From a bacterium (GTDB lineage: Bacteria > Myxococcota > Kuafuiibacteriia > Kuafuiibacteriales > Kuafuiibacteriaceae), in contig JAUHYN010000002.1 in the NCBI GenBank assembly GCA_030426505.1, positions 1 to 38,486 on the forward strand: 38,486 bases of DNA, given 5' to 3'. The translations under genes and the position numbers were made by a program. The notes beneath the pieces are model-generated. The model ran no database searches. It had not been told where the DNA came from and saw nothing but the letters and a program-made list of their open reading frames with translations. Shown here in pieces: positions 1 through 38,486 of the stretch (within the stretch, counting starts at the first letter, position 1; every line of letters starts with the position of its first letter).

Positions 1-1185
1 GTCCGGCGCGTCGAACAGGTCGCGAAGTCGCTCTCGTCGTTCGAGGACGATCGCTTCGACCCCGCACTTTCTCGCGCCGTCCTCGCGGGGCGAGCGCTCT
101 TCGACAAACAGTGCGACGCCCTCGCGTTCGTGTTGCGGACGTTCACGGGTTCCAGCGGCTCCGAGTCGCTGCTGCGCCGCGCCGCGATCATGAAGCTCGG
201 TGAGGTCGGGCGCCGCCGCGACATCGGCGCGCTCCTCCCGCACGTGCGCAAGGGCGACTCGAGCGACCTCTACCACGGCCTCGGCGCGATCCGCGCGATC
301 ACCGCGCGCAAGGGCTCGCCGCAGATCCGCAAGCGCCTCGACAAACACCCCGTCGTGGGGCCGCTCCTGACGAAGGACAAGCTCTCGGTCGACGAACACA
401 AGCTGCTCGTCGAGATGGTCCTCAAGCACGGGACGATCGACCACGTGGAGCCCATGAAGGGCGGCGCCCACTTCAACCCGGTTTACTTCGTCACGTTCAA
501 GGAGACGGAGCCCGGACCGAACGGGACGCGGCGCCCGATCCGCGGCGTCTTCAAACCGGAGACCACGTGGGAGGGGAAGGACCGCGCGTACTTCTCGCGC
601 GAGGTCTCCGCCTACGAGTTCGATCGCTCGTTCGCGCGCACGGACCTCGTCCCGCCTACGGTCGAGGGGCTCCTCCCGCTCGGCAAGGGGCCGGCCTGCG
701 AGCTCGGTTCGCTTCAGTATATGATCCCCGACGCAAAGGCGCTCGGGTACCGAGTGCGCGAAGACGGCGTGGAGAAGTGGAAGTACCACGACGAATTCCG
801 CTCGCTGGAGCACGATCCGGCGTTCTTGCGTCAGATGGCCCGGGCGCGCACCATCCTCTACGTGCTGGGCGACCCGGACAAGCTGCCGAGCAACGTGAAG
901 CCGCTGCCGAACCTCGCCAACTTCATGGTGAGCGAGAAGACTCGGCTGTGGCTGATCGACAACGCCTACAGCCAGGGCGCCGCGCCGAAGCCGCACCGCG
1001 AGATCCTCCCGGACCGCCACGACGGCTCCGTGCTCCACAACTTCGAGACGTCGCTGTCGCACGGGCGCAGCGGGATCGAGGAAGCGCTCGCGACCTTCAT
1101 CGAGGATCACGACGCGAGTGAGGTCTCGCGCCGCACCGACGTCGCGCGCCAGCTCCTGCGCGACCGCCCGAGGGACGACTCATGA
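1..1185 (+). CDS. HEAT-like repeat protein with a PI3/PI4-kinase-like (protein-kinase-fold) C-terminal domain; 5' end lies outside the window
   Basis: Frame 1 has no stop from nt 1, so the ORF-track entry 130..1185 is probably an internal GTG. The frame is GC3-rich. Motifs GVFKPETTWEGKDRAYFSREVSAYEFDR and LWLIDNAYSQG resemble bacterial PI3_PI4-kinase/SCO1664-like proteins. The N-terminal part looks like HEAT/PBS-lyase repeats. Confidence 0.6.
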   Translation, partial: VRRVEQVAKSLSSFEDDRFDPALSRAVLAGRALFDKQCDALAFVLRTFTGSSGSESLLRRAAIMKLGEVGRRRDIGALLPHVRKGDSSDLYHGLGAIRAITARKGSPQIRKRLDKHPVVGPLLTKDKLSVDEHKLLVEMVLKHGTIDHVEPMKGGAHFNPVYFVTFKETEPGPNGTRRPIRGVFKPETTWEGKDRAYFSREVSAYEFDRSFARTDLVPPTVEGLLPLGKGPACELGSLQYMIPDAKALGYRVREDGVEKWKYHDEFRSLEHDPAFLRQMARARTILYVLGDPDKLPSNVKPLPNLANFMVSEKTRLWLIDNAYSQGAAPKPHREILPDRHDGSVLHNFETSLSHGRSGIEEALATFIEDHDASEVSRRTDVARQLLRDRPRDDS

Positions 1186-1364
1186 GCGGCCAGGGCGACA
1201 TCATGAACCTCATCGAAGGCCTCCCGTTCGACCGCGAGACCCTCGCGAACCTCGCCGCCGCCGACCCGTGCGCCATGCGCGAGATGCTGTCGACGTACCT
1301 GCGCGACGAAGAGGTCGACGCGATCCTCGAGCGCGTTCAGGACCTCGTCGCCCACGCCGAGTGA
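1182..1364 (+). CDS. Small hypothetical protein (60 aa)
   Basis: Its ATG overlaps the upstream stop (ATGA at 1182-1185). The frame is GC3-rich and the protein is acidic and helical-looking. No family recognised. Confidence 0.45.
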   Translation: MSGQGDIMNLIEGLPFDRETLANLAAADPCAMREMLSTYLRDEEVDAILERVQDLVAHAE

Positions 1365-1365
1365 G

Positions 1366-1791
1366 ATGGCTTCCAAGAAGCCCACCCAGCCCAAGCTCCT
1401 CTCCGGCGGCAACCCGCAGATCCCCAAGGGCGACGGCGACGCGCCGGTCGAGGCGTACCTCGCGGCGATGCCGGGTTGGAAACAGGGCGCCGGTCGCGAG
1501 CTCGACGCGCTGATCGTTCGGCTGGTGCCGGGCGTGAGGAAGGCGGTGCGGTGGAACACGCCGTTCTACGGCGTGGAGGGGCAGGGCTGGTTCCTCGGGT
1601 TCCACTGCTTCACGAAGTACATCAAGGTCACGTTCCTCCGCGGGGCCGCGCTCGATCCGCTCCCGCCGGTCGGGTCGAAGGATCCGAACGCTCGCTACCT
1701 GCACATCGAGGAAGGCGACGCGATCGACACGCCCGAGAACGAGGCGTGGATCCGACAGGCCGCGACGATCCCCGGCGACCCACTCTTCTGA
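1366..1791 (+). CDS. DUF1801 (YdhG-like) domain protein
   Basis: The ATG lies 1 nt after the previous stop. The pattern VEAYLAAMPGW...VRKAVRWNTPFYGVEGQGWFLGFHCFTKYIKVTFLRGAAL matches the DUF1801 layout. Confidence 0.8.
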   Translation: MASKKPTQPKLLSGGNPQIPKGDGDAPVEAYLAAMPGWKQGAGRELDALIVRLVPGVRKAVRWNTPFYGVEGQGWFLGFHCFTKYIKVTFLRGAALDPLPPVGSKDPNARYLHIEEGDAIDTPENEAWIRQAATIPGDPLF

Positions 1792-1879
1792 GCGCCGCGC
1801 GCGACGTCGTCACCACGCACCGGACCGATCGCCTCGCGCCGGACACGAGTTCGCCACAACTCGCGGCGACGCTCGAACC

Positions 1880-3742
1880 ATGCGTTCAGCCACTCTCTGT
1901 GCTCTCTCGCTCCTCTTTCCCGCGGTAGCCCACGCCGAGCTCTCGGGCGCGCCCTCCTTCGATCGCCGCGAGCTCTCCGTGGTGGCGACGGACACGCAGG
2001 TGGACGTCACCGGCGTCGTCGCGCGCGTCGTCGTGCGGCAGACCTACTTCAACGGATCCTCCACCCCGATCGACGCCACGTACGTGTTCCCCGGCTCCAC
2101 CCACGCCGCAGTCGACGGGCTCACGATGCAGATCGGCGACCGCCGGATCGAGGCGAAGGTGAAGACCCGCGAGAAGGCGCGCGCCACGTTCGAGCGCGCG
2201 AAGGCGCAGGGCAAGACGGCGACGCTCCTCGAGCAGCACCGCCCCAACGTCTTCCAGTCCAGCGTGTCGAACCTGATGCCGGGCGATCGGATCGACGTCA
2301 CGCTCTACTACACCGAGCTCCTCGTCCCCGAGGAGCGCGTCTACGAGATCGTGCTCCCGCAGATCGTCGCGGAGCGCTTCGGGGCGCCGCCGTGGGAGGG
2401 CGCGGCGGACCGCACGAACCGCGCGCGCGTCGAGGTCCGCGTCGACGCCGGAATGCCGATCCGACAGATGCACGTCCCGTCGCACGACGCCGCGCCGCGC
2501 GTGAGCGGGAACGAAGGCTACGCGCGGATCGACGCGCCTGACGGCTTCGCCGAGGACGTCGTCATTCGCTACCGCCTCGCCGGCGATCGCATCCAGACCG
2601 GCCTCCTCCTCGACGAGCGCGAGGACGGTGGCTCGTTCCTCCTCATGATGCAGCCGCCGGAGCGCCTCGCCCCCAACGCGATGCCGCCGCGCGAGTACGT
2701 GTTCATCGTGGACGTCTCCGGCTCGATGAACGGCTTCCCGTTGGAGGTCGCGACGCACCTCCTCGAAGAGCTCGTCGGCAATCTGGGGCCCATGGATCGC
2801 TTCAACGTCGTCTGCTTCGCGAGCTCGAACTCGGTACTCTTCGATCGCTCGATGCCCGCGACCCGCGAGACGCTCGCCGAGGCGCGCGGTCTCCTCGCCT
2901 CCGCGCCCGCGGGCGGGACGCAGCTCGGCGCCGCGCTCGAACGCGCGCTGAACCTCCCGCGCAACGAAGGTGTGGCCACGAGCTTCGTCGTGATCACCGA
3001 CGGCTTCATCACCGCCGAGCGCGCCGCGTTCGATCTCGTGCGCACCCGCCGCGGCGATGCCAACGTCTTCGCGCTCGGCATCGGCCCGAACGTGAATCGC
3101 TTCCTCGTCGAAGGGCTCGCGAAGGCCGGCGGCGGTCACCCGTTCGTCGTGACGAGCCACCCCGACGCGCAGCACGAAGCCGAGCGCCTCCTCGCCTACG
3201 TGCGCTCGCCGGTGCTCACGGACATCCGCGTCGCTTTCGACGGCTTCGACGCCTACGACCTCGAGCCCCCAACCGTCCCCGACCTCTTCGCGGACCGACC
3301 GATCGTGGTGTTCGGCAAGTACCGCGGCGCGCCGAAGGGGCGCGTGACCGTCACCGGTCGCGGCGGCGCGGACATCACCTTCGCGCGGACGCTCCCGTTG
3401 GAGCGGACCGGCGAGCGCAACGTCGCGATCGAGAAGCTGTGGGCGCGGTCGCGCATCGAGCAGCTCACGGTCTTGCTCGGCGTGGTCGGTGACGCGAGCG
3501 TCGGGTCCCAGATCGAAGCGCTCGGCCTCGAGCACAACCTCCTCACCGAGCGCACGAGCTTCGTCGCGGTCGACGAGACCGTCCGCAACGTCGCGCGCGC
3601 CCCGGCGTCGTCTTCGTCGCGGGGCTGGGGGACGTCGATCTCCGGGACGCCGGAGCTCGATCCGGGGGCCGGCGCCGGCGCGCTCCTCCTCCTCGCGGGG
3701 CTCGTCGCGATGCGCCTCGATCGTCGTCGCCGGTCGGAGTAG
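1880..3742 (+). CDS. Secreted VIT + von Willebrand factor A protein with a PEP-CTERM-like (VPEID-type) C-terminal sorting tail
   Basis: There is an N-terminal signal peptide (LSLLFPAVAHA). A VIT-like N-terminal domain is followed by a VWA MIDAS motif (FIVDVSGSM). The tail GTPELDPGAGAGALLLLAGLVAMRLDRRRRSE has the motif, TM helix and Arg cluster expected of exosortase substrates. Confidence 0.85.
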   Translation: MRSATLCALSLLFPAVAHAELSGAPSFDRRELSVVATDTQVDVTGVVARVVVRQTYFNGSSTPIDATYVFPGSTHAAVDGLTMQIGDRRIEAKVKTREKARATFERAKAQGKTATLLEQHRPNVFQSSVSNLMPGDRIDVTLYYTELLVPEERVYEIVLPQIVAERFGAPPWEGAADRTNRARVEVRVDAGMPIRQMHVPSHDAAPRVSGNEGYARIDAPDGFAEDVVIRYRLAGDRIQTGLLLDEREDGGSFLLMMQPPERLAPNAMPPREYVFIVDVSGSMNGFPLEVATHLLEELVGNLGPMDRFNVVCFASSNSVLFDRSMPATRETLAEARGLLASAPAGGTQLGAALERALNLPRNEGVATSFVVITDGFITAERAAFDLVRTRRGDANVFALGIGPNVNRFLVEGLAKAGGGHPFVVTSHPDAQHEAERLLAYVRSPVLTDIRVAFDGFDAYDLEPPTVPDLFADRPIVVFGKYRGAPKGRVTVTGRGGADITFARTLPLERTGERNVAIEKLWARSRIEQLTVLLGVVGDASVGSQIEALGLEHNLLTERTSFVAVDETVRNVARAPASSSSRGWGTSISGTPELDPGAGAGALLLLAGLVAMRLDRRRRSE

Positions 3743-3746
3743 CGAA

Positions 3747-5120
3747 GTGCGCCTCGTCTTCGCGCTCGCGCTCGTCCTGGTCGAGTACCTGCTGATCAGC
3801 GTGGCGCTCGACTCGAGCGGTACGCCGTGGGGCCACGCGGCGGCGCTCGCCGTCGCCGTCGCGTGTGCAGTCGTGCTCTTCGCCGAGCAGACGCGTCGCG
3901 CGATCTTGGTGGCGCGTGTCGAGCGGCGGACCCTCGCCTTGCACGGCGTGCTCGCCCTGGGCGCGGCGGTCGTGATCGCCTTCGTGCGATCGCCCCTCGT
4001 GGTCACCGCGGTCGCGATCTGCGCGGCGCTCCCGTTGTTGCTCCCGGTGCTCCGCATCGCGTTCGCGGATCGGCGCGCGGCGATCGTCGCCGCGATCGTG
4101 GGCGCCGCGGCATTCGTAGTCGGCCTGAATGGCGGCGCGCTGTGGCCGTGGCTCGCGCGGTGGACGTTGCGCGGCGTGGCGGTGGTCCTGCACGGCGCTG
4201 GCGTCGACGTCATCGAGCACGTCGAAGAGGGCATCGTCGGGACGCCGGCATTCGTGGTGCGCGTCGACCCGACGTGCTCCGGGATGGAGGGCCTCGGGTT
4301 GATGCTCGTGTTCGTCGGCGTCGGCCTGTACGGCTTCCGGCGGGAGCTCGTGTTCCCCCGCGCGTGGTTGCTCGTCCCGACGGCGGCGGCGTTGGTGCTC
4401 GCGTTGAACGTGTTGCGGATCAGCGTGCTGATCGGCGTCGGTCACGCGGGCGCGCCGGACCTCGCGCTCGGCGGGTTCCACTCGCGCGCGGGGTGGGTCG
4501 GATTCTGCGCAGTGGCGGCGCTCGTGGTCGAGGTCGCGCGGCGGAGTCGGTGGTTGCGGTCCGCGCCGCGGCGCGGCGGTGATGCCCCGGCCGTCGCGTA
4601 CCTCGCGCCGGTCGCGGCGCTCCTCGCCGGCAAGCTCGTGGTCCCGTTGCTCAGCACGGACGTGACGCTCGCGTTAGTGTGGCGCACCGCGCTCGGCGAG
4701 TTGGTGCGCGGCCGCGGTGGGCCCGTCGTCGCGATCGTCGCGGGCGTGATCGTCTACATCGTGTGGCGAGCGTTCGGCGCGGTCGCTCCTCCGGAAGCCC
4801 CCTCACTCGCGACCTGGGGCCTGCACTTCGCGGTGTCCGTCTTCCTGATCCCCGTCGTCGAAGAGCTCGCGTTCCGCGGCTACCTGCTGCGGCGCCTCTT
4901 CACGCCCCGGTTCGAGGACGCGGATCCTGCGCGCGCGCCGCTGTGGTCGGTGTTCGCGAGCGCGCTCGTGTTCGGCGTGGCGCACGAGCGCTTCGCGGCG
5001 GCGGTCCTCGCGGGCCTCGTCTTCGCGTGGGTCTACCGGCGCCGGGGCCGACTCCTCGACGCCGTCCTCGCGCACGCCGTCGCAAACGCCGCGATCGCGC
5101 TCGAGGTGATGTCTCTGTGA
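3747..5120 (+). CDS. xrtE: Exosortase (XrtE-like) fused to a CPBP/CAAX-type intramembrane protease domain
   Basis: I propose the GTG at 3747, 5 nt after the upstream stop. The ORF-track start at 3489 overlaps the VWA gene and looks like an over-extension. The protein is polytopic. Exosortase hallmarks are DPTCSGMEGL (Cys), NVLRISVL (Arg) and FHSRAGWV (His). C-terminal CPBP motifs are VVEELAFRGYL, FGVAHE and HAVANA. Confidence 0.7.
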   Translation: MRLVFALALVLVEYLLISVALDSSGTPWGHAAALAVAVACAVVLFAEQTRRAILVARVERRTLALHGVLALGAAVVIAFVRSPLVVTAVAICAALPLLLPVLRIAFADRRAAIVAAIVGAAAFVVGLNGGALWPWLARWTLRGVAVVLHGAGVDVIEHVEEGIVGTPAFVVRVDPTCSGMEGLGLMLVFVGVGLYGFRRELVFPRAWLLVPTAAALVLALNVLRISVLIGVGHAGAPDLALGGFHSRAGWVGFCAVAALVVEVARRSRWLRSAPRRGGDAPAVAYLAPVAALLAGKLVVPLLSTDVTLALVWRTALGELVRGRGGPVVAIVAGVIVYIVWRAFGAVAPPEAPSLATWGLHFAVSVFLIPVVEELAFRGYLLRRLFTPRFEDADPARAPLWSVFASALVFGVAHERFAAAVLAGLVFAWVYRRRGRLLDAVLAHAVANAAIALEVMSL

Positions 5121-5181
5121 GGTGTGGAGGTGGTTGCCGGACCCACGGCGCGCACGCCTCGGGTTTCGCGTACACTCCCCG

Positions 5182-6885
5182 ATGATGCGTGGGCGAACGC
5201 ATTGGATCGCACTGGTGTGCGCGGCGTGTACGTCGCCGCCCATCGTCGAGGAGTCTCCCCCACCCTCCGAGGAGGTCCCCATCGCGCGCGTCCACAACGC
5301 GTCGCCGACCGAGGCCATCGCGCTCGATCGCGCGCCGCGCGCGACGTTCCCGCGGATCCCCTCGCAGGGTGAAGCCCCGCCGAATCGCTGCGCGAGCGCG
5401 GCCGCGGATCGCATGTTCGACGACATCACCGCGTGCGCCGGTGTGACCGCGCACCGCGGCTTCATCCACGGCTACCGCACGTCGGGCCAGGCGTTCGCCG
5501 ACGTCGACGGCGACGGCGATCTCGATCTCTACGTCACCGACTCGCTCGGCCCCAACACGCTCTACGCGAACCGCGGCGACGGGACGTACGAGATCTCCGA
5601 GCTCTCGGACCAGGTCGCGCACGCACCCGACCCGAGCGGCGGCGCCGTGTTCGCCGACTACGACAACGACGGCGATCCCGATCTCTACGTCCTCGCGTGG
5701 GGCCGCAACACGCTCTACCGCAACGAGGGCGGCGCGGGGTTCATCGACGTCACGGAGACCGCGAGCGTCGGCACGCTCGGTATGGGGCAGACCGCCGCGT
5801 TCGGCGACTACGACAAGGACGGCTTCCTCGATCTCTACGTGACCAACTGGCTCTGCGACACGTGCGGCGAGGACTGGGTGCAGTCGTTCGGCGATCGCCT
5901 CTACCACAACGAAGGCGACGGCACGTTCACCGACGTCTCGCACTTGATGGGCGTCGCCGAGCGCTCGGGCGCGGGCTACGTCGCGACCTGGTTCGATTAC
6001 GACGACGACCTCGATCTCGATCTGTACGTCGTCAACGACAAGGGCGCCGAGGGCGAGCCCTCCGCGACCCGACCGATCAGCCGCAACGTCCTCTGGGAGA
6101 ACGTCGGCCCGGGCTGCGGCGGGTGGTGCTTCCGCGAACGGGCGGTCGAGGCGGGCGCGGACCAACGCATCGAAGGAATGGGGCTCGCGGTCGGCGACTA
6201 CGACGTCGACGGCGACCTCGATCTGTTCTTCACGAACGCCGGCGACCCCGTGCTCCTCGCCAACGACGGGCGCGGCAACTTCACCGACGTGACGGAGCCC
6301 GCCGGCCTGCGCTTCGACCACACGCACTGGGGCACCGTGTTCTTCGACCACGACAACGACGGCGACCTCGATCTGTTCTTCGCGGTGGGCCGGACGTTCG
6401 GCTACGACAACCCGAACCGCCTCTTCGAGAACCTCGGCGACGGGACGTTCGCGGACGTCTCCGAGGGCAGCGGCGCCGACGGCGCGAGCTACGACATCGG
6501 CGTGGCGAGCGGCGACTACGACGGCGACGGCGCGGTCGACCTCGTCGTGGGCGGCTTCGCGCGCGGCTACCGACTGTTGCGAAACCGCACGAACGATCGC
6601 GAGGGCAACGGCTTCATCACCGTGCGCCTCGCGGGCGGCGGACCGATCAACCGCGACGGCATCGGCGCGCGCGTCTACGTGGAGACCGCGGACGGGCGCC
6701 AGCAGATGCAGGAGCTCGTCTGCGGATCCAGCAACGGCGCGGGGAGCGAGCTCGCGCTGCACTTCGGGATCGGCGCGCAGCGCGTCGGGCAGGTCTTCGT
6801 GCGGTGGCCGGACGGGTTGCTCACCGCGAAGTCGAACGTGCCGGCCGGCAGTCGAATCCTCATGGAATACCCAGTCGATCATTGA
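5182..6885 (+). CDS. CRTAC1-family protein (FG-GAP/VCBS repeats + ASPIC/UnbV C-terminal domain)
   Basis: The ATG at 5182 gives MMRGRTHWIALVCAAC, a signal or lipoprotein-like N-terminus. The ORF-track GTG at 5122 is the alternative start. Repeated F(A/G)DYDxDGDxDLYV motifs are present. The C-terminal NRDGIGARVYVE...CGSSNGAGSELALHFGIG is typical of ASPIC/UnbV. Confidence 0.85.
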   Translation: MMRGRTHWIALVCAACTSPPIVEESPPPSEEVPIARVHNASPTEAIALDRAPRATFPRIPSQGEAPPNRCASAAADRMFDDITACAGVTAHRGFIHGYRTSGQAFADVDGDGDLDLYVTDSLGPNTLYANRGDGTYEISELSDQVAHAPDPSGGAVFADYDNDGDPDLYVLAWGRNTLYRNEGGAGFIDVTETASVGTLGMGQTAAFGDYDKDGFLDLYVTNWLCDTCGEDWVQSFGDRLYHNEGDGTFTDVSHLMGVAERSGAGYVATWFDYDDDLDLDLYVVNDKGAEGEPSATRPISRNVLWENVGPGCGGWCFRERAVEAGADQRIEGMGLAVGDYDVDGDLDLFFTNAGDPVLLANDGRGNFTDVTEPAGLRFDHTHWGTVFFDHDNDGDLDLFFAVGRTFGYDNPNRLFENLGDGTFADVSEGSGADGASYDIGVASGDYDGDGAVDLVVGGFARGYRLLRNRTNDREGNGFITVRLAGGGPINRDGIGARVYVETADGRQQMQELVCGSSNGAGSELALHFGIGAQRVGQVFVRWPDGLLTAKSNVPAGSRILMEYPVDH

Positions 6886-7045
6886 TCTCGTCACGCGAAC
6901 GTTTCTTTGTCGTCACAATCACGTGATCTGAGTTTATCCTCCGGCCATCCGCTGGTTCGCGTCTTCACTCGTCGCCCTCGCGTGGGCGCTCCTCGCGACG
7001 CGCGCCATCGCGACCGAACGAGCCACCGAGACGAGCTCGGCCACC

Positions 7046-8158
7046 GTGCGGTTCGTGCCCGGGAAGGGCGCGGTCTTCACGTCCAGCGACCGTGAGTTCG
7101 CGCTCGGCGTCCGCGTACGCGGACAGATCCGACACACGACCGAAGCCCCGAAGTCCGGCGCCGCGCGGCAAGCGTTCGAGATCCGGCGCGCCCGCGTCGT
7201 CCTCGCCGGCCACGCCTTCGGGGGCGACAACACGTTCAAGATGGAGCTCGGCCTGTCGCCCGCGGACCTCGGCGTCTCCGACAACCTCAGCGACGATCCC
7301 GACGACCGACTCCCTCGCCGCGCCGCGCTCCTCGATCTGTACTTCGAGTTCCGCCACCTCCGCGACCTCACGGTGCGGGTCGGGCAGTACAAGCTCCCGT
7401 CGAACCGCCAGCGCGTCGTCTCGTCCGGCAACCTGCAGCTCGTCGATCGCTCGATCCTGAATCCGGAGTTCACGCTCGATCGTGACCTCGCGCTCGACCT
7501 CCGCAGCCGCGATCTCTTCGGCCTCGACCTCCTCCGCTACTACCTCGGCGTCGCGATCGCCCGCGGCCGCGACAGCCGCGGCTTCGACGACTTCGCGATG
7601 ATGTACTTCGCGCGACTCGAGGTGCTGCCGTTCGGCCTCTTCCGCGACTACACCGAGGTCGACTTCGAGCGCGACGCGCGCGTGCGGGCGAGCGTCGGCG
7701 CGACGTACGCGTTCATCGACAACTCGCGTGGCCTGAGGCGCCCCGGCGACGCCGCGCCGGCCGACGGCGGCACCACCGACAACCACCTGCTGATCGCCGA
7801 CGCGATCGTGAAGTGCGCCGGCATCTCGCTGTCGACCGAGGTCGCGTATCGGCGCGGGCGGCGCAACGTCGTCGCCGCGACGCCCACTTCGATCACGCCG
7901 CCGCGCAACGGGTGGGGCGGGATGGTGCAGGCCGGCTACCTGTTCGGCTTCGCGCCGCTCGAGCTCGCGGCGCGGTACGGCTTCGTGCGGGGACTCGGCG
8001 TCACGAGCATCGGCGGTCACGAAGAGCTCGGCGGCGGCGTGAGTTGGTACCTCCACGAACACCCGTACAAGCTGCAGGCCGACGTCTTCCGGCTCTGGGA
8101 GGACCGCATCTCGGACGGCGACCTCGTGGTGCGCGTCCAACTGCAGGCTTCGCTGTGA
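7046..8158 (+). CDS. Outer-membrane porin, phosphate-selective porin O/P-like
   Basis: FEIRRARVVLAGHAFGGDNTFKMELG and the alternating beta-strand pattern ending QLQASL fit the Porin_O_P family. The same frame is open back to 6932 and encodes a signal-peptide-like IRWFASSLVALAWALLATRAIA, but has no ATG/GTG/TTG there. The true start is therefore uncertain. Confidence 0.7.
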   Translation: MRFVPGKGAVFTSSDREFALGVRVRGQIRHTTEAPKSGAARQAFEIRRARVVLAGHAFGGDNTFKMELGLSPADLGVSDNLSDDPDDRLPRRAALLDLYFEFRHLRDLTVRVGQYKLPSNRQRVVSSGNLQLVDRSILNPEFTLDRDLALDLRSRDLFGLDLLRYYLGVAIARGRDSRGFDDFAMMYFARLEVLPFGLFRDYTEVDFERDARVRASVGATYAFIDNSRGLRRPGDAAPADGGTTDNHLLIADAIVKCAGISLSTEVAYRRGRRNVVAATPTSITPPRNGWGGMVQAGYLFGFAPLELAARYGFVRGLGVTSIGGHEELGGGVSWYLHEHPYKLQADVFRLWEDRISDGDLVVRVQLQASL

Positions 8159-8187
8159 CGCATCGGCTGGGTTAGCTTCCGTTCGCG

Positions 8188-8562
8188 ATGAAACCGGGGC
8201 GCGCGATCGGGATCGCCGCGGCGCTCGTCGTCGCCGGCCTCGCGCTGTGGGCGCTCGGAGATCTTCGCGCGCGACCGCCCGGGCCCATGGGCGTCTGCCC
8301 CGACACGATGCGCGAGCGCGACTTCGAGCGCGCCGCGCTGAAGACCCACGCGCAGGAGCTCGACGCCGTCGAGCGCGCCGCCGCCGCGCGGCGCGCCGGG
8401 CGCGAACCGTCCGACGCCGACCGCGACGTCTACTGCCACTCGGAGTACGTCGCGGACTGCAAGGCGACGCCCGCCGCGGACCTCGCGGAGCGCGTCGCGG
8501 CGGCGCGCGACCGGATCGCGGCGGATCGCGCGCGCCTCGACGCCTGCACCTACCTGCGCTGA
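8188..8562 (+). CDS. Hypothetical membrane-anchored or secreted protein (124 aa)
   Basis: It has an ATG start and an N-terminal hydrophobic segment (AIGIAAALVVAGLALWAL). The frame is GC3-rich. No family recognised. Confidence 0.5.
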   Translation: MKPGRAIGIAAALVVAGLALWALGDLRARPPGPMGVCPDTMRERDFERAALKTHAQELDAVERAAAARRAGREPSDADRDVYCHSEYVADCKATPAADLAERVAAARDRIAADRARLDACTYLR

Positions 8563-8632
8563 ACCCGAAATGCGCGCGGTCACGCCTCGTGACCCGGGAG
8601 TGATTCCGACCCGCGGGTGGGTTTGACTCCAC

Positions 8633-9868
8633 GTGTCCGGCGAAGGCCTGTGGTCGATGTTGGTGCTCGCCGCGTACGCGCTCGTCGCCAACGCGGCGGT
8701 CGCGGTCGTGCCGCACGAGCCCGCGGTGATCCTCGCGGGCGGCACGCTCGGGGTTTGGGCGACGGTCCTCGCGGCCACGCTCGGCACCGCGATCGCGGCG
8801 TACCTCGACCACCGCCTGTTCGGCGCGTGGCTCGCGCGGCGCGCGCGCCCTTCGGGTCTCGCGCTGTGGTTGCTCGAGCGCTTCGAGCGCGCGCCGTCCG
8901 CGGTGCTCGCGGCGAGTGGCCTCCTGCCGGTGCCGCTGTGGCCGTTCAAGGTCGCGGCGCTGTCGAGCGGGATGACGCGCACGCGCTACGTCGCGGCGCT
9001 GACGCTCGGCCGCGTCCCCCGGTACGCGTTGCTCGCGATCTTCGGGCGCGCCCTGTCGTTGCCGACGCCCGTGTTGATCGCGGTGAGCGTCGGCTTCGCG
9101 ATCGTTTTCGGCCTGGCGTCGTGGACGCCGGCGAGGAGTAGAGACATGACCGAGAAGAAGAACGCACAGCGAATGACGGACGGCCTCACCGCGCGTTGGG
9201 AGAAGGAGAACCTCCCGAAGATGGCGCGCGCGCTCCCCGAGTGGGTGACGCCGGATCACATGACGATCCTCGGCCTCGTCGCCGCGGTGGTGATCGCGGC
9301 GGGCTACGTGCTGTCGGCGTGGTCGCCCGCGTGGCTGCTGCTGGTGGTCGTCGGCCTGTTCTTCCACTGGGCGGGCGACAGCCTCGACGGCACGCTCGCG
9401 CGCGTCCGCAACAAGACGCGCGAGCGCTACGGCTACTACGTCGACCGCACGGCCGACGCGATCAGCACCGTGTTGATCGGGATCGCGTTCGGCCTGTCGC
9501 CGTACGTGGCGCTCCCGATCGCGATGCTGATGACGATCAGCTACCTGCTGCTCCAGATCTACGCGGAGATCTGCGCGTACACCGCGCGCGAGTTCCCGCT
9601 GTCGTTCGGTCGCCTCGGCCCCACCGAGGCGCGCATCGCGCTCGGGCTGTTCACGGTGTTGATGATGGTGTCGCCGCCCGCGTCGATCGTCGTGGCGGGT
9701 CTTCAGCTCACGTGGGTGGACGGCCTCGTCGCGTGCGTGAGCGTGGGGTTGCTCGCGACGTTCGCGGTGTCGTCGTGGCGCCAGGCGCGCCGGCTCGACG
9801 TCCTCGATCGGCAGCAGTGGAAGTTGGCGACGGAGAGCGGGACCGGCTTCCCGCAGATTCGCGACTGA
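8633..9868 (+). CDS. VTT/YqaA (DedA-superfamily) membrane domain in one ORF with a CDP-alcohol phosphatidyltransferase domain
   Basis: The N-terminal ~165 aa carry VPHEPAVILAG and LPVPLWPFKVAALSSGMTRTRYVAALTLGRVPRY (VTT/SNARE-associated pattern). The C-terminal part carries DSLDGTLARVRNKTRERYGYYVDRTAD, which fits DGx2ARx8Gx3Dx3D. An in-frame ATG at 9146 is preceded by AGGAG, so the transferase might also be translated on its own. Confidence 0.75.
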   Translation: MSGEGLWSMLVLAAYALVANAAVAVVPHEPAVILAGGTLGVWATVLAATLGTAIAAYLDHRLFGAWLARRARPSGLALWLLERFERAPSAVLAASGLLPVPLWPFKVAALSSGMTRTRYVAALTLGRVPRYALLAIFGRALSLPTPVLIAVSVGFAIVFGLASWTPARSRDMTEKKNAQRMTDGLTARWEKENLPKMARALPEWVTPDHMTILGLVAAVVIAAGYVLSAWSPAWLLLVVVGLFFHWAGDSLDGTLARVRNKTRERYGYYVDRTADAISTVLIGIAFGLSPYVALPIAMLMTISYLLLQIYAEICAYTAREFPLSFGRLGPTEARIALGLFTVLMMVSPPASIVVAGLQLTWVDGLVACVSVGLLATFAVSSWRQARRLDVLDRQQWKLATESGTGFPQIRD

Positions 9869-9869
9869 C

Positions 9870-10934
9870 TCACCGCGCCTTGGCGAGGATCTGCCCCGCC
9901 AGCGCCTCCGTCATCTCGTAGAAGCCTTCGTCCGAGCAGTCCCCGCGCGCGGCGCCCGCCGTCACCACGATCTCCTTCGCGAGATCGATCAGCTCACCGT
10001 TGAGCACGCACGAGTTCCCGAACCGGGTGATCTGCGACCGCAAGATGTATTGCGCGGCGAGCGCCTTCCCGAGCTCGATCTGGCAGCGCTCGTCGTAGCA
10101 GGTCTTGTACGAGTCGGCCTTGGCCTCTGCCACCTGGTCCGCGAGCACCGACTCCTGCGCGCCGCGGTCGATCGTGGAGAAGCCGCCCGCCGCGAGGAAC
10201 ACGCGCAGCTGATCGCCGACATTCTCGCGCAACAGGCGATCGATCGCGCGCGCCGGATCGGAGGCGTTCAGATCCCGCACCTCCATCACCGCGACGATCT
10301 TGGCGCTCGCGGGCTTCATCCCCACCGGTGGCGGTGGCGCGACGCTCGTCTCCGCCCGCACGAGATCCAGCGCGATCTCCCGCGGCCCGGGCGCGACCAC
10401 CTGGACGAACAGATCCTGGTACCCCGGTCGCTTCGCGACGTACTTCGCGGCCTTCTCGCGGACGTCCCGCGACAGCAGCTTGTCCTCCTCGAAGCCCCAC
10501 ACTCCGGCGAACGTCCACTCGGTGATCGCGACCGCGGCGCCGATCATCGAACCGAACGTCAACGACACCACCTTGCCCGGGAGCCCCACGTCCGACTTCG
10601 CGACCAACACGATCCCGGCCACGAGCAGAACGGCGTCCGCGAAGCCTCCGAGGAACAACAACGTCATGTCCTCGGTGACGTGGTACGACTCCGCCACCTC
10701 GTACGCGATCGTGTCCGTGCTCGGCCCGTCCCCCACGTGGACGAGCTCGCCGCCCTCCACGCGGTACAGGCTCGCGGCGTTCGGCGTCGGTTTCAGCCGT
10801 ACGTCGTACCGCTCCTCTCGCACGCGCACTTCGTCGTGTGAGTACCCGACGATCGTGCTCTGCAGGATCCACCCGCACCCCTGCGTCGTGACCGCGACGA
10901 GCGCGATCGCGACGGCCCCTCGAGACCTCCCCAT
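9870..10934 (-). CDS. Hypothetical lipoprotein
   Basis: The ATG at 10934 gives MGRSRGAVAIALVAVTTQGC (signal + Cys). The ORF track begins at a TTG at 10955. An internal hydrophobic block is followed by a C-terminal Cys-containing domain. The gene converges on the previous gene with a 1-nt gap. Confidence 0.65.
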   Translation of the reverse strand: MGRSRGAVAIALVAVTTQGCGWILQSTIVGYSHDEVRVREERYDVRLKPTPNAASLYRVEGGELVHVGDGPSTDTIAYEVAESYHVTEDMTLLFLGGFADAVLLVAGIVLVAKSDVGLPGKVVSLTFGSMIGAAVAITEWTFAGVWGFEEDKLLSRDVREKAAKYVAKRPGYQDLFVQVVAPGPREIALDLVRAETSVAPPPPVGMKPASAKIVAVMEVRDLNASDPARAIDRLLRENVGDQLRVFLAAGGFSTIDRGAQESVLADQVAEAKADSYKTCYDERCQIELGKALAAQYILRSQITRFGNSCVLNGELIDLAKEIVVTAGAARGDCSDEGFYEMTEALAGQILAKAR

Positions 10935-10969
10935 CGTGACGAACCCTACGCCCAAACGAGCCCGATGGG

Positions 10970-12175
10970 TCAGTGTGATCGCGGGCCCGCCGTCGAGAGG
11001 TCGCGCGGCAGCGCGAACAACGGCAGCGGCGCGAGGAGCGCGAGGATCACGCCGACGTACAGCGCCTCACGCAGCCCGATCCGCTCCGCGAGCGCGCCCG
11101 CGCCGAGCGCGACGAGCGGCAACAGCAGCGTCTGCACCGCGGTGAAGATCCCGTTGGCGCGCGCGAGCACCGCGCGATCGAGGAACACCTGCCGGTGCGT
11201 CACGGCATGCACTTCGTACGCGATCTCGAATCCGTCGCTCACGATCTGGTGCGCGACGAGGCACGCGATGCCGAACCAAGAGCCGTCGGCGAGCGGGATC
11301 AACAACATCGACGCCTGCGCAATCACCACCGCGCCGATCAGCCGGCCGCGCCCCGCCACGTGCCGCGACAACACGGCGCCGAACAATGCACCCACGCCGC
11401 CCATCGAGATGATCACGCCGACCGCGCCGACGGAGATCTCGAGCGTGTCGAGCGTGTAGAGCATGTACAGCGCGAAGAAGAAGCCGTCCGCGAGGGTCTG
11501 GATCGCCGCGGTCAGCAAGTGCGGCCGCACGCGAGGCTCCGACCACACGGCCGACAGCCCCGAACGCAGGTCTGCGTACACACTCGCCGTCTCGTCGGTC
11601 TCGGCGACGATCTCCTCCGCGCCGATGCGCGACAGCAGCGCGGCCGACCACAGATACGACACCGCGTCGACGAACATCGCGAACGGCGCCGTGATCCACT
11701 CGATGAGCAACCCGGCGAGGCCCGGCCCGACAATCTCCGCGATCGACTCCGTGGTCTCGAGCTTCGCGTTCTTGTCGGCGAGCTCCTCCGCCGGGACGAG
11801 GTGGACGAGGTACGCGTTGTCCGTGACCGAGAACAGCGCCGACGCCGTCCCGACCAGCGCCGCCACCAGATAAAGCTGCGGCATCGTCAGCGCGCCGAAC
11901 CACGCGGCGAGCGGCAGCGACAGGATCAACAGCGCACGCACGAGGTCGGCGCCGATCAACACCGGGCGCTTCTTCGCGCGGTCGATCCGACCCGACACCA
12001 GGAGCGCCACGATCGCGCCCGGGCCCACGGTGACCGCGGACAGAATACCGAGCTCGAGCGGCGTCCCGTCCACGGAGAGCACCGCGAGCACCGGCAACGC
12101 CGTGCGCGTGATCCGGCTGCCGAGCGCACTGACGCTCTGCGCCATCCAGAGTCGACCGAAGTCTGTCCGGGGCAT
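10970..12175 (-). CDS. MFS transporter
   Basis: The 401-aa protein has about 12 hydrophobic segments. The N-terminal FGRLWMAQSVSALGSRITRTALPVLAV is typical of MFS_3/EntS-like exporters. Confidence 0.85.
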   Translation of the reverse strand: MPRTDFGRLWMAQSVSALGSRITRTALPVLAVLSVDGTPLELGILSAVTVGPGAIVALLVSGRIDRAKKRPVLIGADLVRALLILSLPLAAWFGALTMPQLYLVAALVGTASALFSVTDNAYLVHLVPAEELADKNAKLETTESIAEIVGPGLAGLLIEWITAPFAMFVDAVSYLWSAALLSRIGAEEIVAETDETASVYADLRSGLSAVWSEPRVRPHLLTAAIQTLADGFFFALYMLYTLDTLEISVGAVGVIISMGGVGALFGAVLSRHVAGRGRLIGAVVIAQASMLLIPLADGSWFGIACLVAHQIVSDGFEIAYEVHAVTHRQVFLDRAVLARANGIFTAVQTLLLPLVALGAGALAERIGLREALYVGVILALLAPLPLFALPRDLSTAGPRSH

Positions 12176-12348
12176 CCGTCATGTCCTCGCTGGACCGTCG
12201 GTCCGGGGGGAGGGGCCGGGCTCACACCTGAGGAGCCGTCGGTCGGGTTGCAGAATCGGGGCGGTTCAGGTGTACTCAGTACATACCGACGGACACACCG
12301 TCGCGTCGGTCGCCGACCCTAGGATGGGGGCGGTGGGGAGGACAAGGA

Positions 12349-13632
12349 ATGTCGATCAACGGGTTTCAGCTCCGCAACAACCCCTTTCTCGATCCCTTCG
12401 GCACGAGCGGCTTCCCGTTCGGCGCCATGCCCTTCGGCAACAGCCCGTTCGGTGCGCAGATGTTCGGCGGCGGCTCGCCGCTCGATCTCTTCTCGGGCGC
12501 CGGCAACGCCTCCATCCCGGCCGCACAGATGCTGCCGATGATGATGGGCGCGATCATCCAGCAGCAGCTCGCGCTGATGTTCCTCGCCGAGCTCCTCGCC
12601 GGCGGCGGCGGTCGTCGGCAGCAAGGCGGCGGGTGCGGCGGCAACTGTCGCGGTGGGCTCCCGCGCGGGATGTTCGGACAAGGGCGGCGCCTCCCGCCCG
12701 GCTCCTGGAACAACGGCGTCAACGGGCCCGGCAGCGGCACCATCACGAACAACACGGGCGGTCCGGTCTCCAACGGCACCGCCACGTTCGACAACGTCCG
12801 CAACGCGGGCGCGCGCAACCAGATGGTCTCCGGCCGCATCACGGTCAACGGCAACACGTACCAGTTCAACAGCGGCGGCCACGGTCGCGGCAGCCTCCCG
12901 CCGGGCCAGTACCAGGTCACGCCGCACATGTTCAGTCGCAACACTCGGGGTATGGTGCGCGACGGCGTGGGTTACAGCTTCGCGCTCAACAACGCGTACG
13001 ACCCGCGCGTCGGCGGCACGCGCACCGCGCTCCGCATTCACCCGGACGGCGGCAGCGCCGGCACGATGGGCTGCATCGGCATCGTCGGTGACGCCGCCAC
13101 GCAGCGTCAGTTCCGCGCGGACATGATGGCCGAGATCCAGCGCAACGGCGGGAGCTACACGCTCAACGTCGGCGTCCCCGGTCAGGCCGGTCCCACGAAC
13201 GGCCCGACCACCGGCGGACCGACGAGCGCGTCCGCCGCGAGCCTCAACCGTCACCTCGGCGGCGTCTTCGCCGGCCGCGGCCAAGCGTTCGTCGACGCCG
13301 CGCAGCGCCACGGCCTCGACCCGAACCTGCTCGCCGCGATCGCGATTCACGAGACGGGCAACGGCACGTCGAACGCCGTGCGCAACCACAACAACCCGGG
13401 CGGCCTCATGGATCCGCGCACGCGTTGGAGCACGTTGCAGCGCTTCTCGAGCCTCGACGCCGGCATCGACGCCATGGCGCGCAACCTCAAGCGCGGCTAC
13501 ATCAACCAGGGCCTCACGTCGATCCCGCAGATCGGTCGCAAGTACGCCCCGGTCGGCGCGGCGAACGATCCGGGCGGCCTCAACCGCCACTGGATCACGA
13601 ACGTCACGCGCCTCTTCAACCAGCTGAGCTGA
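12349..13632 (+). CDS. Two-domain peptidoglycan-targeting enzyme: Tlde1/DUF2778-like L,D-transpeptidase-fold domain + glucosaminidase (FlgJ-type) domain, with an FG/Gly-rich N-terminus
   Basis: GSLPPGQYQVTP ... TALRIHPDGGSAGTMGCIGIV matches the DUF2778/Tlde1 pattern (conserved His and GC). AFVDAAQRHGLDPNLLAAIAIHETGNGTSNAVRNHNNPGGLM matches the glucosaminidase domain (PF01832-type). No signal peptide is visible. The N-terminus has repeated PFG motifs. Confidence 0.75.
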   Translation: MSINGFQLRNNPFLDPFGTSGFPFGAMPFGNSPFGAQMFGGGSPLDLFSGAGNASIPAAQMLPMMMGAIIQQQLALMFLAELLAGGGGRRQQGGGCGGNCRGGLPRGMFGQGRRLPPGSWNNGVNGPGSGTITNNTGGPVSNGTATFDNVRNAGARNQMVSGRITVNGNTYQFNSGGHGRGSLPPGQYQVTPHMFSRNTRGMVRDGVGYSFALNNAYDPRVGGTRTALRIHPDGGSAGTMGCIGIVGDAATQRQFRADMMAEIQRNGGSYTLNVGVPGQAGPTNGPTTGGPTSASAASLNRHLGGVFAGRGQAFVDAAQRHGLDPNLLAAIAIHETGNGTSNAVRNHNNPGGLMDPRTRWSTLQRFSSLDAGIDAMARNLKRGYINQGLTSIPQIGRKYAPVGAANDPGGLNRHWITNVTRLFNQLS

Positions 13633-13634
13633 GC

Positions 13635-13653
13635 GCGCTACCGCGCGTAGCGC
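13635..13653. terminator. Short GC hairpin between convergent genes (possible bidirectional terminator)
   Basis: GCGCTAC (13635-13641), loop cgcgc, then GTAGCGC (13647-13653) form a perfect 7-bp stem. It sits in and around the 5-nt gap between two convergent stop codons. There is no U-tract. Confidence 0.25.
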
Positions 13654-13907
13654 TCCGCCGAGCGGGCCTTCGCCTTCGCGGCTTCCTCTTCACGGTTCTT
13701 CGGCGGCGCGTTCGTCTCGAGCGAATCGACCAGCTCGCGCGTCGCCGCGGCGATCACGTCAATGGCGCGCTCGAACGCGTCCTCGTTGGCGCGACTCGGC
13801 TTCCGCGTCCCGCTCACCTTCCGCACGAACTGAATCGCGGCCGCGCGGACTTCTTCGTCCGTCGCGGGGGGCTCGAAGTTGAACAGCGGGCGGATGTTGC
13901 GACACAT
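13638..13907 (-). CDS. DUF2277 family protein
   Basis: The internal ATG at 13907 gives MCRNIRPLFNFEPPATDEEVRAAAIQFVRKVSG, the characteristic DUF2277 N-terminus. The longer ORF-track start at 14069 overlaps the next gene. Confidence 0.8.
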   Translation of the reverse strand: MCRNIRPLFNFEPPATDEEVRAAAIQFVRKVSGTRKPSRANEDAFERAIDVIAAATRELVDSLETNAPPKNREEEAAKAKARSAERYAR

Positions 13908-13932
13908 GGGCCGAACGTAGCACCTTCGACGC

Positions 13933-14997
13933 GTGGTCCGGTACGCGATCCTCTTCGCCGCGCTCCTCGGCGCGTGCCGTGGCTCGGAGGCGCCGGCGTG
14001 TCCCGAGGGCGCCGCGTGCGCGACGGCGTGTGCCACGGACGAGGACTGCGCCGAGGACCAGATCTGCAACGCCGCGATGCGGTGTCAGCGTCGACCGCGG
14101 TGCCGCGCCAACGTGGACTGCGCCGACGGCGAGCGCTGCGACGTGACGACCGGATCGTGCGTGTCGACGCCCGGATGCCTCGCGGATCTGCACTGCGCGT
14201 TCGGTGAGCTCTGCGAGGGCGGCGCGTGCGTCGCGGGCTGCCGATCGAACGGCGACTGCCCGTTGTTCGCGACGTGCGTCGAAGGCGCTTGCGTCGACGA
14301 GTGCGCGTCGAACGACTACTGCGCGCTCGGCGCGGTGTGCGCGGCGGGCACGTGCTACCCGTCCCCCAACCCGAGTCACTGCGCGCCGTGCGACGCGGAT
14401 CGCGAGTGCATGTACGCGTCGGACTACTGCCTCCTCAACCACAACTACGACGCCGCGGATCCGACGCGCGGGACGCCGCGCTACTGCGCGGTCGACTGCC
14501 TCGAGGACGCGAGCGTCTGTCCGAACGGGTACGCGTGCCAGGCCGTCACGCTCCTCACCGAAGACCCGTGTCAACGCGACATCCAGTGCGGTCGCCTCGA
14601 TCGGAGGTGCATGATCGAGGAGGGCGCGGATCGAGGCTTCTGCTCGTGCGGGAACGACCTCGACTGCTTGCCCGAGTCGCTCCCGCCGCGTTGTCGCCTC
14701 GGGTTCTGCGAGGCGCCGCGCGGTCGGCTCTGCGGCGACGCGCGCGATTGCGAGCCGCTCGTGCTCTGCGATCGCCACGGCGGGAGCCCGGTGAAGATCT
14801 GCGCGAACAACGGCGAGACATGTGACACCGCCGAGGACTGCCTCTGCCACGAGGGCCGCTGCCTCAACACCGGGCGCGTGTGTTCCCGCGGTGAACAGTG
14901 TCGCCTCGCGTGCGTGCAAGGTGTCTGTTTCGTCGGCGCGGCCTGTGCGCCGATCGAAGGACTGTACTGCCCCGAGCTGCGGCGCGACGGACAGTAG
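13933..14997 (+). CDS. Cysteine-rich repeat lipoprotein
   Basis: A GTG start gives a lipobox (AALLGAC). The rest is dense, regularly spaced Cys in repeats of the type DCxxGxxCxxGxC. Confidence 0.75.
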   Translation: MVRYAILFAALLGACRGSEAPACPEGAACATACATDEDCAEDQICNAAMRCQRRPRCRANVDCADGERCDVTTGSCVSTPGCLADLHCAFGELCEGGACVAGCRSNGDCPLFATCVEGACVDECASNDYCALGAVCAAGTCYPSPNPSHCAPCDADRECMYASDYCLLNHNYDAADPTRGTPRYCAVDCLEDASVCPNGYACQAVTLLTEDPCQRDIQCGRLDRRCMIEEGADRGFCSCGNDLDCLPESLPPRCRLGFCEAPRGRLCGDARDCEPLVLCDRHGGSPVKICANNGETCDTAEDCLCHEGRCLNTGRVCSRGEQCRLACVQGVCFVGAACAPIEGLYCPELRRDGQ

Positions 14998-15135
14998 GAC
15001 CGCGGTCCGGCTCCGAAGGACGCACTCCTTGCGCCCAGCGGTTACATTGAAAGGAAGTCGAGCGTTCGCTACGACTGACCGTCTGGGGGGTGCTCGGATT
15101 CGGACGCGGGGGCGTCTCGACCGAGGACACAACGT

Positions 15136-15942
15136 TTGGGAACGCTCGCGGTAGCCAGTCAAAAAGGTGGCGTCGGCAAGACGACGCTCGCACTCAATCT
15201 CAGCTACGCCTTCGCAGAGGCCGGCCTCTCGACGCTGCTGATCGACACCGATCCGCAGGGCGCCGTGGGGTTGTCGCTGTCGCCGTCGGTCGCGAAGCGT
15301 CGCGGTCTCGCGGATTGCATCGCGGGTGAAGTCGGCGTCACGGACGCCATCCTCGCCACGAAGCACCCGCGCCTCGCGTTGATGCCGGTCGGGCAGATAC
15401 AGCCGAAGGAGGTCGCGGCGTTCTCGCGCGCGATCGTCGAGGGCGGTCGCCTCCGCCCCGTGCTCGACGCGCTCCACGGTCAGTACGATCTGTTCATCAT
15501 CGACACGCCGTGCGGATTCGGCGGCATCACGGTCGAGGCGCTCCGCAACTCCACGCACGTCGTCTCGCCGATCCTCGCGGAGCCGATCGTGCTCCGCTCC
15601 GTTCCGCAGCTCTTCGAGATGATCCAGTCGCTCGTCGAGGAGGGCGTCACGACGCGCATCGTCGGCCTCGTGATCACGATGCTCCAGAGCCAGGACCCCA
15701 ACTCCGCGAATGTCGCGCAAGAGCTGAGGCGGATGTTCCCGCCCGAGCTGCTCTTCGACGTCGACATCCCGCGCCACCCGATCTTCCTGGAGGCGACGTC
15801 GCTCGGCGTCCCCGTCGGACTCCTCGGCACGCCGCCTCCGCCCGTCACTCACCTCATCAACCTGATCGCTTCGGAGATCAGTAGTCGAATGCAGCTCGAC
15901 AGGACGACCCGCCATGGCCCGCAACGGACCCTCGTGGATTGA
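15136..15942 (+). CDS. ParA/MinD-family P-loop ATPase
   Basis: The TTG start has GAGGA 8 nt upstream, and no other start exists in the open frame. The deviant Walker A is VASQKGGVGKTTLALNL. LLIDTDPQG and LFIIDTP are also present. Confidence 0.85.
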   Translation: MGTLAVASQKGGVGKTTLALNLSYAFAEAGLSTLLIDTDPQGAVGLSLSPSVAKRRGLADCIAGEVGVTDAILATKHPRLALMPVGQIQPKEVAAFSRAIVEGGRLRPVLDALHGQYDLFIIDTPCGFGGITVEALRNSTHVVSPILAEPIVLRSVPQLFEMIQSLVEEGVTTRIVGLVITMLQSQDPNSANVAQELRRMFPPELLFDVDIPRHPIFLEATSLGVPVGLLGTPPPPVTHLINLIASEISSRMQLDRTTRHGPQRTLVD

Positions 15943-16504
15943 GACCGATCGGCTGAGCAGCCTCGTCGAGTTGACCGCGTGGCGACGCCCGGCCCTCGCG
16001 ACCGAGCGCCCGTCCGCCGCCGACGTCCCGGTGTCGCGGTTCGGCGTGACGCACGTGACGAACGCGACGATCGTGACGCCGCGGTACGAGGCGCCGACCT
16101 CCCAGGCACCGGTGCCGCCGGTCGTTGGTCGCATCGCGTTCGAGGGCGAGCTCGAAGCGCGCCTCGAGCGCCTGCTGAAGTGGAGCGTGTCGATGCTCGG
16201 GGCCACCGCCGCGTTCGTCACCGACGACGAAGGCCTCGTGATGGCCGCGACCGACGAGACCGCACTCGAACCCGCCGCGACGACCACCGTCGAGGTCTTC
16301 CTCCGTCAGTGGTCGGCGTACGCGTCGCGCCCCGACGGCTTCTTCGCGCTCCGCGCCGACGGTCGGACGCACGTGGTCACCTGGGCGCAGCACGCGGGCC
16401 GCACCTACTTCCTCGTCGTGAGCGGCGCGCGTCACGACGATCGGGCCTCCGCCGCTCAGCTGAGCGAGGCCCTCGAGAGCGCGCTGGAGTCGAACGAACG
16501 ATGA
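15914..16504 (+). CDS. Roadblock/LC7 (MglB-like) domain protein
   Basis: It overlaps the ParA-like 3' end by 29 nt. The C-terminal half (GATAAFVTDDEGLVMAA ... TYFLVVSG) fits the roadblock/LC7 pattern. Confidence 0.55.
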   Translation: MARNGPSWIETDRLSSLVELTAWRRPALATERPSAADVPVSRFGVTHVTNATIVTPRYEAPTSQAPVPPVVGRIAFEGELEARLERLLKWSVSMLGATAAFVTDDEGLVMAATDETALEPAATTTVEVFLRQWSAYASRPDGFFALRADGRTHVVTWAQHAGRTYFLVVSGARHDDRASAAQLSEALESALESNER

Positions 16505-17106
16505 ACGACGAGAGACTTCGCGCGGCCGTCGCGACCATCCCGCGCCTCCGCGCGTGCGCCGTCGTGCGGACCGCCGGCGGCGGCCTCCGCGCGGCCTACC
16601 AATCCCCGACCGAGCAGTGGAGCGCGGGCGACTTCGCGCAGCTCGTCGGGCGAATGTTCGGCGACGCGTCCGGCGCCCTCGGCCTCTTGGGTGGAGGCAG
16701 CGCGGATCAACTCCTCGTGGAGGCGCGCGGGCGTCGCGTGGCGCTCCAAGCGCTCGACACCGAGCACGTCGCCGCGTTCGTCTTCGACCGCGACGCGAAG
16801 CTCGGGATGATCCGCCACCGCGTCAGCGGCGTGCGCTCCGCGCTCGAGGCGTCGCTCGCCGAGCCCGCGCCGCGCGTGTCGAACGCGCCGCGCGCCTCGA
16901 ATGCGCCGCGGGGCGCCGACCTCCTCGAGTACCTCGAGCGCAACGCGGCCGACACCCACGCCGCGTTGTTGCGCGTGTCGCTGCAGACCGGCCTCCCGAT
17001 GACGCTCCTCAGAACCCCCGAGCGCCTCTCCGCCCCCGAGCTGGAGAGCGTCTCCGCCTCCGTGCGCCAGATCCTCGGCGTTCAGACCTTGGGACTCGAT
17101 TCATGA
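16501..17106 (+). CDS. Roadblock/LC7-like domain protein
   Basis: There is an ATGA start/stop overlap at 16501-16504. The segment IPRLRACAVVRTAGGGL ... EHVAAFVFDRDAKLGM is roadblock-like. The ORF-track entry 15979..17106 is an over-extension in the same frame. Confidence 0.5.
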   Translation: MNDERLRAAVATIPRLRACAVVRTAGGGLRAAYQSPTEQWSAGDFAQLVGRMFGDASGALGLLGGGSADQLLVEARGRRVALQALDTEHVAAFVFDRDAKLGMIRHRVSGVRSALEASLAEPAPRVSNAPRASNAPRGADLLEYLERNAADTHAALLRVSLQTGLPMTLLRTPERLSAPELESVSASVRQILGVQTLGLDS

Positions 17107-18365
17107 CCACCGTCGCGAACCTCTTCGAGAGCCGCTCCATGATGGAGTCGCACCAGATGGACTTCCTCGCGGAGACGCAGGTCGTCTACCACTGCCACCA
17201 CTTCAACCTCTTCTTCGATCAGACGATCGACGACGCCCTCGGCCCGGAGCGCGGTACCCAACTCAGGACGGAGGCCGGCCACAAGTCCGCGTTCCACTTG
17301 TTGCGCGGCTTGTTCCGCGACGGTCGCTACCGCACGCCCAGCGAGAGGCTCGACGCCGCGCAGACGCTCCTGAGAGCGATGGGTCACGGCCGCATCGACT
17401 CGATGACCAACCGCTCCGGTGGCAACGCGACCGGCGACTACCTGCACTACGGCTTCGGGTGGCAAGAGAAGTACGGCAGCGTCGCGAATCGATCGCACTG
17501 CGCCGACGGCTTCGCCGCGGGCTTCCTCTCCGCCGCGAACGAGCTCGCCTACGACCTCGACATCGGCTCGCTCGCGACGAGCGAGTCGAAGTGCATCGCG
17601 ACCGGCGCGCCGCAGTGCGCGTTCGACGTCGTGCCGAGCCGCCAGCGCCTGCAGACCAGCAACGTCCATCCCTCGACGGCCGAGGCCACGCTCCCCCCGA
17701 GCTTCGACGGTGAGTTCGCGGATCGCATCGGCGCGATCACGAACGGCCTGCGCGGCTTCCTCTCCGGTGTGCAGGGCGACGAGCGCGGCGTGATCGACGC
17801 CTTCGGCGTCCTCGTCACGTTGCACCTCGCCGACTACTACAACCACCTCGCGAACGACACGCTCCGCATCGTCGCGACCGAGAAGCCCCACGCGCAGGAG
17901 GCGTTCCGCGCGCTCCTCACCGAGGCCGGACAGGTCTGCTCGTTCCACACGTTCGGCGGCGTGCTCGCGTCGCCGGAGTGGGACGCGATGGTCGGCGCGC
18001 CGTCCGGCGAAGCGTCGGAGATCCTCGTCGGCAGCCTCGCGCTCGCGCGCGCGTTCGGGTTCGGGCGCTGGAGCCTCGAGGACTGGATCCCCGAGAAGCG
18101 CCTCGTCATCACGAGCCCCGGCACGTACGAGAGCCTCTTCTCGCGGCTCGCGCCGATGTCGCCCCACCGCGCCCCCGCGGGCATCTTCCCGGGCGCGGCG
18201 CTCGGCATCATGGCGCTCGCGCACCGCGTGGATTGGGCGAACAAACAACCACTCGACCAGGAGCTCTACCGCAACCTCGCGATGAACAGCCCTTGGACCG
18301 TGGAGGAGACGCACTCGATCGTGGCCGGCGACGATCGAGATCGTGTCGTCGTGAGTCTGCGATGA
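17103..18365 (+). CDS. V4R (4-vinyl reductase-type) domain protein
   Basis: There is an ATGA overlap at 17103-17106. The motif SESKCIATGAPQCAFDV is the typical V4R C-terminal Cys pair. A second related half follows. The ORF-track start at 16554 is an over-extension. Confidence 0.6.
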   Translation: MTTVANLFESRSMMESHQMDFLAETQVVYHCHHFNLFFDQTIDDALGPERGTQLRTEAGHKSAFHLLRGLFRDGRYRTPSERLDAAQTLLRAMGHGRIDSMTNRSGGNATGDYLHYGFGWQEKYGSVANRSHCADGFAAGFLSAANELAYDLDIGSLATSESKCIATGAPQCAFDVVPSRQRLQTSNVHPSTAEATLPPSFDGEFADRIGAITNGLRGFLSGVQGDERGVIDAFGVLVTLHLADYYNHLANDTLRIVATEKPHAQEAFRALLTEAGQVCSFHTFGGVLASPEWDAMVGAPSGEASEILVGSLALARAFGFGRWSLEDWIPEKRLVITSPGTYESLFSRLAPMSPHRAPAGIFPGAALGIMALAHRVDWANKQPLDQELYRNLAMNSPWTVEETHSIVAGDDRDRVVVSLR

Positions 18366-18685
18366 ACGAAGCCGCCGCCACGCCGCTCGCGATCGACGTC
18401 GGTTGCCGCAACCACATGTTGTGGCGGTGCGACGTCACCCCGAGCTTCTCGGCGTGCGCGGTGGAGCGGATCCTCGAAGCCGGCGCGAAGGACGTCGGAC
18501 CACCCGGCATCCCCGCGCTCCGGATGTTCGAGCACCCGGACGCCGGACACCGGATCGTCTTCGTCGAGCGGACGGCGCGCGTTCAATTGCGCCTCGACGC
18601 GCTCACGCCCCACGCGAAGCGCGAAGCCGCGGCGCGGGCGCTCTACGACTGGCTCGTCGACGCGTTGATGCGAGGCGCGTCCTGA
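18362..18685 (+). CDS. Hypothetical protein (107 aa)
   Basis: There is an ATGA overlap with the V4R gene at 18362-18365. The frame is GC3-rich. No family recognised. Confidence 0.5.
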   Translation: MNEAAATPLAIDVGCRNHMLWRCDVTPSFSACAVERILEAGAKDVGPPGIPALRMFEHPDAGHRIVFVERTARVQLRLDALTPHAKREAAARALYDWLVDALMRGAS

Positions 18686-19776
18686 TGCGCGTCCTGATCG
18701 TCGACGAGGACCTCGAAGTCCTCCGCAGCTTGCGGGCGGGGTTGATCGAGCACGGCTTCTCCGTGCTCACCGCGACGGACACCGGCGAAGCGCTCGAGCT
18801 CCTCGAAGTGAGTTCGGTCGACGTCGTAGTCGCCGACCACCACCCGCCTGCGCGCGCCCGAGATGCGTTGGTCGACGCCATCCGGCGCCGCTGGCCGTCC
18901 ACCGCGTGTGTGCTCGCGGTGGCCGACGAGGCGGGGCGCCACGCGGCGCGCGATCTCGGCGCGGCGCGGATCGTCACGAAGCCGCACGCCCCGGACCGCC
19001 TCGCGCGCGCGTTGGAGTCGCTGCGCCCCGGTCCCGGTTTCACGGGGACGAACCTCACCGGCTTCAACCTCACCGATCTCCTCCAGCTCGTGTCGATGTC
19101 GGGGCAGTCGATGACGCTGAGCGTGAAGCGCGGCGACGAGTCCGGCGAGATGTGCGTGACGCAGGGCCGCCTCGTCCACGCGAACGCGAGCGGGATGACG
19201 GGCGTCGACGCGGGGCTCGAGATGTTGTCGTGGACGGACGGCGAGGTCGCGTCGTCACCGTCGATTCGGCCGGAGCCGGAGTGGACGTCCGATCTCCCCG
19301 TGATGGAGCTGCTGATGAACGCCGCGCGCACCCGCGACGAGCAGGAGGCGAAGCGACAGCGCAAGCGAACGGAAGACGCCCTCAACGGCCTCGTCGCGCT
19401 CGACGGTGTGCGCGCGAGCGCCGTCTACACGCTGCCTTCGTTCCGCGAGTTGTTCCGCGCGACGGCGGACGACGCCCTGGAGCTCGAGGCCGACCGCACT
19501 TGGATCGGCCTCGCGTTGGATTGGATCCGCACGGCCACGCCGTACACCTCGCTGCACCTGGAAGGCCCGGACCACGGGCTCACCGTCGTGCCGCTCGGAC
19601 GCCGGGGCGTGTTGGTGGTGTGGACGGAGTCGGGGGGCCGCCACGACCCGTATCGCTCGGTGCTCGACGATCTCCGCGCTCACCTCGAGACCGTTTTGGA
19701 CGACCTCCGTGACGCTGCGCCGACCACGTCGGACGACGCGCCACCGCTCCGCGTGGTCACCGACTCCGAGGGCTGA
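18685..19776 (+). CDS. Response-regulator receiver + DUF4388 (PATAN) domain protein with a roadblock-like C-terminus
   Basis: There is a TGATG overlap at 18683-18687. The REC domain begins MRVLIVDEDLEVLRSL ... VDVVVADHH. The DUF4388 pattern is NLTGFNLTDLLQLVSMSGQSMTLSV...GRLVHA...GVDAGLEMLSW. Confidence 0.75.
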   Translation: MRVLIVDEDLEVLRSLRAGLIEHGFSVLTATDTGEALELLEVSSVDVVVADHHPPARARDALVDAIRRRWPSTACVLAVADEAGRHAARDLGAARIVTKPHAPDRLARALESLRPGPGFTGTNLTGFNLTDLLQLVSMSGQSMTLSVKRGDESGEMCVTQGRLVHANASGMTGVDAGLEMLSWTDGEVASSPSIRPEPEWTSDLPVMELLMNAARTRDEQEAKRQRKRTEDALNGLVALDGVRASAVYTLPSFRELFRATADDALELEADRTWIGLALDWIRTATPYTSLHLEGPDHGLTVVPLGRRGVLVVWTESGGRHDPYRSVLDDLRAHLETVLDDLRDAAPTTSDDAPPLRVVTDSEG

Positions 19777-19810
19777 CACTCCGAAGTTTGGTGGTAGGCT
19801 CCGCGCCGCC

Positions 19811-20725
19811 ATGATGGTCTCCAACCGCGGTTCGATCTGGACCCTGCTCGCGTGGCAGTGGAAGAACACGCTGATCTTCACGTTCGCGTCGACGACCGTC
19901 TTCGTGCTCCACCAGATCCTCGGCTTCGACTGGCTGAGGCTCCCGGCGCTCCCGCTCGGCGTGGTCGGCGGCGCGCTCGGCATCTTCGTGAGCTTCAGGA
20001 CCAACTCGGCGTACGACCGGTGGTGGGAAGGGCGAAAGCTGTGGGGGCGGATGATCAACACGTCGCGGCACCTCGCGCTGCAGGTGCTCGCCTACCTCCC
20101 CGCGAACGGCGGCGCCCCGAGTGAGAAGCAGCAGCGGATCATTCGGCGCCACATCGCGTACGTCCACGCGCTGCGTTGCCTGCTCCGCGGTCAGCGCCCG
20201 TTCGACGACGAAGACTTCAAGCGCACGCTCCCCGACGACCCGGGGCCCCTCGAAGCGGAGAGCAACCTGACCACGGCGCTGCTCGGCAAGCAGCTGCACG
20301 AGGTCACGTCGATGTCGCACGAGAAGGAGTTCGACGAGTTCCGCCTCTCGAACCTCGACCTGTCGATCCGCTCGCTCCTCGACATCCAAGGCGGCTGCGA
20401 GCGCATCAAGAAGACGCCGATGCCGCGCGGCTACGGCTTTATCGCCGAGCGCCTCGTCCACTACTTCTCGTTCCTCTTCCCGATGGCCGTCGTCTCCGAG
20501 CTGCACGCGTGGACGATCCCGGTGAGCCTCCTCGTGTGCATGGCGTTCGCGTTGATCAGCGAAGCCGGGCGCGTGCTCGAGGACCCCTTCACGATGTTCT
20601 GGAACGGCCTCCCGCTCAGCGCGATCAGTCGCATGATCGAGGTGAACCTCGAGGAGCGCATGGGGACGCCGCGGGATCAGTTGCCGCCGATGCTCGAGCC
20701 GAACGAGAAGGGCATCCTCATGTAG
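19811..20725 (+). CDS. Bestrophin-family (YneE/UPF0187) anion channel
   Basis: The ATG at 19811 is the likely start. The motifs FVSFRTNSAYDRWWEGRKLWG and PMPRGYGF are bestrophin hallmarks. Confidence 0.85.
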   Translation: MMVSNRGSIWTLLAWQWKNTLIFTFASTTVFVLHQILGFDWLRLPALPLGVVGGALGIFVSFRTNSAYDRWWEGRKLWGRMINTSRHLALQVLAYLPANGGAPSEKQQRIIRRHIAYVHALRCLLRGQRPFDDEDFKRTLPDDPGPLEAESNLTTALLGKQLHEVTSMSHEKEFDEFRLSNLDLSIRSLLDIQGGCERIKKTPMPRGYGFIAERLVHYFSFLFPMAVVSELHAWTIPVSLLVCMAFALISEAGRVLEDPFTMFWNGLPLSAISRMIEVNLEERMGTPRDQLPPMLEPNEKGILM

Positions 20726-22604
20726 CGTCGCGCCCGCGCGACGTCCCCCAGACGATCGTCTGGATCGCCACCACCGCGACGAGCGTACACGCCACCGCGT
20801 GCGGGACGTAGCGCGGCCACAGCGTCCCGGCCGTCGCCCCGAGCAGCGCCGCGCCCGAAGACCACAGCGTCCGCATGTCCATCGTCACCGCGAGGATCGC
20901 GAGCCCCGCCGACAACAGCAGCATGTCCTGACAGAGGATGAGCTCGATATCGAGGCCCATCCTCAGGCCGAGCGCGAGGTGGATCGGCGCGACCACACCG
21001 AGCGCGAAGATCGCCATCGCGATCTTCTTCGCCGCGCGATTCGCGAGGAGCGTGCGCCGGAAGGCCAGGCCGACGATCACGAGGAACCCGAGGAGCCCGA
21101 GGCGCCCGGTCATCCACGCGCGTGAGCCCCCGAGGTCGAGCAGCTCCAACAGATACAGGCCGCCGATCGCGAGCACGGAGCTGATCCCGAGCGCGGTGTA
21201 CGCGCGCGCGCGCCCACCCTTCGAGACGTCGAGGTCCGCCTCCAGGCTCTCGAGGCGCCGCAAGCGCTCGTCCTGCGCCGTCTCCGCTTCGATGAGCGCG
21301 GTGAGCCGCGCGGCGAGGGCGCGCTTTTCTTCGCCTTCGTCCAGCTCGGCGAGCAGCAGCTCGGCGCCCTCTGGATTCTCGCGATCGATCTCGTAGCCGA
21401 TCATCTCCGCGATCGCGGAAGCGAGCCCGTCGCGCGCCTCCGCGAGATCGGGCGAGCTCCTCAACGCCTCTTCATACGCGAACCGGCACTCCCCGAAGAC
21501 GCGGTGCTGCTCCACGCGGTCGCTCTGTAGCTCCGCGAGGCGTGCCTGCTTGTCTCGCGCTTGCTCGACGAGCCCGACCGAGGAGCGCGTCTGCAAGAAG
21601 TCTTGCAACGCGACGCGGAACGCCTCGGCGTCTTCGAAGCGATCCTCTGGCCTCCCCGCCAACGCGCGCTCACAGATCCGCACGAGCTCGGGCGGCGCGG
21701 TCGATGGATACTCCCGGTCCGGGCGGAATGCGTTGAGGAGCACCGCGATCAGGTTGTGGCCGCGGTGAGGCGTGTCGCCGGAGAGCAGGTGATAGAGGAC
21801 GCCGCCCAACAGGTACACGTCGGTGCGCGGACTCACGGCGCCCGTCCGCCGATCGATCATCTCCGGTGCGAGGTAGGCGGGCGTGCCGACCAACGACATC
21901 GGTCGGTTCGCCTCGCGCGCTGCGCGGAGATCGTCGATGCGCGCCGCGATGCCCCAGTCGAGGAGGTAGACCTCGCCGAAGTCACCGACCATGACGTTCT
22001 CCGGTTTGATGTCGCGGTGGACGTAGCCGTGGCGATGCGCGAAGTGGACGGCGTTCGCGACCTGCATCAACACCTGCAGGCCCCAGTCGAGGCGCGGCCC
22101 GCGCACGGCGGCCCAGCGCGCGTGGTCGGGGTCGCCGAGCATCGAAGACAGCGGCGTCCCGTCGATGCGCTTCATCATGAGGAGCGGCCGCCCCTCGTCG
22201 TCGCGGCCGAGCAGGTGGACCGGCGGGATGTTCGGGTGTTCGAGCGCGCCGATGATGCGCGCTTCGCGGAGGAGGCCGCTGCGCGCGCCGGCGGAGTGTG
22301 TCGTGTGCAGGAGCTTCACCGCGACTTCGCGGCCGAGCGCGACCTGCCACGCGCTGCGCACGACGCCCATTCCGCCGCGCCCGAGCTCGTTACCGAGGAT
22401 GAGTTCGGTGGTGCGCACGTCGGTGTCGCGTTCGGCGACGCGCACCGAGGTCAGCGGCTCCTCCGGGATCTCGACCGGTTCGGTGGGTTCGGCGAAGCGC
22501 GCGTCGAAGGCGTGGCGAATGGAGACGAGGGGGTCGGCGGACTGCTGCGTGTCGAGCAGGCCGATATCGTCGAGCGCCGAGCGGATCGTCTCCTCGAAGG
22601 ACAC
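20718..22604 (-). CDS. Ser/Thr protein kinase with a coiled-coil and a multi-pass membrane C-terminus
   Basis: Kinase motifs are GRGGMGVV, AVK, HRDIKPENVMV, DWGIA and GTPAYLAPE. The C-terminal ~150 aa are hydrophobic. The 3' end overlaps the convergent bestrophin gene by 8 nt. Confidence 0.9.
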   Translation of the reverse strand: MSFEETIRSALDDIGLLDTQQSADPLVSIRHAFDARFAEPTEPVEIPEEPLTSVRVAERDTDVRTTELILGNELGRGGMGVVRSAWQVALGREVAVKLLHTTHSAGARSGLLREARIIGALEHPNIPPVHLLGRDDEGRPLLMMKRIDGTPLSSMLGDPDHARWAAVRGPRLDWGLQVLMQVANAVHFAHRHGYVHRDIKPENVMVGDFGEVYLLDWGIAARIDDLRAAREANRPMSLVGTPAYLAPEMIDRRTGAVSPRTDVYLLGGVLYHLLSGDTPHRGHNLIAVLLNAFRPDREYPSTAPPELVRICERALAGRPEDRFEDAEAFRVALQDFLQTRSSVGLVEQARDKQARLAELQSDRVEQHRVFGECRFAYEEALRSSPDLAEARDGLASAIAEMIGYEIDRENPEGAELLLAELDEGEEKRALAARLTALIEAETAQDERLRRLESLEADLDVSKGGRARAYTALGISSVLAIGGLYLLELLDLGGSRAWMTGRLGLLGFLVIVGLAFRRTLLANRAAKKIAMAIFALGVVAPIHLALGLRMGLDIELILCQDMLLLSAGLAILAVTMDMRTLWSSGAALLGATAGTLWPRYVPHAVACTLVAVVAIQTIVWGTSRGRDAT

Positions 22605-22634
22605 GCGGCGGCTAGAGTAGCACTCAACGCGCCG

Positions 22635-23015
22635 TCACGCCGCGGTCGGGGTCGTCCAGCACAGGAACTCGGCGTTCGCGGTCGAACCCATCGCGCCGAT
22701 GAATCGCTCGTGGTCGAAGCCGGGGAGGGCGAGGAGCCGGTCGAGGAGCGCGCCCTGCACGTGGCCGCCCGGGAGCGCCGCGCCGGACGGGCGGCCGTCC
22801 TCGCCGGGGCCCCCGACGAGCAGCCAGAACACGTCCTCCACGAACGGACCCTCGTCCGTGGTGATCAGGACGACCTGGGTGAGCGCGTCCCACCGCACGT
22901 ATTCGATGGTCCCGTCGGGCCGGAACACCGACACCCCGACTTCGTCGTGCTCGATGCGGAGCTCGGGGCGCGGGCGGAAGAGGTGGGTCATGAATCGCTC
23001 GAGGTTCTTCAGCAT
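22635..23015 (-). CDS. Hypothetical protein (126 aa)
   Basis: It has an ATG start and a GC3-rich frame, and is divergent from the TetR gene. No family recognised. Confidence 0.5.
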   Translation of the reverse strand: MLKNLERFMTHLFRPRPELRIEHDEVGVSVFRPDGTIEYVRWDALTQVVLITTDEGPFVEDVFWLLVGGPGEDGRPSGAALPGGHVQGALLDRLLALPGFDHERFIGAMGSTANAEFLCWTTPTAA

Positions 23016-23038
23016 GAGTTCAGCGTCGTCTTGATAGT

Positions 23039-23054
23039 TTGGTTACCCAACCAA
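23039..23054. promoter_or_regulatory. Inverted repeat TTGGTT-ACCC-AACCAA, candidate TetR operator
   Basis: The arms are a perfect 6-bp match. The repeat lies in an unusually AT-rich 55-nt divergent intergenic region, 17 nt upstream of the TetR start. Confidence 0.35.
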
Positions 23055-23070
23055 TAAACTCCCGCCCCGA

Positions 23071-23631
23071 ATGGCTCGCCCGTCGAATCGCGAACAACGC
23101 CGCGAAGACCTCGTCCGCGCCCTGGAGGCGGTCCTCGCCGAGCACGGCCTCGGCGGCGCCACGGTCGCGAAGGTGGCGGACGAAGCCGGCGTCGCGCCCG
23201 GCCTCGTGCATCACCACTTCTCCGACCGCGAAGACCTCATGCGCGCCCTCGCGCGCTCGTTGATGGAGCGCTTCCGCCACCAGATCCCCGACGAGCGCGA
23301 TCCCGCAGCGTACCTGAGAGCCTACGTGGACGCCGCCGTCGCCCTGCGGCCTACGCGCGGCAAGACCGCCGCCCGCGCGTGGGTCGGGCTGTTCGCTGAA
23401 GCGGTGCGCAGCGCTTCGGTCCGGCGCATCGTCCAGCGCGCGCTCCAGACCGAAGTCGAGCGCCTCGAGGCCCGCTTCGCCGCGCTCGGCGACGACCCGC
23501 GCCGCGCGAAGGAGAACGCGGCCGGGCTCGTCGCGGGCATCATCGGCTGCCTCGTGTTCGGCGCGATCGTCCCGAACACCGCGGTGGGGTTCGCGGCGCC
23601 CTACCTGGCGCGGCGCCTCACCGAACGGTGA
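23071..23631 (+). CDS. TetR-family transcriptional regulator
   Basis: The N-terminal HTH reads REDLVRALEAVLAEHGLGGATVAKVADEAGVAPGLVHHHFSDREDL. Confidence 0.85.
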   Translation: MARPSNREQRREDLVRALEAVLAEHGLGGATVAKVADEAGVAPGLVHHHFSDREDLMRALARSLMERFRHQIPDERDPAAYLRAYVDAAVALRPTRGKTAARAWVGLFAEAVRSASVRRIVQRALQTEVERLEARFAALGDDPRRAKENAAGLVAGIIGCLVFGAIVPNTAVGFAAPYLARRLTER

Positions 23632-24853
23632 TCGTCGCCGTGGTCGTGAGGAAGCGCTGCCCCGCGACGTACCGCCCCTCGAGGTCGTGGTACGCGAGGT
23701 TCTCTTCGTTGATCCGGAACCGGCTCGCCGTGAGCGTCAGGTAGATGTGCCCGGACTTCGGCGCGGTGAGGCTCAGCTTTCGCTCGCGCGCCTCCCGCGG
23801 CCGGAGGCGGTTGTCGCTGATCTTCTTCACCTCGGGCGACCACTGGTAGACCGAGCCGATCTGAAACGAGTCCTTCGCGAGCGGTCCGTCGTCACTCTCC
23901 GCCGACAGCTCGATGCGAATGAACCGCTCCGGGTCCCCCGACGGCAGCATGTGCCCGGCGTTCGCGTTGCCGTAGCGATACGTGATCGACAGCGGCATGT
24001 CCGGTCGCACCTCTTTGGGCGCGTTTACCCAGAACGCCTCCAACCCCGGTGGGTAGTGTTCACGGAGCGCTGCCATCTCCTTCGTGAAGCGCGGGTGCTT
24101 CGGAATGAGCGACCCGCCGAACCAGTGACGCCGCGTCACGCGCGGTTTCCCGTTCGTCGCGATCGGGCGCGTGACTTCCGGCATGTGACACGACTGACAA
24201 GTCTTGCCCTCCTCGCCGTAGCCGGACGCCGCGTACTCCTCACCCGTATCGAACACACACGCGAGCGCGATGTGCCGCCACTCCGCCTTCGCCTGGTGAC
24301 ACTGCGTACAGACCTCCACCGTCTTCAGGCGCTCGTCCTTCTTCACGGGGTGCGGCGCGATCGTGTCGCCGTACGGACCGAGGATCTGACCGTCGCGCAC
24401 GTGGCACGTCCCGCACGTGATCGCGTCGTCCTGCAGCGCCTTCGAGTAGCGCGGGTTCGGCACGTAGATCGGCTTCTCGACCGCGCCGCCCTCGAGGTCC
24501 GCCACCAACCGATCGAGCTGATTCACCATCGGCGTATGGCAGTTCACACACATCCACGCGACGCCCTGCTTCTCGGACTTCGCGAGCTCCTCCATGAACT
24601 GCGCGTCGTCCGTCCACGCGCGCGCGTGCGTGGAGATTCGCCACTCCTCGTAGATCTCCACGTGGCACTTCCCGCACGTCGCGGCCGTCAGATCCGGGAG
24701 CCCCTCCGGCACGTCGGAGTAGGGCATCGGCGAGAGGAACGGAGGCTGCGCCGCGTAGAACGCGATCGCGTCGTCGTATCCGAGCGAGCGCGCCTTCGAA
24801 GTCGTCTTCGTGCAACCGGCGACGACGAGCGCGACGAGGAGCGCGCGCTTCAC
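23618..24853 (-). CDS. Multiheme c-type cytochrome lipoprotein (five CXXCH)
   Basis: The lipobox is LVVAGC. The five heme motifs are CGKCH, CVNCH, CGTCH, CTQCH and CQSCH. Confidence 0.85.
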   Translation of the reverse strand: MKRALLVALVVAGCTKTTSKARSLGYDDAIAFYAAQPPFLSPMPYSDVPEGLPDLTAATCGKCHVEIYEEWRISTHARAWTDDAQFMEELAKSEKQGVAWMCVNCHTPMVNQLDRLVADLEGGAVEKPIYVPNPRYSKALQDDAITCGTCHVRDGQILGPYGDTIAPHPVKKDERLKTVEVCTQCHQAKAEWRHIALACVFDTGEEYAASGYGEEGKTCQSCHMPEVTRPIATNGKPRVTRRHWFGGSLIPKHPRFTKEMAALREHYPPGLEAFWVNAPKEVRPDMPLSITYRYGNANAGHMLPSGDPERFIRIELSAESDDGPLAKDSFQIGSVYQWSPEVKKISDNRLRPREARERKLSLTAPKSGHIYLTLTASRFRINEENLAYHDLEGRYVAGQRFLTTTATITVR

Positions 24854-25824
24854 ACCACGATCCGGAACGTGCGGTGGACCTTCTTGTTGCGATAGTCGAC
24901 CGGGATCGTGTCGGCGCTGATCTCCTCCACCGACTTCACCTTGAGGAAGTCGAGGCGCGGCTCGAAGCGCTGGTGGTTCGTGGAGAAGTACACCACGCCC
25001 TTCTTCCGCATGACCTTCACCGTCGCCGCGAGGAGATCCGGGTGGTCACGCTTGATGTCGAACCGGTTGCGCCCCTGACCGCCGCGCGTGGAGTACGACG
25101 GCGGATCCACGACCGCGACGTCGAACCGCCGCGGGCTCTCGTACGCCTCGTCCAACCACTCGAGCACGTCGGCCTTCACCAGCTCGTGCTTGCGCGAGTA
25201 GAGGCCGTTGAGCATCAGGTTGTCCTTCGCCCACCCGAGGTACGGGCCGGAGAGGTCGACCGTCGTCGTGCTCTTCGCGCCGGCGTGCGCGGCGTAGCAC
25301 GTGAAGCTGCCCGTGTAGCCGAACAGGTTGAGGAACGCCTTGCCCTTCGCCGCCTTCCCCACGATCGCGCGCGTCTCGCGGTGGTCACCGAAGAGCCCGG
25401 TGTCGAGGTAGTCGTCGAGGTTGACGAGGAACTTCAGGTCGCGCTCGCGAACTTCGATGCGCTTCTTCGCGCGCCCGAGCGCCTTGTAGCGCGGGCCCTT
25501 CTTGGGTTGCGTGCGGCGCGTCTTGAGATGCACGCGGCCGGGCGCGATGCCGAGCGTGTCGGCGACCGCGCGACCCATGCGCCCGATCCAATCCGGCACC
25601 GTCGTGGTCTGCTCGCGCGCGTACTCGGCGACGACGAGGTGCCCCTCGTACCAATCGATCGCCGCGCGGACCTCCGGGATGTCCCAGTCGTACAGGCGGA
25701 AGACGCCGATGTTCTCCTGCTCGAACTTCTTCTTCAGCTTGCGGAGGTTCTTCTTCACGCGGTTCGCGAGGATGTCCGCGTGTCGATCGACGTCCTTTTC
25801 GGTGAGTCCTGCCGGCCCTGCCAC
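24850..25824 (-). CDS. Class I SAM-dependent (RlmK/RlmI-like) RNA methyltransferase
   Basis: LNLFGYTGSF (motif I) and VDPPSYS (motif IV) are present. There is a 4-nt overlap with the cytochrome gene start. Confidence 0.8.
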   Translation of the reverse strand: MAGPAGLTEKDVDRHADILANRVKKNLRKLKKKFEQENIGVFRLYDWDIPEVRAAIDWYEGHLVVAEYAREQTTTVPDWIGRMGRAVADTLGIAPGRVHLKTRRTQPKKGPRYKALGRAKKRIEVRERDLKFLVNLDDYLDTGLFGDHRETRAIVGKAAKGKAFLNLFGYTGSFTCYAAHAGAKSTTTVDLSGPYLGWAKDNLMLNGLYSRKHELVKADVLEWLDEAYESPRRFDVAVVDPPSYSTRGGQGRNRFDIKRDHPDLLAATVKVMRKKGVVYFSTNHQRFEPRLDFLKVKSVEEISADTIPVDYRNKKVHRTFRIVV

Positions 25825-25861
25825 GTGCGCACCGAGCCACGCCGATCTCGGGCGGTCAACT

Positions 25862-26092
25862 TCACACGCCGTAGATCCGCGCGACGGAGCCGAACGCCCA
25901 GAACAAATACACGACCGAGACCCCGAACAGCCCCGCTGGCTCCAGGATTCGGTCGTAGACGACGAGCCACTTCGACTCGCGGCCCTTCATCGCGCGGTGG
26001 GCGCGCGAGCGGATGTGCTCGCGGCGCCAGTCGTCGACGTCCGGCGTCGGCAAGGCCTCGAGCTGCTCCAGGATGGGATCGGCGTCGCTCAT
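25862..26092 (-). CDS. Small membrane protein, putative anti-sigma factor
   Basis: The ATG at 26092 overlaps the sigma-factor stop (ATGA). The 76-aa protein has a C-terminal TM segment (GLFGVSVVYLFWAFGSV). Confidence 0.5.
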   Translation of the reverse strand: MSDADPILEQLEALPTPDVDDWRREHIRSRAHRAMKGRESKWLVVYDRILEPAGLFGVSVVYLFWAFGSVARIYGV

Positions 26093-26712
26093 GACGTCCC
26101 TCGTTCTTCCTTCGCCACGAGCGCGTCGGCCAGCATCTCGCGCGCGCGGCGCAAGCGCTGGCGGAGCGCCTCGGGCTTCACGTCTACGATGACGGCCGCT
26201 TCGGAGGGCGACAAGCCCTCGACCGCGACCAAGAGCATCACTTCTCGGTACTTCACCGGGAGCCGCGCGAGCGCGCGCTCGAGCCGCTCGTTCGTCTCGC
26301 GCGCCGCCGAGCGCTCGTAGGGCGTCGGCGGGGGCGGCGCGGGGCTTTTGCCGAGCGCCCCGATTCGGTCGAGATCCAGGAGCACCCACCGGCGGTGGCT
26401 CAGGAACAGGTTGCGCGCCACGGTGAACAGCCAAGCCTGAACGCGGGTGTCCTCGGCCAACCCGGACGCCTTCGTCGCGAGCCGGAGGAAGGTCTCCTGC
26501 AGCAGGTCCTCGGCCAGCGCGCGCTGTTGGGTGAGTCGCAGGAGGAAGCCGAAGACGCGCGGGCGATACCTGTCGTAGGCCTCGTCGAAGGCGGCCGTGT
26601 CACGGGCCCTGAGGCGGGCGACGAGGGCACGCTCGGCGTCGTGCTCGTTGATGACCTCCGTCGCGCCCATCCCCTTCGACGGGACAACGCCGCCGTGGCG
26701 GCAGCGTGACAA
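26089..26712 (-). CDS. ECF-type RNA polymerase sigma factor
   Basis: Region 2 reads RPRVFGFLLRLTQQRALAEDLLQETFLRL ... WLFTVARNL. Region 4 reads YREVMLLVAVEGLSPSEAAVIVDVKPEALRQRLRRARE. The start is either the TTG at 26712 or the ATG at 26670. Confidence 0.85.
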   Translation of the reverse strand: MSRCRHGGVVPSKGMGATEVINEHDAERALVARLRARDTAAFDEAYDRYRPRVFGFLLRLTQQRALAEDLLQETFLRLATKASGLAEDTRVQAWLFTVARNLFLSHRRWVLLDLDRIGALGKSPAPPPPTPYERSAARETNERLERALARLPVKYREVMLLVAVEGLSPSEAAVIVDVKPEALRQRLRRAREMLADALVAKEERGTS

Positions 26713-26725
26713 ATTTTCTTGTCAC
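26706..26725. promoter_or_regulatory. Perfect inverted repeat GTGACAA-ATTTTC-TTGTCAC in a divergent promoter region
   Basis: The 7-bp arms pair perfectly. The repeat is an AT-rich island in GC-rich DNA between the ECF sigma gene and the divergent membrane-protein gene. Confidence 0.3.
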
Positions 26726-26789
26726 GCGCAGGGCGCCCGCGCGTTTTCGTCTCCGAGGGCGTCGAGGGGCGTCCGGGAGGCATCTTCAA

Positions 26790-27152
26790 ATGGTCGAATT
26801 CATGCGCGCGGGCGGCTTCGGGATCTGGATCGTCCTGCTCTTCGGCGTCGTTCTGTTGATCGGCTCGGCCCGGTTCGCCTGGAAGCCCAACGACGGGCGC
26901 GTGGGGTTCCTACGCGGGATGTCGACGACGACGCTCTTCTCGATCGGGACCGCGGTCTCGACGAACTTCGCGACGGTGATGTGGTCGGTCGCGGGGAAGG
27001 ACGAGTGGGGCAAGAGCCCGGACATGCCGCTGATCGTGATGACCGGCATCGCGGAGTCGATCACGCCGGCCATCCTGGGCTTTGCGTTCCTGACGCTGGC
27101 GTGGCTCATGATCGCCGTCGGGCACCGCCGGATGACCCCGTCGTTCGCCTGA
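26790..27152 (+). CDS. Small membrane protein, possibly MotA/TolQ/ExbB-like
   Basis: The ATG at 26790 gives MVEFMRAGGFGIWIVLLFGVVLL. The C-terminal GIAESITPAILGFAFLTLAWL resembles the MotA_ExbB channel helix. The ORF-track start at 26706 is probably too far upstream. Confidence 0.5.
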   Translation: MVEFMRAGGFGIWIVLLFGVVLLIGSARFAWKPNDGRVGFLRGMSTTTLFSIGTAVSTNFATVMWSVAGKDEWGKSPDMPLIVMTGIAESITPAILGFAFLTLAWLMIAVGHRRMTPSFA

Positions 27153-27203
27153 ATACGGATCCACGCAACGCGCCGCGCCGCGGGCCGATAACCCGCGGCG
27201 ACC

Positions 27204-27809
27204 ATGATGCGCTTCGATCCCTCGGCGGCGGTGCGTCCCTTCGTCACGCCGAACACCGATCAGACCGCTTCAGCGGCGTCGACCGGCGCCACGAAGGCCG
27301 CGGGCGACGGGTTCGACACCTCGACGCGCCCCACGGTCTTCCAGCGCGCCTGGAACTTCATGGGCCGCCTCTGGCACCAGACCAAGCTGGTGCTCTCCGG
27401 CTTCGCGAGCCTGTTCGGCGCCGAGCGCGGCAGCTCGATGCCGACCGAGAACACGCCGGCCGCCGCCGCGCAGCTCGGCGCGCTCCGCGGTCGGATCGTC
27501 TCGAAGGGCGCGCAGCTCGCCAGCCACGTGCAGGACGCACAGGCCAAGTACGCGGACGCCAAGCAGGTCGCGACCACGTCCCTGGCCTGGGCCGCCCACC
27601 GCGACGTGCCGAAGCCGATCCTCGACCTCGCGGAGAAGGACATCGCCGCGCTCGACGCCCGCGCCGAGACCATCTTCGAGAACATCGGCAACCGCCACCG
27701 CAGCAGCACGAGCCGCCGCAACCAGCGCGCGAAGCTCGACGGCCTCGTCGAGGCCCTCCACGCCATCGCCGGCCGCATCGACGCAGCGGGTGCGCGCGCC
27801 GCCTCGTAA
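27204..27809 (+). CDS. Hypothetical protein (201 aa)
   Basis: It has an ATG start and a GC3-rich frame, and is Ala-rich and helical-looking. No family recognised. Confidence 0.5.
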   Translation: MMRFDPSAAVRPFVTPNTDQTASAASTGATKAAGDGFDTSTRPTVFQRAWNFMGRLWHQTKLVLSGFASLFGAERGSSMPTENTPAAAAQLGALRGRIVSKGAQLASHVQDAQAKYADAKQVATTSLAWAAHRDVPKPILDLAEKDIAALDARAETIFENIGNRHRSSTSRRNQRAKLDGLVEALHAIAGRIDAAGARAAS

Positions 27810-27997
27810 GGCGAGCGTTCAGCCACCAGCCGGCAGCCGGCAGCCCTTTCGGTTCGATGCGTCCGCGCCAGGCGTGCTCGGGAGATCTTGCTGCTCGCTG
27901 GGAGCTATTCGCTGCAGGCTTCGTGGAGAGAGCGCGGTCACGCGCGCGACTGACGGATTCTTCTCCAGTCATCCCGAGTGCTTGGCTTCCCCGGTGA

Positions 27998-28024
27998 AAA
28001 AACCGGGGCCCGGATCGTTGCGTC
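27998..28024 (+). promoter_or_regulatory. Possible ECF-type autoregulated promoter (AAAAAC-N17-CGTC)
   Basis: An AAC-ended -35-like element (27998-28003) is followed by a 17-nt spacer and CGTC (28021-28024), about 30 nt upstream of the ECF sigma start. Identified by eye only. Confidence 0.25.
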
Positions 28025-28054
28025 GCGGGTCCTCGGGGAGGGGGCGGGGACTAC

Positions 28055-28690
28055 GTGCGGGACCTGATGGAGGATCGCGGGCGCCTGGAGGCGTTCCGGC
28101 GCGGTGAGCGCGACGCGTTGGCGTCGGTGTTCGACCAGTACGCGCCGCGGGTCGCTTCGTGGGTCGCGGGCGGGTTCTCGTTCCGGAGCGGGACCGAGCG
28201 CCGGCGCTTCGACGGGTTCCGCTCCGCCGCCGACGCCCACGACGTCGTCCACGAGGTCTTCCGCCGCGCGTTCGAGGCGAAGGCCCGCACGCGCTACTCC
28301 GGCCTCGAGCCGTTCGACAGCTACCTCTTCGTCATCACGCGCAACACGTCGCTGTCGCGCTTGAAGCGCGTCGACCTCGCGACGTGTTCGATCGACGAGG
28401 CGCAACAGATCGAGAGCCCGGAGCCGTCGCCGGAGGAGCGCGTGGCGAGCGCCGAGGATCGCGCGAAGGTGCGCGCGTTCCTCGCGACGCTCACGGAGGA
28501 GGAGCGCCGCTTCGCCGAGCTGAGGTTCGTGGAGCGGCTGTCGCAGGTCGAGGTCGCGCGTCGGCTCGAGATGACACGCAAGAAGGTCCGCCGCACCGAG
28601 ACGGCGATTCGCGGCGCGCTCGTCCGCCACCTGAAGCGCGGGCGCGGGACACTGGAGATCGAGGAGGCCGCCCATGAAGGCTCACGTTGA
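28055..28690 (+). CDS. ECF-type RNA polymerase sigma factor
   Basis: Region 2 reads DVVHEVFRRAFE ... YLFVITRNTSLSRLKR. Region 4 reads EERRFAELRFVERLSQVEVARRLEMTRKKVRRTE. Confidence 0.85.
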   Translation: MRDLMEDRGRLEAFRRGERDALASVFDQYAPRVASWVAGGFSFRSGTERRRFDGFRSAADAHDVVHEVFRRAFEAKARTRYSGLEPFDSYLFVITRNTSLSRLKRVDLATCSIDEAQQIESPEPSPEERVASAEDRAKVRAFLATLTEEERRFAELRFVERLSQVEVARRLEMTRKKVRRTETAIRGALVRHLKRGRGTLEIEEAAHEGSR

Positions 28691-29354
28691 AGACGACATC
28701 CATCGCTACTTCGAAGGGCGCCTCACCGCCGTCGCGGAGCGCGACGCGTTGTTCGGTCACCTCGATCGCTGCGACGTGTGCCGCGCGGAGTTCGACGCGA
28801 TCGCGGAGGCGGATCGTCTGCTCGCGGATCTGCCCGCGGACGCGGTGTCGCCCGTGCAGCTCGACGCGATCCGCGCGTCGGTGTTGGACGTCGCCGAGCC
28901 CGAGGCGCCGTCGCGCGCGAAGTGGTGGCTGACGTGGCTCGTGCCAGCGGCGGTCGCCGGAGTCGCGCTGTTCGCGGCCATGCCGAAGGAGACGTTCACC
29001 TCGAAGGGCGGCGGCGCGCCGACCACGCCGACGGTCGAGGTGCTGTGCTTCGACGACGCCGCGAACATCGTCGCGCACCTCGCGGCGAGCGGGACGTGTC
29101 CGGCGCCCGGGTTCGCGAAGATGATCTACGCGTCGCCCGAGCAGACGCCGCACCTGACCGTGGTGGCGCGGCAGGGGGATCGGATCGTCGCGCGCGCTTC
29201 CGTCGAGGACGTGAAGCCGCGGAGCGTGTTGCCGGAGCACGTGGCGTTGGAGCCCGGGGTGTCGACCGCGTTCGTGGTGTTCACGGAGCCGCCGGATGAC
29301 GAGGCGTTGAAGACGGCGCCGGCCACGCTGGTCGTCACGGGGGTGGCGAAGTGA
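28674..29354 (+). CDS. Anti-sigma factor (zf-HC2 type) with a single TM helix
   Basis: GAGGAGG lies 6 nt upstream of the ATG, and the gene overlaps the sigma gene by 17 nt. The motif HLDRCDVCRAEF fits Hx3Cx2C. The TM helix is WWLTWLVPAAVAGVALFAAM. Confidence 0.75.
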   Translation: MKAHVEDDIHRYFEGRLTAVAERDALFGHLDRCDVCRAEFDAIAEADRLLADLPADAVSPVQLDAIRASVLDVAEPEAPSRAKWWLTWLVPAAVAGVALFAAMPKETFTSKGGGAPTTPTVEVLCFDDAANIVAHLAASGTCPAPGFAKMIYASPEQTPHLTVVARQGDRIVARASVEDVKPRSVLPEHVALEPGVSTAFVVFTEPPDDEALKTAPATLVVTGVAK

Positions 29355-30826
29355 TCGCGGTGTTGTTGGCCGCGCTCGCGGTGGCGCCGACCGAATCCGT
29401 GCCGCGCCGCTACGCGGTGGTGATCGGCGTGAACGAGCCGGGCCGCCCGGGGCAGTCGCCGCTGTCGTACGCCGACGACGACGCGGCGCGCTTCTTCGCG
29501 TTCTTCTCGGTGGTGAGTCGCGACGCTGCGTTGTTGTCGCTGCTCGACGACGAGACCCAGAAGCTCTACCCGGAGGCGGTCGCGGTCGCGGAGCTGCCGG
29601 AGGAGGAGCGCGTGTTGGCGCGGGTGGACGCGCTGTTCGAGCGCATCCGCGCGGACAACCGCGACGGGCACGAGACCGAGTTCTACTTCGTGTACAGCGG
29701 GCACGGCTTCGTGGACGACCACGGCGAAGGCCACCTCGCGATGCGCGGCGGGACGCTGTCGCGCACTGAGTTGTACGAACGAATCATCCAGCGATCACCC
29801 GCGAAGGTGAACCACCTGATCATCGACGCGTGCGACGCGTACTTCGTCGTCAACTCACGCGGCGACGAGGACATCGAAGCGCTCCTCGAGAAGCGCGCTC
29901 TAGAGTTCCTCGCGCGGCAGACCCTCGAGAACTTCCCGAACACCGGGGCGGTGCTGTCCACGGCGTCGAAGGCGGAGTCGCACGAGTGGTCGGAGATTCG
30001 CGCGGGCGTGTTCTCACACGGCGTGCGCTCGGCGCTGGTCGGCGCGGCGGACGCGGACCAGGACGGGCGCGTCTCGTACACGGAGCTGGAGGCATTCGTG
30101 CTCGCCGCGATCTCGGGCGTGCAGCACGCCGACGCGAACCGCGCGGTGTACGTGCGCGCGCCGAAGATCGATCGCCTGCGCCCGGTCATCGACCTGCGCG
30201 GCGCGGATCGCATGGCGCGCCTGCACCTCGCCGCGCCGGTCGCGGGGCGCGTGGCGTTGGCGGACGAGCAGGGGCGTCGCTACGCGGACCTGCACAAGGC
30301 CTCCGGCTACCCGTTGGCGCTCGCGTTGTTGCCGGGGCGCCGCTACTTCGTGCGGCTCGACGATCTCGAGTACGCGGTGCCGAGTGACCTGCGCGACGTG
30401 CAGCTCGCGCAGCTCAAAGGCGGCCCACCCCGCATGGCGGCGCGCGGCGCGATCGAGGACGCCTTCGCGCGCGGGCTCTTCAAGGTGCCGTACGGGCCGG
30501 CGTTGGTGGATGGGTTCAGGCTCGGTCAGGACCAGCGCACCGACCTGGTGGTCGCGCCTCCGCGCGCGGGCTCTTCGGCGCTCACGATCGCGAAGTGGGG
30601 CACGGCGGGGGCTGCGGTGGTGGCGGGCGGCGTGGCCGTCGGGACGTTCCTCGCGGCGGACTCCGCGCACGAGCGGTTCCGTTCTGCTTCGTCGTTCGAC
30701 GAGGAGACCCGCGCGGACGCCGACGTGCGCCGCTGGGACTCCGCGACCAACGTCGCGCTCGGCGCGGCGATCTCGTTCGGCGTGACGGCGGGCATCCTGT
30801 TCGTGGTCGACGCGGTGACCGAGTGA
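29351..30826 (+). CDS. Caspase-family (peptidase C14) protein with a signal peptide and C-terminal TM anchors
   Basis: The GTG start overlaps the anti-sigma stop. The His/Cys dyad context is FYFVYSGHGF and NHLIIDACDAYF. The start RYAVVIGVNE is typical of the caspase fold. Confidence 0.75.
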   Translation: MIAVLLAALAVAPTESVPRRYAVVIGVNEPGRPGQSPLSYADDDAARFFAFFSVVSRDAALLSLLDDETQKLYPEAVAVAELPEEERVLARVDALFERIRADNRDGHETEFYFVYSGHGFVDDHGEGHLAMRGGTLSRTELYERIIQRSPAKVNHLIIDACDAYFVVNSRGDEDIEALLEKRALEFLARQTLENFPNTGAVLSTASKAESHEWSEIRAGVFSHGVRSALVGAADADQDGRVSYTELEAFVLAAISGVQHADANRAVYVRAPKIDRLRPVIDLRGADRMARLHLAAPVAGRVALADEQGRRYADLHKASGYPLALALLPGRRYFVRLDDLEYAVPSDLRDVQLAQLKGGPPRMAARGAIEDAFARGLFKVPYGPALVDGFRLGQDQRTDLVVAPPRAGSSALTIAKWGTAGAAVVAGGVAVGTFLAADSAHERFRSASSFDEETRADADVRRWDSATNVALGAAISFGVTAGILFVVDAVTE

Positions 30827-30870
30827 AATCAGGGGCCCGAATCGAGCGGTCCGCAGTCCTTGGAGACGAC

Positions 30871-32793
30871 ATGACGAAACAACGACTCCTCCTCATCACG
30901 GCGCTCGCGCTCGGCGCGTGTACGCACGACCTCACTCCCTCCGAAGAGTTGAAGAACGACAACGGGAACAACTCGGCCCGCGGTCACCTGAGCGCGACGG
31001 ACTTCGCGTCCGCCCGCTCCGAGTACCAAGGCGTGCTCACGCGTTCGCCGAACAACGTGGAGGCGAACATCGGTTGGGTCATCGCGGACCTGTTGTTGCT
31101 CCCCGACTCGGCGCCGGTCACCGAGCTGCTGCGTCAGTGCAACGAATCGGGCTTCGACGTGGCGGCCGACATCTTCGGGCGCGACGGTGTTTTGGCGCGG
31201 GCGGAGGCGAGCCGTGGGTTCACGTCGAGTGACGTGACGCTCCACTACGCGGCGTCGGCGGGGGCGACTTACACGAACCTGGAGTTGGCGCCGGTGGCGA
31301 TTCGCTCGCAGCTCTTGAATTGGTCCTCGGGGCGTGAGTTGTACCTGAGTATCTCCGAGCGCGAGCCGGATCCCTCGTCGATCTACGTGTCGCTGAACCC
31401 GGACGACGTGGACGTGGCGGCCGGCGTGCAGCCGTTGGTGGACGGGACGGTGATCGACCTCGCGACGTTCGATGGGTACGCGGGCGCGCACCACGCAGTC
31501 GGCAGCGATATCCAGTACGGGAGCGATGCGCAGGCGAGCGGGACGATCACGTTCGTCCGCGCCGGGCAGCGCGCGGGAGACACGATCGAGGTACGGTTCG
31601 ACGAGGTGGTGTTGCCGGGCTACTGCGCGTCGACGCCGTGTGACGCGGTCTACCGGATCAACGGCACGTTCGTGGACACGATCTCGGTCCCGACGGGGCT
31701 GGATCCCTCGCGCATCCCGTTCGCGGACCTCGCGGATGACCCGGGCCCGCCGCGTCGGAGCGCGGACGTGGTGTTGTTCGACCGCTGCGACGACATCGAC
31801 CGGGCGTTCCTCGCGAAGCGCGCGACGGAGATCGGTGACTTGTTGGCGGAGCAGAGCGCGCACCTGGGGCGTGCGTTGGCGAACCCGGACCCCAGCGAGG
31901 TCCGCTTCACGATCCCGAAGGGGCTGTTGCACGTCGACACGGACCTCCCGCTCGACATCACGGACATCTATCTGCTGAAGGGCGCGCTCGACATCGCGTC
32001 GGCGGCGATCGAGATCGCGGCGCAGTACAAGGTCGCGGAGGGTCGTGTGCAGGACATGATCGCGGACTACTGCAAGTGGGCCGACGAGGACGGTAACTCA
32101 GTGCCGGAGTGCGTGGACACGCGTGGGTTCTCACCGGCGGCGTTGGCGATGAACTTCGAGATGAATCTGTTGGACCGCGCGCCGGCGTTCGATCTCACTC
32201 GCGCCCAGCAGCGCTTGTCGGATGGGTTGGTGGCGACGGCGAGTGCGCTGCGCCAGTCGAACTCGACGCCGGGGCTCTTCGACTTCCAGGCCCCCGCGGT
32301 CTCAGCGCACTTCACGGAGTTGGGCAACGCGATCGCGGCGGCGCAGGCCTCGATCACGGCGAGCGCCCCGGTCTCGTTGCCGAGCGCCCCGGGCATCCGG
32401 GTCCACTTGGGCTCGTACTTCACGAACCCGCTCGACCGCGCGCGCCTGTTGTCGCTGACGGGGCTCTCGTCGCTGATCGTCTTCGAGCCGGGCGATTCGA
32501 CGAGCCCGGACTGGTACGAGCGCAACGACCGCTGGTACCTGAACCTCGAGTCCTTCGAGACCGGCGACGACGTGTTGGCGGCCCTCGGTGGGTTGGTGAC
32601 GGTGCCCCCGGAGAACCCGGTCGCGTGCTCGGGCACGTCCTGCGGCGAAGGCTATCGCTGCAACGAGGGCAGTGTGTGCGAGCGCGCGGCGCCGCGGTTC
32701 GCGACGGGCGAGGCGTGGGAGAGCGTGCTGGCGTCCGGGGACGAGTGGCCGGCGTTCGTGTCCGAGGTGCTGCGGGTGTTCCAGGACCTGTGA
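30871..32793 (+). CDS. Large hypothetical lipoprotein (640 aa)
   Basis: The ATG at 30871 gives a lipobox (ALALGAC). The ORF-track start at 30595 is an over-extension into the caspase-like gene. No family recognised. Confidence 0.7.
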   Translation: MTKQRLLLITALALGACTHDLTPSEELKNDNGNNSARGHLSATDFASARSEYQGVLTRSPNNVEANIGWVIADLLLLPDSAPVTELLRQCNESGFDVAADIFGRDGVLARAEASRGFTSSDVTLHYAASAGATYTNLELAPVAIRSQLLNWSSGRELYLSISEREPDPSSIYVSLNPDDVDVAAGVQPLVDGTVIDLATFDGYAGAHHAVGSDIQYGSDAQASGTITFVRAGQRAGDTIEVRFDEVVLPGYCASTPCDAVYRINGTFVDTISVPTGLDPSRIPFADLADDPGPPRRSADVVLFDRCDDIDRAFLAKRATEIGDLLAEQSAHLGRALANPDPSEVRFTIPKGLLHVDTDLPLDITDIYLLKGALDIASAAIEIAAQYKVAEGRVQDMIADYCKWADEDGNSVPECVDTRGFSPAALAMNFEMNLLDRAPAFDLTRAQQRLSDGLVATASALRQSNSTPGLFDFQAPAVSAHFTELGNAIAAAQASITASAPVSLPSAPGIRVHLGSYFTNPLDRARLLSLTGLSSLIVFEPGDSTSPDWYERNDRWYLNLESFETGDDVLAALGGLVTVPPENPVACSGTSCGEGYRCNEGSVCERAAPRFATGEAWESVLASGDEWPAFVSEVLRVFQDL

Positions 32794-32811
32794 GCGGGTC
32801 TTGGGTTGGTG

Positions 32812-33198
32812 TTAGTGGGCGGCGTCGAACCGCCAGAACCGCGCGGAGTGGGCGAGGGCGCCGGCTCGGTGGGTTCGGGTTGGGCGTTGAATCCCGCTGG
32901 CGGTGAGTGACGCCGACTGCTCGACGCAGTCGGCGTAGTCGCATCCCGTCCGGCTCTTGCAGAGCGCGTAGAGCTCCTCGAGTTTCTTCCCTTGCGCGTC
33001 CGACAAATTGTCGACGAGCGCCTCCGTGACATCGACGCAGACCTTCAGCGTCGGCGCTTCCTGACCGCGCGAGCGCGCGCAGCTGATGGTCTGGGCGCAG
33101 TCGTACTCGGCGTCGTAGTCGAGCCCGCCGCAGGCGGTGAGGAGGAGGAGGGCGGTGGTGATGGGGAGGAGGGAGTGGTGGCGGGGGAGGGCGTGCAT
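32812..33198 (-). CDS. Small Cys-containing lipoprotein
   Basis: The ATG at 33198 gives MHALPRHHSLLPITTALLLLTACGG (lipobox LLTAC). The longer ORF-track start at 33234 runs into the C-rich complement of the G-tract. Confidence 0.6.
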   Translation of the reverse strand: MHALPRHHSLLPITTALLLLTACGGLDYDAEYDCAQTISCARSRGQEAPTLKVCVDVTEALVDNLSDAQGKKLEELYALCKSRTGCDYADCVEQSASLTASGIQRPTRTHRAGALAHSARFWRFDAAH

Positions 33199-33214
33199 TT
33201 GGCGGATTGTTGGT

Positions 33215-33248
33215 GGGTTGGGTGTGGGGGGCAAGGGTGGGTGTGGGG
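33215..33248 (+). repeat. G-tract cluster with a canonical G-quadruplex motif
   Basis: GGGttGGGtgtGGGGGGcaaGGGtGGGtgtGGGG contains six runs of 3 or more G, with loops of 1-3 nt. It lies directly upstream of the minus-strand lipoprotein start, at the point where composition changes. Confidence 0.5.
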
Positions 33249-33471
33249 CTGATCTCGAGGACAGGTGGTGAGTTATGGGCGGCCGACGCCGTGCTGTGGT
33301 CCGGTAGTATTCTGCCTGATATCGACGAGGTGCGGCGACGTGCTCATGGGAGTGCGGCTTCGCACGTTGGTGACGAACGAGAAGGCGAAGCGAGAATGCG
33401 TTTGCCGGGCGTTGTAGGACTTGACCAGCGAGCGCGTTGAGCCCGAGCCGATTCCGTGCTCAAGTCTGCCG

Positions 33472-34392
33472 ATGGCCCGCCCAAGAAGCGTCGTCGATCC
33501 CCAGGACTGGGCTACTGCGATAGCTCTCCTTGAGGCGGCGCTATCGGATGGAGATGAGGTGTTCAGCACGACGGCCTTCCGCAAGGAACTAGAGCGCAAA
33601 GGCATCGAGGACCCGAAGCTAGTTATTCGGCGGCTTCGGTTCTATGACGACGATACTGAGATGGACCCAGGATGCAAGCGCCCGAAGTTCGATTTCTATC
33701 ACCACGGCCGTAGCTTCTACTCCGAGCAAGCGTACAACGAACTTGAGGACGAGACCGATGAAGAGGCAAAGACAGCCTACGACGCAGAGGCCGGAGGTGC
33801 TCCCGAGGAGGGCGTCGAGGAGGTCGCTGCGAGGCGCTCATACCGGCAAGAGGAGGCGCGGCTCGTCCCCTATGTGCGGACGGCTTTGGACGAGATGTAT
33901 GCTTCGGACTTCGCCCCGGAAGACGTCGCGTCGGTCGCATTCGATGTACATAGTCGTCGTGCCGGGAGCGAGTACGAGAATGTCGATGTTCTTGCCGTTC
34001 ATTGGCGGTCCGAGAAGCGGGTTGACATAGTTACCGTTGAGATCAAACTGCACTTCGGGCCGCAGGTGGTTCACCAGGCACACAACTATACGCGCTTCTC
34101 CAACCGTGTTTGGATCGCCGTGCCGGTTGCGGTGAGGTCCGACGAGGCGGCCGTGCAGCTCCGTGAGGAGAACCCGACGCTCTTCGATTACGTCACGGAG
34201 ATCGGTCTGGGGATACTCGGATGCCACCGTCGACAGGGTGGGAAGTACGACGTCTTTCCATTGCAGTGGCCGAGGAGGTTCGAGCCCGACCCTGTAGAGT
34301 TCGATGGATTTGTTGAGCGGTATCGTCCCGAGTTTGAGGACACGCGCGTCGTCGAGCCTGAACGCCGCCGCAACTACGCTAAAATTCGTTAG
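33472..34392 (+). CDS. PD-(D/E)xK (restriction-endonuclease-fold) nuclease-like protein with an uncharacterised N-terminal domain and an acidic linker
   Basis: The C-terminal core EARLVPYVRTAL ... ENVDVLAVHWRSEKRVDIVTVEIKLHF ... QAHNYTRF ... VWIAVP gives an E ... D ... ExK ... Q arrangement. The start is either the ATG at 33472 or the TTG at 33421. This is the first gene of the lower-GC region. Confidence 0.6.
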   Translation: MARPRSVVDPQDWATAIALLEAALSDGDEVFSTTAFRKELERKGIEDPKLVIRRLRFYDDDTEMDPGCKRPKFDFYHHGRSFYSEQAYNELEDETDEEAKTAYDAEAGGAPEEGVEEVAARRSYRQEEARLVPYVRTALDEMYASDFAPEDVASVAFDVHSRRAGSEYENVDVLAVHWRSEKRVDIVTVEIKLHFGPQVVHQAHNYTRFSNRVWIAVPVAVRSDEAAVQLREENPTLFDYVTEIGLGILGCHRRQGGKYDVFPLQWPRRFEPDPVEFDGFVERYRPEFEDTRVVEPERRRNYAKIR

Positions 34393-34429
34393 GAACGCCC
34401 GAAAGGCAACAGTGTGAGCGTTGGTCGTA

Positions 34430-34459
34430 TTGAAATGTCGCGCCGCTGCGCTTTAGAAT
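34430..34459 (+). promoter_or_regulatory. Sigma-70-like promoter (TTGAAA-N18-TAGAAT)
   Basis: The -35 is at 34430-34435 and the -10 at 34454-34459. The GTG start at 34470 would then have a very short or absent leader. Identified by eye only. Confidence 0.3.
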
Positions 34460-34469
34460 AGCACCGACT

Positions 34470-35681
34470 GTGATAATAAAGCCCCCCGGGACCCTTACGA
34501 AGGAAGATGTCGCTAGGTTGATTGATGCACGCGTGCCTGAGGGGCGACGGCTCGACTACAAGCAGGAACTCCCTAGCTTGGACACGCCTCGCAGCGTTAC
34601 CGAGCTACTGCGTGACGTGACAGCGTTCGCCAACGCCAGCGGCGGGCAACTGATCTTTGGTGTTTCAGAAGTTCGAGATGACAACAACCATACAACGGGT
34701 GTTCCCTCGTCTCTCGTTCCCTTCCCTGTCGAGAACGTCGATAGATTAAGGATCAGGCTCCTTGACAAGATTCGGGGCAGCGTGGATCCGCCCATCGTTG
34801 GACTCGCGATGGATTTCATCGAGTGCAGCGAGGGTGAGTATGTCGCAATTCTACGCGTCCCGCCAAGTCTCTCGGCTCCTCACATGATCACGGAAGGGGC
34901 CGGTGCGCAGAGAGGCAATTCTAGATTCTATTACAGGCACGGGTCCAACAAGCAGCCTATGGATGTATCGGAAATCCGCGCAGCGTTTGTGCGCTCGCAG
35001 TCTCAGCAGGCCCTGGTGCGTACTCGGCTGAAGTTGGCGGCGGACGCCATCCTCGCCGGCGAAACCCCTCTTGACCTTGGGGTGGCTTCGAAGTTGTGCC
35101 TACTCCTTCTGCCCATTGATGCCGTCTCGGCGGAGCCGCCAACAGTAGACTTCGATCATGCCTCGGTAAGGAGCCTACTTCAACCGATTCGAGGCTTCGC
35201 GCCAGGCGCCCGCTTCAACTTCGATGGCTACCTAACCTACGCAGTTGGGCAAAGCGGAGAAAATCTTTCTTCGTACACGCAGTTGTATCACGACGGTTCA
35301 ATCGAGGCGGTCTCGACCGACGTACTCCGCATAGCCCGAGGGACCGGAGCGGCGTATCTTGAGATGGATGTGATCGCGGGCGAGATCGTTAAGGCGTGCC
35401 AACGGTACCTGAAAGCACAGCAACTAATCGGTCTCTCGATACCAGTGTATGTCGCGATGGCCTTCCTTGAGTTTCGTGGGGTCCAATTGCGGTCCAGACC
35501 TGGCGACATTGTTCATGAGTTAGATCGAGACAACATGTTGCTTCCACCGATGGTTCTAGACAGCTTTGAGCCAGACGTCCCCGCTGTCTTTCGCCCGGCA
35601 TTCGACCGAATCTGGCAAGCTTTTGGCTTCGAAAGCTCCTCGCTCTATGAAAGGGGCGCTGTCTTCGGAGAATCTCTGTGA
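34470..35681 (+). CDS. Schlafen-like AlbA_2 (PF04326-type) domain protein with an uncharacterised ~250-aa C-terminal region
   Basis: The N-terminal LIDARVPEGRRLDYKQELP ... LLRDVTAFANASGGQLIFGV ... YVAILRVPPS matches the AlbA_2/divergent-AAA_4 pattern (ExxxL(E/D)(F/Y)K ... AFAN(T/A)xGG). Confidence 0.7.
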   Translation: MIIKPPGTLTKEDVARLIDARVPEGRRLDYKQELPSLDTPRSVTELLRDVTAFANASGGQLIFGVSEVRDDNNHTTGVPSSLVPFPVENVDRLRIRLLDKIRGSVDPPIVGLAMDFIECSEGEYVAILRVPPSLSAPHMITEGAGAQRGNSRFYYRHGSNKQPMDVSEIRAAFVRSQSQQALVRTRLKLAADAILAGETPLDLGVASKLCLLLLPIDAVSAEPPTVDFDHASVRSLLQPIRGFAPGARFNFDGYLTYAVGQSGENLSSYTQLYHDGSIEAVSTDVLRIARGTGAAYLEMDVIAGEIVKACQRYLKAQQLIGLSIPVYVAMAFLEFRGVQLRSRPGDIVHELDRDNMLLPPMVLDSFEPDVPAVFRPAFDRIWQAFGFESSSLYERGAVFGESL

Positions 35682-35781
35682 TACAGAGTGCGTCTCCAAG
35701 CGATATCCCGCAATCGATTGAGTCTCGAACAGCTGAATCCGAGCATCTGGCGGACGGCTTCCGCGCAATTGGAGGGACGCG

Positions 35782-36294
35782 TTGAGCAGAATCTTCATCT
35801 CATATTCACATGTCGACTCGGCATATGCGGAGGTTGTCGCAAGGTCGATGACTCGCGCGGGGATTCCGTATGCAATCGACAAAATAGAGCTGCGTCCGGG
35901 GGACTCGCTTAGGAGAAGGATCGGCGCGGCTCTGGATTCTGCTACTGCTCTCGTTGCGCTTCTTACGGAGGCTTCGTCAAAGTCGAGGTGGGTCGAGGAC
36001 GAGTTGATACTGATCCGTGACCTCGGGAAGCGCATCGTCCCTGTTCGCTGCGATGCGGCGGAGTGGCCGCCGAGCATCCGGCTTGTTCTGAGCGACTCCT
36101 TGTGGGTGAACGGAGTCACCCCAGATGCCCTCGCTGCGGCCGTTCCAAGGGCATTCTTCGACCTACTCGCCGCGTCACCGTCAGCTGGGATGGGAAGGTT
36201 CTCAAGATTCGTAACGAGACCACGCTCGCCTTCGGTACGGTTGTTTCAGGGGACGCTGCAGACGGCCGTTCGGGAGCTCGGTTTTGGGCGATGA
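35782..36294 (+). CDS. TIR domain protein
   Basis: The TTG start has GGAGGG 5 nt upstream. The motifs are IFISYSHVDSAYAEVV ... IELRPGDSL ... ALVALLTEASSKSRWVEDEL, i.e. betaA FISYS and the WxxxE glutamate context of NAD-cleaving TIRs. Confidence 0.8.
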   Translation: MSRIFISYSHVDSAYAEVVARSMTRAGIPYAIDKIELRPGDSLRRRIGAALDSATALVALLTEASSKSRWVEDELILIRDLGKRIVPVRCDAAEWPPSIRLVLSDSLWVNGVTPDALAAAVPRAFFDLLAASPSAGMGRFSRFVTRPRSPSVRLFQGTLQTAVRELGFGR

Positions 36295-37084
36295 CACTGT
36301 CGTGGTTCCCACGGACCAAAGGGCAGATCCGCGTGGCATCGTAACGCGCAGCGTTCTCGATTTCTTTCGAGTCGAACCTGAGAGCGTCAGAGGTCGAAGT
36401 CGTGCGTTCTCGAGTAGAGAAGTTGTGGAACTCTGGTCTGGTCAGTACGACGGGGTCACCGTACAAGTCGTCGCCTCCACGGTCTTCAACGACGCTGGTG
36501 CATACCGAGCCGAAGATCAGTGGAGAGCCGCCCACGCCGCCTTGAATGCAGCTCGGGCGGCAGGCGCTTCAGTTCTGTTTGTGCCGTCGCTCGGCACTGG
36601 CGCGTATGGATGGCCTCGTGATACTGCCCCCATTAACTGGCTCTATGGAGCGCTCGATTGGACAAAGCAGAACGAACTCGCCACGGAGGAGGCACCCTGG
36701 ATCGTTATTTGCCAACCTGGAGGGGTTGGATTTCGGACTGCAGAGAGTTGGCTAGATGCGCTTACCGGGGAAAGGATAGGTCTCCTCGAACAACGGCGGT
36801 GGCAACTAGAGATTGAGCGACCGGGACTGGCTCCGCAGACTGTTCAAGCGCAATGTGACGCTCCACTTGGAGTAGCGGTCAATCCTCTCGTTCGCGATGT
36901 CCCGGCGCACTCAGTTCCGGTTGCGGTACATCCATCGATTCGGTTCGTGAGAAGGAAGTCGGATCTCATCTACAACCTTGGAACCCCACTGAATCGGACG
37001 GCGTTCGCCGACGGATCTCGGGTTCTTCTCTTTCGCGATGCGACTCAGGCGATGGGGTGGGTCGAGTCGGCGAGCACCCGATGA
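36284..37084 (+). CDS. Macro-like (ADP-ribose-binding fold) protein with an unknown ~115-aa C-terminal domain
   Basis: The TTG at 36284 overlaps the TIR 3' end by 11 nt (the GTG at 36302 is the alternative start). SVLFVPSLGTGAYGWP aligns almost residue for residue with the macro-domain loop-2 consensus (S)IAFPaIsTGiyGfP. The upstream (I/V)VNAAN...GGGV part is poorly preserved (VQVVASTVFNDAG), so the domain may be divergent or minimal. Confidence 0.5.
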   Translation: MGDDTVVVPTDQRADPRGIVTRSVLDFFRVEPESVRGRSRAFSSREVVELWSGQYDGVTVQVVASTVFNDAGAYRAEDQWRAAHAALNAARAAGASVLFVPSLGTGAYGWPRDTAPINWLYGALDWTKQNELATEEAPWIVICQPGGVGFRTAESWLDALTGERIGLLEQRRWQLEIERPGLAPQTVQAQCDAPLGVAVNPLVRDVPAHSVPVAVHPSIRFVRRKSDLIYNLGTPLNRTAFADGSRVLLFRDATQAMGWVESASTR

Positions 37085-37407
37085 ATGCTGACGAGGCGCA
37101 GTCCGCAGCGAGATGAGCCCGGCGGAAATTTCGATATGCCCATTGTGTTCCCCTCGAGTCCGTCGAACCTGAGGCCGTCGCGCGTCGTCATGCTGATCGA
37201 TCCATCGGCCTCGCGGATCTGCGGCACCAGCGGCACCTTGCGAATCTCCGGGTCGGGGTACTGCTCCATCCACAGCCGCAGCGAGCCTTCGAGGACATCG
37301 AGCTCCTCGCAGATCGCCGCGAACGTCGCGCCGTCGGAACGGAGCCTTCGTGCTTGGCTCGCGAGTCGTCTCTTCTCGGATGTGGCCCAATGCCGTCGCT
37401 TCTTCAT
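37045..37407 (-). mobile_element. Remnant of an IS element: transposase HTH_Tnp_1 (IS66 TnpA / IS3 OrfA-like) ORF without a catalytic partner
   Basis: KRRHWATSEKRRLASQARRLRSDGATFAAICEELDVLEGSLRLWMEQ is the helix-turn-helix transposase pattern. PLVPQIREADGSISMTTRDGLRFDG resembles the IS66 TnpA C-terminus. No tnpB/tnpC or DDE ORF follows. The ORF tail overlaps the macro-like gene end by 40 nt. The segment is GC-rich, unlike its neighbours. Confidence 0.5.
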
Positions 37408-37532
37408 CGCGCAGGCGCTACCCGTGGGCGATCAGCCTGTCATGGGGGCTCGGCGAGCACGTACCTTGATCCGCCTGCGAGTATGACCGCGGGTTGACTA
37501 AGGTGAGGGACGGGCGGACTCTCCGTTAGGTA

Positions 37533-38024
37533 ATGGCACGCCGGGTCTTCTCTAGTTTTCACTATCGACCGGATAACTGGCGTGCGGCGCAGGTCCGCAA
37601 TATCGGCGCGATAGAGGGCAATCAACTCGCAACCGACAATGATTGGGAAAGCGTAACGTCGGCAGGCGATGGTGCCATAGAGCGATGGATTCAGCGCCAG
37701 ATGCATGGCCGATCCTGCGTCATTGTCCTCGCGGGCTCCCAGACAGCTAAGCGCAAGTGGATTGACTACGAGATCAAATATGGATGGCAGCAGGGAAAAG
37801 GTGTTTTTGCGATCCATATTCACAGGCTGAAGAATCGACTAGGTCTCCAGTCCCCGAAGGGGTGGAATCCTTTCTCACACCTCAACCTAGGCGGGGTCTC
37901 CTTCGAGACGATCGCTCCTTGTTACAGCCCGCCATTCGTAGACAGTAGGCTGGTCTACCAGTACATTGCCACCAATATTGAACGTTGGATTGAGAACGCA
38001 ATTGCGATTAGGGGACGATTCTGA
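37533..38024 (+). CDS. TIR-like DUF1863 (ThsB-like) domain protein
   Basis: RRVFSSFHYRPDNW ... SCVIVLAGSQTAKRKWIDYEIKYG ... GVFAIHIH matches the DUF1863/MTH538 TIR-like pattern (F(I/S)S(F/Y)HY, T..S.W(V/I).(W/Y)EI). Confidence 0.8.
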   Translation: MARRVFSSFHYRPDNWRAAQVRNIGAIEGNQLATDNDWESVTSAGDGAIERWIQRQMHGRSCVIVLAGSQTAKRKWIDYEIKYGWQQGKGVFAIHIHRLKNRLGLQSPKGWNPFSHLNLGGVSFETIAPCYSPPFVDSRLVYQYIATNIERWIENAIAIRGRF

Positions 38025-38486
38025 TAAGCGGTGTCCGGCGCTATAGGTTGTGGCGATCCTCCTTCCATTGGACAGAATGTTGTTGTCGAATACGTTAGAG
38101 GCGTATGGGTTCGGCGACCTCACCACCGGAAGACTGAAGTGGGCACGCGCCGCCAAGGTGGTTCGCCCCCTTACGAAGAACCGCTTGGCCTTCGCCGGAC
38201 CGGAGGCGCTGTCGATTGTTGCCGTCGCGACCGGAACAACGACGAGCTCATTCAGCTTTCCTGCCGGGCATCGCAGCAGCTATTTGCGCTCGTCACCTGA
38301 CGGGCTACGCTGGTACTTCGCGCCGACATCCGGGGCGGCGGACCAGCGGGGAAGTGTTGATGCGTTCAAGCTAGAGATGGGCGGCCCAGTTCCGATGTGG
38401 AGTGCAAGTGAGCGACGAGCAGAATCGGGTGGCCCTGCATTCCTGGGGGGTCGTCGCCGTCAGCCCCACGATCGTCGTAGGAACCT

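Follow-up and report, generated by a model that had tools for sequence, protein, structure and literature searches.

A Rare TIR–Macro Protein Family and Its Probably Frameshifted Member in a Bacterial Defence Island

Do the two overlapping open reading frames (ORFs) close to the 3′ end of the 38,486-nt stretch of bacterial DNA analysed here (hereafter, the window), one coding for a TIR protein and the other for a macro-like protein, represent a pair of cooperating genes or two pieces of one gene? TIR NADases and macro domains are central to NAD+/ADP-ribose immunity in bacteria, plants, and animals, and type II Thoeris is the known bacterial case of their joint occurrence, with the two domains residing on separate proteins. 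The initial annotation viewed the ORFs as two translationally coupled genes engaged either in Thoeris-like signaling or in a toxin/antidote relationship of the DarTG type.

Gene layout, junction, and relatives

On the plus strand, ORF1 spans positions 35782–36294 (TTG start, 170 aa, MSRIFISYSH...SRWVEDEL...GFGR*), and ORF2 spans positions 36284–37084 (TTG start, 266 aa, with an in-frame GTG at 36302). The ORFs overlap by 11 nt, with a frame offset of +1; the coordinates, the overlap, and the motifs reported in the initial annotation were all recovered. The features of the locus are as follows.

35771–35776, plus strand: GGAGGG, Shine–Dalgarno-like, 6 nt 5′ of the TTG of the gene (ORF1), by direct reading of the sequence
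35782–36156, plus strand: TIR domain, residues 1–125 of the reconstructed chain (Pfam TIR_2 at residues 4–110, E 3.3e-20)
36157–36222, plus strand: flexible TIR–macro linker, residues 126–147, the only part predicted with low confidence in the full-length model (pLDDT <50 at residues 132–137)
36223–36291, plus strand: first beta-strand (SVRLF, 36232–36246) and helix (LQTAVREL, 36256–36279) of the macro domain, in the ORF1 frame and ending at Arg170
36292–36295, plus strand: frameshift site, i.e., the TGA stop of ORF1 plus C, from codon-level comparison with homologues L001, L002, L003, L005, and L007
36293–36796, plus strand: rest of the macro domain, reconstructed residues 171–338, in the +1 frame (pLDDT of the ORF2 AlphaFold model, 89.9)
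36299–36316, 36473–36490, and 36509–36532, plus strand: macro motifs VVVPTD, ASTVFN, and AEDQWRAA, respectively
36569–36616, plus strand: motif SVLFVPSLGTGAYGWP, within which lies macro loop 2, LGTGAYGWP
36797–37042, plus strand: C-terminal domain of ~80 aa, ubiquitin-like (beta-grasp) by fold search, with the element order beta-beta-alpha-beta-beta-beta
37043–37084, plus strand: window-specific C-terminal tail (ATQAMGWVESASTR) and stop codon; homologues end earlier in the alignment
37045–37407, minus strand: IS66-like remnant, a tnpA-type HTH ORF lacking tnpB and tnpC (Pfam HTH_Tnp_1, E 2.3e-5)

The key to the relationship of the two ORFs lies in their junction. In the five homologues listed for the frameshift site, the Arg codon is separated from the first Val codon by 6 nt, whereas in the window the spacing is 7 nt (TGACACT, 36292–36298). 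Deletion of one base yields GFGR-DT-VVVPTD, which aligns gaplessly with AFGR-AC-VVVPTD and AFGR-VA-VVVPTD of the homologues. ORF1 and ORF2 are thus probably the halves of one gene, coding for a TIR–macro–ubiquitin-like chain of ~433 aa and split by a single extra nucleotide. An unbroken allele was sought in JGI metagenome contigs as the exact junction sequence with 2–5 variable bases, and no match was found.

The relatives argue in the same direction. A word-indexed search of 5.8e9 proteins with the single sequence returned 2 relatives, and a three-sequence profile run against the same proteins gave 18 matches, the window's own protein counted; the N-terminally complete ones all comprise TIR, macro domain, and tail in one chain of 419–432 aa. 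Exhaustive HMMER search of 1.84e9 cluster representatives gave 29 matches, and those headed by TIR are likewise single-chain; overall, the TIR-headed, N-terminally complete relatives that were read are single chains of ~420–550 aa without exception. An apparent split copy in L006, whose contig contains several frame errors, has its counterpart in L012, where essentially the same protein is encoded by an intact ORF. The short P0005 call, in turn, corresponds to an intact 458-aa ORF in L005 (425 aa if counted from the Met matching the start of the homologues). Consequently, the proposal of two translationally coupled genes did not hold, since the relatives possess one ORF and the window departs from this by a single additional nucleotide. 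The expectation that the pair would be kept together in other genomes was borne out, but in the form of one polypeptide, not of two neighboring genes.

A true two-gene operon, in which ORF2 is translated via termination–reinitiation at TTG 36284 or GTG 36302 to give a non-covalent pair (a split protein, or a signal producer with a receptor or antidote), would agree with the 11-nt overlap, with ORF2 being open over 266 codons, and with the SD-like GGGAG (36272–36276, by direct reading of the sequence) situated 7 nt 5′ of the ORF2 TTG. Still, codon comparison with the homologues reveals GGGAG to be merely the Arg–Glu codons of a conserved helix, exactly one nucleotide separates the window from the homologues, and no other member is split at this point, the complete ones read being single chains. 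All this renders the operon quite improbable.

Programmed +1 ribosomal frameshifting at CGA-UGA-C, similar to that in prfB, would also yield the full-length protein: a sense codon is followed by UGA-C, the weak-stop context of prfB, and the shift needed is +1. Frameshifting in prfB involves slippage from CUU to UUU, whereas re-pairing with GAU is impossible for the tRNA-Arg occupying the P site on CGA. Furthermore, GGGAG is located 12 nt 5′ of CGA, as compared with the spacing of ~3 nt at which a +1 shift is stimulated, and all of the homologues examined (5/5) are in frame. This mechanism was rejected as hardly credible on the grounds of codon re-pairing, SD spacing, and the lack of conservation.

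Not all relatives are headed by a plain TIR domain. In P0019, EAD1 and TIR precede the macro domain and tail, while in P0020, their place is taken by a calcineurin-like metallophosphoesterase. In P0022, a segment resembling MTA/SAH nucleosidases stands ahead of the macro domain and tail; its assignment is tentative, because the PDB phmmer matches, albeit coherent, are weak (E 0.02–0.9) and Pfam gave no PNP_UDP match on this N-terminus. No relative was found by scanning 185,579 GTDB species genomes with two peptide patterns, a scan which was not exhaustive, since P0019 (GCA_016850145.1) fits neither pattern. Likewise, no description of a TIR–macro or TIR–macro–beta-grasp fusion was found in the literature searched, the coverage of which was incomplete. 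The TIR–macro–tail family is rare and uncharacterised.

Domains of the reconstructed chain

The N-terminal part is readily recognized. ORF1 matched Pfam TIR_2 with 73.2 bits (cut-off 28) and ThsB_TIR with 24.5 bits (threshold 21.2). The codon of the catalytic Glu74, GAG at 36001–36003, resides within SRWVEDEL (35983–36006), and the Glu of the motif W-V-x-x-E-[LI] is invariant in 13/13 alignment sequences covering the region, the window counted. The TIR_2 match and the invariant Glu74 confirm the initial annotation of ORF1 as a TIR protein with a catalytic Glu. The TIR portion of the full-length model aligned with AbTir (7uxu_A) at a TM-score of 0.73 normalized to the target; the family profile compared with the PDB gave Cat1 as the best match (E 1.2e-7), with PdTIR and AbTir next and TcpB also matched. 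Both the structure and profile comparisons point to a resemblance of this TIR fold to the NADases AbTir, SARM1, and RPP1. The best PADLOC match for the TIR was a SAVED-TIR effector (2.9e-14).

The macro domain is much less evident from sequence profiles than from predicted structure. The Pfam Macro (PF01661) match to ORF2, at residues 72–115, was weak (E 0.019) and with 15.4 bits did not reach the gathering cut-off of 22, which was exceeded in the relatives P0019 and P0028 (26.3 and 25.5 bits, respectively). The AlphaFold models were confident for ORF2 (pLDDT 89.9, pTM 0.88) as well as for the full-length reconstruction (pLDDT 86.8, pTM 0.87). In the Foldseek search of the PDB with the ORF2 model, macroH2A1.1 (1yd9) was on top (E 1.1e-5), and YmdB (5cb5), MacroD2 (6y73), PARP14 macro 2, and CHIKV nsP3 were also retrieved; the macro matches had a probability of 1.00 and E from ~1e-5 to 1e-6, the TM-score to the target reaching 0.78 with the full-length model. 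The structure prediction thus corroborated the macro fold of ORF2, with its three-layer alpha/beta/alpha arrangement. No TM segments were detected in ORF1 or ORF2 (maximum Kyte–Doolittle 19-residue means of 1.28 and 1.24, respectively), so the view of ORF2 as a soluble macro-like protein with an additional C-terminal domain stands.

The beginning of this domain is encoded in ORF1. DSSP applied to the full-length model assigned a strand to residues 151–155 and a helix to residues 159–166, and this segment is conserved family-wide as F-x-G-T-[LIV]-Q-x-A...F-G-R. Upon addition of the ORF1-encoded residues, the TM-score against complete viral macro domains rose from ~0.63 to ~0.76 and the number of aligned columns from ~161 to ~185 for the same targets (7h6j_A, 9yhj_A, 3gqe_B, and 6r0r). 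In the model, the split falls into a helix–strand loop, so that complementation of two fragments in the operon discussed above would be conceivable; at the same time, the break takes an integral strand out of the macro sheet. Because the break interrupts the macro domain just past its initial strand and helix, recent inactivation of the gene is the most probable explanation for the window copy: translation in the TIR frame would end at the TGA after Arg170, leaving the remaining macro part and the tail in the +1 frame.

Of the canonical ADPR-binding loops of macro domains, loop 2 is present and loop 1 deviates from the classical form. The initial annotation noted the lack of a clear NAAN/GGG first loop; indeed, a canonical loop is missing, but the loop is degenerate rather than absent, and its VVVPTD...G aligns to the family motif VVPT[DN]xxVxLxGK. 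As judged by eye against motifs from the literature, the adenine-contacting Asp of GDIT is replaced by Thr (the family has G-T-L-Q), the GGG loop is reduced to a single invariant Gly, and the Asp/His pair of MacroD is not recognisable. These differences, together with the sub-threshold Pfam score of ORF2, set the window protein apart from the MacroD and macroH2A macro domains, with which it shares the fold (TM-score to the target 0.6–0.78), loop 2 of the form G-x-G-x-[YF]-G-x-P, and an N/D in the NAAN position. Lacking the canonical GDIT Asp and GGG loop, the macro domain may have a ligand other than ADP-ribose.

The same features bear on whether the macro domain of the intact protein is a catalyst, not a sensor, processing the product of the TIR either through hydrolysis or editing of an ADPR derivative, by which a signal would be reset, or as a second step in the synthesis of a new messenger. 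Enzymes with genuine hydrolase activity (YmdB, MacroD2, and alphavirus nsP3) are among its structural neighbors, the family conserves both the N/D of PT[DN] and the loop 2 motif G-T-G-x-[YF]-x-W-P, and the variant headed by a metallophosphoesterase might likewise process substrates of the ADPR type. On the other hand, the MacroD-type GGG-V-D-x-x-x-H is replaced by L-x-G-K-V-T-T-S (a comparison of the family alignment with MacroD motifs by eye), the top structural match, macroH2A1.1, is a non-catalytic binder, and a resetting enzyme fused 1:1 to the producer would be self-defeating unless regulated. A catalytic role is therefore considered unlikely.

All full-length relatives possess the C-terminal domain. 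Its conserved motif, Y-x-L-x-T-P-L-x-x-T-x-F-A-D-G-D, reads YNLGTPLNRTAFADGS in the window (36971–37018). Foldseek against BFVD, with a query extending beyond this domain, matched a Terrestrivirus Ubl (82 columns, rmsd 2.8, probability 1.00, E 1.3e-2), and a Marseillevirus ubiquitin and a Clandestinovirus Ubl were among the other matches. The profile of the domain retrieved only noise (Rifin, uL3) from the PDB sequences, and a Pfam scan of all members returned nothing for it. Judging from the structure search, and in line with the order of its secondary-structure elements in the model, the domain looks like a ubiquitin-like beta-grasp. Past this domain, the window protein runs ~11 aa beyond the point where the homologues end, and its tail overlaps the minus-strand ORF of the IS remnant.

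State of the window copy and its neighborhood

Near-invariant positions of the family are substituted in the window protein at 13/60 sites downstream of the frameshift vs. 7/43 upstream, a difference which is small and not significant. In the other members, the same counts do not exceed 8/60 downstream and 7/44 upstream, which makes the window protein the most deviant one at conserved positions. Taken together, the counts lean toward pseudogene decay, although this sequence-derived signal is weak and not significant.

The gene is situated in an island of 57–62% GC within a contig of 70% GC. Its neighbors in the island are the IS remnant, a Schlafen/AlbA_2 gene, and an orphan ThsB gene; the latter, of ThsB type according to PADLOC, lies 450 nt downstream. 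The IS remnant, which bounds the gene at its 3′ side, matched NCBIfam IS66_ISRel24_TnpA below the cut-off (E 4e-4). The defence island as a whole looks eroded.

Against this background, the gene could be intact in the organism, the extra base being an assembly or sequencing error, and the product a functional single-chain TIR–macro–Ubl protein. Both halves are of full length and contain no further stops, the extra divergence 3′ of the frameshift is not significant, and the family copy in L006 is demonstrably broken in this way while L012 has the ORF intact. However, the shift site, GGGCGATGACACT, is not a homopolymer; only a single frame error is seen here vs. several in L006; the IS remnant adjoins, the island appears eroded, and the 3′ end is atypical; and the window protein deviates from the conserved positions more than any other member. 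An error of this kind is accordingly less likely than recent inactivation and is, on the whole, not expected. With the gene most probably inactivated, the apparent “operon” of the window should be regarded as one disrupted gene within a defence island undergoing erosion, and annotating or investigating it as a two-component system would be inappropriate; the intact relatives P0004, P0013, and P0019 are better suited to functional study.

No conserved neighbor gene was revealed across ~10 loci, the surroundings differing at every locus examined, nor was a conserved signal-producing partner able to feed a receptor found. A 347-aa gene 5′ of the L001 homologue, considered as a partner, displays no similarity to either upstream gene of the window. 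A small TIR gene 3′ of the L005 homologue was rejected as a ThsB counterpart for want of meaningful similarity to the window ThsB.

Possible function and comparison with known systems

The constant macro domain and tail found behind EAD1–TIR, metallophosphoesterase, and possibly nucleosidase heads suggest a sensing or regulatory module mounted on swappable effectors, an argument drawn from very few sequences. In members with an unbroken gene, the constant part, made up of the macro domain and the beta-grasp tail, would bind a ligand (ADP-ribose or a molecule derived from it being the most plausible candidate) or serve in regulation, and would govern the nucleotide-degrading effector at the N-terminus, which is interchangeable. 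In the TIR branch, the activated TIR NADase would deplete NAD+ or make ADPR products. This one-protein sensor–effector logic would be akin to that of SAVED-TIR, STING-TIR, CARF-TIR (Cat1), and SARM1. Tentatively, then, the macro domain and beta-grasp may represent an undescribed receptor module for an ADP-ribose-derived ligand, which switches the interchangeable heads, and the family a new class of Thoeris-like effectors with the TIR as the output; as a reading it is possible but doubtful. The candidate ligand could be a messenger made in trans, e.g., by the ThsB-type TIR encoded downstream, or a phage-made ADP-ribosylation product. The receptor idea of the initial annotation, which had the macro-like protein sense a TIR-made messenger and act through a new output domain, survives in modified form: the putative sensor would be the macro domain plus beta-grasp, and the output would be the TIR itself.

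In type II Thoeris, the ThsB TIR is combined with the TM-macro effector ThsA/ThsC, the signal being His-ADPR or IAD/ADPR, and the macro domain serves as a ligand receptor, not as a hydrolase (PMC11204291, bioRxiv 10.1101/2024.01.03.573942). The family described here resembles this system in the combination of TIR and macro domains in an NAD+/ADPR-based immune context and differs from it in having both on one polypeptide, without TM helices and with a beta-grasp-like tail. Moreover, PADLOC and NCBIfam searches with ORF2 and the reconstructed fusion returned nothing for the macro domain and tail, ThsA included, and the macro structure of Thoeris ThsA was absent from the best 50 Foldseek PDB matches of either model. 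With neither a TM effector, nor a conserved separate ThsB partner, nor a ThsA match, the two-gene type II Thoeris envisaged at the outset was abandoned.

A further parallel is provided by chains that unite a TIR NADase with a regulatory domain binding nucleotides, i.e., TIR-SAVED of CBASS, TIR-STING, CARF-TIR Cat1, and the Pycsar TIR, along with SARM1. In sensor–TIR effectors, ligand binding governs the assembly and activity of the TIR. Unlike them, the family described here has its putative sensor, the macro domain with beta-grasp, C-terminal to the TIR, and it is accompanied by neither a cyclase nor another signal generator. A rare one-chain family with a ubiquitin-like tail and swapped heads would add a new sensor–effector architecture and would offer a compact model of how ligand binding by a macro domain can gate a TIR.

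TIR domains are known to operate as NAD+ glycohydrolases or cyclases and are not known to act as protein or DNA ADP-ribosyltransferases. Macro domains, for their part, act as antitoxins in DarTG. SIR2–macro pairs, in which the macro domain has the same function, are mentioned in PMC9503650. These precedents would agree with a DarTG-like toxin/antidote logic, by which the macro domain reverses TIR-dependent ADP-ribosylation. Nevertheless, no DarT or ART domain was found in ORF1, ORF2, or the flanking ORFs with Pfam and PADLOC, no PADLOC defence model matched ORF2, and the domains are fused covalently, in cis, in the complete relatives. This part of the initial annotation is therefore disfavored and appears extremely unlikely.

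TIR and Macro have been listed among the NAD+/ADPr-acting effector domains of the NTP-dependent conflict systems found in multicellular bacteria (Kaur, Burroughs, Iyer, Aravind 2020, PMC7159879). The N-terminal EAD1 preceding TIR, macro domain, and tail in P0019 is reminiscent of the EAD-tagged effectors of STAND/NLR-like conflict systems, whereas the window protein and most of its relatives lack both EAD1 and an adjacent STAND NTPase. A second EAD1 protein is encoded 3 kb upstream in the P0019 locus, and CHAT, NB-ARC/TIR, and caspase-like genes occur in the loci of other relatives.

A gene interrupted by a single base

The gene of interest is represented in the window by two overlapping reading frames, located exactly as described in the initial annotation:

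35782-36294, + strand: ORF1, the TIR ORF; TTG start, 170 aa
36284-37084, + strand: ORF2, the macro-like ORF; TTG start, in-frame GTG at 36302, 266 aa

ORF2 is offset from ORF1 by +1 frame, with an overlap of 11 nt. The TIR call for ORF1 is borne out by its profile matches (Pfam TIR_2, E 3.3e-20; ThsB_TIR, 3.6e-5; top PADLOC match to a SAVED-TIR effector, 2.9e-14) and by the catalytic Glu of the W-V-x-x-E motif, invariant across the family. ORF2 has no PADLOC match, and its Pfam Macro match (residues 72-115) is sub-threshold (15.4 bits vs. a threshold of 22). Neither ORF contains a hydrophobic segment of transmembrane (TM) length, in agreement with the proposed solubility of the ORF2 product. 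At 36291, an ATG shares bases with the ORF1 stop (ATGA; frame 36291-36344, + strand); the resulting 18 codons (MTLSWFPRTKGQIRVAS*) lie in the third frame, not that of ORF2, and are probably meaningless.

The interpretation of these ORFs as two genes turned out to be wrong. With ORF2 as the query, 5.8 billion proteins yielded no more than two relatives: P0002 (420 aa) and P0003 (432 aa), each with a TIR domain ahead of the ORF2-like part. Joining ORF1 and ORF2 with one base dropped reconstructs a protein of 433 aa, and its alignment to these two relatives is gapless across the junction (GFGR-DT-VVVPTD vs. AFGR-AC-VVVPTD and AFGR-VA-VVVPTD). In five homologous loci, 6 nt (two codons) lie between the codons for the conserved Arg and the first Val; in the window, there are 7 nt at this place, TGACACT, the first three bases of which are the ORF1 stop. 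The family was enlarged to 18 proteins by a profile search, and an exhaustive HMMER search of 1.84 billion cluster representatives yielded 29 matches (E <= 1e-3). Among the TIR-headed members that were read, all those with a complete N-terminus are single chains of roughly 420-550 aa. Some shorter family entries are truncated at contig ends, and the short call of P0005 starts at an internal Met (the true ORF in its locus, L005, has 458 aa, or 425 aa from the homologue-matching Met). The window gene belongs, in frameshifted form, to a very rare and uncharacterised family of single-chain proteins with a TIR domain, a macro domain and a putative ubiquitin-like domain.

An apparent split in this family can arise from assembly: the member P0017 seems broken into two ORFs, with multiple frame errors nearby, in a 260-kb contig (L006, 9298-10627), and an intact ORF in a JGI contig (L012, 3244-4605) encodes essentially the same protein. 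For the window copy, an assembly error is the less likely explanation: the extra base lies at a non-homopolymeric site. In JGI contigs, no unbroken allele of the exact window sequence was found. A programmed shift is not plausible, because CGA is unable to re-pair as GAU, as much as 12 nt separate the upstream Shine-Dalgarno-like GGGAG from CGA, and the homologues read through this site in frame. That the two halves work as a split protein is conceivable but unsupported. ORF2 remains open, with a GGGAG 7 nt ahead of its TTG, bases that encode no more than the Arg-Glu of a conserved helix. No other member strays from family-invariant positions as often as the window protein (13/60 downstream of the shift and 7/43 upstream vs. 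maxima of 8/60 and 7/44 in the others). In the window protein, the C-terminal domain is also relatively more diverged than the TIR; both may be taken as weak signals of decay. We conclude that the window copy was most probably inactivated recently.

Predicted macro and ubiquitin-like folds

Confident AlphaFold2 models built with a 15-sequence family alignment were obtained for ORF2 (pLDDT 89.9, pTM 0.88) and for the reconstructed full-length protein (pLDDT 86.8, pTM 0.87). The macro call for ORF2 found its confirmation here: in a Foldseek search against the PDB, about 165 of its 264 residues align to solved macro domains, including macroH2A1.1 (1yd9, E 1.1e-5), YmdB, MacroD2, PARP14 macro 2 and alphavirus nsP3, each with a probability of 1.00. 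The TIR part of the full-length model matches AbTir (7uxu_A, TM to target 0.73), SPARTA TIR and RPP1. Directly before the junction, this model contains a strand (151-155) and a helix (159-166); when they are included, the viral macro domains 7h6j_A, 9yhj_A, 3gqe_B and 6r0r align over ~185 columns vs. ~161, and the target-normalised TM is about 0.76 vs. about 0.63 without them. Hence, the macro fold starts at ~residue 148, within the "TIR ORF", and, as modelled, the frameshift severs it just behind the first strand and helix. The family conserves this segment with the pattern F-x-G-T-[LIV]-Q-x-A...F-G-R; it corresponds to the macro G-D-I-T strand, with Thr replacing the adenine-contacting Asp.

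By-eye comparison shows that the family retains loop 2 of the macro domain (G-T-G-x-[YF]-x-W-P) along with the N/D at the NAAN position, that only one Gly is left at the GGG loop position, and that the MacroD Asp/His pair is not recognisable in the family alignment. In structure, the domain comes closest to the non-catalytic macroH2A1.1, and it could be either a binder or a hydrolase.

The last ~80 aa before the window-specific tail follow the order beta-beta-alpha-beta-beta-beta in the ORF2 model and carry a conserved motif, Y-x-L-x-T-P-L-x-x-T-x-F-A-D-G-D, with no sequence-profile match in Pfam or the PDB. Apart from macro matches, the BFVD structure search returned ubiquitin-like proteins (a Terrestrivirus Ubl over 82 columns, rmsd 2.8, probability 1.00; Marseillevirus ubiquitin; a Clandestinovirus Ubl) and, aligned over long stretches, coronavirus pp1a fragments comprising Ubl plus macro. 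From the structure search, in which it formed part of a larger model, the C-terminal domain is read as a putative beta-grasp (ubiquitin-like) fold; the family C-terminus lacks the terminal Gly-Gly.

Variable heads and known systems

The domain ahead of the macro domain varies. In P0019 (GCA_016850145.1), an EAD1 adaptor is N-terminal to TIR, macro and tail, and a second EAD1 protein is encoded 3 kb upstream:

L008/L009, 6006-6923: EAD1-domain protein
L008/L009, 10001-11659: P0019, EAD1-TIR-macro-tail

No STAND NTPase occurs within the 10-kb flanks of P0019, and the surrounding PSCyt/PSD1/DUF1501 genes are presumably Planctomycete-like. In P0020, a calcineurin-like metallophosphoesterase takes the place of TIR. 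The N-terminal segment of P0022 displays a weak but coherent match to the C-terminal half of MTA/SAH nucleosidases (10 of 13 PDB matches, E 0.02-0.9), with no confirmation by Pfam.

A constant macro domain and tail behind interchangeable nucleotide-degrading heads resembles the pattern of sensor-effector fusions such as SAVED-, STING- and CARF-TIR, and of Thoeris effectors. By this analogy, drawn from few sequences, the macro and beta-grasp domains would form a regulatory or ligand-binding module, and the N-terminal head would act as the effector. Functionally, the family comes closest to type II Thoeris and to the single-chain sensor-TIR effectors and SARM1. Type II Thoeris comprises a TIR signal producer and a TM-macro receptor-effector (PMC11204291; bioRxiv 10.1101/2024.01.03.573942; bioRxiv 10.64898/2025.12.03.692087). 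Membership in Thoeris II fails on the two-gene architecture, TM helices and model hits. DarTG membership fails on the absence of a DarT domain, which also disfavours the suggested DarTG-like toxin/antidote logic. In a recent systematic survey of Thoeris, standalone TIR proteins were explicitly discarded. No description of a TIR-macro fusion was found in the literature searched, the coverage of which was incomplete. The family architecture merits an experiment on an intact member, the window copy being broken and the mechanism one that we infer.

Genomic surroundings

The roughly ten loci compared share no conserved neighbour gene, so the unit is a single gene. The family loci often lie in surroundings rich in conflict systems: several TIR proteins, a CHAT/NB-ARC/TIR giant and an integrase near P0005, a CHAT protease in L007, and an island with a methyltransferase and an SMC-like ATPase around P0020. 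The P0005 cluster (L005, 1247-21104) is a TIR-rich island with at least seven TIR-domain genes (TIR-CHAT-NB-ARC-TPR, TIR-VWA, TIR-DNA methylase, small TIRs) and the integrase.

The window gene resides in the terminal 5.5 kb of the contig (33000-38486), where GC drops to 57-62% and GC3 to about 0.55-0.69 vs. 68-74% (about 70%) and 0.8-0.96 in the rest, suggesting a horizontally acquired island with several defence-type genes:

33421-34392, + strand: orphan 323-aa ORF, preceding the Schlafen/AlbA_2 gene; no match in Pfam, PADLOC or NCBIfam
34470-35681, + strand: Schlafen/AlbA_2 protein, 403 aa; Pfam 2.6e-15 for the N-terminal domain, C-terminal half uncharacterised
37045-37407, - strand: IS66-like tnpA remnant; Pfam HTH_Tnp_1, weak NCBIfam TnpA match (E 4e-4, below cut-off)
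37533-38024, + strand: ThsB-type TIR gene, 163 aa; PADLOC ThsB1 6e-65, PDC-M50B 3e-56, Pfam ThsB_TIR 1.6e-26

The first two may also belong to the defence gene set of this island. The tnpA remnant has neither tnpB nor tnpC beside it and thus represents a truncated IS. It covers the last 40 nt of ORF2, the final ~11 residues of which have no counterpart in homologues; the 3' end of the TIR-macro gene may have been clipped. Only this remnant separates the TIR-macro gene from the ThsB-type gene. The 460 nt left before the contig ends encode no ThsA-type effector, and the ThsB-type gene could be an orphan or have a partner beyond that end.

Elsewhere in the window, 29351-30826 (+ strand) weakly resembles the EACC1-associated caspase type (NCBIfam E 4.7e-7, scoring far under the cut-off), and 20718-22604 (- strand) encodes a Ser/Thr kinase; genes of both kinds are typical of conflict systems in bacteria with complex lifestyles.
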